NCBI GenBank assembly: GCA_025558095.1
Contig: JAIVFI010000018.1
Location: 372,001 to 436,000, forward strand
Reading direction: 5' to 3'
Source of the DNA: Hyaloraphidium curvatum SAG 235-1
Taxonomy: Eukaryota > Fungi > Monoblepharomycota
Length of the DNA: 64,000 nt
Shown here: positions 1 through 64,000 of the stretch, in pieces
Layout of the letters: the number at the start of each line of letters is the position of its first letter
Numbering within the stretch: position 1 is the stretch's first letter
Translations under genes and position numbers: made by a program
Notes under the pieces: model-generated
Databases searched by the model: none
What the model was told of the DNA's origin: nothing
Seen by the model: only the letters and a program-made list of their open reading frames with translations

Positions 1-83
1 GGACGCGTGGCCTTGGGTTAGGCGGGCCATGTGGGCGCGGCGACCCGCACGCCGGCCCCCCAACCCGTGGCCCGCCCGCCACG

Positions 84-3000
84 ATGGGCGTCGGCAAGGG
101 AAGATGGCAGGGTGTTTCTCTGCCGCCGCGGGCCCCGCCGCCGCCGAAGCCCAGGAGGGGCAAGCGGTGGACCATCCCCGAGAAGGGCGAGAAGCCGAGC
201 CTGCTGTGCGCCGCCGTGCTCGCCCTCCTCGGCACCATCAACGCCGCCTCCGCTCTCGCGCTTGCCGTGCACGGCACCTCCAGCCTCCCCACCCCCACCC
301 CGGTTGCCCTCGCCGACCCTGCCCACCACGTCATCGCGCCCCCTCACGTGACGCTGCTCCATGCCGCCTCCATGATGGCGGCCGTCGCGGTCCTGTTCGC
401 TCTGGACGCTGCGATGGACTGGCTGGCTGAGGTGCTCGGGGTGAGCGAGGAGGTCGGCTGGATGGGTGCCGGTGCCCGTTGGGTGGTGTCGGCGGCGCCC
501 GGGGTGCGGGAGTGGGCGAGGAGGAAAATGGGCTGCCGGGCACGCAAGAACGGCAAATTTCCGGTTGCTCGAACCGTCACACGCACCCTTGCCGCTTCGG
601 CCGCCATCATCGCCATCTTGGCCGCGATGAGGCGTGGACTCGGCGGATCCGTGACTTGGTCCAACCTGACCGACGCGGCCATGCTCCTCCCCATCGGCTT
701 CTTCACCGTGACGATGCTCCAGTGGATCCAGGCGGATTTAGCGCCCCGCAAGAGCAAGCAGCTTCGCCTTCTGCGCAGGTGCAGGACCGCCAAGATCCTC
801 AAGCCCTCCGCTGCGTCACCCGGATACGTCAACGTCGCCACCGCAACTGGAGTCGTTTTCGTCACGGCGGTTGCGTACATTCTGTCGTCACCGTGGTTGT
901 CTTCCTTTCCATTCGACGCCGGCATCTCCATCCTCGTCGCCGCAGTCCTCGCCTTTGCCGACAGCCGGAGATGGTGGAGGTCAGACTCCACTGGCCGCTG
1001 GATCTCGAACATCACAATGGCCATCGGCGACTGGGTGTCAGATCCGTGCCTGGTAACCCTTCGCGGCGTGCGCGCCCACGTGAACGAGGCACTGGACCGG
1101 GAGCGCAAGCTACACGGCCTTTCGCTCGCCGCGCCGAGCCGCCATGCCCGCCGGCGCGCGACGCGCACGTCGCGCGGTCTCTCTCGCCCAAGGCTGCTGC
1201 CTCGGGCGCCGCGATGCCGCCTGCTCCTGGCCGTCGCACTGGGAGTGGTCCGCGTGCTCTTGGGCGCGCGGTCGCTGGTCGGTAGCATTCCTGTGCTGGC
1301 AAAGCACCTGCTCGAGCCCATTCTGAACTGGGCTTCGGAGGAGGGGCAGAAGGTCGGCCCGCCGACGGTCCCTGGTGCCTGGATGGACATGGACGAGGCG
1401 GCAAGGCAGCGTCTTGCCACTCTGCTGACCGGTAGGCACATGCACTTGGGTCGATGGCAGGATGGTCTGATCGACGCCGTCGTTGAAGCCAAGGAGATCA
1501 ACTGGTTCGTCCAGTCCGCCGAGGAACAAGGCTCCTATCACGATCGGCTCGCACGTGCCTTTACCTCCCCCGCCTTCGCGGCTCAGGACAGGCGCCTGGA
1601 GCACTGGCTCACTGGTTCGTCTGTTCCGCTTCCGGACACGCGCTTTCTGATCAAATGCCCACAGTGGACGAGATCCTCGCCGCGAAGCTGTGCCGCGCGT
1701 GGTTCCGCGCCCCGTGGGACCCTGACGCGCAAGCGTGGATGTCTGTTCCTGCGGCGGCCCAGAGCCGCTCGACCCGGCGGCGGCGGCACAGGCGGTTCAG
1801 GCTCCTCCTCGGCCCCGTACTCGCACTCGCGACCAAGACAGCTTGGCTCGCCAACGAGGCTTTGCTGAGCATAGAGACGCAGACTGCGGAGCTCAACGGC
1901 GAGAATCCTGTGCTTGGAACGGACGACCTCCCGCCGCTGTGCCGCAAGACCCGCGAGGTCATCTTGGCCGAAATTGCATTCCTGAGCGCTCCCAGGTAGG
2001 CCACGGTGCTGTTGGCCCTTGGGGCGTCGGTCCTCATTCGTACCATTTCGAAAGGCACGTGCCCGGCTCCGAGGGCACGGCCAAGGGCAAGGCCAAGGCC
2101 AAGGCACCTCCTGGAGGAGCGGACGGAGACGGGTTGGAGCCGCCGCCGAGCAAGGTCGGCAAGGTGTGCGGAAGATGCGGGGGGGCCGACCATGAACGGG
2201 CCAGCAACAGGCTGTGTCCGTATCACAAGCCAACCATCAAGGCGACGGCGAAGAAGGACGTCGAGCAGGTGACGGGCAAGACGGTTCCGTCGACCATCAA
2301 GCTCCCCCTTAAGGGCCTCTGCACCTCGTCACCCGCGTCTTTCGCATCTGTTCACGACACGCTCGCGCTGGCCTACACGCCCGTGGCAATCGCCGCCGCG
2401 CTGCTGCTCAACGAGGGCGTGGCGGCCTGGGTCACCGATAACCGCGTGCTGCCCCAGCTCAACCAGTCGCTGTTGCGCCGGGTCTTTTTCCTTTGCGCCT
2501 CCGGGGAGCTACGCATTCAGGCGAGCGATTCCTTACAGGGACAGGAAGAGTTCTTGCGGTCCTTAGAGCGCATCTGGCTGGGAGACGGTGGCACGCCGGG
2601 TCTTCGGGCGAGCTACCCGGCGCGCTTTGCGGCGTTTCGGGCTCCAGGGGCTCGGGGGAGCGCGTCGCCGAACCGCATGATCGACCAGTACTTCAGCTCC
2701 GAGTTCGACAACATCTACAACGCGACGTTTAAGGACTATCAAGTCAACATCGAGGTGCACCTGGAAAGCGCGGCGAACCGCAACTTCAAGAAGCTCGCCG
2801 AGCTCCGGTTCGACAAGCTTCCCTGGTGGAACGCGGTGGTGGACGGCGACCCGGAGAAGGAGCTCCCTGCCGAGCGCAAGTCGGCGATCTTTGCAAGCCT
2901 CCTTTCCGCCAGCAAGAGCCGCCGCCGGCCCCTCAAAATCTTCAGCCGCACCGCCGCGGCCGGGGATCATTACCTGACGGAGCAGGACGTGGAGCTGGCT

Positions 3001-5185
3001 GTTGCCGCTGGCCAGTCTCTGACATACGGCTGGAAGACGCCGTCGATGCAGCATCACCGAAGCGCTGTGCTGGGGCCACACTTTCTGGAGGCGCTGCTGC
3101 GTGATGTCCGCGCCGGGCGCGACCTCCACGTTTCCATGCGAGGGGAATTTGCGTCGTGGTTCGAGGAGGAGTTCGAGACGATTATGGAGACCGTGGTGCT
3201 CAACAAGGTGGCGAGGGCGCAGCTGGCCAAAGACCTCGTGGCCCGCATCACGAGCACCGGTGCGCACAAGTTCAGCGCGCGGCACATAGCGTTGGGGGAA
3301 GGTCCGGCCGCCATCCCCTGGGATACATTGCAGGCCGCTGCGAACACCGGAAATGGCCTTCTCCTGGACCGTCGGGCGGGCAAGACGGCGGTCGTGCGGG
3401 ACAGGCTGCAGCACGCCACGATTGTCCAGCTCGTTACCTTCCTCCAGGAGGCATGGGGACGGCAAAACGATATCGAAAGGAACGGGATGCAAGGCGGCGT
3501 GAAGGACTGGAACACGCGGCTACGGTTTCTGCACAGGTCGAACTGCCTGATCGGTGCTCTCTATGACATTACCGTGCCTGCCGGGCCCTTTGATCCGCAG
3601 TGGCAGCCGCCCTTGCCGCCCACCTCGGCCCTCCTGCCCTACTTCAACTACCAGACCAAGCACGTCAAGGTCGCTACATTCGATGCGCTGCTGGAGGTTG
3701 TGAAACGCCACAAGCGGATGTTTCCCGCCGAGCACGCAGCCGTCATGGACGACCACTTTCCGTTTGGCGAGGACTTCGACGAGAGGGACGATTACCACCG
3801 GCGGCGTCTGTGGGCTGCGGTCTACGATACGGACAGCCTGCTACAACGCGAGGTCCGAGGCGGCTTCAGGGACAACTACGTTGGGGACAAGACGCGCGCC
3901 TTCGCCTTCGCCGTGTCCTCCAATGGTGTCGAGGCTTCAGTGCTTTTCAACAAGGCGGTGCCTAACGACGACTTCGAGCCGGAGGGCGAAGCTCGCGAGG
4001 CCGGTGGTGCGGATGACGAGGCCAGGATCGTCCGGGAGGCCGCTGCCGCTGCCTTCCACGCGGGTCTACGCAGGGGCATGGAGCGGGCGGTGCAGTTCGA
4101 GGACCAGGCGAGGCGCGGCGAGATCAAGCTGCACGTCCAGGGTCTGGACCCCGGACCGGGCGGCTTCACGCTGGCTCGGCGCACGGAGGACGGCGAGGCT
4201 CGGAGCAAGGTCTTCTTTTACTCGTTCAAGCAGTATCACTACGAGTCTGGCGTGACAAAGCGCAAACGGCAGCAGGAAGCCCTGACAAAGACGATGCACG
4301 TGACCACGGCCGCCGGGCCAGTCTCGATCCAGAACATCATCAACGCCATCCCCGCGAGCACGATCACCGCCGTCGACGCCATCCACCGCCGCAACATGTA
4401 CATCCTCACGCATCTCGATACGCTGGTCCGCTTCTACAGCGAGTTCCGGGACGAGCGTTTCCAGAACTACCGCGGCAAACAGATCGCCCTGGAACGCATG
4501 GCGCAGGAGCTGCTCGCGATGGAGCATGAGAGCAAGACCGGTTCGCCGAAAACCACGGAGACCAAGGCGGCGCGGCGGAACCGGAAGGGCTGGCGCCGGT
4601 GGTTCAGGAGCAAGAGGAGGAAGCGCGCCGGCGGACATCGCTTGCCGGAGCGCTACGTGATCGTCTGGGGCAACGCCAAGGTCGGCAGCATGAGCTGGAT
4701 CAAGAAGCAGATGCGCGGCCCGTTCAAGAAGCTCATCGCGCTGCTGGAGGCACGGTCTGACGTCGTCATAGTCATGGAGGACGAGTACGGCACGAGCAAG
4801 TGCTGCCACTCGTGCGACCAGTGGAGCCTGGACACGCGCAAGTGCCGGCAGATGCCCAAGGAGCTGGAGCCGACGTACCGGCCCCCGGTGGTGGCGGAAG
4901 GGGAGCAGGGGGAGGAGCGCAAGTGGCACGTACCGATGGTCATCCCGACCAAAAAACCCTGGTATGTGCGCTGGTGAGTGTGCTGGCTTCTGATCCTTTT
5001 TCTCGCTCTGACATCCGCAAAGGTGCTTCAACCCCGCCTGCCCCGTCGACCACATCCACCGCGACGTGAACGCGGCGCTGAACATGCTCCGCCTTTACGA
5101 GTGGCGCCTCTGGCAGTGGCGCACGGCGCCGGGGATCGACGTGGAACAGACGGGGCGGCCCCCGGGCCTGAGGCGCTTGTCGTAG
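84..5185 (+). CDS. Fanzor (eukaryotic TnpB/Cas12-like RNA-guided endonuclease), predicted exons 84-1614, 1665-1995, 2055-4973, 5023-5185, 1647 aa, with hydrophobic N-terminal extension
   Basis: RuvC-I GLDPG (D at 4147-4149), VIVWGNA, rearranged RuvC-II EDEYGTSK followed by CCHSC (E at 4783-4785). After removing a 49-nt GTGAGT..CTGAC..AAG intron (4974-5022) the frame continues WCFNPAC..HRDVNAALNM (RuvC-III D at 5063-5065), stop at 5183-5185. Zn-knuckle CGRCGGADHERASNRLCPYH near 2165-2226. Introns 1615-1664 and 1996-2054 join the upstream ORFs in frame. The Fanzor identity is strong and the 5' exon linkage is less certain. Confidence 0.88.
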
Positions 5186-5390
5186 AACTGCACCCATCAT
5201 CTGGGTAACCTTCAACTCTTCAGAACTCCCATCGACCGACGGCGGCTCGCGAGGGCTGGCATACCCTAGGACCGAGCTCGGTGAACGATGGGATCTCATT
5301 GGCCGCTTACAGTCGGGATTCTCGAGGACCTCAGCATTCCGATTTGTAGTTGGAAGCGGACTATCAAGAATCGCGATCGCGCTTGTCCAG
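5186..5390 (+). ncRNA. Candidate Fanzor omegaRNA scaffold plus 3' guide (boundaries uncertain)
   Basis: Lies directly after the Fanzor stop. Small hairpin 5192-5206. Nested stem TCCCATCG/CGATGGGA, ACCGA/TCGGT, GCTCG/CGAGC, AGGG/CCCT (5227-5293). Second hairpin CCGCTT/AAGCGG with an inner TACAGTCGG/CCGATTTGTA stem (5303-5359). The position matches known Fanzor loci. Confidence 0.55.
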
Positions 5391-5422
5391 CCGGGGGGGT
5401 GTGCACGGGACACGTCAACACC

Positions 5423-7081
5423 ATGGCAACACGGTCCTTCGCGGTTGTCGGCGGCGGCATCTCAGGGCTCTCCGTTGCGTGGCACCTCGCGCACCTCGCG
5501 CCCGATGCGCGGATCGCTGTGGTCGAGGCCGCGCCGCGGTTCGGCGGCTGGCTGCACACGGTGCGCGTGGCTGCGGGGCGCGGCCGCGGCGTGCTGTTCG
5601 AGCTCGGGCCGCGCACGCTGCGGCCGGCGGGGCCGCCCGGCGTCGCCACGCTGCGGCTCGTGCACGCGCTCGGCATCGCGGGCGACGTGGTCGCCGTGCC
5701 AAAGACCGCGCCCGCCGCGCGCAACCGCTTCGTGTTCCTCGACGGCCGGCTGGAGCGCGTCGGCGCCCCGCTGTTCCGCCGCTCCGCGCTCGACATTGCA
5801 AAGGGGCTGCTGGCCGGGCACAGCCCGGCGCCCGCGGCCGGCCTGCCCGCCGGCTTCGACGACGAGACCATATGGGCCTTTTTCGCGCGCCGCTTCGGGC
5901 CGCGGATCGCAGACGACCTCGCGACATCCATGGTCCACGGCATCTACAGCGGCGACGCGAGGAAGCTCAGCCTGCGGTCGACGTTCCGCTCGATCTTTGA
6001 GGTCGACCGGAGGATGGCCCGGGCCGCTCGGAGCGCCTCGCGGGGCAGGCTTCTGAAGGCCTGGGCGCTGAGCCGCAAGGACAACGCGGCATCGGAGGAT
6101 CCCATGGTGGCCCTGGAGAGCAGGGTCGTGGGACCCGGGGTCACGCTGCCCTGGCGGACTTCTGCCGCTGCCGAGTTTGCGGAGCGCATCGGCAAGGAGG
6201 CCAGCATCTACACTTTCAAGGAAGGGATCTCGCACCTTTCCGATGCGATGGTGAACGACCTGCGGACGCGATTCCCCAACGTCGAGCTCCGGTCGGGCAC
6301 CGACGTCGTCTCGATAAGGCTCGCTCCGGACGGGTCGGTGGCCCTCGAAACGCGCACCGGACCGAACGGGCGATCCGTTTCTGAACGCTTCACCCACGTG
6401 ACGGGCGCGGTGGCCTCGCCGGCTCTGGCCGCAATGCTGCCGGGCGAGAACGGGCCGGAAAGGGAGCTGCGCGAGCTCCTTTCGTCGATCGTCTTTTCGA
6501 CCGTCGCGGTCGTGAACCTCGCCTACGTTGGATCGCCCGAAGAGCTGCTGCCGGTGCAGGGCTTCGGGTTCCTGGTTCCCATCAGGAGCATGCTCGGCGG
6601 CGGGGCGGAACCGCCGGGTGGTAGCCTGCCCGCCCTCGGCGTCATCTTCGACTCGTGCGCGGTCGAGGCGCAGGACGACGGGGTCGCCGTCCACGGCAAG
6701 CCGGTGACCCGCCTGACCGTCATGTTGGGCGGCCACGCGTTCGAGAGCCTGTTTGGCGACCCGGACCGCGCGGACCGGGGGCAAATCCTCGAACGGGCCC
6801 GCGAGGTGGTCCGCCGGTCGCTGTTTGGCGGGTCCGAGCCGGAGCTGGCCGCATCCATGGTCTCGGTGCAGAAGGACTGCATCCCGCAGTACTACCTGGG
6901 GCACGACCACAAGCTGGCGCGGATGCGGGAGCTGCTTGGCCCGGGTGGCGAATGGGGCGGCAAGCTGTCGGTTTGCCACGCGAGCTACACGGGCGTTTCG
7001 ATGAACGACTGCGTGCTCAATGGCCGCATCCTTGCGACGCGCTTGGCGGTAGGCGATTCCGATTTGTTTCCTGGCGTGTAA
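5423..7081 (+). CDS. HEM14: Protoporphyrinogen oxidase
   Basis: N-terminal FAD-binding VVGGGISGL, FELGPRTLRP, HGIYSGD, GFGFLVP, CIPQYYLGH, GVSMNDCV. Appears intronless. Confidence 0.93.
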   Translation: MATRSFAVVGGGISGLSVAWHLAHLAPDARIAVVEAAPRFGGWLHTVRVAAGRGRGVLFELGPRTLRPAGPPGVATLRLVHALGIAGDVVAVPKTAPAARNRFVFLDGRLERVGAPLFRRSALDIAKGLLAGHSPAPAAGLPAGFDDETIWAFFARRFGPRIADDLATSMVHGIYSGDARKLSLRSTFRSIFEVDRRMARAARSASRGRLLKAWALSRKDNAASEDPMVALESRVVGPGVTLPWRTSAAAEFAERIGKEASIYTFKEGISHLSDAMVNDLRTRFPNVELRSGTDVVSIRLAPDGSVALETRTGPNGRSVSERFTHVTGAVASPALAAMLPGENGPERELRELLSSIVFSTVAVVNLAYVGSPEELLPVQGFGFLVPIRSMLGGGAEPPGGSLPALGVIFDSCAVEAQDDGVAVHGKPVTRLTVMLGGHAFESLFGDPDRADRGQILERAREVVRRSLFGGSEPELAASMVSVQKDCIPQYYLGHDHKLARMRELLGPGGEWGGKLSVCHASYTGVSMNDCVLNGRILATRLAVGDSDLFPGV

Positions 7082-7242
7082 GAGCCAGAGAAGACTTGGC
7101 GGCAAAAGCTGTGCAAGGGTCCGCCGGGTGGCAAGCAGATTGAGCCGAATGCCGATCTCCGCGGCCCGCTTGCGATCACACATCCCGACCCGCTGGCCGC
7201 GTTCACCTAGGGTCCGGCACCGCCGGCCGACGGCCGCAGCCG

Positions 7243-8933
7243 ATGCAAGGCGACATATTAGCCATGCCCGCGCCCGGCGGAGGCGTACCGGCCGCGGGCG
7301 CGCCGTCCTACAGCCGCCCGCTGTCCCGCAACCACCGGCACTCGCGGTCGTCGATCTCGCTGAGCTCCCTCGGCTCGCTCGGCTCGAGCCTGCTAGATTC
7401 GGCGCTTGACATGCTGAACCCGCAATCGCGCGCGACGCCGCCGCCGCCCGCCGCCCGCGAGTCGCCGCGGCCGGGGTCGCCGGCCTCACTGGCCCCGTCG
7501 CTGGCCGCCTCCTCCCTGGCACCGGACGCCGACGCGGACGGCGACTTTTTCGTGTCGAGCGCATTCCGCAGGGGCTCGTTCGGCACGATGCGGCACGCGG
7601 TGTTCCGCCCGACCGGCGAGAAGGTGGGCAAGACTCCGCCAATTCCTGTCTCCCGCCGGCTGATCCCCGCCTCGCCCCCGCCCAGCTCGTCTGCAAATGC
7701 ATTTCCGACGGTCGCAAGGCTTCCCCGGCCCCGAGTCTGCCGGACGTGATGAGCAGCTCGTGCGAGTCCGAGACGATCGTGGCCGACGACGACGCGCCCC
7801 GCCTGTCGGGCGAGCAGGGGACCGAGGACCCCGGCGGCCAGCTGGCCGTCGTGCAGGAGGCGCTGCTCTGCTCGATCCTCGAGGGCATGGACAACATCGT
7901 GCGGCTGCGCGGGTTCCAGGAGCTTCCATCGGAGCGCCAGTACCGCCTCTTCTTTGACTTTGTGGACGGCTGCGACCTGTCTGCCCTGGCCGGCTCCGGC
8001 CGGCGGCTGAACGAGTCGGACATGCGCCCGCTGGCGTTCGGGGTGTTTCGGGCCGTGCAGACCTGCCACAGGCTGGGCATCTCGCACCGCGACCTGAAGC
8101 TCGAGAACATCATGTTGCGGCGGGACGCGCACCCGCCGCTCGATTGGAGCGTCGGTGCCGACCGCCAGAACCAGCGCCGGCGGTCCGACAACTGCGGCAT
8201 CCCGCTGCATCGCGGGGGTGCGTCGGGCAACAGCGCCGGCCGCGTGGTTCTGGTGGACTTCGGCTCGGCGACGACCTGCCCGGTCGACACGCGCGAATGC
8301 GGCACGTACGCGTACCTGGGGCCCGAGATCCTGGACTCGAGCGGGCCGTACGATCCGCAGCGCGCCGACGTGTTTGCGCTCGGCACGATCCTGCACCTCA
8401 TGGCGTTCGGCACGCACCCCTTCCCCAACGACCCCTCGTGCACCACCGCGCAGCGCGTGCAGCAGATGCGCGCGGGGCCCGAGTTCCCCGCGAGCATCTA
8501 CGTGAGCGCAGAGCTCAAGGACCTCATCTGCCAGTGCCTCAGGCCGGACCCGGCTGCGCGGCCGACGGTCGCGCAGGCGCTCGAGCACCCCTGGATCCGG
8601 AACGACAAGTTCCACGTGGCCGGGCTCTCGTGGCGCCGGCTGAGCGGCTCGTTCAAGTTGGGCTCGTTCGCCGAGCTCCCGCAGCCGCCGGCCTTTTCGG
8701 CGGCGGGCCAGGGCATGACCCCGCTCTCGGGGGCGCCGCAGGGTGGCGTGCCGGGGCTGCGGCGGTTCAGCGGGAGCCGCGGCACGGACAAGGCGGCGGT
8801 CGCGCTGGCCGAGGCGCGGCGGTGGACCGAGGCTGTGCGGCGGGTCGAGTGCGATCGCGGGATGGACCCCGCGGGCAAGGCGGCTGCGCTGAGGCGTCTG
8901 CTGGCGGAGCGCTTGGACCGGCCGCGGCATTGA
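7243..8933 (+). CDS. Ser/Thr protein kinase (CAMK-like), one intron 7624-7685
   Basis: RGSFGTM, LVCK, HRDLKLEN, DFG, CGTYAYLGPE, DVFALG, ALEHPW. The start could be 7243 or 7264. Confidence 0.85.
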
Positions 8934-9038
8934 GCGAATCGTGTTCTTAATTCTGTGTCTAGAATGTCTCGGAAGTGACCCGTGCTGCTTGCTAGTTTCT
9001 GATGTTGGTGCGCGAGGCGCGATCGACGCATCACAAAC

Positions 9039-10922
9039 ATGCCCTGGATCCGGCGCCTCCACCTGCCCCCGGGAGCGGTGCGTTGCCGGGGGTACCACCA
9101 GGCGGCGTCCCCGAAGCGCACGCACCAGTGCGGCGAGCTGCGGGCGGAGCACGCCGGGCAGCGCGTGACTGTGTGCGGGTGGGCGCAGCCGCCGCGCAAG
9201 ATCGGCGCGGAGCTCGCGTTCCTCCCGCTGCGCGACGCGACGGGCACCGCGCAGGCGCGCCACTCGCTGCGGGCGGGCGACGCGGCTTCGCACGAGCTGC
9301 GGGCCGCGCTGCTCGCCGTGGCGCCCGAGAGCGTCGTCGCCGTCGAGGGCACCGTGGCGGCCCGCCCGCCCGCCGCACGCAACGCCGCGCAGCCGTCGGG
9401 CGCCGTCGAGATCGACGTCGACGCGCTGGCCGTGCTCGGCCCCGCCGGCAAAGTGCCGTTCTCGCTCGCGCCCGCCGCCGCGCCCGCCGCCGAGGACCTG
9501 CGCCTGCGGAACCGCTTCGCCGATCTGCGGCGGCCCGCGCTGCAGGCCAATTTAAGGAGGCGTGCCGCGGCCGCTCGCTGCGTGCGCGAGTGCCTGGACG
9601 CCCGCGGCTTCGTCGAGGTCGAGACGCCGTACCTGTTCAAGTCGACCCCAGAGGGCGCGCGCGAGTTCCTCGTGCCCACGCGTGACGGCCGCGCGTACGC
9701 CCTGGCGCAGTCGCCGCAGCAGTACAAGCAGATGCTGATGGCGGGCGGCGTGGACAGGTACTACCAGATCGCGCGCTGCTTCCGCGACGAGGACCTGCGG
9801 TCGGACCGCCAGCCGGAATTCACGCAGATCGACCTGGAGATGTCGTTCGTCGTGCCGGAGGACGTCCAGGCCGTCGTCCAGGAGCTGCTGTTCCGGCTGT
9901 GGGAGCGCGTAGCGGGCGTCGACCTCGCGGCCAGGTACCCGGCTGGCCGCTTCCCGCGCATGGCCTACGAGCACGCGATGCGGACCTACGGATCCGACAA
10001 GCCGGACACCCGGCTGGGCATGGAGATCCGCGACGTTTCGCGCCTCTTTGGCGGGGCCGCTCTGCCCGAGGGCCACGTGATGGAGGCGTTTGTCGCCAAG
10101 CGCGGCGCGGCGTCGCTTTCCAACAAGGAAGCGAAGGAGATTGCCGCGGAGCACAAGCAGCAGGTCGAGGCGGGGGGTTTTGCGGGGCCCGCGCGGCTGT
10201 GCAAGGTCTCGGAGACGGCCGGCTGGGCGGACCACGTTGCGGGGGCCAACCCGAATGTGGACTACGCCGCCTTGGGCGAGGCCCTGGGCGGCGTCGAGCC
10301 TGGGGATCTCGTCGCTTTCGCGTCGCGGCCGGCCAGGCCGTTTGGCGGCGCTACCGCCCTGGGTCGGATGCGGCTGCTGGTCGGCGACGCCTTGGTCGCC
10401 AAGGGGGTCCTGAAGATCCCGGACGATCGCTTCGACTTTCTCTGGGTCGAGGACTTCCCCCTCTTTTCGCCGATGGAGGTCGACGACGCGTTCCTCGAGC
10501 GCGCGGGCATGACAAACGCCCGCCACCTCAAGGCGACCCACCACCCCTTCACCTCCCCCCGCGAGGAGGACATCGACCTCGTCGACACGACCCCCGAGGC
10601 CGTGCGCGGCCTGCACTACGACATCGTCCTGAACGGGATGGAGATCGGCGGCGGGTCGATCCGCATCCACGACCCCGCTCTGCAGCGCCACGTCCTGAGC
10701 GGCGTGCTCGGACTGGACGACGACGCGATCGACAGGGACTTTGGCCACCTCCTGAGGGCGCTGGCGTCGGGCTGTCCGCCGCACGGGGGGATCGCGCTCG
10801 GGTTCGACAGGCTGATGGCGGTCCTGTGCGGGAGCCCCAGCATCCGGGACGTGATCGCGTTCCCAAAGACCCCGGCGGGGGATCTCTTGGTCGGGTCGCC
10901 GTCCCCTGTTGCCGGCAGATAG
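9039..10922 (+). CDS. MSD1: Mitochondrial aspartyl-tRNA synthetase
   Basis: [76 protein letters not shown]. Bacterial-type AspRS with a presequence-like N-terminus. Confidence 0.95.
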
Positions 10923-11152
10923 GTCGCTTCATGTAACTGTGGCGGCCGATCGGGTCGGAAGGGGACCAGTGATGAATCAGTCGGAACCCGCCGCCGACAC
11001 CGGAACCCAAGCACCCGTCACCCCACAAGCCTGGGGGACAGGACGCCGACAGAGAACGTCCGGCCGCGTCGGAAACGAAGACCTTCATCTGTCTCGCGTA
11101 GCTCGCGGCCTTCATCGGGCCGTTCGGACTCGTGAACCGCACGGACGCTCAA

Positions 11153-13005
11153 ATGGCAGAGGGGGGACTCGCCCCCCATGGGCCCTCGGAGCCCCACCGG
11201 ACAAACGGCGCGGCAACCCCGGATTTGGGGAGGTCCGCCAACGCGACACCGGAGCCCGGAAGCTCCGCCGACGATGCCTACGTCGGCACGTGGGGAGCCT
11301 TCTTCCGGGCCCTCGTTGCCTTCTCCGGCCCGGGATACCTCATCGCGAGCGGCTACATCGATCCGGGAAACGTGGCAACGTCCCTCGCGTCGGGGAGCCG
11401 CTGGGGCTACGACCAGCTGAACGTCACGCTCATGGCCTCGAGCCTGGCCATGTTCCTGCAGTTCCTCTCGGTCAAGCTGGGCGTGGTGACGCAGAAGGAC
11501 CTGGCGGAGAACTGCAGGCAGCACCTGCCGTGGAAGCTCAACGTCCTGGTCTATATCCTGACCGAGTGCGCCATCGTGGCCACGGACATCGCGAACCTTC
11601 TTGGGGCGGCCATCGCGCTGAACCTCCTCTTCGGCCTGCGCCTCGAAGTCGCCGTCGGGCTGACCGCCGTGGATGTTCTCATGATGCTCTGGGGCTGGAA
11701 CGCGCGCTTCGCCAGGGCGTTCGAGCTCGTGACCATCGGGCTCGTCATTGCCGTCGGGCTCTGCTTCGCCGTCCTCACCTTTGAGGCCCAACCCGACGGT
11801 GCCTCAATCTTCTTCGGGTTCCTGCCGAACAAGACGCTGCTCAACCCAGAGGCGCTCTACTATGCCGCGGCCGTGACTGGAGGTGAGAGAACGACGCCTT
11901 GAGATGTGCTCTTTCGATTCAACGTCTGCCACCTCAAGCGATCTGCATGCCGCACAACCTTATCCTTGCCTCCCATTTGGTCAAGTGAGTTCGCGAGCCG
12001 CTCACAGATTTGTGTGATCCCGAGCAAACGCCCTCGCAGGCTCCGCTCGAACCGCGAGGCCATGAAGGATCATGCGGGGACCCTTCGATTCACCGAAGAC
12101 GGCGTGGAGGACGAGCCCATGCCCGCATCGCCCACCTCCCCGGGCAGCACGATCGTATCCGTCGAGCGCGAGCAGGAGCCGTTGCCCGCCAGCTTCAGAA
12201 CCCTGATTCCCTACGTCGTCCGGATGTCCAACCTGGATTCGATCATCGCCCTGACTCTGGCGCTCCTCAGTACGTCGTGCGAGCGGAACCGCGACCGCGA
12301 CTGACGTGTTCCTTCCGGTGCCAAGTCAACAGCCAGATTCAGATCGTCGCTTCGGCCGCCTTCTACCCGAACGAAATCAACGAGATCCCCGAGGCGTACC
12401 ATCTGTTCTTGAAATCTTTCGGCGCCTTTGTCGCCAACATCTTCGCGGTCGCCTTGCTCATCTCCGGAATAGGATCTTCGATGACCGGAACCCTCGCCGG
12501 TATGCCCGCGGCAGAACATCGTTGCGCGCGCGGGACTGACGAGCCCACCCCAGGCCAGGTTGTCATGGAGGGGTTCCTCGGCCCGAGCTTCTTCAAGCTC
12601 CAGGCCTGGCAGCGGCGTCTTCTCACACGAGCGGTCGCCATCGTGCCTGCGATGCTCTCTGTGCTCCTCAAGGGCGAGGAGGGCGTGGCCGAGCTGCTCG
12701 TCCTCTCGCAGGTCGTGCTGGCGCTGCAGCTGCCCTTCACGGTCGCCCCGCTCGTTTACTTCACTTCGAGCGCGGCCATCATGGGGGTCCGCATATCTGC
12801 AAGTCGGACAGGGCGCGGAAGGAGGGCGAATGGCGCGGACGCGTCGCCGGGGCTGCACCCGGACGAAAGGACTCCCCTGGTACCGGCGGAAACCGCCACC
12901 TTCGAGAACCGAGGTGCCGTCAAGGCCGCGGCAGTCTTCTGTTCGCTGCTCATTTTGGGTTGCAACTGCATCCTCTTGTATCAAACTCTGCGGAGCAGTA
13001 CATAA
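11153..13005 (+). CDS. NRAMP/SMF-family divalent metal transporter (multi-exon)
   Basis: GYIDPGN motif, MPHNLIL.SH, TGTLAG/QVVMEGFL, LTRAVAIVPA, SQVVLALQLPF. The start is approximate. Confidence 0.9.
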
Positions 13006-13476
13006 GAGATGTCCGCGCGCCAACGCTTGCAACACGGTCGGACCTGTGGCGGAAGAAAAGTCGTCAGTTCGCTGTTCGTCCGACTCTTCTCCACCACCGC
13101 ATCGTTCTCCAGGAGTCAGTGGGGTCACTGGCAAGTGTTCAACGGCAGGTACAGTATACCTCCGCGCATAGCTTTCAGCATAGTCGATAAGCTGGGGAAA
13201 GAATTGTGTCCTCATTCTCCTCGCGAGCGCCACAGCGCCCGCCCTTCCTCGTCCCGCCGCTATACTCACGGTCGCGTGGTGTTGGAAGAAAAGTGTGCAG
13301 CGGCCACGGATGATCACACGTTGCTTGTTGTTAGTAACGTTGCTTCTTGCTTCTTGCGAGAGAAGTGTATATTCGCGGGTATCTACTCTACGTCAATACA
13401 TCAAAAGGTATGTTGGCGTTGGATGGCGGGGACTAGGGGGAGGGAGAAGGGGAGACAAAGGAGAAGGAACGAGTGA

Positions 13477-14876
13477 TCACCAATTCTTCTCAAAGGCCTT
13501 TCTGGCGAGGGAGATGTTGAGCTGGGTCGCTGCCGATTCTGCAGATGGAGCGTGCCAAGTCAGGCGGGGGTTCTCGGGCGATCGTGGCGAGTTTCTCTCA
13601 CGAATCGTGGGATCGGACACAACGACCAAAACATACGTGCTCGGTGTGAGCACGTCGATGAAGGCCGCGAACTGCGCGTTTCGCACTTCCATGGCCTGAA
13701 ATTGCGACTGCCATTTGCTGCGATCGGTGTTGGTATCTTCGCTCCGGAGGGTCGCGGGCGATCGGCCTACCTGCAGCTCAGCTTGAACTGCTTGATGATG
13801 TTGGATATCTTCTCGAACCGATGGATGTCCTGGAACTGCTTCCGAGTCGAATGTGCGATGACGAGGAAAGTCGCCCGCTCGAAGAGCACGACCTCGTCGG
13901 CCTCGCAAATGGCTCCGAAGTTGTTCAGGTTGTGCTCCAGGGTTTTGACATTCGGGATGAGCGTGTAGACGATGGAAGACCAAGCCTGGATAGGGTAAGC
14001 AGCCGCGACCGCAATACAAGGCCGGCGCTAACCTTGTAAAGCGTCTCATCCCATATCGACGTCTTGAAGCACGTCACTTCCAGCGGCAACGATCGTCGTT
14101 TGAGCTCTGTTTCTCGCGCCAAGAAGATCTGGAACGCGGCAGAGAACACGTCACGACACGAAGTGGCGGTCCATTCCGACTCGACAAACCGCGTCGCGCT
14201 GCTCCTCCGGGACGAGATCCATCTTATGGATGAGGCAGAAGACCTTGGCGTCCTTCGAGTTCTGCGCGATGGCGTCCAGGATCTGCTGGTAGTAGTGCAG
14301 GTCCTTGTCGATCTCCCTCGACTCCACGTCGAACACGTAGATGAGAACCTCCACGTGACGGAAGATCGTCTCCCGCTGGGATCCAATAAAGCTCTCCAGG
14401 AATGCTTCTTGCCTATGAAAGGGGATCCGCGTCGGCAATCCGAGTTGCGCACTTCGAACAGGACATACCCTCCACTGGGAGGAGAAGTCAGACAAATCGA
14501 CTCGCCACGGACTCGAGAACCCACCAATCCCAGAGATTCAGCACAAGGTTGCCCAGAAACCGCACGTGAGAGTGCTCGACATCAACTGCAGGCCGTTGGT
14601 CACATCGATGTCAAGCCAGAGTCCAGCAGCGCGTACTCGTTGCCCCTAGTCTCCGAGTGTCCCGAGCAATGTAGTTGGCAAAGATTATAGACCTCATCGA
14701 CGTCTTCCGGCACGGGATATCAGCTGGCGTACCACGGAGACAGTGCTCCGACCCGACCTTCCCCGACCCGCTCTTCCCCATCAGCAGAACCTGCAGGATG
14801 GCCGGGATCCACCGATGAGCAAACTCCCGACTACGAAGAGGGCGATTCGCGGCACCTTCTTCTTCACTGTCGCCAT
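13477..14876 (-). CDS. GTR1: Rag GTPase RagA/Gtr1 (multi-exon)
   Basis: Spliced [67 protein letters not shown]..., then [34 protein letters not shown]. Confidence 0.95.
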
Positions 14877-15025
14877 TCTCGTCCGAGATAACGGAATCGT
14901 TGCCGTGACCGTCTCAAAAGCCAGCGAATAGTGGCGACGGCATTGTTCCGCCCCCATTCAGGCCGCCGAATGCCACTGAGAACACAACTGAATGAATTGT
15001 ATTTGATTTAGGCTTGCCAGTCGGA

Positions 15026-16383
15026 ATGGCCACGGACTCCGGGGGTACAGCCCCCGCTTCGTCGGGGGGAAGGACGTACGGACGCGCTTGGCTCGCTTCA
15101 CGCTTGCAGACGCTCCGGGACCAGCTTTCCCTGTCGGAACCGGAAGGCAATGTAGTGGACGAGATTGCCATGCCGATGCTCATCACGCTGGCGTCGGCCC
15201 GCAACGCTCTCATGCTCTACATGGGACCCGACGAGCAGCCGACCACGTTCGCCGGCCTCGTCGCCGCAGTGGCCCGAATAGGGTTCGGCATGACCATGTC
15301 GGCTGTTTCGGTGGACGCCACCACCACGGCCCAGGACTTTGTGGACCGTCTCTTTGCCCCGCCAACGAACGGGGGCAAGAGTTCCCCGACGCGGGAGTAT
15401 GCCACAGACCCCTTCTTCCCCGCGTCTTCCCTCCCTTCTGGTGCTGCAATGGGCGCTGACGGGCGGGCGACGCCTTCTGTGGCAGCCCAGCGCATCTTTG
15501 AGAAGCCGCCCCTTTCCCCGGGGCGGAACCCGTCGGTCTCTGGGGGGTCGCGGCCTAGTCTCGTGCCGGGAATGAACAGAAAGTACAGCGGTATTGCCGC
15601 CGCCCCGAGGAAGCTGCCGGGAGTGGTGCTCGTGTGGAACATCCAGTTCGCCTCGAAGGAGCTGCAGGCCTTTCTCTTTGACGTGCGTTTCCTGTGGTGA
15701 GGAGCCCCAGCTCGTGCTCATGCCGGCTCCTTAGGCGCTGGAAAGCAAGCAGTTGCCCGATCGATCGCAGGTGCACGCGTTGCCGCAACCCTTCTTGTTG
15801 GTTGCTGTCCTACCGGCCTCTTTGGCCGAGAAGAGGATCGGGCTTTCCCTTGAATTGGTGCGAACCGCTGCATACTGGCTTGCGCTAGTGGTTGACCACC
15901 CACTCAACCCCAGACCGACATGATCTTCCTCTCCAACACCCTGGAAAGTGTTGCGCCTCAAGTGGCACTCCCCCCGGATGTGCTTGCCTCTCCCACCTTT
16001 ACCACCGAGGTGAGTCCTGCTGCGGCCGTTGCTACAAGACGATCTGAACGCGTTTTCTCCAGGACATCGACAGCATGAAGGCCCGAGCCGGGCGGGTCTT
16101 TTTCCACACCGATCTCGAACGCTACGCGTGGGATCTTACCGTCGCCGTGCGGCAGCATCGCCTGGTGTACACGCCCCCGACGCCGCAGGGAAGGGAGGAC
16201 TTTTTTCTGGTGATCCGCACCGCGGCAGCGTTGTTTGGCTACAACTTCGTCACCGCCACCCACGTGCGGCTCGCGTACGACAAGGCGGTCGCGCACAGAA
16301 TAGTTCTGAAGGAGAATCACGGCGACGTCACGCCCATGGAGGTGGTCTCGGACTGCTTGGATAGCGTGCCGACGCCTCTGTAA
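15026..16383 (+). CDS. Hypothetical protein, possibly a degenerate AAA+ (ChlI/MoxR lid-like) fold (multi-exon)
   Basis: Consecutive + strand ORF segments separated by intron-like GT..AG gaps. The C-terminal FVTATHVRLAYDKAVAHRIVL resembles an AAA lid. No clear Walker A. Confidence 0.5.
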
Positions 16384-16405
16384 ATAGCGTGCCGACGCCT
16401 CTGTA
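16361..16405 (+). repeat. Perfect 22-bp direct repeat (ATAGCGTGCCGACGCCTCTGTA x2, period 23)
   Basis: Copies at 16361-16382 and 16384-16405. Confidence 0.95.
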
Positions 16406-16464
16406 CAGCAGGTTGGAGGTCATGCTGACTCCGCACCGCCGCCGGGCCGACCCTCAAACCGAAA

Positions 16465-18484
16465 ATGCCCCGTCCTCCGCATCCCTTCAGCCTGGCGACC
16501 CTGCTGAGGTCCGCCTTCCCTTTCCGTGCTCTCGCGCTCGCCGATGCGGCCGCAGCTGCGCCGGCGAAGTCCCGAGCGCCGCGACGAGGCCCCGACGCTC
16601 GTCATGTTCACACCCCGCCGGTGACGTTGGCGGTGCCCCCTGCAACGCAACGGCGGCGCCATGCCACCGTGGCAGCGAATTCTGCTGCGGCCGAAGCAAC
16701 GCCGGCTTTTGCCGCCGCCGCATCTTCCTCGGAGGCGGCAGAAGAGACCGGCCCTTTGCCGCTTTTGGACTCCCTCGTTGCCAACGGAACTTTCCGGCAT
16801 GACCCGCGGCAACGGGAACTGACGGGAGTGCTGCAGGAGCTCCATGAGGAGCTGCTGGAATACGACCCGCCGGCAGAGAAGGTGGAGGACGCCCCGGCAC
16901 CGCTCTTCAGTCGGGTGGGAATCATGTTTCGGCTGCACGAGGGCTCTTGTCTTACCGGGCTGTTGTGGGCAGTTGACGTCGATTTTCTCGGGGAACAATG
17001 ATTCGTCCAAGACGGAGCCGGAGTACGGGCCGCGGGGAATGTACCTTTACGGCGACGTCGGCACTGGTGAGGCCGTAGACGCCGGGTTGGGGCGGTGTAC
17101 GGTTCGGCTTACCATGTGCCTTCGCTTTCAGGCAAAACGACACTCATGGATCTGTGAGAACCCTTCCGGAAATGGTTATGGCGTCACGGAGGTCGCTGAT
17201 CAACCGCTCCCGCGCGCCAGCTTCTTCAACGCGGCCCTAACGAAACGGAAGCGGAGAGCACACTTTCACGGCTTCATGATCGACGTGCACAAGCGGATGC
17301 ACGCCTACAAGATCAGCAAGGGCACCAAGTACGACGCGGTGCCCGACGTCGCCCGTGACCTCGCGAAGGAGGCCTGGTTGCTCTGCTTTGACGAGATGCA
17401 GGTCACGGACATTGCTGGTGGGCCGCCCATGGGCACCCCGTTCACCCGGTATCTGACGGACGGGTCCTTGGCAGACGCCATGATCTTGCGGAGGTTGTTC
17501 CAGGAGCTGTTTGAGCGGGGCGTGGTCCTCGTGGCGACCTCGAACCGGCATCCGGACGGTGGGTGTCGATTGGATCGCAGCTTCTTTCACCGAACTGACA
17601 CTGGATCGTGGGATGTGGCGTGCGTGGCAGACCTGTACAAGAACGGGATCCAGCGCCAATCCTTCATCCCCGCGATCGAGCTGCTCAAGGAGCGCTGTCG
17701 GGTCGTTCCCCTGGACACCGGGACCGACTACAGAAAGACGAAGCAAAAGTACATCCAAGTGTACTTTACGCCCCTGAACGCGGCCACGAAGGAAAAGGTC
17801 GACGAGCTGTGGAAGGGCCTGACGAAACAGCTCAAGGAGGGACCGGTCACGCTGGATGTCTGGGGCCGGAAGCTGGTGGTCCCGCGCGCCGCGGGCGCGC
17901 ACGCCAGGTTCACGTTCCGTGAGCTGTGCGGGGAGGCGCGGGCCGCGGCGGACTACATCGAGATTGCCCGGCGGTACCAGACGGTGGTGCTCACCGACGT
18001 GCCGAAGATGTCGGTGAACGAACGGAACCAAGCGCGCCGGTTCATCACGATGCTGGATGCCTTCTACGACAACAAGGTCAAGCTCATCGTGTCGGCCGAG
18101 GCGCAGATGGGGAAGCTGTTTTCGCTGGAGGATCGGCCCGCCAAGGAGGACCATGCCCAGAAGAAGACGGACCGTTTGAGGAAAGACCTGGGGCCGGAAG
18201 GCCCCGACAGGACGGCGCTGTTCAACAAGCTGGATCTCGTGCCCGCCGCAGAGGTTCCGGTGGGTGGTGGTGTGCCTCCGTTGATGCTGTCTGCTGACGC
18301 CGTCGTCCAGTTCGTGGACCTCAAGCCCGATCCGAACGAAAAGGCGGCGGCCCAGAAGACGCACGACGAGGAGCTGTTTGCCTTCCAGCGCGCCGTGTCG
18401 CGGCTGGCCGAGATGCAGTCCACGGCCTGGCTAGGACCGAAGCTGGTCCAGATCTTGACGGAAATGGAGGACGACGAAGATTAA
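16465..18484 (+). CDS. AFG1: AFG1/LACE1 (ZapE-family) mitochondrial ATPase (multi-exon)
   Basis: [74 protein letters not shown]. Confidence 0.93.
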
Positions 18485-18627
18485 TTGCTCCCTAGCTGGC
18501 ACCGCTGAGACTCTACATTGGTGCGCGAACGGACATTGACTCTAACCGCGCGGCGGAAGGGTGATGCGTCCCCGCCGATGTTCCCTATGTAGCTTTGCTG
18601 CGGAGGTCCGCGAACGAAGACTAGAAG

Positions 18628-19395
18628 CTACGCCTCCAAGAGCTGCTCGATCAGGCCCTTGAAGAACTCCTGGTGTTCGATCCGTCAGGTACGCGTAGGT
18701 TGGCAGGAGTGAATGCGCTCACCACGTCGCGAGCGCCCGCAAGCCGAAATTTGCCCTGAAACACGAAGGTGGGGACAGCCACGATGCCGCGCGTCTTGTG
18801 GATCCACATCTTCTGGTCGATCGCCCGCTCGTACTCGTCGCTGTCCAGGATTGCCGCGGCCCGGGCCCGGTCCAGCCCGCTGTCCTCCACCGCCTGCAGG
18901 AGAACCTCATTGTCTCCGACGTCGCGTCCTTGCTCAAAGTATGCCCGGAACAAGAGCTCGACAAGCCGATCGCGCTTCTCCTTGTCCGTCTCCTGGGCCC
19001 ACTCGATCAGCCGGTGGGCATCCAGCGTGTTGGACGTGACGCCCTCGTGCGTGTACTCGACGCCGACTTTGGAGAAGGCCAGGCTGAGCTTCTCCACCAG
19101 TCGGACCGCCTCCGACTTCCCGAATTTCGAATCGTAGGCGTCCTTCTTGCTGATCGAGCTCCCCTTGCGGAGATCAGGGTCCAGGAAGAAGGGCTGATAT
19201 TCGACAACGAAGGTCGCCTTGTCCTTCATCTCCTCCATGGCCGCGAACAGCTGGCGCTTCGCGACAAAGCACCAAGGGCATCTGGAACGTGCTGGTGTCC
19301 TCAGGCGAGCCCCGGGTGCGCGGCCGTTCGACGTACATCACGTCGCTGATGATCTGGATCCGGATCGTCGGCTTTTCTGCCTCCTCCGCCGCCAT
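18628..19395 (-). CDS. DSBA-like/FrnE thioredoxin-fold oxidoreductase
   Basis: IISDVM|CPWCFV, NTLDAHRLI, LFRAYFEQG, GIVAVPTFVF. Confidence 0.88.
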
Positions 19396-19607
19396 TGTGT
19401 CGTGGTGTGTAGTGGTTGTTTGGGAGACGTTCGAGCCTCTCCCTCCGATTCCTGACCCAGGCCCGCCGAACTCGGCCGACCTCTCTAGTCACCAGCAGAG
19501 CTGCCGAGGGTATCACTCCATTTCAATCAGCTAGAAACATGCCCATCAGTAGGGCCTGTACAACTAGGGTACCCGAATCATCCGACAGAGCCACAGAGAC
19601 GCGCCGT

Positions 19608-20117
19608 TCATCCCTCCCGCGGTGCTTCGCGCGGTTCGCGGTTCAGAATGTCCCCCGGCGGCAGCTTCAGCACGTTGCCTGGGCACGGAAACTTCAGCCC
19701 TGGCGTTGCGGGGAGGGCATGCCGAGACCCACCCTGATTCCGCACGCTGTAGACAAAGAACACGATTGCGTCCTTCTCGTTGATCTCCAGCGACTCGTAG
19801 TGCTTCTGAACAATGTCCGCCAGCTCCTCCTGCGGCGTGTTGGGCTTGACCTTGAGCTTGAACGCGCGCTTGTAGCGCCAGAGGGTCTGGAGGTCCATGG
19901 AGACAAAGTCGACCTGGCCGGGCGCCGCAACGCGTCAGCGCGTTCCAGTCACGGAGCCACGGGAGCCGCGGGGTCCGCAGGCCGCTAGCCGTGTGCCCCG
20001 GTCGCCGTCGGGGTGCGTGCTCCGTTGGCCGGTCTCTCGCACCTTCGGCAGCTCGCCCGGGCCGAGCTCGTAGCCCGGCTTCTTGCCCGGGCCGGGCTTC
20101 TTGGCCACTTTCTGCAT
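19608..20117 (-). CDS. SAP30: SAP30-like Sin3-binding subunit
   Basis: VDFVSMDLQTLWRYKRAFKL..LADIVQKHYE..INEKDAIVFFVYSVRN matches the SAP30 Sin3-binding domain. Confidence 0.8.
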
Positions 20118-20253
20118 CGCGGCAGCTCCGGCCCGGTCCCCCTGCCTGTAGTTGAGTACCCAGATGCGACCAATCCCTGCTGGAACCGACGAATCTTTCC
20201 TTCACGTGCCGCTCCACAATCTCTTACTCCGCGGGGAGCGCGCGGCCGGGGCG

Positions 20254-21659
20254 ATGAGCGGCTGCGTCGCGGCGGCGGACGGACTGCCGCACTCGCCGCT
20301 GCAGAAGCTCTCGCTCCACGTCGCCGCGCGAGGCGCCGTTCCCCGGGGCCCGCCGCCGCACCCGCTCGCCGGCGCCCGCCTCGCACGCCGCCCGCAGCGC
20401 CCGGCAGACGGCAATCGCGACGGCGACGCGCAGTGGCGGGCGTTTGCCGGGGCCGCCGGGCCCGGGCGCCCGGAGAGGCCGCTCGATGGCGCCGGTTTCT
20501 CCCGATACCTGCCAGGCGCCCTCGGCCCGCACGCCCCGGTGCCGTCCCTGGCGTCCGATTGGGCCGCAGACTTTGACGACTTTGCCGGCCGTCGATCGCC
20601 GGGGCTGGCCGCCCGCGATGACGCCGTGCTGCGGGATGCCCGGGCGGGTTCGGTGGGCAAGGGCCGACCGGGCGGGGACCTCCACCGCGATGCTCCCCTG
20701 CCGTCGGCGGACATCCAAGGCGCGCTAATGGATCTCGAAGACGACGAATTCAGCCACGAGGTGGGGATCCCGGCAGCCGGCGTTCGTGCTCGTGAGAAAT
20801 TGTTGATCACCCCCCCCCCCCCCCCCCCCCGCGCCCCCCCCCCCCCCCCCCCCCCCTCAAGTGGTCGAACGAGACCCTCACGGAGCAGGCCCGGATCGCC
20901 CAAGGGGACGTGTCGCCCTTTTGGGCTCCGCAGGCCCGGCCGGCCGAGGCTGCAAGCCCTTGGCGGCTGCCGGCCCACTTGCACGCCCCGGCTCCGATCC
21001 ATCTTCACCCCTTCAACCCCTCTCCCTTTGCGCGTCCGAGCGACCCGACGTACATCCACCTCACAAACTCGTTGCTGGAACGTCTGGAGATCCGCGCAAA
21101 GGAAGCTGCGGACGCTTCTTCGCTGCCGGACGGCGGCCCGAGCGACTTGGACGCCGCCTGGGAAAGGGCCCTCGGCATGCTGGCATTCCGCGGGCCGCAG
21201 CCGGAAGCATCCGCACCGGAGCGCAGGACGTGTGCCGCGTGGGACGAGGGCCTGGCTCTCGCAGAGGAGGCGGATCGGGGCTCGGGCGGGCTGCGCACCG
21301 ACGGCGGGTCCGGCGGTGACCGGACGCGGTTGTTTGTGGCCGGAGACTGGGACTGGGAGCGCGTGTTTGGGCTCAAGGGGCCGGTCGAGCCGCCGGAGCA
21401 GCACGATGCGCTGGGGGCGGCGCTGCGACGGATGCAGCGCATCCTGGCGCAGTTCCGCGGACTAGCGCCCACAAAGGCGGATGGGGAAGGACCGGAGGGG
21501 CTGAGGCTCTCTTTCCAGGCGTTCTTGGCCGAGGCTGCGGCGAGGGAGGCGGGCGATCTGCGTAGTTTACACGTGGCGAGCGCTCGGTTGGAGACGATGC
21601 CGGCGGCGGACGAGATAGGGCGAAGATGGTCGCCCGAGTCTTTCGATTCTGTATCCTGA
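20254..21659 (+). CDS. Hypothetical protein, candidate Pex20/Pex5-N-like peroxin (intron 20761-20861)
   Basis: N-terminal MSGC..SPLQKLSLHV, WxxxF motifs WAADF and WERVF, no TPRs. A phase-0 intron joins the two ORFs. Confidence 0.5.
20810..20856 (+). repeat. Poly-C tract (C21-GCG-C23) inside a predicted intron
   Basis: Seen directly, just upstream of the AAG acceptor at 20859-20861. Confidence 0.9.
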
Positions 21660-21815
21660 TCATAGACCGCCATGGATTTGACTAGATCTTGCTGGAAAAA
21701 GCATGGCGGGACGAGGGCGGGTTTGCCGCTGACTGCGTGCGGGGGACGGCTCCAATTTCAGCCGGCGCCGAAACGGACAATCCAAACTTGTCCCCCGCGC
21801 CGGCCTCCTGCGGCC

Positions 21816-24800
21816 ATGTCGGGCGACAAGGCTGGCGGCGCTGCGCCGCTGCGGCGTCTGCAGCAGCTGTCTGCCGTCCTCGATGGCGCCAAGCAGGCGA
21901 AGCGCGCCGACGACGACGACGAGGGCGACAGCGCGGTCGCGTTCGACCAGGGCATCAACGGAGGTCGGCGCCTCGCCCGGCCCCGTCCGTGCGATCCTCA
22001 CGCCGCCCTTTGCCCGCAGCCCGCTCCGTCACCATCGGCGACGTGACCGTCGCGATCACCTCCACGCCCAACCCCGAGAGCGTGCCCGAGTACACCGAGC
22101 CGCTGTACGAGGAGTCGCAGGAGGTGCTGCGGCACCTGCGATGGATCATGCAGAAGGACCGGCTGGGCCAGGACGTCTTCCTGCTCGGGCCCCCCGGCCC
22201 CATGCGGCGGGCGCTCGGTGGGAGAGGCCGTCACATGTTCCCCCGAAAGGCCTCTGATCTGCGGCCCGTGCAGCCATGCGCTACGCCCAGCTAACCAACA
22301 GGGAGATCGAGTACGTGCCCTTGTCCAAGGACGTGACGGACGGCGACCTCAAGCAGCGGCGCGAGATCGCCGGCGGCTCCGCGTTCTACGTCGACCAGGC
22401 CTGCGTGAGGGCGGCGACCGAGGGGAGGATCCTGATCCTGGACGGCATCGAAAAGGCGGAGCGGAACGTGCTGCCCATCATCAACAACCTGCTGGAGAAC
22501 CGCGAGATGTCGCTCGGTGGGGATCTTCGGGCCGGGCGGAACGTTGGAAGTCTGATTCGACGCACCACACCGCAGAGGACGGACGGTTCCTGGTGCACCC
22601 CAAGCGCTTTGACACCCTGGCGAAAGACCACACCAAGGAGGAGATCGACAACTGGAAGGTGGGCAGGGTTGCGCCTCCTTGGGGGTCACCGCTGACGCCG
22701 CCTGTGGCCTTCGTGCGTCAGCTCGTCCGAGTGTCGGACCGCTTCTACGTCATCGCTCTGGGGCTTCCCGTGCCCCGCTACGAGGGGTACCCTCTTGATC
22801 CGCCTCTTCGGTCGCGGTTCCAGTCCCGCTCCGTCGGGCCGCCCAACTACAGCTCCCAGCTGGATCACCTCCACAAGATCGGCCCCAACGTGCCGCGCCG
22901 TACCCTGGAGAGGCTGGTTTCGCTGTCGACCGTCATCCGGACCCTTCCCAGGGAAGCCTCGGTCGTCGTTCCGGAGTACCCGCTGACGGTGGAGCGGGCG
23001 GTCAAGATCCTGGAAAAGTTCCCCGGCGCGAGGGAGCGCTGGTGCGTCGACGTCACCTACCCGTGGACTCTGCTGCCCAACTGGGAAACGGAGAAGCGCC
23101 GCGTCGTGGAGGCCGGGTTCCAGCGGTTCGGGTTCCTCGGTGACGACAAGCAGGCGATCGTCGCGGCCACCCAGGCCGAGCAGGAGCTGCCGAGGCTCGA
23201 GCCCGGCTACCGGTTCGTGGACGTGCAGAAGCTCCCTGCCGCCGCCACGGTGGACGGCAAGCGCAGGCAGTTCCAGGCGACCGTCAGGGTCCGCCCGGTC
23301 GCCGGCAATGCCGGAGGCGAGGTCACCACGACCGCGTGGGCCGGTCCCTACGCCCCGTCCAAGGCCCCCGGGTTCGTGGACACCGACTACCACAGCGCCG
23401 TCGTCACCAGCATGATCATGTGCCACGCTGCGTTCGGCGACTTTTGCGTCGTGGGCGAGAAGGGTGCGGGCAAGTCGGCTTGCATCAGGGCGTTCGCCAA
23501 GGCACTGGGCTACCGCGTCGAATTCATCCCCCTCTACAAGGACATGTCCGCCAGAGATCTGCTGCAGAGGAGGAGCACGACCCTGTCGGGAGACACGATC
23601 TGGGAGATGAGCCCGTTGGTCAAGGCCGCTCTCGACGGCTCCTTGGCTATCCTGGACTCGGCGGATGCCGTGCCCCCCGCCACGCTGTCGACCATCGCCA
23701 GGCTGATCAGCGAGCGCGAGATGCCGCTGCCGGACGGCACGTTCCTCGTCAGCCACAAGCGCTACGCCAGCCTGATGCGCAGGAACAACTGGAGCGTGCA
23801 GGACATGACCGACCGCCGCTGCTTCCCCATCCACCCCGCCTTCCGCATCGTCGCACTCGCCAGGCCCAACACCAAGTGGCTGAACGAGGAGATGGCCAGC
23901 ATGATGGGATGGGTCGTTATGCGCAACCTCAACTTCGACGAGGAGATGTTCGTCATCCACACCTTGTGCCCTGGAGCGGACGACGACAAGCTGACGTCGC
24001 TCATCAAGTTCTCCGGCAAGCTGCGGAGCGAGAAGGACGACGTCGTGCAGAACCTGTCACAGTCGCTCTCGACCCGCCAGCTGCTCCGGATCGCGCGGCG
24101 CATCTCGGCCTTCTCCAACGAGTCGCTCTTTGAGGCCATCCACAAGGTCGCACTTTCCAGGTTCTTGCCGTCGCTCGTGAAGACGGCGCTGGATCAAATG
24201 CTGGAGCAGAACGGCATCGAGCCGCCGCCGCCGGTCGAGGAGGAGGAGCGCCACGCCGTAGGTCCCGCGACCGCTACGTAGTGTCTCGCGCTCACGAGCC
24301 GGCAGCTTTCCATTCAAGTCCTGCCGTCGCCCGAGAACCCGGAGGCCCTCCGGATCGGCGACGTCGAGTTCCCGATTGCCAAGGACACGAACCCCCTCCT
24401 TATTCCGGACATCGTCTTCCACGACAACTTAAAGCAGACCGAGATCCTCCGTGAGATGCTCAAGGACTGGAAGCTTGGCGAGCACCTGCTGCTCATCGGC
24501 AACCAGGGTGTGGGCAAGAACAAGCGTAAGCTCGCGCGTTGCTGCGATGTCGTACGGAGCTCTGATTTGGTGGCCATGCCGCAGTGTCGGACAAGTTCCT
24601 GCAACTGCTCCGCTTGCCGAGGGAGTACATCCAGCTCCACAGGGACACGACCGTGCAGTCTCTGACGTCGACGCCCTCCATCGTCGACGGCGTGCTCCAG
24701 TACGAGGATTCTCCGCTCGTCAAGGCCGTGCGGGAAGGATTCATCCTGGTTGTGGACGAGGCGGACAAGGCGCCGACCCACGTCACCGCTATCCTGAAGA

Positions 24801-27800
24801 CGCTCGTTGAGGATGGGGAAATGGTTCTCAGCGACGGCCGTCGCATCGTTTCCAAGCTCCCCGAGGACTCGGAGGCGGCAGTCGGCGAGCGCGGGTCCGA
24901 GTACATCGTCGTCCATCCCATGTTCCGGATGATCGTGCTGGCCAACAGGCCTGGTTTCCCGTTCCTGGGCAACGACTTTTACCGCGAAATCGGTGACGTC
25001 TTCTCCTCGCATTCCATCGACAACCCGGATCAGGAATCGGAGCTTGCGCTTCTGCGCAAGTACGCGCCCCATGTGCCCGAAGACGTGCTCGTCAAGCTGA
25101 CAACGGCGTTCAATGACCTGCGTCGTCTCGTCGACGAGGGTCTGATTTCGTACCCGTACTCCACGCGCGAGCTGGTGAACATCGTTCGCCACTTGGAGGA
25201 GTTCCCGCGCGAGGGCTTGTCGAGGGCTGTTCGGAACGTTTTCGACTTCGACCAGTACGAGAAGGAGACGAAGGACCTCCTCATCGAGACCCTTCAGAAA
25301 AACGGCATCCCGGCGGGCATGGAGTCCGAGTTCAAGATCGAGCTCGGCATTGACATCAAGCTGTCCAACGCCGAGCCCCTTGAGCTGTGGGAGAGGAAGC
25401 CCGCGCAGGCTTCGGATAGGAAGGCTTGCGAGATTGACGCTAGGGAGATCAATGCGCGGGTGAGAGTGCCGCCTCGCACATCGTCGTGGCAGGTGTCCTA
25501 ACCTGAGGAGCTCAGGGTGGCTGGCCGATTGTCGCGCCCAAAGCTGTCGAAGATCTGGAGCGTGTCGAAAGTATGTTCCGGCCACAGCAGCCCGTCTGCT
25601 TTCGTGCTGAACGTATGCCACCAGGCCGTTCCGTTGTCTTCACCGAGCAGGTTTACAGCTTCAAGATCCCGACTCGTGGCGAGGCCCTCGATGTCATCGC
25701 AGGAGAGGACGGCACCCTGTTCATCATCACGACTTCCCCCGTGACCCTGCACGTCGTTGCGCCGGACCACAGGCGCCTCCTCGCTTCTATCGACCTCTAC
25801 GAGTACTTCCCGCTCCAGAAGGGTGTGTTCACCCGTTTGAGGAACCGGATCCGTAAGCTCACATTTGCTCTGAATAGCCTCGATGCAGCTGCGGATTGCC
25901 ATGCTTGGCTCGCACAACCTCTGCATCCACAACCCGATCGAGCACTCCTTGCTGATCCTGGACTTGCAAAGCGAGAAGATTATCTCCGTCCTTGTATGTT
26001 GCCGGCCGTCCTGGACCCTCTGACTTTTCCACTGACCAATTGCTCGTGCTCGCAGATGCCTGGTTTCGAGCCGCACCCGACGTCCTTCATGGTCAAGTCG
26101 TTGGCCAAGGACGGGATTCTTGGTGAGCATCAACAGTTTGCTTTGGCTTCATTGCCTTACACTCGTCGCAGTGTTCTACCAGGAGACCAAGAGCGTCGTT
26201 GTCGTTTTGGATTTCAACGAGAACATGCAGTACAACATCCGCCTTCCTTTCCGCGGTTAGTCTCGTGGATGCGCGCCACATTGCCCGCGAAATTATTGCT
26301 GACGACTACGCGTGCCAGTCGCCGGAGTCTCGCCCATTTCCAGGGAGCTTTGGATCGTTCAGTCCTACGACTACACGTTCGACAAGCGGCAGTCGTTCCT
26401 TCTCTCGCGCGACCCCAACAGCGAATCCTGGATCCCTGGTGTTGTTGAGACGCTCCGCACTTCCAACGCTCGCGACGAAAGCCGAGTTCCGCAAGTCCTT
26501 CACGTTTCGGAGGAGCTGCCTGGCCTCGCTGCGGACGGCAGCGATGCACGTTTCGTCGTGCTCAAGGAGTTCGATAGCTTCTGCACGACGGTCTCTGGTC
26601 TCCCCGACGCCTTCGCGACCGATGCCGGCGGGAGGGTGGAGTTGTTGTCCCACATTCGGGACCCTGCCTTCCCGTTGAGCACGAGGTTCATCAACCTACG
26701 CAATGTCTACCTTGAGCTTCAGCACACCGGCCAGCTTGCCGCTGTTGTGCCCACGGAGGTACGCTTGTTGCTTCCCGCGTTGATCGATCGGCAACCGACA
26801 TTATCGCTCGCAGGGTGGGCGCAACGAGGGTTTCCTCGAGATTGCGAACCCGCGTGAAAGGCGGCTTCGCCGGATCAAGATCCGTAAGTTCATACGCTTC
26901 CACGGGTTCGCGTCGGCCGCATCTGACGGGTTTGATTCGCCCAGCGCTGACGGTTCCCGTCACCATCGTTGATGAGAAGTGAGTTCCCTGCTCGGCTTCA
27001 ACTCTACTCCGCTGACGCCCTTTTGTAGGAACATCCCCACAAGCGCGATGTATGGACAATCGCATTTCGAGGCCCCTCGGTCGATCGTGAGCATGGTGGA
27101 GCTCGGGAACTCGGACGTCCTCACTCTCGACCTAAGCGGTGGGAATTCCGCTCGAAGTTATGGATCAAAGAAGCTCACGCTGACGGCATTTGGCAGGCGT
27201 GGCACGGGTCTGGCAAGTGAAGTACGAGAACTTGGTCCGCGACGCAAACAGCTGGAAGCGCCTCGTCGGGTCCCTGGACGAGAAAACGTTGCGCATCATC
27301 TACGGGGAGCCGGAGGGCGAGGGCGACGGTTCCGGCAAGGGCCAGGGTCGGGGCGAAGGCGAAGGTGAGGGAGAGGGATCTGGCCAGGGACAGGGTCGCG
27401 GCGAAGGCCAGGGAGAAGGAGAAGGGTCCGGAGGCGGTGGCGGTGGAGGAAGCGGTGGCGAGCGCGGGGAGGGTGACTATGAGCTGCAGGAGCGGGAATC
27501 TGGCACGATCGATCTGGAAAACTTCGCCCAGGTACGCTGCGAGAGGCCGAAACCTCGGGCTAGCTTAACCTTCGCGATCCAGCGCACCGCCGATCAGGTG
27601 CCTCCCGAGGTTTCGGAAGCCACCCGGGAGATGCACAACCTAGCGATGCGCAAGCGGTTGGAGCAACTTGATATGTCCGATGCCCAGATGGAGGTACGGC
27701 AGGCTTTGCGTCGCTTAGCCCCTTCGCTAAACCTTCTTGTTCAGGTGTACGCGCGCTACATGGGCAATGTTCAGCGCGAGATTCGGGAGCTCAGGGTGAC

Positions 27801-29005
27801 ACTGGAAGCTGTCGAGGCGAAGAACAAGGAGCGAGTCTGGCTCAAGAACCAGATTTCCGGTGACGTGGACGACACGAAACTGTGAGTCTCATGGCAGGTC
27901 GTGCGGTGCCGGATCTGACGCGTCGACAGGATCGAGGGCATCACCGGCGAACGGTCCATCTACAAGAGGCGTGGAGAAACCGACGAGATTGGCATGTTCC
28001 AGCAGAAGCCCAAGCGCATGATATTCGCATTCGGTGAGGCAATCGACGCACGACTCGTCTGCGCGGTAGACTGAAAGCCGCTGTGCTTGTCAGATCTGAG
28101 TGCATCCATGATGCGCTTCAACGGTCACGATGCACGCCTTGACCGGTAAGGCGGAAGCCTCGCTTAATTTCCCGCGGTCTCTCACAAATGCCTTCCAGGT
28201 CACTGGAAGTGGCTCTCATGATCATGGAATGTGCGTGCCTCGTCTATAGACTGTCTTCCATACAAGCTAACTCTCATCTCTAATTCAGCCTTCAAGAACT
28301 TCGAGCAGAAGTTCCAGTATGTCATCAGGGGCCACTCGGGAGATTCGGCCAGCGTCCCGTTCGTGGACCCTCCGCAATACCCGTCGAACGAGAAGGACGT
28401 CTTCCAGATCATCGCTCGTATGTCTGCGCATGCGAACTACTGCTTGAGCGGAGGTGGGTCGCAGTGGCGTGGTACCGTGCGCGGCTCTAACCGAGAACGA
28501 CACTGCAGACAACACCCTGTCGGCCGCAAGCACCGCTATCAAGGACGTGGTCAAGGAAGAAGGAGGTAGGTCCGCCTGAGCCACACAGCATGCAGATTCT
28601 GACCACCGCACCGCTCGTTCATGAAGATGACTACTTTGTTGTCGGTGCGTTTAGGACCCTGTTGTGCCCCTTATTGCTCTGACCCCGTGCTTCGTTTTCT
28701 TCGGGATTGCAGTCATCAGCGACGCCAACATTCAGCAGTACAACATCACGCCGTCTGCGATCTCCAAGGTCCTGAAGTCGGACGACCGCGTGAACGCCCA
28801 CATGATCTTCATCGGCTCGCTCGGTGGGAGCGCTGAAAAAATGCAGAAAACCATGGGCTCGGGGGCCCATGTATGCCTGGACAGCAAGGACGTGGGTTCT
28901 TCGCAGCGTTGCCGCCCAAAAGCCACATCAATGACGCACGAAACCCCGATCCAGCTGCCGCGCATCTTGAAGTCCATCTTCTTGAGCTCCATGACGAGAA
29001 TATAG
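21816..29005 (+). CDS. VWA8: von Willebrand factor A domain-containing protein 8 homolog (multi-AAA + VWA, many introns)
   Basis: LRHLRWIMQKDRLGQDVFLLGPPGP, LDGIEKAERNVLP, GEKGAGKS, LLLIGNQGVGKNK, VVDEADKAP, ANRPGFPFLGNDF, ERVWLKNQ..GDVDD.KL, SDANIQQY. Confidence 0.93.
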
Positions 29006-29037
29006 ATCGAAGGGTTGTGTCTTCTACTAGACGCCTT

Positions 29038-30389
29038 CTACATCGAGGCCCATTGGTTGCCGACCCAGCCGACGAAAGAGCCTAGCTTCAGCGCCTTGTC
29101 CGCCGCCGCGTACTCAGACCCGCTATCGCCCGCAGGCGAGCGGCTTAGAATGCCAGCAAGATCAGAGAACCGCTTTCGCAGCGCCACCCGGGAAACAGAC
29201 GACGCCGCTTTCATCTCGAGCCGCCCTTCCCGAGGAGCCTTCGACCCTCGAAGGCGCCCTTCGACCAGGACCTCCGCTTTCTGGCAACCATCCCACCAGA
29301 ATGCGCTCAGCGGCGAAGTCCTCGTGCGACCTGGAGATCGAGACCAGGGGAACGTCAACGAAGAGAAAAGGATGTGCGGGCGATTGAGACGGTAGGGTGG
29401 CGGTAGTGCTGGGGCGTGAAGATTCAAGCAAGCAGCTCTCACAAGAACGACCTTATCCATACCTACTGTCAGACCCGACAATCTGCCGACTACCGCCCTT
29501 TTCAAAGCGTTGAGGTCAACATCAGAGTCCGAGGGCCGGCCAAGCCGGCCACCAACGACGATTGTCGCCAAATAGACCGGCAGGCCGATCAGATCGGAAA
29601 GCTCGCGGCCAGCAATGCCAACAACGTTCCAGCGGGCGATTTTGTCGGAGCAGGACATCGATGCGGCTATCGTTGTGTCAGACGACATTCTCGAACGACC
29701 TTCCAGTCTATGCACCCACACGCATCAGCATCTGGCCTCCCCGGTTTCGTGCGAAGCACACCGAGGCGAGAGTAATCCATTCGTCCGCGCACGACGTTGA
29801 TGTCGGAGGGTTGTTCGTTCAGATCGTCCATTCTTGCTGCGTGGTCCCGCCGCTTGCGTTCGTTGACTTCTCGCCTTTCAGCCGTCTGACTCCTGTCCAA
29901 ATACTCCATGGACGCATCTCCACAGGGCAGCTCCGATGTGAAGAAGTGGAACCGCGCCGAGGAGTTGATCGAGACCTCTGACCCCGACTCGGTCTGTGAG
30001 ACGACGATCACGTCGTCCAGATCGCCCGCGTCCTCCTCAGCAGTCTGCCCGGTTCCGGTTCTGCTCCCCCGACTCGTTACCGCGACGGCGATCCGGCTCA
30101 TTAGCCACAGACGGAACGCGCGTCTCGCGAGTATCTCGGCGTGGCAATCGACCACCAGTTCCCCCGAGCGCAGGACGCTCCCGCTTCCCAGGCACTTCAG
30201 GCCCGCAGCCACCGCGACGCATCGCATACGGCCCGGCAAAGAAATCACGATCCCGGCAGCAATGGTCCATTCGTCGTCCGCGACCCGGGCGGTCCCGGCC
30301 AGCCGATTTTGGTACGCGTCCAGAACGCATCTCGCGACGCGGTCCGCCAGGTCCTCGTCGGGCGCAGATTCGCCGTCCTTTGAGCCCAT
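29038..30389 (-). CDS. TAD1: tRNA-specific adenosine deaminase 1 (ADAT1/Tad1)
   Basis: GLKCL, DCHAEILARRAF, PCGDASM, LRTKPGR.D, MSCSDKIARWNVVG. No dsRBD. Confidence 0.9.
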
Positions 30390-30499
30390 CGTGCGGGGCC
30401 CGACCGGCGCGTTGTCACCGTTGAAGCGTATTGGGCCGTGAGAGGTGGAGACGGGCAAACAAGTCAACGACGCTCTCACACCAACAAGTAGCGTTCCAA

Positions 30500-31529
30500 A
30501 TGGCCCTGCGCGCTCTCTCCCGGGCGGTACGGCCCATCTCGCGCTCTGCCCCGATTGCGGCATGCGCTGCCCGGCTCGGCCGGACGAACGGCGCCCTCGC
30601 GAGCGTCCTGTCGACAGGCACACCTGCTGCCTTCGCGGGCCCGCGCAGCGAGCGGCTCTTCGCGTCTTCGGCTTCTCGCCTCGCGGCCTCGAAGAGTGGG
30701 ATCGTCCCAATTTAGGAGAAACATCGCAGCTCATGCACTGCGATCCTGCAGGTGACAAGGAGCTCGCCGCGAAGCTGACCGAGGAGTACCAGTACGAGCT
30801 GGAGAACAACGAGGACGGCAACAAGCTGCCCGAGTTCCTGGAGAGCTTCAACAAGCAGGGCCTCTTCAAGGTCGGTTCCACGCCCTCATGCCCGTCGGGC
30901 GGCATCTCACCTGCTTCGCGGGCTTTCGACAGATCGAGGACAAGGCCGGCGAGAAGCAGGTCAAGCTTACCCGCACCGTTGGCAACGAGACGATCTCGGT
31001 CCTCTTTGCCACGGATTCCATGTCCGAATCTGAGTGGGAGGCGGAGGAAATCGAAGGCGACGAGGTGGGCTCGTTGCGGGGGTCCCAAACATCACCCTCT
31101 CAACCGCTGCGCAGGATCCCGCAACGTCTTTTGTCGTCCGCTGCACTGCGCATGTGACCAAGAAGGACGCGGGAACGTTGGAGTTCAGCCTGACCGTCTC
31201 CGATCGCGAGTTCCTCATCGATGCCGTCAACCTGGGTTCTGACTCGGCTCTGATGCTCGAGGACTCGGCATCCGCGGACTGGAAGCGTAGCGGACTCTAC
31301 GGGGGACCCGTTTTTGAAGAGCTGGACGACGTGAGTTCTGCTCGACCGCGGCCTGTCGGCTCTTGCTGAAGGACGCTTGCAGGACCTCCAAGCACTCTTC
31401 GCAAAGTACCTCGAGGACCGTGGATTCAACGGCGATCTGGCCGAGTTCATCGCGGCCTACATTGAATACAAGGAGCAGAATGAATACGTGCGGTGGCTGC
31501 AAGCTGTGGGCCAGTTCGTCGAGAAGTAG
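30500..31529 (+). CDS. MAM33: Mitochondrial acidic matrix glycoprotein (MAM33/C1QBP)
   Basis: Presequence, DKELAAKLTEEYQYE, YGGPVFEELDD, YLEDRG, KEQNEYVRWL. Confidence 0.9.
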
Positions 31530-31550
31530 CCGTGTTTGCACAATACATCA

Positions 31551-34500
31551 TCAGTCAGATCCCATGAGAATGCCGCCAATGCTCGAGAGAAGAGCCTTTC
31601 CCCCTTGCTCCACGAGTGAGGAAAGAACGGACATTCCAGAAGCACTCGCCGCAGTTGCCGAAGGATCTTCCGATCCTTGGCCGTAAAGATGAAGCTGCCG
31701 TCGCTGGGGCCGGGCGATCCGCGATTCCGGCTTCGGCGACAGAAGTCCAGCCGATGGCAACGCCAGACCACGCTCCCTCGCGTCAACACCCTTGTCCACA
31801 CCCAAGTCTGCACAAGGTGTCAAGTGGGAGTGTGAACGTTGCCCCTTCACCTCTTACCTGCAGCCTTCAGCCGATCAAAACTCGGGCCCTGGTTAGACAG
31901 TGGAATCACCGGCAGAAGGGTGAATCGTGAGGCCTGAGTGGAGAGGGCCACTATGTTGTGGATCTCATGCAGGGAAGGGTTGTGTTTTCTGGCAGAGAAC
32001 AATCAGCTTCCGCGCCAGGCCAGCGCCGGACTACTTACGTTTCCACGCCTCTCAAGGCAAGCACCAACAAGGGGCCAAAGAGAACCGAGGTGCGGTAAAA
32101 GAATCTCTCCACGTTGGTTCCGATGTGCCGATCAGATATGCTCAAGTCGATCGGATCGACCTTTATGACCTCGAGTCAATGCCCATCACACTGGCCAGCG
32201 CATACGCCCACCATTCGACGAACACGAGGCACAAGATCCGCGAGATGTTGCTTTGCACGAGACGAATGTTCTGCATCCATCTCCAGCTTCGCATCTCCAA
32301 GGACTTTGCTCACAAACGAGAGATCAAAGAGCAACTGGAGAGCTCCTTTGTCCGAGATCGCGTCGGCAAAATCCGAAACAAAGCGTGCGAATGTCGCTTC
32401 AAATGATCGCGACAGAGATGAAAGCAGCCGTTGAAGTGTGCTCTGCAGCACCAGTCGTCAGACAAGGGAAGGGTCACGTCGAATTGTTCTCACCTTTTCC
32501 AGCAGATGGCCCCCGATACGATTCATATCTTGGCATACGCGGAAGAACACGTCCACAATCGGGGCGGAGGCTTGTACAGGGAGGCTAATGGACTCTTCGG
32601 CTGGAGCTCCGTCGAGATCCTCGGCCTTCACGGCAACGGCTGCAAGACATGGTCAGGTTGAGCCGCTTCGTCGTGGCATGAAAAGGACCCACGTTCCCAG
32701 ACTTCCTTGAAACCCAATGCTTGGTCCCAGTCCTCCGAACGAAGCCCTTCGTCTAGCCACTCCCCAGCCTGCCGTGCAACCATCGACAACCACGGCAGAT
32801 ATGACCGCTCTCCGATCGCAAGGAAAGCTTCCCGCACTCCAGCAAAGCGAGGATCTTTTGAGAGATCATGTTTAAGACCACGCATTGGCCGACAGTGGGT
32901 CTGCCGCTCACCAGACTCCAGCTTCCGGTCGACGGAACGCTGCGCCTTGGACTGTCCTTTGGCAAAGTCTGAATCCGGCGCAGAGAGCGCAAGGAACAAT
33001 CCTCGGCAGCGCAGAAGGATAGCACGTGCTATTCTGCCGACCAAAAGGCATTGATCGACGGCTGGTGCTGAATTCACGTAAGCGCCAATCATGCGAGCAT
33101 GCCAGGCATTGCTACCTGAAAGCACGGACTCTTCCGCCTCATGAACATCGTGGTACCGTCGCAGCAAACTGTCCAGCCCTGATGCATACTCCATGAGCGC
33201 CGCGACTCCAGACTCGCTGAAGGTGTTGCGCAGTACAAGGCCATCCCTTGCGCACACAGTTGAGGCTACAAAAGGAACCAGATAACGCGTGTGACACCCA
33301 CTGCTCCAGATGAAGATTGCCTTGCTCCAAAGGCGATGGTACTGAATCGACCGGTACTCCTCCTTTGTCCTTCAAAAGCACCTCAACGTCTTCCTGGATG
33401 TTCCGGATAGTTCGTTCAAAGGAAGATGAGATTTCCGACACCGTCATTGTCCACGGAGACATGCTCCGAGTCTGAAGGCTCGCAGCATCGGGACCAAACT
33501 TGTCTTGGCCTGCATGTCGGGTTAAGCCGAAGCGCCTATTCATTCGGTGGTCAAAGAACGCACCTGACGGGGATGTTCGGAAGCGCTCCACGAATGGGGC
33601 GACAACGGCCTCGGGTTGCTGTGCTAGTTCCTTGAAAGCTTGCCTGATTATGTCTTTGGCTCGCTCGACGAAAGGTTCTTGCATTATTGAAGCCCAAAGC
33701 GAAACTGGCCGACCCAAGAGCGCCCGGCAGATCTTCCCAAATGGCCACTCAATAACGTGACCAGTCGAGCCCCACCCACCTGGCCTCACCTCTGCCCACG
33801 GAGAATTGGAGGTAAGGTGACCATGATCTGCTTCGCCAGTTGAAACGGCGCCACCTTGTCTGGTCCTGCCGGATCCCTTTTGGACGCTCGACTCTTCCCG
33901 AGCGACATCCGCCATCAAGGCCCTCCGAGTTGCCCAAAGATGCTGCCCCGACGAGATGCTTCGCAAGACTTGGCGCATCCCCGTCCTCGCCAGGTCCGTC
34001 GTCTCGTGCATCCAGACCGCGGCCTCCTCGGCGAGGTCGCTAGGCGCGAAAATCAAGTCGTCCCCAGCCGCCGTTTGCTCCCGCAGGTTTGGAGGCAGAT
34101 GGCGTGCCATGATATGCACATTCGTCCTTTCCGAGTAGAGACCTGCCAGCCACCCCGACTGCACATCATCCGTCGCTGTCGAACCACTTTTCGCGGGAGC
34201 GAGGGCTGACGACGGTGCTGGCCCCCCAGCATCGGCGAGAGAGGCAAGTGTGGTTTCCAGCAGTGATTTGGAGTTTGGGGTAGCTCCAAAGACACCCCAA
34301 GCATGTCTCACAGTCACGAAAAGGAGGTTTGCGACCTCCGCAAGGAACTCCGCGACGTTCGTCGATCCAGCGTCGAAGGAACTGAAGAGCTCCTGCATTG
34401 CAGCTCTACGCATGTCAAAGAACGCAGCAATGGCCTGCTTGATCGAGATCCGCTCCAGAAGAATCATCGCACAGATGGAGTTTGCTATCGCCTGGCGACG

Positions 34501-35497
34501 AGAAAAGGAGTCGGCCAAAGTGCTGTCATTACGAACACTAGGCAGCGTACCTGATCCGACTGGTGCACGAACTTCAAGTTTTGCCGAGTTTTCTGCATGA
34601 TCTGCGACTGGAATCTGCTTACGGCGTCCCATTGTCGTCGGGCAACCGGAAAGGTGTCCTGCACGCGGGAGTGATTGATCGGGAAGTCAGGCCATTACCT
34701 CGTCGCCAACAACTGCCCGCTCACCAATGTGTGCACCGACGAGGAATCTCTCATCGTTTGCAGACTCCGAAAGACGTGCTTTGCGACGAGGTAGAGCTGC
34801 GCTGCCTGCAAATAGTGGGTCCGCTCAAGGTTGTACCAAATCTGGCGAGATTCAATTGAGAACGAAACCAGATGCTTTGCGGCCTACGCAGACCTGCTCG
34901 GGGGTGTCCACCAAGAGCTTTATCTGCGCGGCGACTCTGTGGACCATCGCGTCTCGGTCTACGGCGGAGGGTTTCAGAGCGTTGCCCGTAAAACAGTGCC
35001 TCCTAGAGAGTACCTGCAGAAGCAGCATCTCCGCCGGCTTCAGCTCCGGAACCCGGGCGCTTCAGAAGAGCGATGTTGCACCGCTCCTGCAGTTCCGAGA
35101 ACATCCCCTCGATCGCCTGGGCCCCACTGCGCATAGCCATGATAGAATCCGCGGCATCAATAAGCTCTCGATAGCGCTCCCTGTTCCGGAATGAGGTCCC
35201 ATGGCTCAGAGATCCCAAAGTTCGTGGGAGAGGCAACGCGACCCCACCCGACCATGACCCGGAGGTCCTGTTTCTTCGCCTCTATGTCATTCCTGGAGGG
35301 CAATGAGTCCACCTCTCTGGCATTGCTTACGTGTCTCCCACTTTATGACGTGATCCTGCCCCCGAATCGCCGCCACATTGAACCTGGCGGGGCAGGTGTT
35401 GGTCCAGTAGGTCCAGCGCGCCCAGCACTCGGTAGCACCTCCGAAACAAGGAATCGGCCTCGGAGGCTGCCGAGCCTAACTTCGCAAGGCTCGCCAT
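31551..35497 (-). CDS. COG1: Conserved oligomeric Golgi complex subunit 1 (Vps51/Cog1 N-terminal domain, multi-exon)
   Basis: IEAKKQDLRVMVG|NRYRELIDAADSI, LLVDTPEQIW, long helical body, GALQLLFDLSF near the C-terminus. Confidence 0.8.
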
Positions 35498-35611
35498 CCC
35501 GCTTCCCGGGCGCGTACGACGCGCGACGTCGTCGCGACTTGTGGACAGTGCTGTCGGCGGCCGCGACACCGCGATCCCCAGCAGTTTTCGCACGCACCGA
35601 GCTAGGCCTCA

Positions 35612-36714
35612 ATGTCTCTCACGGGCCTCTTGGCGGCCTACGGGTCCGAGGATGAGGATGAGCGCTCGTCGGACGACGACAGCGGGCGCGCTGAGGGTCG
35701 TTCCGGAGCCGCGTCGGCCGCCGCCAAGCGTGCTGCAGACGGGACCGGCCCGCACGCACCGGAGAAGAAGAGGCAGCGTGTCAAAATTGAGCTGGCGCCG
35801 AAGCCATCGACCAGCGACGATGAAGGCGGCCCGACGTCTAACCAGCGGATCGGGAAGGCGACCAGTATCTTCTCTGCCCTCCCGGCACCGACGAAATCGT
35901 CGGCAGCCCCGCCGTTGGCCCTGGCGGAGACCACGCTCGGCGCGAGGAAGGAATCTGACCCGCAGGACTCGGATCTCCGAATGCCACGGGTCGTCGCGGC
36001 TCCCCGGACTGTCAAAGCTTCCGCAAATCGGACGCCCACGGCGTCCAATGCTTCCAAAGCTCCAGGCTTCTTCGGATCGCTCGGGGCGTCCGAAGACGTG
36101 GTTGCGGACGTGGACTTTGGGCCGGCGAGGCCACCTGCTGGGGGCTATTTCAGTTTCGGGGGAGACGAGCCGGAGGAACGGGCCGGACACGAAGAGGAGG
36201 CTGGCGCTGGGGATACCGGGGTGCCCGCAGCCTCGTCCACGGAGGCTTCATCTCAGGGAGACGTCTACACGGGGTACGATTACTCGTACGAGCAGTATGC
36301 GCAGCTGTACGGCCAGGAGGAGTACGGCATGCCGACGGAGCCGGGTGACGAGTTTGACGAGGAGCAGTTGCGCCGCATCCACGGCAGAAACATCAGTTCG
36401 GCGCAGTTCAAGGAAGTGCGGCAGTCGGAGCAAACGCGCAAGACCATATGGGAAGCCGAGCTGGCAAAGGAAATGGCGAATGCTGCTCGCCCGCTGGCCA
36501 ACCCCTTTGGAGTGAGCGCCAGACGATTCGTTCCCACAACGCCAAGCTGACGTCCCTTCCTCGTCAGCACACGGAATCGAACTCCAAGTACAAGAAGCGC
36601 AACGGCATCTTGACCCTGGCGCACGACGCGAGGGTGCGCGAGATGGAGCTGAAGGAGCAGTACGCAGCTCGGCGGATGGCGAAGAAAGCGGCCGGGGCGC
36701 AGTACGGATTCTAG
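35612..36714 (+). CDS. PRCC: PRCC-family protein
   Basis: N-terminal L..AYGSEDE and C-terminal KRNGILTLAHDA..ELKEQYA....KKAAGAQYGF. Confidence 0.85.
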
Positions 36715-36722
36715 TGCCTGTT

Positions 36723-37637
36723 TCATACTTTGTCGAGAGGCCGATTGAATCCACCCTGTGTCGAGATGTCAGCGCATGAGGTCCCCGTCAACCGCGCCAG
36801 GGCGCACCTTGCGGTTCATGTACTGCCGATATGTGCGTTGCTGCTTGACGTCCGCCGCCGAAACGTCCGTGCCCACAACATGTTTCCCCTGGAGCATCCG
36901 GTCAGGATCTTCCGCAACGGTTGGCGGTGACGACCGACCTTGGTGCTATCGAACCCGCCGAAGCCCATTAGCACCATCATCTTCTCCTCCTCGCTCATGT
37001 CCTTGGTCATCTCTTCCAGCTTCTTGCTGTCTTGCGCCCCGTTTGGCGGCTTCGTTTCCTTCTCATCCTTGGCTCTGCGGGGCGCCGCAGGTTGGGAGGG
37101 AACACAGCAGGCACGTCGTCTGCATCCTTACCGTCTAGGCGCATTTGGAGACGGTCTCCGGTCCCCGTCACGCCGATCTCTTCCGTCTCGCGGGGGATAC
37201 GGGTCGTTGCTGCGCCGCCAGTCGTACTGCGGTCGAGGTTGTCCTCTCTCGTTATAGGGACCGTCACCCGGACCGTAGTACTCGTCCGGATACCCACGGC
37301 GGTAGTCTGCGGGGCGGCAACGATGAGCCCCAGCCGAACTCGACGTGCAGGCCGCGCTGCACGTGCCGTGGTCGGGGGGGGCGTAACGGCGGCCGGGATC
37401 GCGCCGACCGTCTCCGGGTCTGTACCGCCCGGGGCTATACTCGCGATAACGCGGTCCGCGAGAGTCGCCGCGCGGGCTGCGGCGCCTCGGGCTGCGCGAA
37501 CGCCTCGGGCTGCGGGACCGCCTCGGACTCCGAGACCGCGACCGCTTGCGGCCATCGTCCCTGTCCCGGCCACGGCCGGGCGACCGCGATCGCGATTTCC
37601 TCCTGCCGGGGCTCGCAGACCCGCGTTCTTTCTCCAT
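36723..37637 (-). CDS. SNRNP27: U4/U6.U5 tri-snRNP 27K protein
   Basis: RS-rich N-terminus, MMVLMGFGGFDSTK|GKHV, RTYRQYMNRK|GGFNRPLD. Confidence 0.92.
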
Positions 37638-38194
37638 TTTTCGACCGGAGGTGGGCGGGGTCGCGACTTCGGTGCGCGGCTCCGCGGGCGCCGCTGATCG
37701 AGTCGTCGTGTGCCGCGGATTGTCCGTGTGCGCCAACCCAGATCCCGCACGCTCCACGCACGCAATCTCCGGCTTCCGGGGGCGCAGCGCCGCCAGACAG
37801 CGTCAGCGTCGCCCGATAACACCGCACCGGGCCCTGCCTGCGGCTTCGGCGGCATCCCGCGCACCGCCGCACCCTCGGCACGCGCACCTGTCAACCGCGA
37901 GCCTGCAGCGGCCGCTGCTCGCACGCCCCGGGCGGCAGGCATTCGCACCTCAGTGCACGCAGAAAGCAGGCGCCGTCTTCACCGTGGCCGCTGCCGTCTC
38001 TCGGTAGCATCCAAACTTCGCGGGATTCTGGGGGTGAGTCCCCCTCCGAATTGCGTCGCCGCAGACCCCGAGGGCTCCACTCACCGCCAACGCCTCCCTG
38101 CAGGCAACACTTGCTCCCCGGTGGAATCTCGCCCGGACCCACGCACGCCGTCGTCGCCGTACGCGTGCAGCACTCGACGACTTCACCTGTCACC

Positions 38195-39953
38195 ATGGAT
38201 GACGGCCACGAGGTCCCCGAGCTGCCCGCCAGCTTGAGGCTCACCATGGCATTTTCGGAGCATTGGGCCGCGCAGGACCCCAACACGGGGATGGCGGTCG
38301 CTCATGGACTTCATCACGATGCCCACGGGACGACCATGGACGATGCGACCCCGCCCGACACGCTATCCGCCCCGACGCCGGAGCTCGCTGCAGGCCGGGA
38401 GGAGGACGAGGACATGTTCGACGCACCATACTCCCAGGCAGGGACGACGCTGCATGGTTTCGAAGGTGGCGACCTCTATGCACCTGGCGGCAGCCAGGGC
38501 GGATCCTCCAAGAACCGCCATCGTTCGCGGTCCCGATCCGTGCGATACGCACCCTACGCAGAAGAGCCCGCATCGGCACCGGCCCACACCGCGAACCCCA
38601 AAGCTTCCAAGTCCGTCGGCCGCCCGTCGCTGTCGTACGCCGAGCTCATTACCGACGCCATCTGCGAGTCCGAAACAGGGTAAGGGCATCTGTCGGAAGG
38701 AACGCTCCAAGCTGACGCTCCCTGTCCAGGTGGCTGTCGCTGCAGGAAATCTACGAGGCAATCAAGGCCAAGTACAGCTATTTCAAGACTGCGGATCCGG
38801 CCTGGCAGGTTCGTGCGACGGAGTGGATGTTGCGCAGGAATTTCAGCTGAGGCGCCCCGGACAGAACTCCATCCGCCACAATCTATCCGTGAATGCCACG
38901 TTCACCAAGGTCCCGAGGCCCGCGGAGCGTCCAGGTGAGCCTCGTCAAGCTGTTGTTCTCGCGCGAGTCCGACTGTTCCTTTCAGGCAAGGGAAGCCTCT
39001 GGACCACCACGAAGTACCCCCACGGACATGAAAGCGGGAGCCTCATAGAGCAAGCTATGGAAGACGCGTCGTGGGTGGAGGAGCAGAGGAGCAAGAAGAA
39101 CCGTCGCCAGCGCAAGTCCTCCGCGGGAGAAGGCCGTTCGAGGCACCCCAGGCATTCGGAGGAGCCCAAGCAGACTCGGCCCACGTATGCGGTGCAGACG
39201 GAACCTTCCAGCCCGTCGCGAAGCGGGGAAGACTCGACATGTTCGACGGCGGCAGGGGCCGGCAGCCGCTCCATGTCGCCCAATGCGCACGGTACCACGG
39301 CATCCCCAAAGGCACAGGCCAGGGACGCTGGCGAAACGGGATACGACATCGTGGCCGAGGGGGCCGTGCAACCGATCCCCGATGTCGAAAAGGTCCAGAA
39401 TGGCCGGAAAACCATGCAGCTTCTCGCGGAGTCGGCGTTCGCGGCGCCGAACCTTCGGCACATCTTGCAGTTCCCATCCCTGCCTTCGGACAAAGCATTC
39501 GCTTCGTCGACTGCCACGATCTGCATTGAGACCGAGGAGGCTGGAGACCAAGCTGATCCCGACCTCGCCGGGTACCTGCGGCAGAACGAAGCTCACGACG
39601 ACGGCAGCACCCGCGACGCTGGCAAAGGCAAGGACAGCTCGACTCTCCTCGCGCCGCACCAGGGAAAGCATCCAAGGAGCAGTCCTTGGTCCATGCTTGC
39701 GGTTCCCTCGGTTGGCCCGGATGGCAAACCCATCGATTTCGGCAAGGAACTATTTGGACGCTCGCGCCACGGAAGCCCGCTGCCTTTCCTGTACTCGCTC
39801 TCTAGGGCAACGAGCCCCTCGTCCTTTATGCTGGGAAGCTGGTACGGGGGCCGGGAAGCAAACGCCACGACGCTCAATCTCCCGATGGTTGGCGAGGACG
39901 CTCCGAAGCCGACCTCTCGTCTGGCCACAACAAGCGTGACGGCCGAAGATTGA
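38195..39953 (+). CDS. Forkhead-box transcription factor
   Basis: Spliced RPSLSYAELITDAI..LSLQEIYEAIKAKYSYF..WQNSIRHNLSVNATFTKVPR..GKGSLW. Confidence 0.9.
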
Positions 39954-40010
39954 AGGCACATTTTCCGTTAACGAGCATTGAGATTCGACCGAGTTTACAC
40001 GTTGAACCGT

Positions 40011-40658
40011 TCAGCTGGCGATGGTCTGCGGGAGTTGATTAGTTTCATTCACCGCTGGTAGAGAGGCAGTGTTACGTACAACTATAATGGCAGGAGAACG
40101 GTCGAACCAAGCCGAGGAAGCGCGAAGATGAAGCAGGCGGTTGCGAGAACGGGCGATGAGAAACAGCAGTCCACGCGAGCGCGCCTCTCCCACCTTCCAC
40201 CTCGACACCGGGCTCGATGCTGATGGAAGTCTGCCCGCGGACATTACGGTGAGCTCAGGCAGCAGTCCACGGCCCAGAACATGCCCACGATCTGCTTCAC
40301 GATCTCCGAGGGGCTGTGGAGGTCGATGAGCCGCTTGTGTATCTTCATCTCGAACGTGTCCCAGGTCTTGGAGCCCTCTCCGCAAGGAGTCTTCCTGGTC
40401 GTGATCTTGAGGGTCTTGGTGGGCATGCGGACCGGGCCCTTGACCTTCAAGGTCTTCTCCTTGGCACGCTCCACGAGGTCGCTGCAGACTGCCCGGCTCC
40501 CTCAGCTCCCCGGCAGGCCGCGGTGCCCGGCCCCGCCCACCCTTCTCCAGGTTCTGCACGTTCCTGCTGGTCAGCGTGATTCGGATGCGGTGGATCTTCT
40601 GCTCGGGCCCATCCTCGTAGCCGGGCTTGCCCTTGGTGTTGGGAGCGACGTAGGCCAT
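40011..40658 (-). CDS. RPS20: 40S ribosomal protein S20 (uS10)
   Basis: [64 protein letters not shown]. Confidence 0.97.
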
Positions 40659-40861
40659 CCTGTCGCGCGCAGCGGGCGACCGCGGGGGGCCGACTCCCGT
40701 CAGCACGCGGGCGATGACTTCGCGGCCGGAACCTCACGTTGCAGCTCTGGTCAGCAACGGTGGACTGGCCCAGCGGTGACTCCCGAGATGGTTGATCGGA
40801 GAAACAAACGGCCTTAGCGCCAAGGTTGTCGCGGCCGCCAAACCCCTTGGTCGGCACCGAA

Positions 40862-41356
40862 ATGAACATCCTGTCTGGCCTCCATCGCGCCGCGTCTGGC
40901 CTGCTCGTTGCGGCGCAGACGCGATGCACCGCCGGCGTGCGGGGATTGGGTCCGCTGGCGGGGCTCCAAGCCGCCCCGCCGCAGGTCGCGTCGCGTTTCG
41001 CCTCGTCGAAGCGCTCGGAGGACACCGTGCTGGGCATGGCGCAGACGACCGGACGAATCGTGGACGTTGAAGGCTCGTACCCCCATGCGGTGTCGCGCCT
41101 GAACCGGGTTGTCGCGGGGAACAAGATACGGGACATCCACCGGCGGAACCGGGAGTACGAGAAGCCGCACGACAAGCGGCGGCGGAAGCTGGCGGAGAAG
41201 GAGCACCGCTACTTCCTGAGGGTGATGCGGGAACGGGTTCGTTTGGCCTACAACCTCAAGAGGAGGTGGGTGAAGCCGACCACGCCGTGCGTGCAGCCCA
41301 GTCTGACGCGATCGTCCAGGGTGGAGGCCGCACGGCGCAACTACGTGGAGATTTAG
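40862..41356 (+). CDS. MRP21: Mitochondrial ribosomal protein S21 (bS21m)
   Basis: Presequence followed by LNRVVAGNKIR..REYEKPHDKRRRK. Confidence 0.8.
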   Translation: MNILSGLHRAASGLLVAAQTRCTAGVRGLGPLAGLQAAPPQVASRFASSKRSEDTVLGMAQTTGRIVDVEGSYPHAVSRLNRVVAGNKIRDIHRRNREYEKPHDKRRRKLAEKEHRYFLRVMRERVRLAYNLKRRWVKPTTPCVQPSLTRSSRVEAARRNYVEI

Positions 41357-41515
41357 TTGGCCTCCTTGCGGCCCTGGGAATACACATCGATAGGGCGAAC
41401 CATCTGACCGACCATGCAGCAGAGCTTCCGACGCCTATTACACCCGGTTCCTCCCTCGTTCAGCCCCGTCCAGCGAACCCTCCCAAACGGCGGGTTTCCA
41501 AATCGGCCTCCATCC

Positions 41516-42716
41516 TCAGGCTTCGACAGCCGATACCTCCGCCGGCTTCCAGGCGGGATCGAACCGCACGACGATGGCAGAAAGGTTGTCAGTGCTGTGA
41601 TTGTCCAGGGAGTACTGCAGAAGACGTTCCGAGGCTTTTTGGACGTCCTGCACTTCCTTGACGAGTTCCACGGCCTCCGAATCCGTGCACACGTCCCAAA
41701 CCTGGAAGGCAGCCAAAGTCACACGATGAGAGCGCGAGCGGGACGACCGTAGCTTACGCCATCGCAGGCCAATATGAGGAACTCGTCCTTTTCCGTCAAG
41801 ACGGTTTGCGTTGTGTAAGGGTTCCCAATGATCAGGTCCTTCATCGACGTGTCGCCCAGAGACCGCGTAACCGCGAGGATACCTGCGAGCCGGTCAACTC
41901 AGCTCCCGCGAGAACGCCGGAGACCGTACCATTTACGCGATTGTTGACCACGAAGCCGCCCGCGTCCGCGATGCGCTGCTGCTCCGCCGGGTCCGAGCCC
42001 TTGTGGTCGTACGAGAGACGAACGGCCCGCCCATCGCGACACAGCACGGCCCTAGCGTCCCCAACGTTCGCCGTATACAAGATTCTCTGCTGAGGTACGG
42101 CCGCACGAGGGTGGTTGTGTGCCGTTTGAGACAACGCCCCACGTCCGGTCGCACGTGGCACGAACCATCCGTCGTGGCCGCTCTTCCCCGGCAACTGCGC
42201 CGCCTTCACTTGCGGCCAAAGTGGTGCCTTCCTCGCTGCTCTCCATCCGTATGTAGGCGACGATGGCCGTGCAGCCCGAGTGGAGGCCCTTTCGGTCCGC
42301 CAGCTGCTCGTCCGTCTGGACAAACGTGCGGTCCAAAAGCTCCGGGACGTCGGCATCCGGGTTCTCCCGCACGAGCCTCTCCAAAGTCTGGACCGGCAGA
42401 GTTGGCACGACGCGGCTTGCAGGCGCTATCCCACCCACCGCGTGGACGTTGCTCCCACACCAGTCGGCCGCCGCCTTCCCCGCGTGGCCATCGTAGACAG
42501 CAAAGAAACCCTGGCCGCTGACCCCGCCGTACGAATGAAGGAAGGCGTGCGAATCCTGCGGCCCGGGTGAGACGGGGCCGCGAGGGATCGGGCGCCCTCG
42601 CGCACCTCCATCGTCTTCCGACATCGTTTGTTCCGGTCCTCCGAGAAACCGATCACGAAACCATCGCGTGCCGCGTAGGCGGCCGCCTCCTCGGGAGTGG
42701 CCTGCGAAGGGTCCAT
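41516..42716 (-). CDS. PTC1: Protein phosphatase 2C (Ptc1-like)
   Basis: [66 protein letters not shown]. Confidence 0.93.
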
Positions 42717-42904
42717 TCTGGGCTGTTGGTCTGAGCACCGCTTGATTGAGACTCGCTCGGCCGTGCGGGCGCGCACCGCAGTTCGGCGCCCAACCGTCGG
42801 CTCACGCGGCGGAATCCCCCGGCACACGCCCCGCGAGCCATCTTTGGCTGCGCAGAACCTGTCTGAGCAGCTGGCTCGCCTGTAGCCCCGGCGCTGGCCC
42901 AGAA

Positions 42905-44136
42905 ATGGCGGGAAATCACGTCAAGGACAACTACGAGAAGATTGAGAAGATAGGCGAGGGGACCTACGGCGTGGTCTACAAGGCCAGGGACAAGAAAAGC
43001 GGCGACATCGTCGGTGCGTGCCTTGCCCGGGTGCCGCCAGGGCCCGTGGGAGTGCGAATGCAATTCGAACCGTCGGGCAGCCCTCAAGAAGATTCGGCTC
43101 GAAACGGAGGACGAGGGCGTTCCCTCCACGGCCGTTCGGGAGATTTCGGTCCTCAAGGAACTCAAGCACCCGAACATCGTGAAGTCCGTGGACGTCTCGT
43201 CGCGTTCGGGGCGTACCTGACCTGTCCCCGCCTGCAGCCTCAGGGACATCGTCCACAACGACGCAAAGCTGTACCTCATATTCGAGTTCCTGGACCTCGA
43301 TCTCAAGAAGTACATGGACACCACTGCGCCGAGCGGCTTGCCTCCGAACCTCGTCAAGGTATCTGGTGGCGCGGACGACACCCGGAATGAACGTGACCCG
43401 GTCGCAGAGCTACCTTTACCAGCTTGTCCGAGGATTGGAGTACTGCCACGCTCGTCGGATCTTGCACAGGGACCTGAAGCCGCAGAACCTGCTCATCGAC
43501 CAGCAAGGGGCGTTGAAGCTTGCCGATTTCGGCCTCGCTCGGGCTTTCGGCATCCCCCTCCGGAGCTACACCCACGAGGTGGGTGACACGCTCTTCCCCT
43601 TTTGTGCGCGGGCCAATCGCGGTCGTGCTGCAGGTTGTCACCCTTTGGTACCGTGCGCCCGAGATCCTGCTGGGTTCCAGGCATTACTCGACCGCGGTCG
43701 ACATTTGGAGTGTCGGCTGCATCTTTGCCGAGATGTGCAACCGATCGCCTCTCTTCCCCGGAGACTCCGAGATTGACGAGCTCTTCCGAATCTTCCGGTG
43801 AGCGTGGCTTGGGCACGCCTCTGGGCGACTTGTGAACGGCGTCCCGCAAAAGGGTGCTCGGAACGCCGAGGGAGGAGACGTGGCGCGGTGTCTCCCAGTT
43901 GCCGGACTACAAGGAGAGCTTCCCCATGTGGAACCCGCAGAACCTGGCGAACGTTGTCAGGAATCTCGACGAGGAAGGTCTGGATCTCTTGCAGGTGTGT
44001 AAGGTTCCTGCCTGCGCACTGCGATCTGATGTCGATGCCCGTCCAGAAAATGCTGGCGTACGATCCCGCGTTGCGAATCTCGGCCAAGAGGGCCCTCCGT
44101 CACGACTACTTCCGAGATGTGCCGATATCGCCGTAG
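42905..44136 (+). CDS. CDK1: Cyclin-dependent kinase 1/Cdc2 homolog
   Basis: [68 protein letters not shown]. Confidence 0.93.
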
Positions 44137-44226
44137 CCAAATCAGGAGCAGATGACACGATACCCATGATCCACGCGTCTGAATGCATGCGCCTCTTTCC
44201 CTATGTACAGTACTGCTGCTGTAAGA

Positions 44227-45138
44227 CTATCGATCTCGTGCCGCGAAATCCGCCAGGGTGATGATCGCGCCCGCTTTCCGTCTCGCCTTTGCCGTCCTGC
44301 GATCCTTCGTGTCCGCACGCTCGCCCTTTGCCTTCCTCTGCCCCTCAATAACCACGGAAGCTACGCGGGTGCGTGAGCTGCAACACAATGCACGCCGACA
44401 AGACCCACATCTGCCCCTTTGTCGCGCGGCCGGCGGGACAAAGAGAGATCTGCAACGAGTCGCGGCATTTTCCGTCTCCCTGCGCATTGCGTCAGCCCGG
44501 CGCCGCAGGTTCCTTTTCAGTCATCCGCACCTAGGCGAGTACCCTGCCAACGGTGCGAGGCGCAACAGATCCGCATAGCGCACCCTGGCCTTGGCGCTCG
44601 ACGATCTAGGTCCGATAATTGCTGCGTTGGATTCCGTCCAAGGCTCGGCATGAAAGGGCTCTCACTGCGAGTCCTGGTCATGCCCTGACGCTAGCACGAG
44701 GTCGGCTAATCGTTCCGCCCGCTCTCCTAGCATGCGCAAAAGACGATCTTCCACGGCAGCTTCGGCTGAAAGTCGTTGCTGTAGCGGCGAGCCTCCCATG
44801 ACCAGAGGCAAACAGGCCTCTTCGAAAACTGAGCAAACTTGTCCTGCGGCGTCCTGGCCTTCGGAACTGGTTTGTCGCCAAAGCCATCCCGCACTAGTGG
44901 CATGGGCTCCGTCAGAACTCAAACCCTTCGGCTCTTTCGCAGAGCATGCCTGGCGAGCGCCTCGAAGGGCAGCGGGACGGCACCCGCTCTGGGGGTACGG
45001 GTCAGTCCAACGTCAAGACCCCTGGTCGAGACCCAACCTCCGCAAGCGAGCATCGTTCTGCTCAGCCGTCTGCAAACACAGAAGCTGCGTATCCTCCGAA
45101 TAGTTCTGTACAATGGATCCCAGAAGGAGAGCTGCCAT
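44227..45138 (-). CDS. Possible hypothetical multi-exon gene (model unresolved)
   Basis: Minus-strand ORF pieces separated by intron-like GT..CTGAC..CAG segments fill an otherwise unexplained 1-kb gap. No recognisable motif. Confidence 0.3.
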
Positions 45139-45228
45139 TCCAGTGACCCGCGAACGCACGACGCGGTGATGAGACCTTTCAGACCCACCAATGATCAGAA
45201 AGGGCTGGTTTGGAATGCAGGCCTGGCC

Positions 45229-45932
45229 ATGGTGCCGCTGGGCGACTTTCTGGTTCGGTTAGGGCCATTCAGTTCCATCGGATCGGTCATCCAACTGATG
45301 CTACCAATCGCGGGTCGGCCAACGTGCAGCCCAGGGTGCGGCAGGGTATATGCTCGTGGGGGACAGCGCAGCATCGGTAGGTCCGGCCCGTCCACCGCAC
45401 GTCACCGTCACTCACTTACGGCTAGGTTTACGGGGGTTCGATGCTGCCTACTTTGAATGTGTCGTACGAGGCTGTCATCCTGGACACGTTGACCGCGAGG
45501 TGCGGCACCATCCGGCTGGGCGACGTGGTCGTATACCGATCGCCCACAAATCCTGCGGTATCAGTCTGCAAACGCATCGTGGGCCTGGTGGGAGCAGTGT
45601 CTGCGACGTCGACGACGGGTCGCTGACGATCCGCAGCCGGGAGACACCGTCTGCGCTGATCCGCTGTCCCGGCACCGCAACATGGTCACAGTGAGCTGCG
45701 TAGCGCGGCTCCGTGCACAGTGGCCCTGACATTCTTGCCAGGTCCCCGAGGGGCATTATTGGCTTCACGGCGACAACATGCCGGAATCCAGAGACTCGAG
45801 GGACTACGGACCGGTACCCGGCGGCCTAATATACGGAGTGGTTCGCTGCAAGGCATGTCTTTTTCACGGTCACGCTACACGCGAGTCACTGACGCGCGAC
45901 TCTGGAAGGTGTTGCCGCCCAAGCGGATCTAG
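45229..45932 (+). CDS. IMP1: Mitochondrial inner membrane peptidase subunit (S26)
   Basis: GGSMLPTLN (catalytic Ser), GDVVVYRSP, CKRIVGLPGD, WLHGDN..SRDSRDYGPVP. The 5' end is approximate. Confidence 0.85.
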
Positions 45933-47843
45933 GCTTGCTCCGCCTTTGCGGCGCCCTGCTCCGTCTCCTGGGAGCCCGATTAGCTCCCCGTGTGCGTCAA
46001 CACACGGCACTATACCCACTTCATCTGCGAGGAGGCCGAATGAATTGACCTTGGGCACCAACTCATCCACGTCGCCCTTGCTTTTTGTGGCAGCGGGCTC
46101 TGCCGTCTGAGAGGGCTCCGGAGTCCCGCTTTGCTTCTCGTTCCCGGCGTCCTTCGCCTTCTTTGACGTCTCCCAGTTTGACGAGCTGGTCGACCTGGTC
46201 CGCTCCGCGTCGGGCGTCTGCGCGGATCTCCACGATGTGGCGGCCTCGGACTTCGCAGGGACGTGCTGCTGCTCGCCGTGCTCTCCGTGCTCTCCGTGGC
46301 CCTTGTCCCCGGCAACCGATCGCTTTCCGTCCCTTGCTCCTTTGCGTGCCTCCTCGGCGGCGGCAGCCTCCGCCCGCTTGGCACGCTGCTCTTCAAGCCT
46401 CTGCTTGTCCTCGAGCTGCTTCTGCTTCAGCTTCTCTTCCACGCGCTTCTCCACGGAGGTAACGTCGACGGGCCTCGCACCGCCGAACGGGTCGGATTTC
46501 TTCTTCGGCGGTGCCGCCGCAGAAGGCGAGGGCTCGGCGCTCGAGGGCCCATCGCTCGAGCCACCTTCCGCGGCGGCCCCCGTACCCGATCGTGGCTTTA
46601 GATCCAGTTTCTTCCGCTCCTTGGGCAGTTCAGATTCTGAGGATGACGTGGGCTCTTTCAGGAGGGCAGCTTGGCGTGCATTCACAATGCTTACCCCCGC
46701 TTCCGTCCCTAGACAACGGCGGGCCATAACGAGAGACTGGAGAACGTGGCGAGTCCCGCAAGCTGTCGCGCGAGCCGAAACCGTAGCGATCTCCCTCGCG
46801 TCCAGATGGCTCCCTCCGCACGGGCGGGAGGTTTTGGGGGGCCGCGGAAGACCTCCAGTCGCCCGTGGTCCGATCTTCTCCGCCGAAGCCTCCGAAACCT
46901 CCGCGATCCCGTTCGCGAGCTATCGAACGCAAGAAGAATATCAGCAACTTGACGAACCGTTCGCTAGCCTGAACCCACGCTCCGCAACATCGATTCGCAC
47001 CGGGCGACCCTGGTAAGGAGTTCCGTCCCCTTCAAGAGCAGAAACGAGGTCTGCCTTCGTCTCAAACTCGACGTAACCGAATCCTTTGGACTGCCCTTCG
47101 TGGTCCTTGACGATTCGGACGCTCGTCAGCTGCGGCAAGTCCCCATCAGTCAAGGCAAACGACGTGGCTCCGTGGAACCTGCCTTCAACGGGTCAAAAAA
47201 GTCCGTGACGTCTCTTTCATTGGCGCTGAACGGAAGGTTTCCAACGTACGCCGTGAAGGGCGGGCGGTCCGGAAGAGATTTCGCGCCGCCCTCCGAAGGG
47301 AAGGGGCGGCGCTCGCGTTCAGGCGCCCTGTACTCTCGGTCGGCGGATCGAGCAGGCGGGTAGTCGCGCTCCGGCGGTGGGCCTTGACGGCACGGTCAGG
47401 CTGCGGGCCGGCGGGCTGGCCCTTCGCACCCACCACGACTACGCCACATGTCATCGGACCCGCCGGGGCCCGCCCTGTCCGAAACCGGGTACCTCGAGGG
47501 CGGTCGGTCCCTCTCCCCACCGTACCGATCTCCGTAGCCGCGTTCCTGAACTCCCAGGGGCCGCGATGCTTCGCGTCCCGGTGAACGACGTTGGCACGAC
47601 TGCCACGCGATCCAGGGCCGGCACGCATCCTACCGTCACCACGGGAGAAGCCAGAGTTTCCAGATGCTGCGCGACGACGCGTCAGAGACAGCAACCGGCA
47701 CGCATCGCGAGGGACAACGAACATCCGGTCGGCAGGTCCTCCACATCGTCCGCCCACGAAGCCCCGGAAGAAGGCTGGGCCGCGAGGAAGTCCGTGAGGG
47801 ACATCTTCTCGCCCTTGGTGGTCTTTTTCTTGCCCGACGCCAT
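45929..47843 (-). CDS. TIF3: Translation initiation factor eIF4B
   Basis: KMSLTDFL..SWADD, PPFTAYVGNLPF, KGFGYVEF, RIDVAE, RKKLDLKPRS, DPFGGARPVD. Confidence 0.92.
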
Positions 47844-48069
47844 CGCTGCGACGTGGAGCGGTTTGTGTTGTGTGGTTGGCGACGTTTCTTTCTCCGCAGG
47901 CGGCGGCGATCAACCCGTCAGTAGGAATCTCCCACACCTCACTATACCAAGTGACAAGCTGGACGGCAGATGGACGGCCACGCCATTTGGGAAAGTCACG
48001 AACGAAAAGTGAATTGCATGAACTGAACAACCGGAGAGTTTGGTGCTCTGCTTGGCCACATGATGTAAT

Positions 48070-49058
48070 CTGCACCCCATGGAGAAGTAGGATTTGAAGA
48101 AAGAACATCAAGGGAGGATGTTGGAGCTGGAGACGGAGCTGGAGAAGGAGCGGAAGAAGCTGGAGAAGAAGATGCTGAAGATCGCCGAGCGAGAGAACTC
48201 CAAGCTGCTGGAAAAGCTCTTCAGGCAAGGCAATAGCCAAAAGCGTACTACCAGCTGCTGGGAAGACACACGCGAGGTGCAAGGGCAACCCTGTGCCCTT
48301 TGCAGAGCTGGTGCACCACATGGAAATGGTCACCAGTGCCGAGTACGTGACCAAGATCGAGGAAGGTCCCAGCAAGCTCACGTTCCCACCGCTTCCCAAG
48401 GCCACGATCACGCCTCCTGGTAACTTGCTGTGCCCCATCACCCTCAAGGAGCTGGAGGAGGTCTGAAGAAGGCTCATAACGGCAAGGCAGCGGATGAAGA
48501 TAGGATGAGGCTCGAGTTCTTCAAGTAACGGACCGCTGTGCTGAACAAGCTATTGTCGACCTCCTCAACGACGTGCTCAATAGCATCAACATGGAAGGCT
48601 GGGGCCAGACACTGCTGGTGATGCTGCACAAGAAGGAGCTAGCCCAAGAACGTGGCTGGCAACTACCGGGGCATCAGCATACAGATCTAGAGGACACTGG
48701 AGAACAAGGTCTTTTCCCTGGTCTGGAACACTTGGCTAGCTCCGTGGGCCGAACACTTGGCTATCAAACAGGCTAGCTCCCTGGGCCGAGTGCAACAAGC
48801 TCCTGGAAGGCTCACGGTTTGGGTTTGTGCACGGAGGTCGACCCTTCACGCAGTGTCTTGCTGAGGCGCTCTTCTCCCTGGCCAAGGCACGCAAGGAGAA
48901 GCTGATCATGGTGTTTGTAGATTTCACAAAGGCTTATGACATGGTTCAGCACCCGAGGTTGTGGAAGAAGCTGGAGGAGATGGGTGTACCCAGACAGGTT
49001 GTTGACATGTTCGAGATATGGCATTTGGGCGGGTGTGGGGAAGGCTCCGGGATGATGA
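48070..49058 (+). mobile_element. Degenerate non-LTR retrotransposon fragment (linker and N-terminal RT region)
   Basis: Homologous to the reverse complement of about 53465-54330, with frameshifts and stops. Encodes KLIMVFVDFTKAYDMVQHPRLW. Small internal duplications near 48725-48790. Confidence 0.85.
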
Positions 49059-50141
49059 ATAGAATAAATAGTATTGGTGACCCGGACCTGCCCCTGGCTT
49101 GGCCGCTGTTACACCATGAGTTTGCTGCTAATTGCAAAGTTCATCGTCGTCGTGTGTCTTTTTCATTTTCCCAGTTTTCCTGTCCTTCATGGACTTTGAG
49201 AAGAAGCTGGCAATGGAAGTTGAGAGCCTTCTCCTTCTGCCGCCTCGCTTTGATTGTGGGCTCAAACTCCTTGATGCTAAGAGCCCAGAGCCAGGTCTCC
49301 ATGTTCCACTCGCGGCCTAGTGCTTCCAACCTAGTCTGCAGCTTCTGGCGCCGCTCCGCATTTGCTGAACAGTGAAACAGAAAGTGTTGTTCGTCTCCAA
49401 TGTGCTCAGGGTCATGCTTGCACGTTCTCTGCTGCACCTCAAGTCCTTGGTGCCTGCCTGTCTCCACCTCCAGGTCGTGGGTAGAGCACAGCAACTTTTG
49501 GACATCCCTCCGGTGCTTCTCCACCCGGATCAGGGATGGTCCGATGTGGCCAAAGGTCATGTCACACATCCTCCAAAAGTGCAGCTTGTCGTTGTCCTTG
49601 AGCTTCTGGGCATTGATCTCCCTGAACTCGCCCTTCACAAGATTCTCCACAGTCTCCTTGGGCCATGAGAAAGTGTCCTTCTCCCACATCTCCCTCCCAT
49701 CTTCGCCGCCATAGTATACAAGTAGTTCCCTCAGGAAGGCAGCCCAGTTCCAGGACCCCTTCAGTGCCTCGATCTTGAGCTCTTTGTAAAGTAGGTACGG
49801 TGCAGGATCCGCCGTTTTGATGTGCATGAGGAACTTGAGTGCCGACTCGTGGTCATGAACTGCAAGGGGGTACTGGCCAGTGATCGCATACAGACAGGCC
49901 AGGGAGGTAGACTTGGGCACATGAGTGACGGCACGAAGAGCTATGCATGTCACTTTGTCCCTGGTGCTTTCCCCGGCAAGGTACTCCTCCTTCGGCATCT
50001 CAACAATGAACGGGTTCCCATATTGGCCCACTGCCTTGACCTTTGTGTTGTAGAGCTTGAGCTGGAGGTCAGGACTCATCCCAGGCTGCTCCCTGATGTC
50101 ACGGAGCCAGAGCCCATAAGCAGCGTTCATCTAGGCCTCTC

Positions 50142-50277
50142 CGGAATTGAGTTTAGGAACACCCCCGTTTCGGTTTCCGTACACCCCCTGACTTGGTACA
50201 CCCCACAAAGGTTTTCGTTCACCCCTTGGGGTTTGCGAACACCCCATGTTTCAAGTTGGTTTTTGTACACCCCCGTG
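50142..50277 (+). repeat. Left TIR with about 6 subterminal (T/A)CACCCC motifs
   Basis: ACACCCC/TCACCCC motifs repeated roughly every 15-30 bp. Confidence 0.8.
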
Positions 50278-50484
50278 ATCACTGTGCCGGTTCTTCTTCC
50301 TTCTCGGCATTCTCGATTTCATTCAATTCATCCAGCAACTCGCGAAATCTCTCTTCGTTCACGAGGGTGACCGGGATTTTCAACATTTCAAAGGTCTCGT
50401 GCTCGAGCCACTTTTGTCTCTCCGATTTCTCCATTACCCCATCCATTACATCAAAAAACTACCGGTTTCTTGACGCGCATCCTT

Positions 50485-51111
50485 TCAGAGGCCGGCACAC
50501 CTCCCTTTGAACGACCCCTTGGACTTGCATAGTTCCGAGTCTTCTTCCTCCGTGCTCCACGCCGACCAAATCTTGCCGGGGACATCGGCAAGCTTCACCG
50601 CGTCGACGCTCTGGAGCTGGGTGGAATCGACGGCATCGGTCTTGCTGAAATCCGATGCGGAAAAGAACGAATTGACCGAATACGTGTAAGGACGCGTGAC
50701 GGGGTCGGCAAAGTTGGAACACGTCTGGAACTCGACCGAAAGGAGTGCCTTCATCGCGTCGTCCTTGGCGTCGTAGGTGGACAAACACACGGCCCCATCC
50801 GAGTTCTTGGCAACCAGTGCCCAAAAGAGAGACGACACCGGCCCCTCCTCCCTTTCGTTGTCGGTTCCGTCACTGCCCGAGTTCTCGCTGTCGCCATCGG
50901 ACTTGACCGGACTCGGCGGGTCCAGCTCAAAATCGCGAGGCTTCGACACCGGTTTCTTGGTCACGCGAGTCGCGGCGGCGGTGTTCCTGAATCGCGGCGA
51001 AGGAGGTGGCCTGGACAGGGAGATCTTCTTCGGGGGGGCAACCGCCTCCTCGTCGGAGGACTCAACCGCCTCCTCGACGGTGCGCTTGGCGAGCATCTTT
51101 CTTGGGGGCAT
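50485..51111 (-). CDS. Cargo ORF, hypothetical 208 aa (disordered basic/acidic N-terminus)
   Basis: Clean ATG-initiated ORF inside the TIR element. The 3' end may be spliced. Confidence 0.55.
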   Translation of the reverse strand: MPPRKMLAKRTVEEAVESSDEEAVAPPKKISLSRPPPSPRFRNTAAATRVTKKPVSKPRDFELDPPSPVKSDGDSENSGSDGTDNEREEGPVSSLFWALVAKNSDGAVCLSTYDAKDDAMKALLSVEFQTCSNFADPVTRPYTYSVNSFFSASDFSKTDAVDSTQLQSVDAVKLADVPGKIWSAWSTEEEDSELCKSKGSFKGRCAGL

Positions 51112-51189
51112 GCTGGTGTACTACAACAGGGGCAGAGAGATTGCTTCGGCGCATCTGAACGGGTCAGGTCATGAATTCGTCATGATCTA

Positions 51190-51822
51190 TCACATCAGAT
51201 TGCACCCTCCGCTTTCTTCTTCATCATCTTCGCTGTCCGATTCCCAACGATCGATTACCACGCGCTTCTTTGTTCTTTTCTTTGGGCGTTGCTTTGATCT
51301 TGGAGGCGGTGTCGGTGCCGAATCTGCCGTGCTGCTCGGTGGGGGCTCCTCCCAACCCGACACTTCCAATGCCTTTGGTTTCTTGGGGCTGTTTGCCCTC
51401 TTTCGTTCGATGGCGGAATTGATCTGCCTGAGGCAATTCTCGTGCATCGCAATCGGAATCTTGTGATTTTCATCGGCCGTGCCGAGAACCCCGGAAATGA
51501 TCATCGCGGCCTTCCGAAACGCAACCACCCTCTCGAAAATGTGTTGGAGATCAATGAGCCTGTACCTGGGTAAGGTGTCGTAGTCAAAGTCCTTGTTCAC
51601 ATCCACCATTCGCTCACCGGGCGCACCGCAATGCGAGTACACGTACGGGGTGTTGGGTGAACGAACCAACGTGTCTTCATTCAGGTGATACAGCTTGGAC
51701 AGGAACTTTCTCGCCGACACGAGGAGATTCGGGTCGGTTCGGTGCAATCTCGCCCACGAATCGACCTCCGACACGATGGTGGCTGCGGCGGATGATCGGA
51801 CGATGGCCTCGAACTGCTCCAT
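51190..51822 (-). CDS. Cargo ORF, hypothetical 210 aa with NLS-like basic C-terminus
   Basis: Clean ATG-initiated ORF with a globular-looking N-terminal part and a KQRPKKRTKKR tail. Confidence 0.55.
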   Translation of the reverse strand: MEQFEAIVRSSAAATIVSEVDSWARLHRTDPNLLVSARKFLSKLYHLNEDTLVRSPNTPYVYSHCGAPGERMVDVNKDFDYDTLPRYRLIDLQHIFERVVAFRKAAMIISGVLGTADENHKIPIAMHENCLRQINSAIERKRANSPKKPKALEVSGWEEPPPSSTADSAPTPPPRSKQRPKKRTKKRVVIDRWESDSEDDEEESGGCNLM

Positions 51823-51873
51823 GTGGACTGTGCTGTTTCCAAGAATCTTTTTTTCGATTCGTTTTCTTTCATC

Positions 51874-52810
51874 ATGACGACACGCCTCCGTTGCAACTCA
51901 CCCACCAAAACGACGAAACGACCCTGCCGGAACGTGAGAGGAAGATGCAGATACCACGGAAAGGAGTCTTTCAGCCCTCGCATTCCTTTGATGGCGGGAA
52001 TCGGTGCCGGACTGGCCGCAGCCGTTACCTGGCCTCAGGGGTCTTCCACGAGCGTGAACTTGCGGGACCCGGGCACGGTTGCCCCTTTCCAAGGCGGACG
52101 AAGCAGCGGTCCCACCCCATCCACCGCCTTGACTTCCATCCCTCCTGACCTACTCGTGGACCAACGACGGCCGCAATGGACGGAAATGGAGCCCAACAAC
52201 GCCGCAACGGGGGTCATTGGTGCGTTTTCGTCCCTTTTGTCGGCGTGGGCACTGCGGCGATCTCCTACCGCTCAGTACCGAGTGGGAATCGTGTTGGCCC
52301 AAGATCGTCGGCGCACCTTGCTGCGACTTTGGCACCGCGACGGTATCTTTTCCTCCGGGCCCCCTGTCTATATCTCCTGGTGCAGCAACACCTTGGGATG
52401 GCGCGATGCGTTGGTTGGCGAGCCAGGCACGGCGCGTTCCCGACAGTCAATGCGCGTGCGGCGCCTGTCCCCGGACTTGCCGGTTCGTCGCAAAGGCCCC
52501 TACAAGGCCAATTCTCGTGCTTTTCGTCGACGGCGACTCGCCTTCCATGGACGTCCCTCGCAAGTTCGAGGTGGAGGGTGGATTTGCCCAGAAGAGCGTT
52601 TATCATCTGGTGGCGGCTTTCTACGTTGCAAATGGCGCGCATGTGACTCGCGTAGTCGGGCCGGTGGATGGGGACGTGTGGCTCTACGATGCCAACGTGG
52701 CGGGCGGTTTGGTGGACAAGGCCGGACACATGTGGTCCCGATTCGATCAAGAGGAACGGTTGGATTGGGATGGGAGGAAGTTGGATTCTCTCATTTATGT
52801 CATAGAATGA
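51874..52810 (+). CDS. Cargo gene or pseudogene: N-terminal CxxxTK..C.N..C..H Zn-finger-like segment plus USP/papain-like C-terminal segment in a different frame
   Basis: MTTRLRCNSPTKTTKRPCRNVRGRCRYHG from 51874. The 52217-52810 frame has CRRGH..CACGAC..PILVLFV..YHLVAAFY..AH..WLYDA..LIY. Confidence 0.4.
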
Positions 52811-52814
52811 AGCG

Positions 52815-53007
52815 TGGGGTGTACCGACACGAAAGAGCTGACCGGGGTGCTTCAAAACCCAAAGGGGTGTGCGAAAACCTGGGTGGGGTGTGCCAAAACC
52901 CACAATATGGGGTGTACCAAAATTCAAGGGGGGGTGTACCAAACCAAAAGGGTGGCCCGCAGGGGTGCACGGATTCGAACCTACGGGTGTCCCTAAACAC
53001 TATTTGC
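52815..53007 (-). repeat. Right TIR with about 8 subterminal GGGGTG(T/C) motifs
   Basis: Inverted counterparts of the left-end motifs. Confidence 0.8.
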
Positions 53008-54334
53008 TGGCCTCTCTGCCATGCACATGGTCCTTGCTCCGGCCGGTTGAGGTCAGCTGATACCCCAGAAGCTTGAAGCTGTCAACCCTCTTCAGCTCCT
53101 GGTCCCTGTACATGAGCTTTACACGGTGAGGTATCCTCCTGGCCATCCACTCTGTCTTGCTGACGTTGATCTCCAGCCCATTGGCACTGGCATATGCAGA
53201 CAGAAGATCCAGCTGCATCTTGGCATCCTTCACCGTCTTCGAGATCAAAGTGGTGTCGTCTGCAAAGAACAGAGCTAGCAAGCTGACCATCCTCTCCTGA
53301 TCCTCTTCCTCCTCAGACACCATGCCCAGATCCATCCCTTTTGCACCATTGGCCTCCATGAAAGCGGTGATGTCGTTGATGAACAAGATGAAGAACAGCG
53401 ACGAGAGAGGGTCCCCCTGCTTCACTCCTGTCAGGAACTTGATGAAGTCTGACTTGGTCCCCTCTTCATCCCGGAGCCGTCCCCACACGCGCCCGAACGC
53501 CATCTCGAACATGTCAACAACCTGTCTGGGTACACCCATCTCCTCCAGCTTCTTCCACAACCTCGGGTGCTGAACCATGTCAAAAGCCTTTGTGAAATCT
53601 ACAAACACCATGATCAGCTTCTCCTTGCGTGCCTTGGCCAGGGAGAAGAGTGCCTCGGCAAGGAACACTGCATGAAAGGTCGATCTCCGTGCACGGAATC
53701 CAAACTGCGAGCCTTCCAGCAGCTTGTTGCACTCAGCCCAGGGAGCTAGCCGAGCGTTCCAGACCAGGGAAAAGACCTTCTCCAGTGTCCTCTCTATGCT
53801 GATGCCTCGGCAGTTGCCAGCCAGGTTCTTGGGCCCCTTCTTGTGCAGCATCACCAGCAGCGCCCCAGTCTTGCATGTCGACGCCATTGAGCACGTCGTT
53901 GAGCAGATCGACAACAGCTTGCTTCAGCACAGTGGTCCCGTACTTGACGAACTCGAGCCTGATCCCATCCTCATCCGCTGCCCTGCCGTTAGGAGCCTTC
54001 TTCAGGACCTTCTCGAGCTCCTTGAGGGTGACGGGGCGCAGCAGGTTCCCAGGAGGCGTGATCGTGGCCTTGGGGAGCGGTGGGAACGTGAGCCTGGGGT
54101 CTTCCTCGATCTTGGTCACGTATTCGGCGCTGGCCGCCATCTCCATGTGGCGTACCAGCTCCGCAAGGGGCACGGGGTTGCCCTTCCGCCTCGCATAAGT
54201 CTTCCCAAGCAGTTGGTAGTATCCCTTATGCTCTCGCCTGAAGAGTCGTTCCAGCAGCTCAGAGTTCTTGTGCTCTGCGATCTTCCGCATCTTCTTCTCC
54301 AGCTTCTTCTCTCCTTCTCCAGCTCTCGCGCCGT

Positions 54335-54526
54335 CCTCATCATCCCGGAGCCTTCCCCACACCCGCCCAAATGCCATATCTCGAACATGTCAACAACCTG
54401 TCTGGGTACACCCATCTCCTCCAGCTTCTTCCACAACCTCGGGTGCTGCACCATGTCATAAGCCTTTGTGAAATCTACAAACACCATGATCAGCTTCTCC
54501 TTGCGTGCCTTGGCCAAGGAGAAGAG
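54335..54526 (-). mobile_element. Short RT-internal retrotransposon fragment
   Basis: Near-identical inverted copy of about 48870-49058, sharing its frameshifting variant (GAGATATGGCATTTGG). Confidence 0.85.
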
Positions 54527-57500
54527 TAGAATAGAAGAATAGTATTGGTGACCCGGACCTGCCCCTGGCTTGGCCGCTGTTACACCATGAGTTTGCTGCT
54601 AATTGCAAAGTTCATCGTCGTCGTGTGTCTTTTTCATTTTCCCAGTTTTCCTGTCCTTCATGGACTTTGAGAAGAAGCTGGCAATGGAAGTTGAGAGCCT
54701 TCTCCTTCTGCCGCCTCGCTTTGATTGTGGGCTCAAACTCCTTGATGCTAAGAGCCCAGAGCCAGGTCTCCATGTTCCACTCGCGGCCTAGTGCTTCCAA
54801 CCTAGTCTGCAGCTTCTGGCGCCGCTCCGCATTTGCTGAACAGTGAAACAGAAAGTGTTGTTCGTCTCCAATGTGCTCAGGGTCATGCTTGCACGTTCTC
54901 TGCTGCACCTCAAGTCCTTGGTGCCTGCCTGTCTCCACCTCCAGGTCGTGGGTAGAGCACAGCAACTTTTGGACATCCCTCCGGTGCTTCTCCACCCGGA
55001 TCAGGGATGGTCCGATGTGGCCAAAGGTCATGTCACACATCCTCCAAAAGTGCAGCTTGTCGTTGTCCTTGAGCTTCTGGGCATTGATCTCCCTGAACTC
55101 GCCCTTCACAAGATTCTCCACAGTCTCCTTGGGCCATGAGAAAGTGTCCTTCTCCCACATCTCCCTCCCATCTTCGCCGCCATAGTATACAAGTAGTTCC
55201 CTCAGGAAGGCAGCCCAGTTCCAGGACCCCTTCAGTGCCTCGATCTTGAGCTCTTTGTAAAGTAGGTACGGTGCAGGATCCGCCGTTTTGATGTGCATGA
55301 GGAACTTGAGTGCCGACTCGTGGTCATGAACTGCAAGGGGGTACTGGCCAGTGATCGCATACAGACAGGCCAGGGAGGTAGACTTGGGCACATGAGTGAC
55401 GGCACGAAGAGCTATGCATGTCACTTTGTCCCTGGTGCTTTCCCCGGCAAGGTACTCCTCCTTCGGCATCTCAACAATGAACGGGTTCCCATATTGGCCC
55501 ACTGCCTTGACCTTTGTGTTGTAGAGCTTGAGCTGGAGGTCAGGACTCATCCCAGGCTGCTCCCTGATGTCACGGAGCCAGAGCCCATAAGCAGCGTTCA
55601 TCTTGGCCTCTCTGCCATGCACATGGTCCTTGCTCCGGCCGGTTGAGGTCAGCTGATACCCCAGAAGCTTGAAGCTGTCAACCCTCTTCAGCTCCTGGTC
55701 TTCTTCAAGACCCTCTCCAGCTCCTTGAGGGTGATGGGGCGCAGCAGGTCTCCAGAAGGCGTGATCGTGGCCTTGGGAAGTGGTGGAAACGTGAGCCTTG
55801 GATCCTCCTCGATCTTGGTCATGTACTCGGCGCTGGCGACCATCTCCATGTGGCGCACCAGCTCTGCAAAGGGCACGGGGTTGCCCTTGCGCCTTGCGTG
55901 AGCCTTTCCAAGCAGCTGGTAGTACCCCTTAGGCTCTCGCCTGAAGAGTCGCTCTAGCAGCTTGGAGTTCTCTCGCTCAGCAACCCTCCGCATCCTCTTC
56001 TCCAACTTCTTCCGCTCCTTCTCCAGCTCCCGCGTCTTCCCCTGGTACTCCTTGTTCAACTCGTCCTTCTCCATGAGGGATCGTAGCTCGAGAAGGCGTG
56101 ACAGCTTCCGATCAATCTCGGCCCTCTCTGCCGAGTCCGCAAAGCCGTTGAGGAACTTGTCCGCCTCTTCGTGTACGCTGACCTTGTCGTACTTCTTCTT
56201 CGCGACCTTGTTCACCGTTGCCATGATCTGGATGAGCCGGTTGCACTTGTCCGATCCAGCTTGAAGTTGCTCGTACTCTTGCATTGCCTCCTTGACCCAG
56301 GGCTCGTCGTAGAGGTTTCGCATTATTGCGAGGAAGTGGAAGTCGCACGGCACGGGCTTGCAGTGCGCCTTGTTCTCCTTCGCAGCTGGTCGCACGAGGT
56401 TGGCCTTGATGGTCAGGCTCAGGGCCATGTGGTCTGAGGTGATGACCCAGCCTTCCTTCACAAATGCAAGCTGGGTGACCGTCCCGTAGCAGCTCTGCGG
56501 CACGATTGCGTAGTCCAAGGTGCTGTCCCGCTCGCCATCCTTTCCTGCGCGAGTTGTTGCCCCCGGCTCGAGGCGCCCATTCAGGATCACCAGCTCCTCC
56601 TCGTGGCACAGTGCAAGTAGCTGTTTCCCCCTCCGATCCGTGCGCTGCTCCGACCGGATTACACGCTTTCCGAAGCTCGTGCCACGCACGTCGCTGTTTG
56701 CCTCGCTTATCCACATGTGCGTTCAGGTCCCCGATCACGATCGGCATGTCGCACCCAGCCACAATCCCTGAGAACCTCGACCACATCTCGTCCTGCGTGA
56801 CTATGTCCTGCGTTGGCGTCGGCGGTGTGTACGCCCCCAGCACGTTCACTCCGCCGACTTGGATCTGCACGACGTCCAGGATCGGGTCCAAGTCTGTCCG
56901 TACGGTGTGCGGTAGCTCCTTTCGCACAAAGACCGTCAACCCTCCTCCACCATGCTCCGAGCAGCTCTTCTCATAAACCTCGAACGTTTCCAGTACCGCG
57001 GCAACCTCTGCGCAGGTGTCGTTGTTGCTCATATGCTCCTCCCAAGTCCGCTTCTCGCCTTTGCCCGTCCACCTTGCTTCAGCGAAAACGACGATATCGT
57101 ACTCTACAATGTGTAGCAGCAGCTCACGTATAAAGAGGCTCTTCTCGAGCTTCCGCTCGACGTTTTGGTACAGTATCTTGAGGCATGTCCGAGTCTCGTT
57201 TTCCTAGCCGCGCGCAGCACGCTCTCCAGCATTCGTGCGTGCAGTCTGGCGCGTCTCCCAAAGCTCGCGCGACTTTGCTTCGATCTTTTCCATGGTGAGC
57301 GTCGTTTCCAGGCCTGTTTCCGGCTGCGTGTAGACGATCTTCGGGCCGTCGCGGCGGAAGGGAATCCCATCCTTCTCCATCTGCTGGACCAGGTGGTACT
57401 GCGCAGTAGACCGGTTCTTCTGCATCCACGTCTTCTTGCGGCTCGCGTACGCAGCCAGGTGCTTCAGGGCTCCAGCCTAGTTGAGCCGAATGAGCGTCTC

Positions 57501-57575
57501 ACGGTCCTCCTCGGTCGAGAACGTGAGCTGGAGGTCAAAGGTGCGATCTTCCGTGAGGTACCACTTGTCCACCAG
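54527..57575 (-). mobile_element. Non-LTR retrotransposon copy B: ORF1 remnant, APE endonuclease, RT core deleted, intact 3' end
   Basis: APE motifs LKILYQNV, DIVVFAEAR, GGGLTVFVRK, AYTPP, IGDLNAH, LDYAIV, SDH. The junction at 55700/55701 removes about 0.9 kb of RT relative to copy A. 54539-55601 appears identical to 49068-50130. Confidence 0.92.
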
Positions 57576-57577
57576 AA

Positions 57578-57982
57578 ACAGGCAGGCACCAAGGACTTGA
57601 GGTGCAGCAGAGAACGTGCAAGCATGACCCTGAGCACATTGGAGACGAACAACACTTTCTGTTTCACTGTTCAGCAAATGCGGAGCGGCGCCAGAACCTG
57701 CAGACTAGATTGGAAGCACTAGGCCGCGAGTGGAACATGGAGACCTGGCTCTGGGCTCTTAGCATCAAGGAGTTTGAGCCCACGATCAAAGCGAGGCGGC
57801 AGAAGGAGAAGGCCCTCAACTCCATTGCCAGCTTCATCTCAAAGTCCATGAAGGACAGGAAAACTGGGAAAATGAAAAAGACACACGACGACGATGAACT
57901 TTGCAATTAGCAGCAAACTGATGGTGTAACAGCGGCCAAGCCAGGGGCAGGTCCGGGTCACCAATACTGTTCTACTATTCTA
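57578..57982 (+). mobile_element. 3'-terminal ~400-bp fragment of the same retrotransposon, opposite orientation
   Basis: Slightly diverged inverted copy of about 54527-54932, ending in a CTGTTCTACTATTCTA tail. Confidence 0.9.
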
Positions 57983-58101
57983 GCCATGTGGCACGCCGTG
58001 CAAAACAGTAGCCTGTTTAGACTTCCAAGTCACACACAGCATTCAGTGGGTTTGCCTGCACACTGCATTGGCATCTATTGCCGACAAGGTATCAAAAACT
58101 G

Positions 58102-60434
58102 CTAACCAATGCATCCAGAGACAAAGTCAAGGAAACGCTTTCCATACATCAGAGGATTGACAGCGGATATCGTTTTGGAATCCTGGGTCACAGATTTGAA
58201 AAAGTTCTCCATCTTCTTCCCCGTGCTGTAGAAGGTCAGAATGTCAATCACCCCAAGGTAGTAGATCTCATCTAGCGGCTGATTTGCCTGGTCAGTTGCC
58301 CGAAGACCGCCATCATCCTGGTAGAAGAAGAGATGCTTGCGTCTGCACGAGTGAGACTTGGTCATGGTAGTGCTTGAGAGACTCACTCTTCTGGAAGAGC
58401 CTCCGGAAGCTTGGATGATGACGGTCCAAGTGCAATAGGATCAGACGTTGCGACTGCCTTGCGGACTTCCGACGGATTGCCACGCCAGTTCTGGCCCTGA
58501 GTGTTGGGCTCGAACACCGCCAACGTTGTGTCGCGAATGTTCTCTTGATTCCCGCGGACCATGTTGTGAATGCCAATCAGCAGGGAGTAATCCATCAACT
58601 TCTCGCGTTCCAAGAACTGCGGCACCACTGCAGCGTGAGCCAAGGGTTGCAAACGGTGAAGCAACGTGGAAAAATGATCACCTTGATGTCAGCTTCCAGT
58701 TGGGCAAGGAGTCGGGTGCGCTTCTCGGGCCCAAGACGGAGCTTTCGACCGGCTTCCAACCAGTTCAAGTCCTTCTGTACGGCTCGAGGATTGCGCCGCA
58801 AATCTTCCTCTCGGAGCTTTCGCCCATAGGTAGATCCCTGGTTTCAATGTCTGAGTAGGCACAATGCTGAATGGGAATTCAGCCTGACCTTAAGATCAAA
58901 TGTCTCATGGATATCCTTGTTCGGAGGAAAGATGTTTGCCATGACCACGAAATGGATCTTGCGGCCTCGAGGCAGCTTCACACGGTGGAGACCAAAGATC
59001 CTGTTGATGAGCGTCTGGGGATTCAAAACGAGGTGCTGCATGGATGGTTACGATTCGGCCTGGTCGTTTCGATCCCCGAGCCCGCGTACCTCGTGGTAGT
59101 TGGCAAGTATCTGCCTCAAGAGCTTGTGCTCGTTGTGGTGAATGGTCTTGATGATGAACCTGTAGTCCGCCGAGAAGTAGAAGAAGCTCCCGCTCTTGCC
59201 CGGAGACCCAAGCTCAGAGAGCACGTATTTGCCCGTAAGAGAAACCTGGCGGCGCGGCCCGAGAGCCCGGATTCAACCCGGTCCGGCAGGGGACCAACAT
59301 GCGAAGGCTCACAAGGTAGTCCGCAGGATCGATCCTGCTCACGTCACGAATGGCGCGGAACACCCATGGGGCGTAGTCTTTGAACTTGAAATCGTACTTT
59401 GAAGACGGTGTCAGTTCGTCACCAGTGCTGCGGCACAAGGCGATCAGATCGGTCCGCTTCTGCAACGACGGCGCAAGCCTCGACTGACATATCGAATGCC
59501 AACTTGTGAGCTGCGGTGAAGTCCTCGGGTTCGAGGGCCCGCCATGGTTTGGCCGTGCAACGGGAGACCTAGGCACCCAGTCAGCGCGCGTAATTTCCGC
59601 TGCCGCCCACGAGTCGTACGGCGATCCTGATCCCCGTCAACATGTCGTACATGAGGACGTAGTTGGCGTGATCGTGGCGAATCGGGGTGCCGATGACGAC
59701 ATTGTCGACACCGTCGGATCGCCGCTTCAGGTATCGAACCGCCGATGAAGATGGCGCTTGAGCTGTTGGTCCCAAGCTTCCTTCCGAAACTTCCGCCTTC
59801 TTCCCCTTCACCAGGACAGAAGCGTTATCCGCAACAGATTGCTTCGCCGAGCTGCGTGAGGTACGATCAGCAGGAGATCCGCGCAGTTCGTCGCGTCTCG
59901 CCACCTCGGCAGGCTCGGTTTTGGTGTCGTCTGGGTGGGTGGAATATCAGCATGAAATGCCGACGGCCTAGGAGAGTAACCCACGAGGCTCAATCCGCTT
60001 GGCGCCGAGGAACTGGACGGTGCTCGCTTCAGCGGGACGAACGGAGCGGCCCACGGGGTCACGCACCCTGGCCAAGGCCGAAGTGCGCCAAGAGGCATCC
60101 CTCCCTGCACTTCCTCAGTCGTTGTCCCCAGCGCTTTTGCCATTTGCGGCAAACCCAGGGGCGCGTTGACCCCTTGGATTTCAGGGAGCGATTCCCCATG
60201 TCCATTGGGCAAACCCTCGCTGTCCGCCCCAGAACTCCCCGGGCCATTCCCGGCGAGTCGTTTGCTGTCCACCGCGAGGAGATCCTGTCCATGTCCATCC
60301 GCCGAAAGCCCGTTCTCCGGCAAAGCTGAACCACCGGGAGGACCCGGCGCGAGTCCGTCCCCGACAAGCACAGGCGGCGGCTGGGGCGGAGGAAGCGGCT
60401 GCGGTGGCGACGACGCGGCCACGGCCGCAGCCAT
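58102..60434 (-). CDS. MSS4: Phosphatidylinositol-4-phosphate 5-kinase (Mss4/Its3)
   Basis: [82 protein letters not shown]. Confidence 0.93.
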
Positions 60435-60612
60435 GTCGCGCTGCCAGCGCGTACTGGGGTGCGGAACGCGGGGAGTGCGGATGGTCGAGGACGCGCGCGC
60501 TCTGTGCGCGCACACGCCCCGTTCGGACCAGCCCGAAACACGCCAAATCCTCCGCTTCCCAGCGCCGTCCGGCTATGCGTTTGGCCATGGGACGCGCGTG
60601 GCTGCACGGGAA

Positions 60613-62541
60613 ATGACGAGTGCGCTTCCGGCCGCGGGTGCTGGAGGCAGCACCGCGGTTGGCCAAGGCACGCCAGATGCACCGGAGGATGGGACGCGGG
60701 ATCGGGCGGGGGACGTGGCAACCGACCAGGCACCGCAAACCGAGGCTCGCGTCGTGGTCGAAGCCCAAGAGCTCCGAGGCGAGGGGAGAACGGAAGCGGA
60801 GCGCGGGACAGAGGTGTCACACCCGGAGCCCGAACCTGTCAACAAGGGGTCGAGTGGCACCGTGTCGGCGGCCGGTCGAGGCGGCGCGGCCACGAACACT
60901 TGCGCGCAGGAAAATGCGGGCCCGAATGCATGCAATGTCGGCGGATCGGGATCCTCGCCCCGGAAGGACGACAGCGCGCGCCTTTCCACCAACACTGCGC
61001 CGTCGGTTGTGCAGCGTGCCTCCAAATCGGTGCAGAGAGACAAAAAGCCCTTGTATCAGCTTACGGTCGGGTACAAAACGCTGTTGGAATCGTGCCAAGC
61101 GGTAGGCGCTCATTCCGAAGGCACCAAATGCATTGAAGCGAATTGGATCATCCAGAAACGGACCAACAAGCGGCCCTACAGGTTCACGCCAGCGTCTGGA
61201 CCGGTGCTGGCCAAGGGCGCCCTTAGCTTGGCCTCAGCATCGGCAGCGGCAAGCGACCCCGACCCTTTCGTTCTGCCCAATAGGGGACCGAACAACAACG
61301 GCTATGACGACGTGTACGACGACTACGTGGTCGTCGAGGGAGAAGTTTGGTTGGATCGGTACACCCTCGGAAAACCTCTTGGACGGGGGAGTTTTGGTCA
61401 GGTCGTCGAGGCTTTCGATTCCGTGCTTGGAAAGGCGGTTGCCATCAAGATCATCAAGTCCAGGCCCAGCTTCACCAACCAGGGCAAAATCGAGCTCCGG
61501 ATTCTCCAGCACATGAATGCAAAGGATCCAGAGGATTCGAACTGCATCGGTGAGTGCACCTTTGCCGCCTGCCCTGCGGGGTCGACTCATGGTTCTTCAG
61601 TGCGACTCTTGTGCCACTTCTCTTTCCGCAATCACCTTTGCCTGGTTTACGAAGTGCTATGCTGCAATCTCTACGAGCTTCTCAGGATCGGGAACTTCGC
61701 GGGCATGAGCCTGAACCTCGTTCGCAAGTTCGGCTATCAGATTGCGCTGGCGCTCCGATTCCTGGCGCGCGAGGACGTTCGGGTACTCCACTGCGACCTG
61801 AAGCCAGAAAAGTAAGGTCTCTTGGAGTGCCATTGCCGGGGGCTCACGCTCTACATCTTGCCAGCATTCTTCTGCGTGACCCAAAGAAAGCTCTCATCAA
61901 GATCATCGACTTCGGCAGCTCCTGCTTCGTAGACGAAAGGGTTGGTGCCGGACATCCTCTATCGAAGTCAGCTGACCCGGGGCCAGGCGTATACGTACAT
62001 CCAGTCCCGGTTTTACCGCGCGCCAGAAGTGATCTTGGGCGCGCAATACTCGAACGAGATCGACATGTGGTCGTTGGGCTGCATTCTGGCTGAGCTTTAC
62101 ACCGGACAGCCTCTCTTTTGCGGACAGAACGAAGCAGATCAGATTTGCTCGATTCGGCACATACTCGGCCCCTTACCGGCTGCTTTGCTGGACAACGCCC
62201 ATGCGGAGAAAATCCGCAAACTTGGGAAGGCTGTGGGGCATCCGGCTCCTCCTACGGGACCGTTACCACTCCGGAGCATCCAGCAGATTCTGGAGAGCCG
62301 GTTCCGGGCCACTGTCGAGAACGGCATTGGGCCCGATGCCGAGCGCCGATCGGCTGACTTCGCCGTTTTCGTTGACTTGATCGAACGACTCTTGCGGTTG
62401 GACCCCAAGCAACGGTTACAGCCTGTGGAGGCTCTCCTGCACCCCTTTTTCCGACCGGCTCCGCCGGCTCAATCTGCGACGCGAAACGGCGCAACGGCGG
62501 CAACGCTGCGACCCGCCGGCCATCTTCGTCAGGATCAATGA
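60613..62541 (+). CDS. DYRK-family dual-specificity kinase (DYRK1-like)
   Basis: DH box NNNGYDDVYDDYVVVEGEVWLDRY, GRGSFGQV, HCDLKPEN, IIDFGSSC, YTYIQSRFYRAPEVILG. Confidence 0.9.
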
Positions 62542-62692
62542 CTGGCACTGTTTGCCGACTTTGTCTTTAGTCTCCTGTCTTCTCTAGAGTGTACCCGAGA
62601 GACTAGATCGGGCGCCTTGGGGCGTGTGAAAACGTGCCGAGCTGATCACCACCGCCGTGCAACCATTCTAACATCGGACCCGGCACGCGGAA

Positions 62693-64000
62693 ATGGTCCA
62701 CGACGCGCCTGGCGCGCCCGCGGGCGGCACCGACACCGCCATGGACGTCGATGCAAAAGTGGACGACGCGCAGGGGGCGACCGAGGGCACTGCGGAGAGC
62801 AGCTCGCTCGTCATGGTCGTGGCCGGTACGCAAGCCCTGTACCTGGCAAGGCTTCGCCTCACGCGTCAATGCGGCGGCAGATATCCGTCAGAATGTGACA
62901 TTGATTGAAAAGGCGGTTTCGACTATCGAGTCGCGCTTCACGACGCGTGCGCTCCGGAACACCGCGTCCGTGCGGAGGAGGCTGTCGCCAGAGATCTTGT
63001 CGTTTGCCGTGTCTTCCCTTCTGCCCACCGGTATTCCTGGTTTGTACCTCTTGCGTTGCTAAGGATCTGACCGATTGGGCGGTGGCAGACAACACCACGA
63101 GGCAAAAGCTGCTCGCGGCGCTCGAGGAGGTTCGCCAACATGGCAACACACGTCCGTTCCTACTCATTCTGCGATCCCAGAGTAAATCGGATTCCATGGA
63201 CACTGGAGGCAGTGCGGCGCAGGTCACGCCTCCGAAGCAAGTCTCTCCGGAGAGTGAGGTTTACCTCGGCCTTCTCGTCGTCATCTGTTTCCACGACAGT
63301 AAGAAGTTCAACGAGGTTGGTACACGAGGCTACGAGGATCCGCTACGACCTTTAACTTGCGATTCAGGGGCTTCGTCTTTCGGGAGATCTCATCGAGCTC
63401 ACGAGCAGCCTGAACCGGCGGACGATGGATCAGCTGGCGGCCCGGCTGTACTACTACCACGCCCGCTTTTTCGAGCTGTTGGGAAAGCTTTCGGAAGTCC
63501 GAGGGTGGGCCCATCGAGCTCTGTTGTTCCATTGGTGGCCTGACCGCGGCCGCAGCACCCTCCTCGCAGCACATCGGACGGCTACCTTGAGACGTGACGA
63601 GGATTGCCAGGCAACCCTGATGAACCTACTGCTGCGCAATTACCTGCACTACAACCTGTACGATCAGGCCGACAAGCTGGTGTCCAAGTCGGTCTTTCCT
63701 GAATCGGCGAACAACAACCAGCTCGCAAGATACATGTACTACCTCGGACGCATCCGCGCCATCCAGCTCGACTACACGTCGTCCCATCGTTTTCTCCAGC
63801 AAGCCATCCGTAAAGCACCGCAGAATGCAGCGACCGTCGGCTTCCTGCAGACGGTAGGTATGTTCGGCTTGCCTCCGGCCGTCCCTCACAGTTTGCCGGC
63901 AGACGCACAAGCTGTCAATAATCGTCCAGCTGCTCATGGGCGAGATACCGGACAGGGCCATCTTTCGGCACCCGCAGCTGCGGAAGGCTCTCGTGCCTTA
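62693..64000 (+). CDS. RPN3: 26S proteasome regulatory subunit Rpn3/PSMD3 (3'-partial)
   Basis: [92 protein letters not shown]. Confidence 0.94.

Follow-up and report, generated by a model that had tools for sequence, protein, structure and literature searches.

In-frame splicing joins a predicted membrane domain to a Fanzor-like nuclease in a transposon of Hyaloraphidium curvatum

Results

The window that we analysed is a 64,000-nucleotide stretch of the genome of the fungus Hyaloraphidium curvatum SAG 235-1, and it begins inside a TIR-bounded transposon. At 84-5185, this element carries a spliced reading frame of five exons, 4,887 nt and 1,628 amino acids, whose four junction codons we checked (Table 1). 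An earlier note on this DNA had joined three open reading frames across two introns, intron 1 (1615-1664) and intron 2 (1996-2054), into one frame of 4,944 nt and 1,647 amino acids. Both of these introns are real, as their GT..AG borders and branch motifs are kept in all four genomic copies of the element and both are spliced in RNA (see below). The single joined frame also stands, with a corrected size: the figure of 4,944 nt is made up of the 4,887-nt frame and an unspliced 57-nt intron at 1432-1488, which was overlooked by eye because it is in frame and free of stop codons in the copy that lies in this window (C18). In the C2 and C20 copies the frame is open only when this intron is spliced out, and a 1-nt indel at position 1480 falls within it. 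The same intron is also removed in the public model KAI9033157.1 (P0002), which includes exon 2. The last intron likewise contains a 1-nt indel, and an intron is found at the same position in the environmental relatives L046 and L047. In agreement with the earlier note, which had held that the nuclease frame has no ATG ahead of its zinc knuckle, we found that this frame contains no ATG in the C18 copy until residue 208 of exon 3, past the knuckle.

Table 1. Features of the transposon and its membrane-Fanzor gene in the window.
Feature	Start	End	Strand	Remarks
Family A element, part in the window	1	5363	+	TIR-bounded, 6.9 kb in all
Exon 1a	84	1431	+	conserved ATG; 449-aa membrane region; open in all four copies
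Six predicted membrane helices	201	959	+	aa 40-62, 89-120, 168-182, 198-215, 249-267, 280-292
Seventh hydrophobic helix	1218	1301	+	aa 379-406, three K/R; membrane-spanning doubtful
Intron between exons 1a and 1b	1432	1488	+	57 nt, GTAGGC..CTGAT..AG; in frame here; 58 nt in C2 and C20
Exon 1b	1489	1614	+	linker
Intron 1	1615	1664	+	50 nt, phase 1, GT..AG, CTGAT branch motif; ATG at 1655 inside
Exon 2	1665	1995	+	linker, Arg-rich stretch, internal Met at 1739; GC3 0.82
Intron 2	1996	2054	+	59 nt, phase 2, GT..AG, CTCAT branch motif
Exon 3	2055	4973	+	Fanzor-like core; dN/dS 0.19-0.28
Zinc knuckle (CCHC-type)	2167	2226	+	exon 3
RuvC-I Asp	4147	4149	+	exon 3, motif GLDPG
RuvC-II Glu	4783	4785	+	exon 3, EDEYGTSK, then CxxC
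Last intron	4974	5022	+	49 nt, phase 2; interrupts zinc ribbon / RuvC-III
Exon 4	5023	5185	+	second CxxC pair, RuvC-III RDVNAALN (Asp 5063-5065), stop 5183-5185
3' untranslated region	5186	5363	+	up to right end; candidate guide-RNA scaffold

The transposon belongs to a family, here called family A, with four copies in the genome (C18, C12, C20 and C2) that share 94-96% identity and have sharp ends of homology; three of them are intact. The left end of the C18 element lies 1,520 nt before the start of the window (C18:370480), and its 27-nt inverted ends match at 23 of 27 positions, with the right inverted repeat at 5337-5363. The dinucleotide TA is present at both borders in C18, C20 and C2 and, there being no empty site, can be read alike as a duplication or as part of the repeat. 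The left 1.6 kb lacks a conserved frame and contains indels that are not multiples of 3. We found no DDE transposase gene in the family A element, in which no long frame other than the membrane-Fanzor gene is conserved. As no transposase gene lies inside it, we consider the element to be non-autonomous.

The C-terminal part of the encoded protein contains an intact D-E-D triad, with the three motifs GLDPG, EDEYGTSK and RDVNAALN fitting the family contexts G.DPG, E..TSK and RD.NAA.N. The RuvC-I aspartate and the RuvC-II glutamate are invariant across family A, a second family of the same genome (family B, described below) and the loci L046, L047 and L049, and the RuvC-III motif was read both in exon 4 and in family B. 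Against PF07282, exon 3 aligned to profile positions 16-43 (E = 0.022; 15.3 bits, with a cut-off of 26.3 bits) and exon 4 to positions 49-60 (E = 0.1, sub-threshold), two partial matches that are collinear across the last intron, which together with an insertion of ~45 aa splits the zinc-ribbon domain. Profile comparison with hhalign gave a probability of 96% (E = 2.4e-9) to a Fanzor-like ORF on C14 and of 35% (E = 4e-4) to a PF07282-positive ORF on C2, the latter with E..TSK..CxxC aligned, and the ESM feature score to a Mucoromycota Cas12f1-like TNB cluster was 0.95. The NCBIfam family guided_TnpB gave a weak match (E = 0.38) in family B only.

Sequence searches were run with single exons as queries. 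Apart from proteins of the species itself, word-based protein searches returned two truncated environmental fragments and nothing else, and PDB sequence searches matched no solved Fanzor. The one PDB match, between the REC region and the DNA-binding domain of Chd1 (E = 0.022), was rejected as being at chance level. AlphaFold2 gave unusable models both for the nuclease exon (four sequences; mean pLDDT 35.8) and for the C-terminal 412 aa (seven-sequence alignment; mean pLDDT 41.1). From its motifs and weak profile matches, we classify the protein's C-terminal part as a putative, highly diverged Fanzor1-like nuclease of the TnpB superfamily.

The earlier note had described about six to seven hydrophobic stretches in the first exon, and Kyte-Doolittle analysis resolves these into six predicted helices plus a doubtful seventh. 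The six helices have a mean hydropathy of 1.6-2.6 and contain no K or R residues, and they are confined to the proposed frame, with no such segment in any of the other five. Along the chain, the segments that flank the helices alternate strictly in their K+R counts (10/0/11/2/9/0/19), which are nearly identical in all four copies; among these copies the helices are better conserved than the loops. This clean positive-inside alternation predicts an N-in/C-in topology, in which the nuclease would lie on the cytosolic or nuclear side of the membrane. A seventh helix that also spanned the membrane would instead put the nuclease on the lumenal side, away from any DNA. The cytosolic domain would measure ~130 kDa, a large size for a domain that has to reach the inner nuclear membrane. 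Searches for homologues of the membrane domain in Pfam, in NCBIfam, with HMMER against 1.84 billion representative proteins and in the ESM Atlas returned its own paralogues or nothing, and metagenome scans with membrane-domain and nuclease queries detected no relatives.

The N-terminal exons bear the signatures of coding sequence. Their GC3 is 0.78-0.82 (0.82 in exon 1a) compared with 0.84 in the nuclease exon, and their codon usage matches that of exon 3 in the proposed frame only. In exon 1a we obtained a dN/dS of 0.48-0.67, compared with ~1 in the other frames, and the variable sites of the N-terminal exons show a third-position excess (p = 0.007). Among the four copies, all indels in exons are multiples of 3 (9 nt and 9 nt in exon 1a), and introns differ by 1 nt. 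The N-terminal frame of 449 + 41 + 109 codons is open in all four copies despite ~190 variable sites, and the full frame runs without stop codons in C18, C12 and C2 and is frameshifted within the nuclease exon in C20. Of all parts of the gene, the membrane region is under the weakest constraint (dN/dS about 0.5). The fusion that the earlier note had put forward is thus retained as a full frame in three of four paralogous copies, with a dN/dS below 1 for its first exon.

To assess expression of this frame we used public RNA data. All four introns are spliced in contigs of the RNA run X1, and splice and branch sites persist in every genomic copy. The joint 1614|1665 bears a C12-specific base at 1665, and the joint for intron 2 consists of 14 letters reading QVPRS, the exon-3 start of the C12 copy, with a net loss of 77 nt that equals the 59-nt intron plus an 18-nt deletion in C12. 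The last intron is removed in a 932-nt X1 contig. In addition, a 331-nt RNA contig is identical to the C18 copy of exon 1a across a C18-specific block, and a 175-nt contig from a freshwater poly(A) metatranscriptome is identical to exon 1a. No RNA contig joins the membrane exon to the nuclease exon, and transcript continuity is a chain of separate junctions, some of them from the C12 copy. From the junctions present in RNA, the full frame retained by three of four copies and the coding signatures of the N-terminal exons, we conclude that at the DNA and RNA level splicing links a multi-pass membrane domain in frame with a Fanzor-like nuclease. Our full-text literature searches gave no membrane-fused Fanzor, in keeping with the earlier note's suggestion of an undescribed architecture.

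Guide RNAs of the Fanzor family are encoded in the stretch between the stop codon and the right end of the element (PMC10711439, PMC10530073). In family A, 3 of 175 sites in this 3' region vary among the four copies, compared with 30 of 215 in introns, and its right-end motif is common to family A, family B and environmental relatives. The folding energy of the region was no better than that of shuffled sequence (z = 0.39), a search for a guide RNA at the element end gave no small RNA or Rfam match, and Rfam returned nothing for the upstream 1.8 kb. A 640-nt upstream non-coding module showed little covariation in RNAalifold (7 of 146 pairs, covariation term -1.06). We rejected this module as a Fanzor guide RNA because elements on C3 and C5 contain it and carry unrelated cargo.

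Discussion

To our knowledge, all characterised TnpB, Fanzor and Cas12 nucleases are soluble. The eukaryotic ones are believed to have adapted chiefly through the acquisition of introns and nuclear-localisation signals. The family A protein resembles Fanzor1 proteins, such as Spizellomyces punctatus SpuFz1, in the order of RuvC-I, RuvC-II and RuvC-III and in the zinc ribbon between the last two. Like Fanzor1 of fungal and viral transposons, its gene has introns and sits in a TIR-bounded, TA-flanked DNA transposon, and, again as in Fanzor1, the non-coding DNA between its stop codon and the right end of the element is strongly conserved. However, the family A nuclease part alone is ~1,020 aa long, contains the zinc-ribbon insertion described above and is too diverged for an above-threshold Pfam match. 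Furthermore, where Fanzor1 has a short disordered tail with a nuclear-localisation signal, the family A protein opens with ~600 aa that include the six predicted membrane helices.

Family B (C7, C15 and C21) offers a second comparison within the same genome. Its nuclease is 33-35% identical to that of family A over the whole length, and the two families share the zinc knuckle, the position of the last intron, a similar right-end motif and the 640-nt upstream module (73-74% identical). In contrast to family A, family B has no membrane exon and instead has, at the same place, an in-frame RGG-rich first exon of ~235 aa that starts with MPPRKR. The presence of this in-frame exon at the corresponding place argues that N-terminal extension exons belong to these genes. 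The environmental contigs L046 and L047 begin inside the nuclease exon, and conservation of the fusion is not readable from them.

Based on these data, we think that the locus is probably a single five-exon gene of a non-autonomous TIR transposon, encoding a 1,628-aa membrane-anchored Fanzor-like nuclease. The spliced message would be translated in full as one chain, in which a basic N-terminal tail would be followed by six membrane helices (N-in/C-in) and a basic juxtamembrane segment with the extra hydrophobic helix, and then by a poorly constrained linker of ~190 aa, including an Arg-rich stretch, that leads to the CCHC zinc knuckle and the RuvC nuclease. The first helix may act as a signal anchor, and a protein with such an anchor would be inserted into the membranes of the ER and nuclear envelope. 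The nuclease would then face the cytosol or nucleoplasm, and may act on DNA at the nuclear periphery or once it is released. Its role for the element would be the one proposed for other Fanzor and TnpB nucleases, and the element's conserved 3' end would presumably supply the guide RNA.

The public annotation of this locus raises the question of whether the fusion is the main product. At all four loci the public models consist of two genes and leave out the catalytic RuvC-III exon, and here they are the adjoining KAI9033157.1 (608 aa) and KAI9033158.1 (987 aa), with the boundary between them falling exactly at intron 2. Given this split, a separate 608-aa membrane protein is possible. One transcription unit would in that case yield two proteins: the membrane protein, ending at a TAG at 1997-1999 when intron 2 is retained, and a soluble Fanzor of ~1,100 aa that starts either at the ATG at 1655, by retention of intron 1 or from an internal transcription start, or at Met 1739, and whose Arg-rich N-terminus is probably nuclear-targeting; the fusion would then count as a minor isoform or an unproductive one. 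Every copy has both the ATG at 1655, which the earlier note had already placed inside intron 1, and Met 1739, and both are in frame with exon 2 and the nuclease. Also in line with two products, C12 and C2 carry an ATG inside intron 2 in the exon-3 frame, summed contig depth (a measure unsuited to ranking) in the nuclease exon somewhat exceeds that in exon 1, and characterised Fanzors bear N-terminal disordered nuclear-localisation regions (PMC10530073). Yet intron 2 is seen spliced in RNA, C18 and C20 have no ATG inside it, and in an mRNA that retained it the frame would end prematurely, a long way before the last intron. The contigs, a kind of data that does not reveal transcript starts, gave no start within the gene. 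The RuvC-III exon, too, is missing from the split models, which therefore resemble gene calls drawn from ORFs in a fragmented repeat more than evidence for two genes. We therefore regard the production of two separate proteins as rather unlikely, though the most serious of the alternatives that we weighed.

Sequence variation within the element is greatest in the membrane region and linker, where 9-15% of sites vary, close to the 14% found in introns, and the membrane region is an orphan. These features, along with the frameshift that C20 has already acquired and the lack of a transposase within the element, would be expected if the N-terminal region were a decaying passenger (such as a captured or de novo frame now used mainly as a long leader), the fusion functionless and the family drifting to inactivity. 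Such decay is difficult to reconcile with an N-terminal frame that has stayed open in every copy, with exon indels that are all in frame, with a dN/dS below 1 that is specific to the proposed frame, or with helices that are more conserved than loops and a charge alternation that recurs in every copy; we consider it improbable. A chance open frame, in which both the hydrophobic stretches and the introns are coincidental, might be suspected in a region of 63-74% G+C that has long ORFs in several frames and on both strands. This explanation is refuted by the RNA-confirmed splicing, the frame-specific GC3 and codon usage, the in-frame indels and the restriction of hydrophobic segments to one of six frames, and we give it almost no credence.

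Membrane-tethered nuclear factors that are freed by proteolysis include SREBP, ATF6 and yeast Spt23/Mga2, and yeast Heh1/Heh2 are inner-nuclear-membrane proteins that are imported by means of a nuclear-localisation signal and a long linker. By analogy, a single-chain family A protein would have a similar layout, in which an anchor is followed by a flexible basic linker and a DNA-directed domain. These proteins show no sequence relationship to the family A protein, for which neither a cleavage site nor a protease is known. The family A protein also differs from the tethered factors in that its anchor is N-terminal and has six predicted helices, and in that its cargo is a transposon-borne nuclease.

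The gene structure that we describe corrects the public annotation of four loci. Beyond this, we tentatively propose that family A may encode a naturally membrane-anchored RNA-guided nuclease whose N-terminal exon is an exchangeable targeting module (the six membrane helices of family A, the RGG-rich, nuclear-type tail of family B), and that the family A nuclease may, as an active Fanzor, be placed at the ER or inner nuclear membrane or be released from there. If this is true, TnpB/Fanzor-type nucleases can be confined to a membrane surface, and subcellular confinement would be an evolved layer of control in eukaryotic OMEGA systems. The proposal raises the questions of whether a transposon nuclease is given access to chromatin or excluded from it, whether it is released by cleavage and what part the nuclear periphery plays in transposon homing, and families A and B form a natural pair for experimental comparison.

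Gene structure and transcripts

The gene lies on contig 18 (window at positions 372001-436000) of the 31.9-Mb assembly of the monoblepharid fungus Hyaloraphidium curvatum, and the closest proteins in the databases are hypothetical ones from this species. G+C content around the locus is 63-74% and many frames contain long open stretches, so an open frame alone carries little weight here. Contigs of the public RNA run X1 contain spliced joints at 1431|1489, 1614|1665, 1995|2055 and 4973|5023 (window coordinates, obtained by subtracting 650 from those of the extended locus sequence L032). These joints establish as real both introns that an earlier note had proposed from the sequence, 1615-1664 and 1996-2054. 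That note's set was incomplete, as two more introns were found; one of them is in frame and stop-free in the contig 18 copy (C18) and is therefore not seen by eye. The product, given there as 1647 aa, is corrected to 1,628 codons plus a stop, encoded by five exons totaling 4,887 nt in which every junction codon is a sense codon.

Features of the locus, in window coordinates (negative values precede the window start)
Feature	Coordinates	Strand	Remarks
Family A element	-1520 (L021:6480) to 5363		6.9 kb; borders from copy comparison
Upstream module	-684 to -43 (L021:7316-7957)		640 nt, non-coding
Exon 1a	84-1431	+	
Intron	1432-1488		57 nt; in frame, stop-free in C18; spliced in X1
Exon 1b	1489-1614	+	
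Intron	1615-1664		spliced in X1
Exon 2	1665-1995	+	
Intron 2	1996-2054		59 nt; spliced in X1
Exon 3	2055-4973	+	
Last intron	4974-5022		spliced in X1
Exon 4	5023-5185	+	
Stop codon to right end	5186-5363		178 nt; candidate guide-RNA scaffold

Joint 1614|1665 carries at 1665 a base found in the contig 12 copy (C12) only. At 1995|2055, 14 inserted letters encode QVPRS, the exon 3 start of the C12 protein P0001, and the 77 nt missing overall are accounted for by the 59-nt intron together with an 18-nt C12 deletion. For the first intron, a rarely used alternative acceptor 5 nt further on (1432-1493, a 62-nt skip) would shift the frame; it has a contig depth of 4 versus ~1,067. In one X1 contig, Illumina adapter sequence immediately precedes L032:501 (about -149 to -144 in window coordinates), indicating that many fragments start there, and this position may be the mRNA 5' end.

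The N-terminal exons encode a predicted membrane domain

The earlier note had described hydrophobic stretches in the first exon, and hydropathy analysis bore this out, with hydrophobic segments in the proposed frame and none in the other five. Six segments are free of Lys and Arg (aa 40-62, 89-120, 168-182, 198-215, 249-267 and 280-292), and the segments flanking them contain 10, 0, 11, 2, 9, 0 and 19 Lys+Arg, with near-equal counts in each copy. This positive-inside alternation predicts an N-in/C-in topology, which would place the downstream protein on the cytosolic or nucleoplasmic side. The status of a seventh hydrophobic helix (aa 379-406), which contains three basic residues, matters, since the nuclease would be luminal if this helix spans the membrane. 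The helices vary less than the loops (8-10% vs 15% differences to the contig 2 and contig 20 copies, C2 and C20). Searches of Pfam, NCBIfam, 1.84 billion representatives with HMMER, the ESM Atlas and a metagenome scan returned only the domain's own paralogues, and by sequence comparison it is an orphan.

The note had also suggested looking for paralogues that keep the fusion, with dN/dS on exon 1. C18, C12 and C2 each retain the full frame with every GT..AG site, and exon 1a gives pairwise dN/dS values of 0.48-0.67 (~1 in the two other frames; 0.19-0.28 in exon 3); in C20, exon 3 has lost 8 nt. Between copies, all differences in exon length are multiples of 3 (1348/1357/1366, 331/334 and 2919/2898/2916), and three introns vary by 1 nt. 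The frame in C2 and C20 requires removal of intron 1432-1488, which the public C2 model removes. GC3 is 0.82, 0.78 and 0.82 in exons 1a, 1b and 2 and 0.84 in the nuclease exon, and codon usage of exon 1a matches that of exon 3 in the proposed frame only. The variable sites of exons 1a, 1b and 2 fall 60/48/83 by codon position, a third-position excess (p = 0.007). Since the copies differ by 1-, 2-, 12- and 13-nt indels upstream of it, ATG 84 is the conserved start. Constraint on the N-terminal exons is weak, with 9-15% of sites variable versus 14% in introns.

The nuclease is Fanzor1-like

Homology searches were run one exon at a time. At the start of exon 3 are a stretch rich in Lys and Ala and a knuckle of the form C-x2-C-x4-H-x7-C, followed further on by GLDPG and EDEYGTSK-CxxC; in exon 4 come another CxxC pair and then RDVNAALN. 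Neither the RuvC-I Asp nor the RuvC-II Glu changes across family A, its sister family B, the ENA metagenome contigs L046 and L047 and a Fanzor-like gene on contig 14, and a RuvC-III motif can be read in both families. Collinear Pfam matches to PF07282 (exon 3 to profile positions 16-43, exon 4 to 49-60) are both below threshold. ESM features place the nuclease with fungal and giant-virus Fanzor-type clusters, and in hhalign the family matches the contig 14 gene (E = 2.4e-9); it also weakly matches a contig 2 gene positive for PF07282, in an alignment that pairs the catalytic Glu and the zinc ligands. PDB sequence searches gave no usable match and two AlphaFold predictions no usable model. From these motifs and weak matches, we call the nuclease Fanzor1-like, a putative diverged member of the TnpB superfamily.

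The nucleases of L046 and L047 are 48% and 36% identical to it; in both contigs the last intron sits at the same position and the right-end motif is similar, and both are cut within the nuclease exon. Fanzor-like genes are numerous in the H. curvatum genome. At least 17 further matches to a Cas12f1-like TNB domain occur (contigs 2, 5, 14 and others), among them a repeat at 10 loci with identical scores, each in a 199-aa open frame.

One protein or two

We favor, with some reservation, the reading in which membrane domain and nuclease form a single chain. The locus could instead yield a membrane protein and, separately, a soluble nuclease through intron retention or an internal start, as in the public annotation of two adjacent genes (608 aa and 981-987 aa); ATG 1655 and Met 1739 are conserved and could serve as internal starts, and the X1 contigs are short, none directly joining exon 1a to exon 3. 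However, the 608-aa model ends at a TAG in unspliced intron 2, which is spliced in RNA, and the 981-987-aa model ends in the intron after exon 3; the split models lack the RuvC-III exon. The C12 and C2 models, moreover, start at an ATG within intron 2, one that is absent from C18 and C20. Given the missed exon and this start, the public models look like ORF calls on a badly assembling repeat, and we consider two products the less likely reading.

The gene resides in a non-autonomous element

The gene is enclosed by a repeat present in four copies (C18, C12, C20 and C2; identity 94-96%) with sharp homology borders. Its ends are 27-nt inverted repeats (23/27 matching), with TA at both borders in three of the four copies; the C12 left end is truncated. 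The membrane-Fanzor gene is the sole long conserved frame within the element, and a search inside it found no transposase, indicating that it is non-autonomous. Across -1520 to 5363 in the four copies, identity alternates between 82-90% and 99-100% in successive blocks, and the closest partner copy switches between blocks as well, which suggests gene conversion among the copies. Some 59 nt beyond the right end of the element is the start codon (ATG, 5423) of a gene for a protoporphyrinogen-oxidase-like flavoprotein (window 5363-5425; Amino_oxidase match, E = 3e-27), whose promoter or leader the element thus occupies.

Between stop codon and right end, 3/175 sites vary across the four copies (1.7%; introns, 14%), and family B and the environmental relatives carry the end motif as well. 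Folding energy of this stretch gave no signal; it is a candidate guide-RNA scaffold, in the expected location for one. Families A and B share 73-74% identity in the upstream module but just 33-35% in their nucleases. The module is present at a minimum of 10 loci, including elements with unrelated cargo on contigs 3, 5 and 37, has indels that are not multiples of 3, slight covariation and no Rfam match, and its summed RNA contig depth is 2-4x the gene-body value. The module probably serves these elements as a common promoter or leader.

Relation to known Fanzors

Family B is a 5.7-kb element in three copies (L025:4570-8780, L026 and L027, on contigs 7, 15 and 21, the last apparently broken). 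It resembles family A in its ends, last-intron position and upstream module, but has no membrane exon. Its first exon encodes ~235 RGG-rich aa starting MPPRKR, in frame with the main frame via a 53-nt intron, indicating that N-terminal extension exons are normal in these genes. The membrane domain of family A thus appears to replace the nuclear-type tail of family B. Two Fanzor surveys describe N-terminal disordered nuclear-localisation regions only (PMC10530073, PMC10711439). A full-text literature search on Fanzor found no description of a membrane-fused Fanzor, in line with the earlier note's suggestion of an undescribed architecture; its membrane-Fanzor observation holds, refined by the gene structure, RNA joints and paralogous copies. 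The novelty would lie in the joining of a predicted membrane domain to a nuclease of the known Fanzor/TnpB type.

Follow-up and report, generated by a model that had tools for sequence, protein, structure and literature searches.

The locus described here raises the question of whether a reading frame that stops short of its last catalytic motif belongs to a complete Fanzor RNA-guided nuclease and, if so, of which protein and which genetic element that nuclease forms part. The window, 64,000 nucleotides of Hyaloraphidium curvatum DNA (contig C18:372001-436000), holds one copy of a repeated element, here called family A, whose other copies lie on C2, C12 and C20. A first-pass annotation had presented a Fanzor hidden in a 1080-aa ORF and revealed by splicing. 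As a novelty this does not stand, intron-bearing Fanzors having been published before (PMC3627910, PMC10530073); Fanzor1 genes with introns are on record, as are TA/TIR elements that carry a Fanzor only (PMC3627910, PMC10530073, PMC10432273). What is new is the head, a long hydrophobic N-terminal part, and not the Fanzor intron itself.

The gene was modelled in five exons, all on the forward strand of the window:

84 to 1431, forward strand: exon A, with the first AUG and the six hydrophobic segments of the head (open in all 4 copies, indels of 9 nt only).
1432 to 1488, forward strand: intron 1, 57 nt, GT..AG (joint depth 1067).
1489 to 1614, forward strand: exon B of the head (copies, joints and codon statistics).
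1615 to 1664, forward strand: intron 2, 50 nt (joints with the C12 and C2 haplotypes, depth 617 and 444).
1665 to 1995, forward strand: exon C of the head, with an in-frame AUG at 1739.
1996 to 2054, forward strand: intron 3, 59 nt (joint with the C12 haplotype, depth 1365).
2055 to 4973, forward strand: exon D, with an N-terminal Cys/His knuckle (2167), WED/REC, RuvC-I D (4147), Gly (4669), RuvC-II E (4783) and CxxC (4804, 4813).
4974 to 5022, forward strand: intron 4, 49 nt, the one previously annotated (RNA joint, public model, homologue spacing).
5023 to 5185, forward strand: exon E, with the second Cys pair (5024, 5039), RuvC-III D (5063) and the stop TAG at 5183-5185.

The frame open from 1735 terminates at TGA 4975-4977, within an intron that carries a GTGAGT donor from 4974, a CTGAC branch at 5008-5012 and an AAAG acceptor ending at 5022. 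Across the joint the exon phases give TG|G, a Trp codon, followed by CFNPAC..HRDVNAALNM down to the final TAG; splicing, as had been proposed, completes the CxxC..CxxxxC finger and the RuvC D/E/D triad, with motif columns in register with SpuFz1. Transcript evidence comes from run X1, compared over 5,981 bases and presumed to be RNA, since it shows four intron joints absent from every genomic copy. A 932-nt contig of this run omits exactly the 49 nt (GT..AG) at a depth of 1923, so that the RNA check suggested across 4973-5023 did return the joint, in the haplotype of the C12 sister copy, which all 19 differences of the contig match. The joints of introns 2 to 4 are assigned to sister haplotypes and not to the window copy, whose own haplotype is found in the run at 815-1145 (depth 295).

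Independent indications agree with the joint. The C-terminal end is already spliced in P0004, a public model that represents the C20 copy; the intron is 48 nt long in the three sister copies, with 8 of 48 sites varying and donor, CTRAC and AG kept; the intron-less homologues P0013, P0015 and P0019 have four residues between PW and Cys, the same PW-x4-C spacing, and five relatives carry a neighbouring intron. An alternative donor, GTATGT at 4962, was ruled out, as it drops four conserved residues and differs from the joint seen. Intron 4 is thus confirmed as real in family A transcripts, with the donor, branch and acceptor originally described.

At the other end, the 1080-aa ORF was correctly said to stop before the last catalytic motif; its first 107 codons, which begin at a mechanical GTG and overlap an upstream exon read in another frame and the intron at 1996-2054, are not the real N-terminus. 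By the phases of introns 1 to 3, a single frame of 1,628 codons runs from the AUG at 84 through the Fanzor: splicing of intron 3 puts the head in frame with the Fanzor, and its retention ends the head at TAG 1997-1999. The Fanzor therefore appears to be spliced to a 602-residue head in a 1,628-aa model product. The four joints come from contigs, which cannot show one mRNA spanning all exons, and we infer that this head-plus-Fanzor product is the main protein.

The frame of the head is open in all copies, with in-frame indels only, and each of its exons has a synonymous excess (p 0.004-0.02, with p=0.004 for exon A), indicating at the codon level that the head is under purifying selection. It features six hydrophobic segments versus 1.6 in shuffles (P=0.002), often flanked by basic runs, and may be described as a membrane-like module, its transmembrane status being read from hydropathy only; single-sequence AF2 proposes no confident fold (pLDDT 42). 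Searches found no homologue of the head outside the family A copies. Weak matches at window position 31395, crossing a stop codon, and on C11, containing a stop, were rejected as chance. Relatives have just 25-30 residues N-terminal to the knuckle, so that the head seems to have been gained within this family. Among the papers searched, judged by title and abstract, none deals with such a fusion of a Fanzor to a membrane head, and none names Fanzor together with Hyaloraphidium. A tentative reading, possible but less likely than not, is that the element encodes an RNA-guided nuclease anchored in a membrane. An active Fanzor1 would then share a single 1,628-aa chain with a multi-pass head, captured or arisen de novo, and the splicing of intron 3 would decide whether the head is made by itself or joined to the nuclease, and with this the place and time of cutting.

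The same intron can be read as separating two products, namely a 602-aa membrane cargo protein made when intron 3 is retained and a separate Fanzor of about 1,040-1,110 aa, translated either from an AUG within intron 3 (C2, C12) or from the one at 1739; the fused form would then be a minor or non-functional isoform. The public annotation does treat the locus as two genes, P0005-7 on the one hand and P0001/3 on the other, with model P0005 retaining intron 3; a stop codon lies directly at the intron 3 donor, and the short N-termini of close relatives are as a separate Fanzor would have them. The in-frame AUG inside intron 3 is, however, carried by C2 and C12 and missing from the window copy, where in-frame AUGs near the Fanzor are found only at 1739 and 2677, with none between, and a start at 2677 loses the first WED strand. 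Moreover, the intron 3 joint has a depth comparable to those of the other joints, and every copy preserves both its splice sites and its phase. We therefore judge two separate products rather unlikely, and keep the fused head-plus-Fanzor protein as the preferred reading.

What kind of Fanzor is fused to the head was addressed by profile and fold. The motif codons lie at 4147 (D), 4669 (G), 4783 (E), 4804, 4813, 5024 and 5039 (C) and 5063 (D). The pattern of the Fanzor/TnpB superfamily, D-X(125,275)-[TS]-[TS]-X-X-C4 finger-X(5,50)-RD (PMC3627910), is found here with a D-to-TS spacing of 214, CxxC plus CxxxxC, and RD 6 residues past the last Cys. Searches of Pfam, PDB, PHROGs and NCBIfam with the single sequence gave nothing above cut-off, the spliced model of the window being searched exon by exon; the profile alone worked. 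Built of 54 rows from database homologues, 35 of which are matched by PF07282, it finds SpuFz1 best (E=1e-50), then PpFz1 (1.5e-36) and GtFz1 (1.3e-34), with Fanzor2 at 1.7e-9. The DP, G (GDW), E (DEY) and RD columns are in register with SpuFz1 and conserved in 47, 49, 51 and 42 of the 54 rows, respectively. The nearest eleven sequences form a supported clade (100/99) of proteins of about 1,000 aa. A metagenome scan gave one distant locus and a viral scan none.

For the fold, the AlphaFold model of public P0004 (sister copy C20; pLDDT 83.6) was used as full-length stand-in. Its Foldseek ranks 1-7 are all Fanzor1, and it superposes on SpuFz1 with Z 16.7 (rmsd 5.5 over 470 residues) versus Z 10.8 for the Fanzor2/TnpB side; from the RuvC superposition, the D/E/D residues would be clustered in space. 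The search suggested by the first-pass annotation thus led to SpuFz1 both by profile and, for P0004, by fold, and the identification of a Fanzor with rearranged RuvC, Gly at the canonical Glu position and an alternative Glu shortly before the finger, was borne out by the DPG, G, E and RD columns. These comparisons support assignment to Fanzor1 specifically. Fanzor1 WED domains carry a TDG motif (PMC10711439); the aligned position reads SNG in family A and SDG, SDS or TDG in relatives, with D in 40 of 46 rows. Exon D shows 74 synonymous vs 63 non-synonymous sites (p=4e-14), with pN/pS 0.19 over its C-terminal half, and is, on this count, under purifying selection. The window frame has neither stops nor frameshifts and keeps the three acidic residues and four Cys, as first noted, and it is reasonable to consider this Fanzor1 potentially active, frame, triad and finger being intact and exon D selected, but with the SNG in WED as a point against.

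The gene sits in a 6.88-kb element with 25-bp TIRs, flanked by TA on both sides and present in 4 copies in the genome. The parts outside the gene are as follows:

G000:C18:370482, 1,518 bp upstream of the window: left end (TA plus 25-bp TIR).
1 to 41, forward strand: 3' end of a non-coding block of about 700 bp, also found in other elements.
5337 to 5361, no strand: right TIR, 25 bp, 21 of 25 identical to the left TIR.
5362 to 5363, no strand: TA target-site duplication (TA flanks both sides of all four copies).

The four copies are 94-96% identical and share their ends (C18:370482 and window 5361 here); codon periodicity is absent from the shared upstream block. Coding indels among the copies are multiples of three, with the sole exception of an 8-bp deletion that frameshifts C20, where a finger Cys is also changed to Phe; C2, C12 and the window copy are intact. 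The sequence of the window copy is a patchwork of the three sister copies, with stretches of 122, about 66 and 13 sites that are informative, which fits break-induced template switching and equally ordinary gene conversion or assembly error. TIRs with a TA duplication, here read from the flanks and not from an empty allele, are the hallmark of IS630/Tc1/mariner elements. The CTA end might suggest a Helitron, a reading ruled out because both ends form a TIR. Nor does the locus fit Fanzor2/IS607 (serine recombinase, no TIR or TSD, compact TnpB-like fold), as TIR and TA are present and the match to L79 is weak.

No transposase was found inside the family A element, nor a partner elsewhere with matching TIRs, the two autonomous families with readable left ends carrying other TIRs. 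DDE transposases do lie beside relatives: family B, a second family of three copies with about 35% identity and similar TA-GT ends, has one copy with a DDE transposase (DDE_3) upstream, and a 42%-identical close relative from a public run adjoins a DDE_3 transposase. The genome contains at least 38 DDE_3 matches and at least 63 Fanzor-profile matches; 15 DDE_3 matches have a Fanzor match 7-7.6 kb downstream, ten of these belonging to one transposase family and five to a second. Given the TA/TIR ends, the missing internal transposase and the DDE transposases beside relatives, family A is best read as a non-autonomous cut-and-paste element of the IS630/Tc1-mariner type.

Its right end contains a candidate omegaRNA:

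5223 to 5363, forward strand: predicted omegaRNA scaffold, with stem-loop 1 (about 5223-5297) followed by stem 2 (5300-5363), which has a bulged A and the TA duplication at its closing end.
5364 to 5378, forward strand: predicted guide, formed by host flank and different in each copy (length taken from PMC13565253 and PMC10711439).

The 178 nt past the stop codon contain two long stems, the whole region folding with z -1.2, and vary at 2.3% of sites versus 10-17% in introns. The closing end of stem 2 consists of three pairs followed by a bulged A and the TA duplication, a motif shared with family B and five metagenomic loci. Over seven loci the terminal stem covaries: at pair 4 both bases change, from G-C to C-G, and pair 5 takes four different pair types; the stem was anchored by hand, which makes this test partly circular. 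Since the terminal stem takes in the TA and the TIR end, the predicted scaffold would share the Fanzor1 trait of a right-end omegaRNA with TIR and TSD in the stem and no pseudoknot; scaffolds including TIR and TSD have been described (PMC10711439), and the candidate fits the SL1-SL2-guide layout of SpuFz1 and PpFz1 (PMC11423790). Rfam gave no credible match. Run X1 contigs pass from the element into three different flanks, reading through the right end as a guide-bearing precursor would require. A protoporphyrinogen-oxidase-like gene, with its likely AUG at 5423, begins about 45 bp downstream of the predicted guide. Left flank plus TA reads TTA in 5 of 6 family A and B insertions and GGTA in the window copy, whose own guide may for this reason be poorly licensed.

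Taken as a whole, we think it probable that this is a non-autonomous TA/25-bp-TIR element combining a five-exon Fanzor1, a right-end omegaRNA, restorative homing and a hydrophobic head. The omegaRNA would be processed from the right-end transcript and be guided by some 15 nt of the adjoining host sequence; the Fanzor-RNA complex would recognise a TAM made of left flank plus TA (TTA in most insertions). A transposase acting in trans would excise the element, the complex would cut the empty donor site, and sister-chromatid repair would copy the element back. Bacterial TnpB cuts the excised site and triggers copying back in this way (PMC13565253), and a homing role for the Fanzor is suggested by likeness to it. 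In the weakest step, the head would most likely anchor or hold the nuclease at the ER/nuclear-envelope membrane, or be cut off.

The protein might instead bind DNA under RNA guidance with little or no cutting, being repressor-like or decayed, in an element now immobile. SNG in place of TDG, a left TIR damaged in three of the four copies and the broken C20 copy would suit such a role, as would the intron-bearing CrFNuc, without in vitro cleavage (PMC10530073). Three copies, however, retain every catalytic acid and finger Cys, pN/pS is low over the C-terminal half of exon D, and the mosaic copies suggest inter-copy recombination, so that we hold a non-cutting binder to be improbable and the homing nuclease remains our preferred reading. 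That the splicing is artefactual, so that the true C-terminus would be PWYVRW and RuvC-III would be missing, as in public models P0001 and P0003 and as an AAG instead of a YAG acceptor might suggest, is refuted for the family by the RNA joint, P0004, the conserved spacing and the neighbouring intron of relatives, and is scarcely credible.

Among known systems, the closest is SPu-1/SpuFz1 of Spizellomyces punctatus (PDB 8GKH, 9CEY; PMC3627910, PMC10432273), also a transposase-less element with TIRs (about 30 bp) and TA duplication, sharing motif order, the G/E rearrangement and a two-stem right-end omegaRNA, and giving the best profile and fold match. SPu-1 is, in contrast, a 2.1-kb element with one 633-aa ORF, whereas the Fanzor part here is about 1,025 aa long, about 15% identical, and accompanied by a Cys/His knuckle and the hydrophobic head; no ghost elements were found for family A. 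The Chlamydomonas Fanzor1 elements CRe-1/2/3 (CrFNuc; PMC3627910, PMC10530073) are, like family A, multi-exon, transcript-supported and of few copies, but are of the Helitron2 type, and the available portions of those reports describe no hydrophobic N-terminal module. The mariner-associated PUl-1, PUl-4 and PGv-1 (PMC3627910) have TA duplications and TIRs, in autonomous and Fanzor-only forms, with TIR sequences different from that of family A, which starts with GTCCGCT. PpFz1 (PMC11423790), finally, also has a lineage-specific added domain; its FRI lies inside RuvC and binds cyclophilin, while the family A addition is N-terminal, larger, hydrophobic and encoded by its own exons.

The locus adds an intact, natively spliced Fanzor1 of a divergent clade of about 1,000-aa proteins, overlooked by Pfam and public annotation, and its predicted scaffold, guide and TAM are directly testable. 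Restorative homing has been demonstrated for bacterial TnpB alone. Family A, with its four copies mapped in a fungus that is in culture and that also has transposase-plus-Fanzor elements, offers a way to test the role of Fanzors in their host. Should the working protein include the head, this would be a means of localising or restraining an RNA-guided nuclease that has not been described before.

A non-coding block of about 700 bp, 73-88% identical among its copies, is common to two Fanzor families, the four-copy family A, to which the element in the window belongs, and the three-copy family B, and to elements on contigs C3 and C5. It was recognized at the following places in the H. curvatum genome (G000):

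G000:C18:371316-372041, at the window copy
locus L012
locus L013
C37:275369-275815, a partial match only

The genes lying downstream of the block are otherwise unrelated to one another, and the block is probably a promoter or leader module swapped among elements. The window copy (1-5361) is itself a mosaic, resembling the C12 copy up to about position 1875, the C20 copy up to about 4767 and the C2 copy beyond.

In the copies on C2, C12, C20 and C7, indels at the left end are concentrated within 25 bp of the terminus (a 1-nt loss, a 120-bp insert at +21, a 3-nt duplication and a 10-nt loss), while the right TIRs are nearly free of damage; the clusters at the left are possibly repair scars.

In five relatives (L053, L056 and L057 among them, and L021 at about 3710-3790), the last intron interrupts the Trp codon of a PW pair, 12 nt upstream of the family-A site (region 4962-5022 of the window), with the VRW residues retained. 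In the window copy the old site, 4962, still carries a GTATGT, and the family-A intron appears to have shifted by four codons.

Contigs C31, C2, C34, C1, C7 and C14 carry additional Fanzor families, whose open frames span 666-1,230 codons. A tandem stack of transposon units occupies G000:C15:535376-553200, where a transposase-plus-Fanzor element is directly followed by another DDE transposase and the family-B Fanzor. Nine loci (L044-L052), 99.7% identical, form a single DDE family, in which the dinucleotide in front of the left end is TC in five copies and TA in four; one copy is inserted into the end of another Tc1 family. Elsewhere in the window, two frame-broken non-LTR retrotransposon copies lie in tandem (49141-57032, minus strand). 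They comprise pieces of endonuclease and reverse transcriptase, and their C-terminal ORF is identical.

Only 59 bp (5364-5422) separate the family-A element in the window from the likely start codon (AUG) of a protoporphyrinogen-oxidase-like gene downstream, so that the predicted guide, and transcription reading through out of the element, overlap the promoter or leader of that gene.
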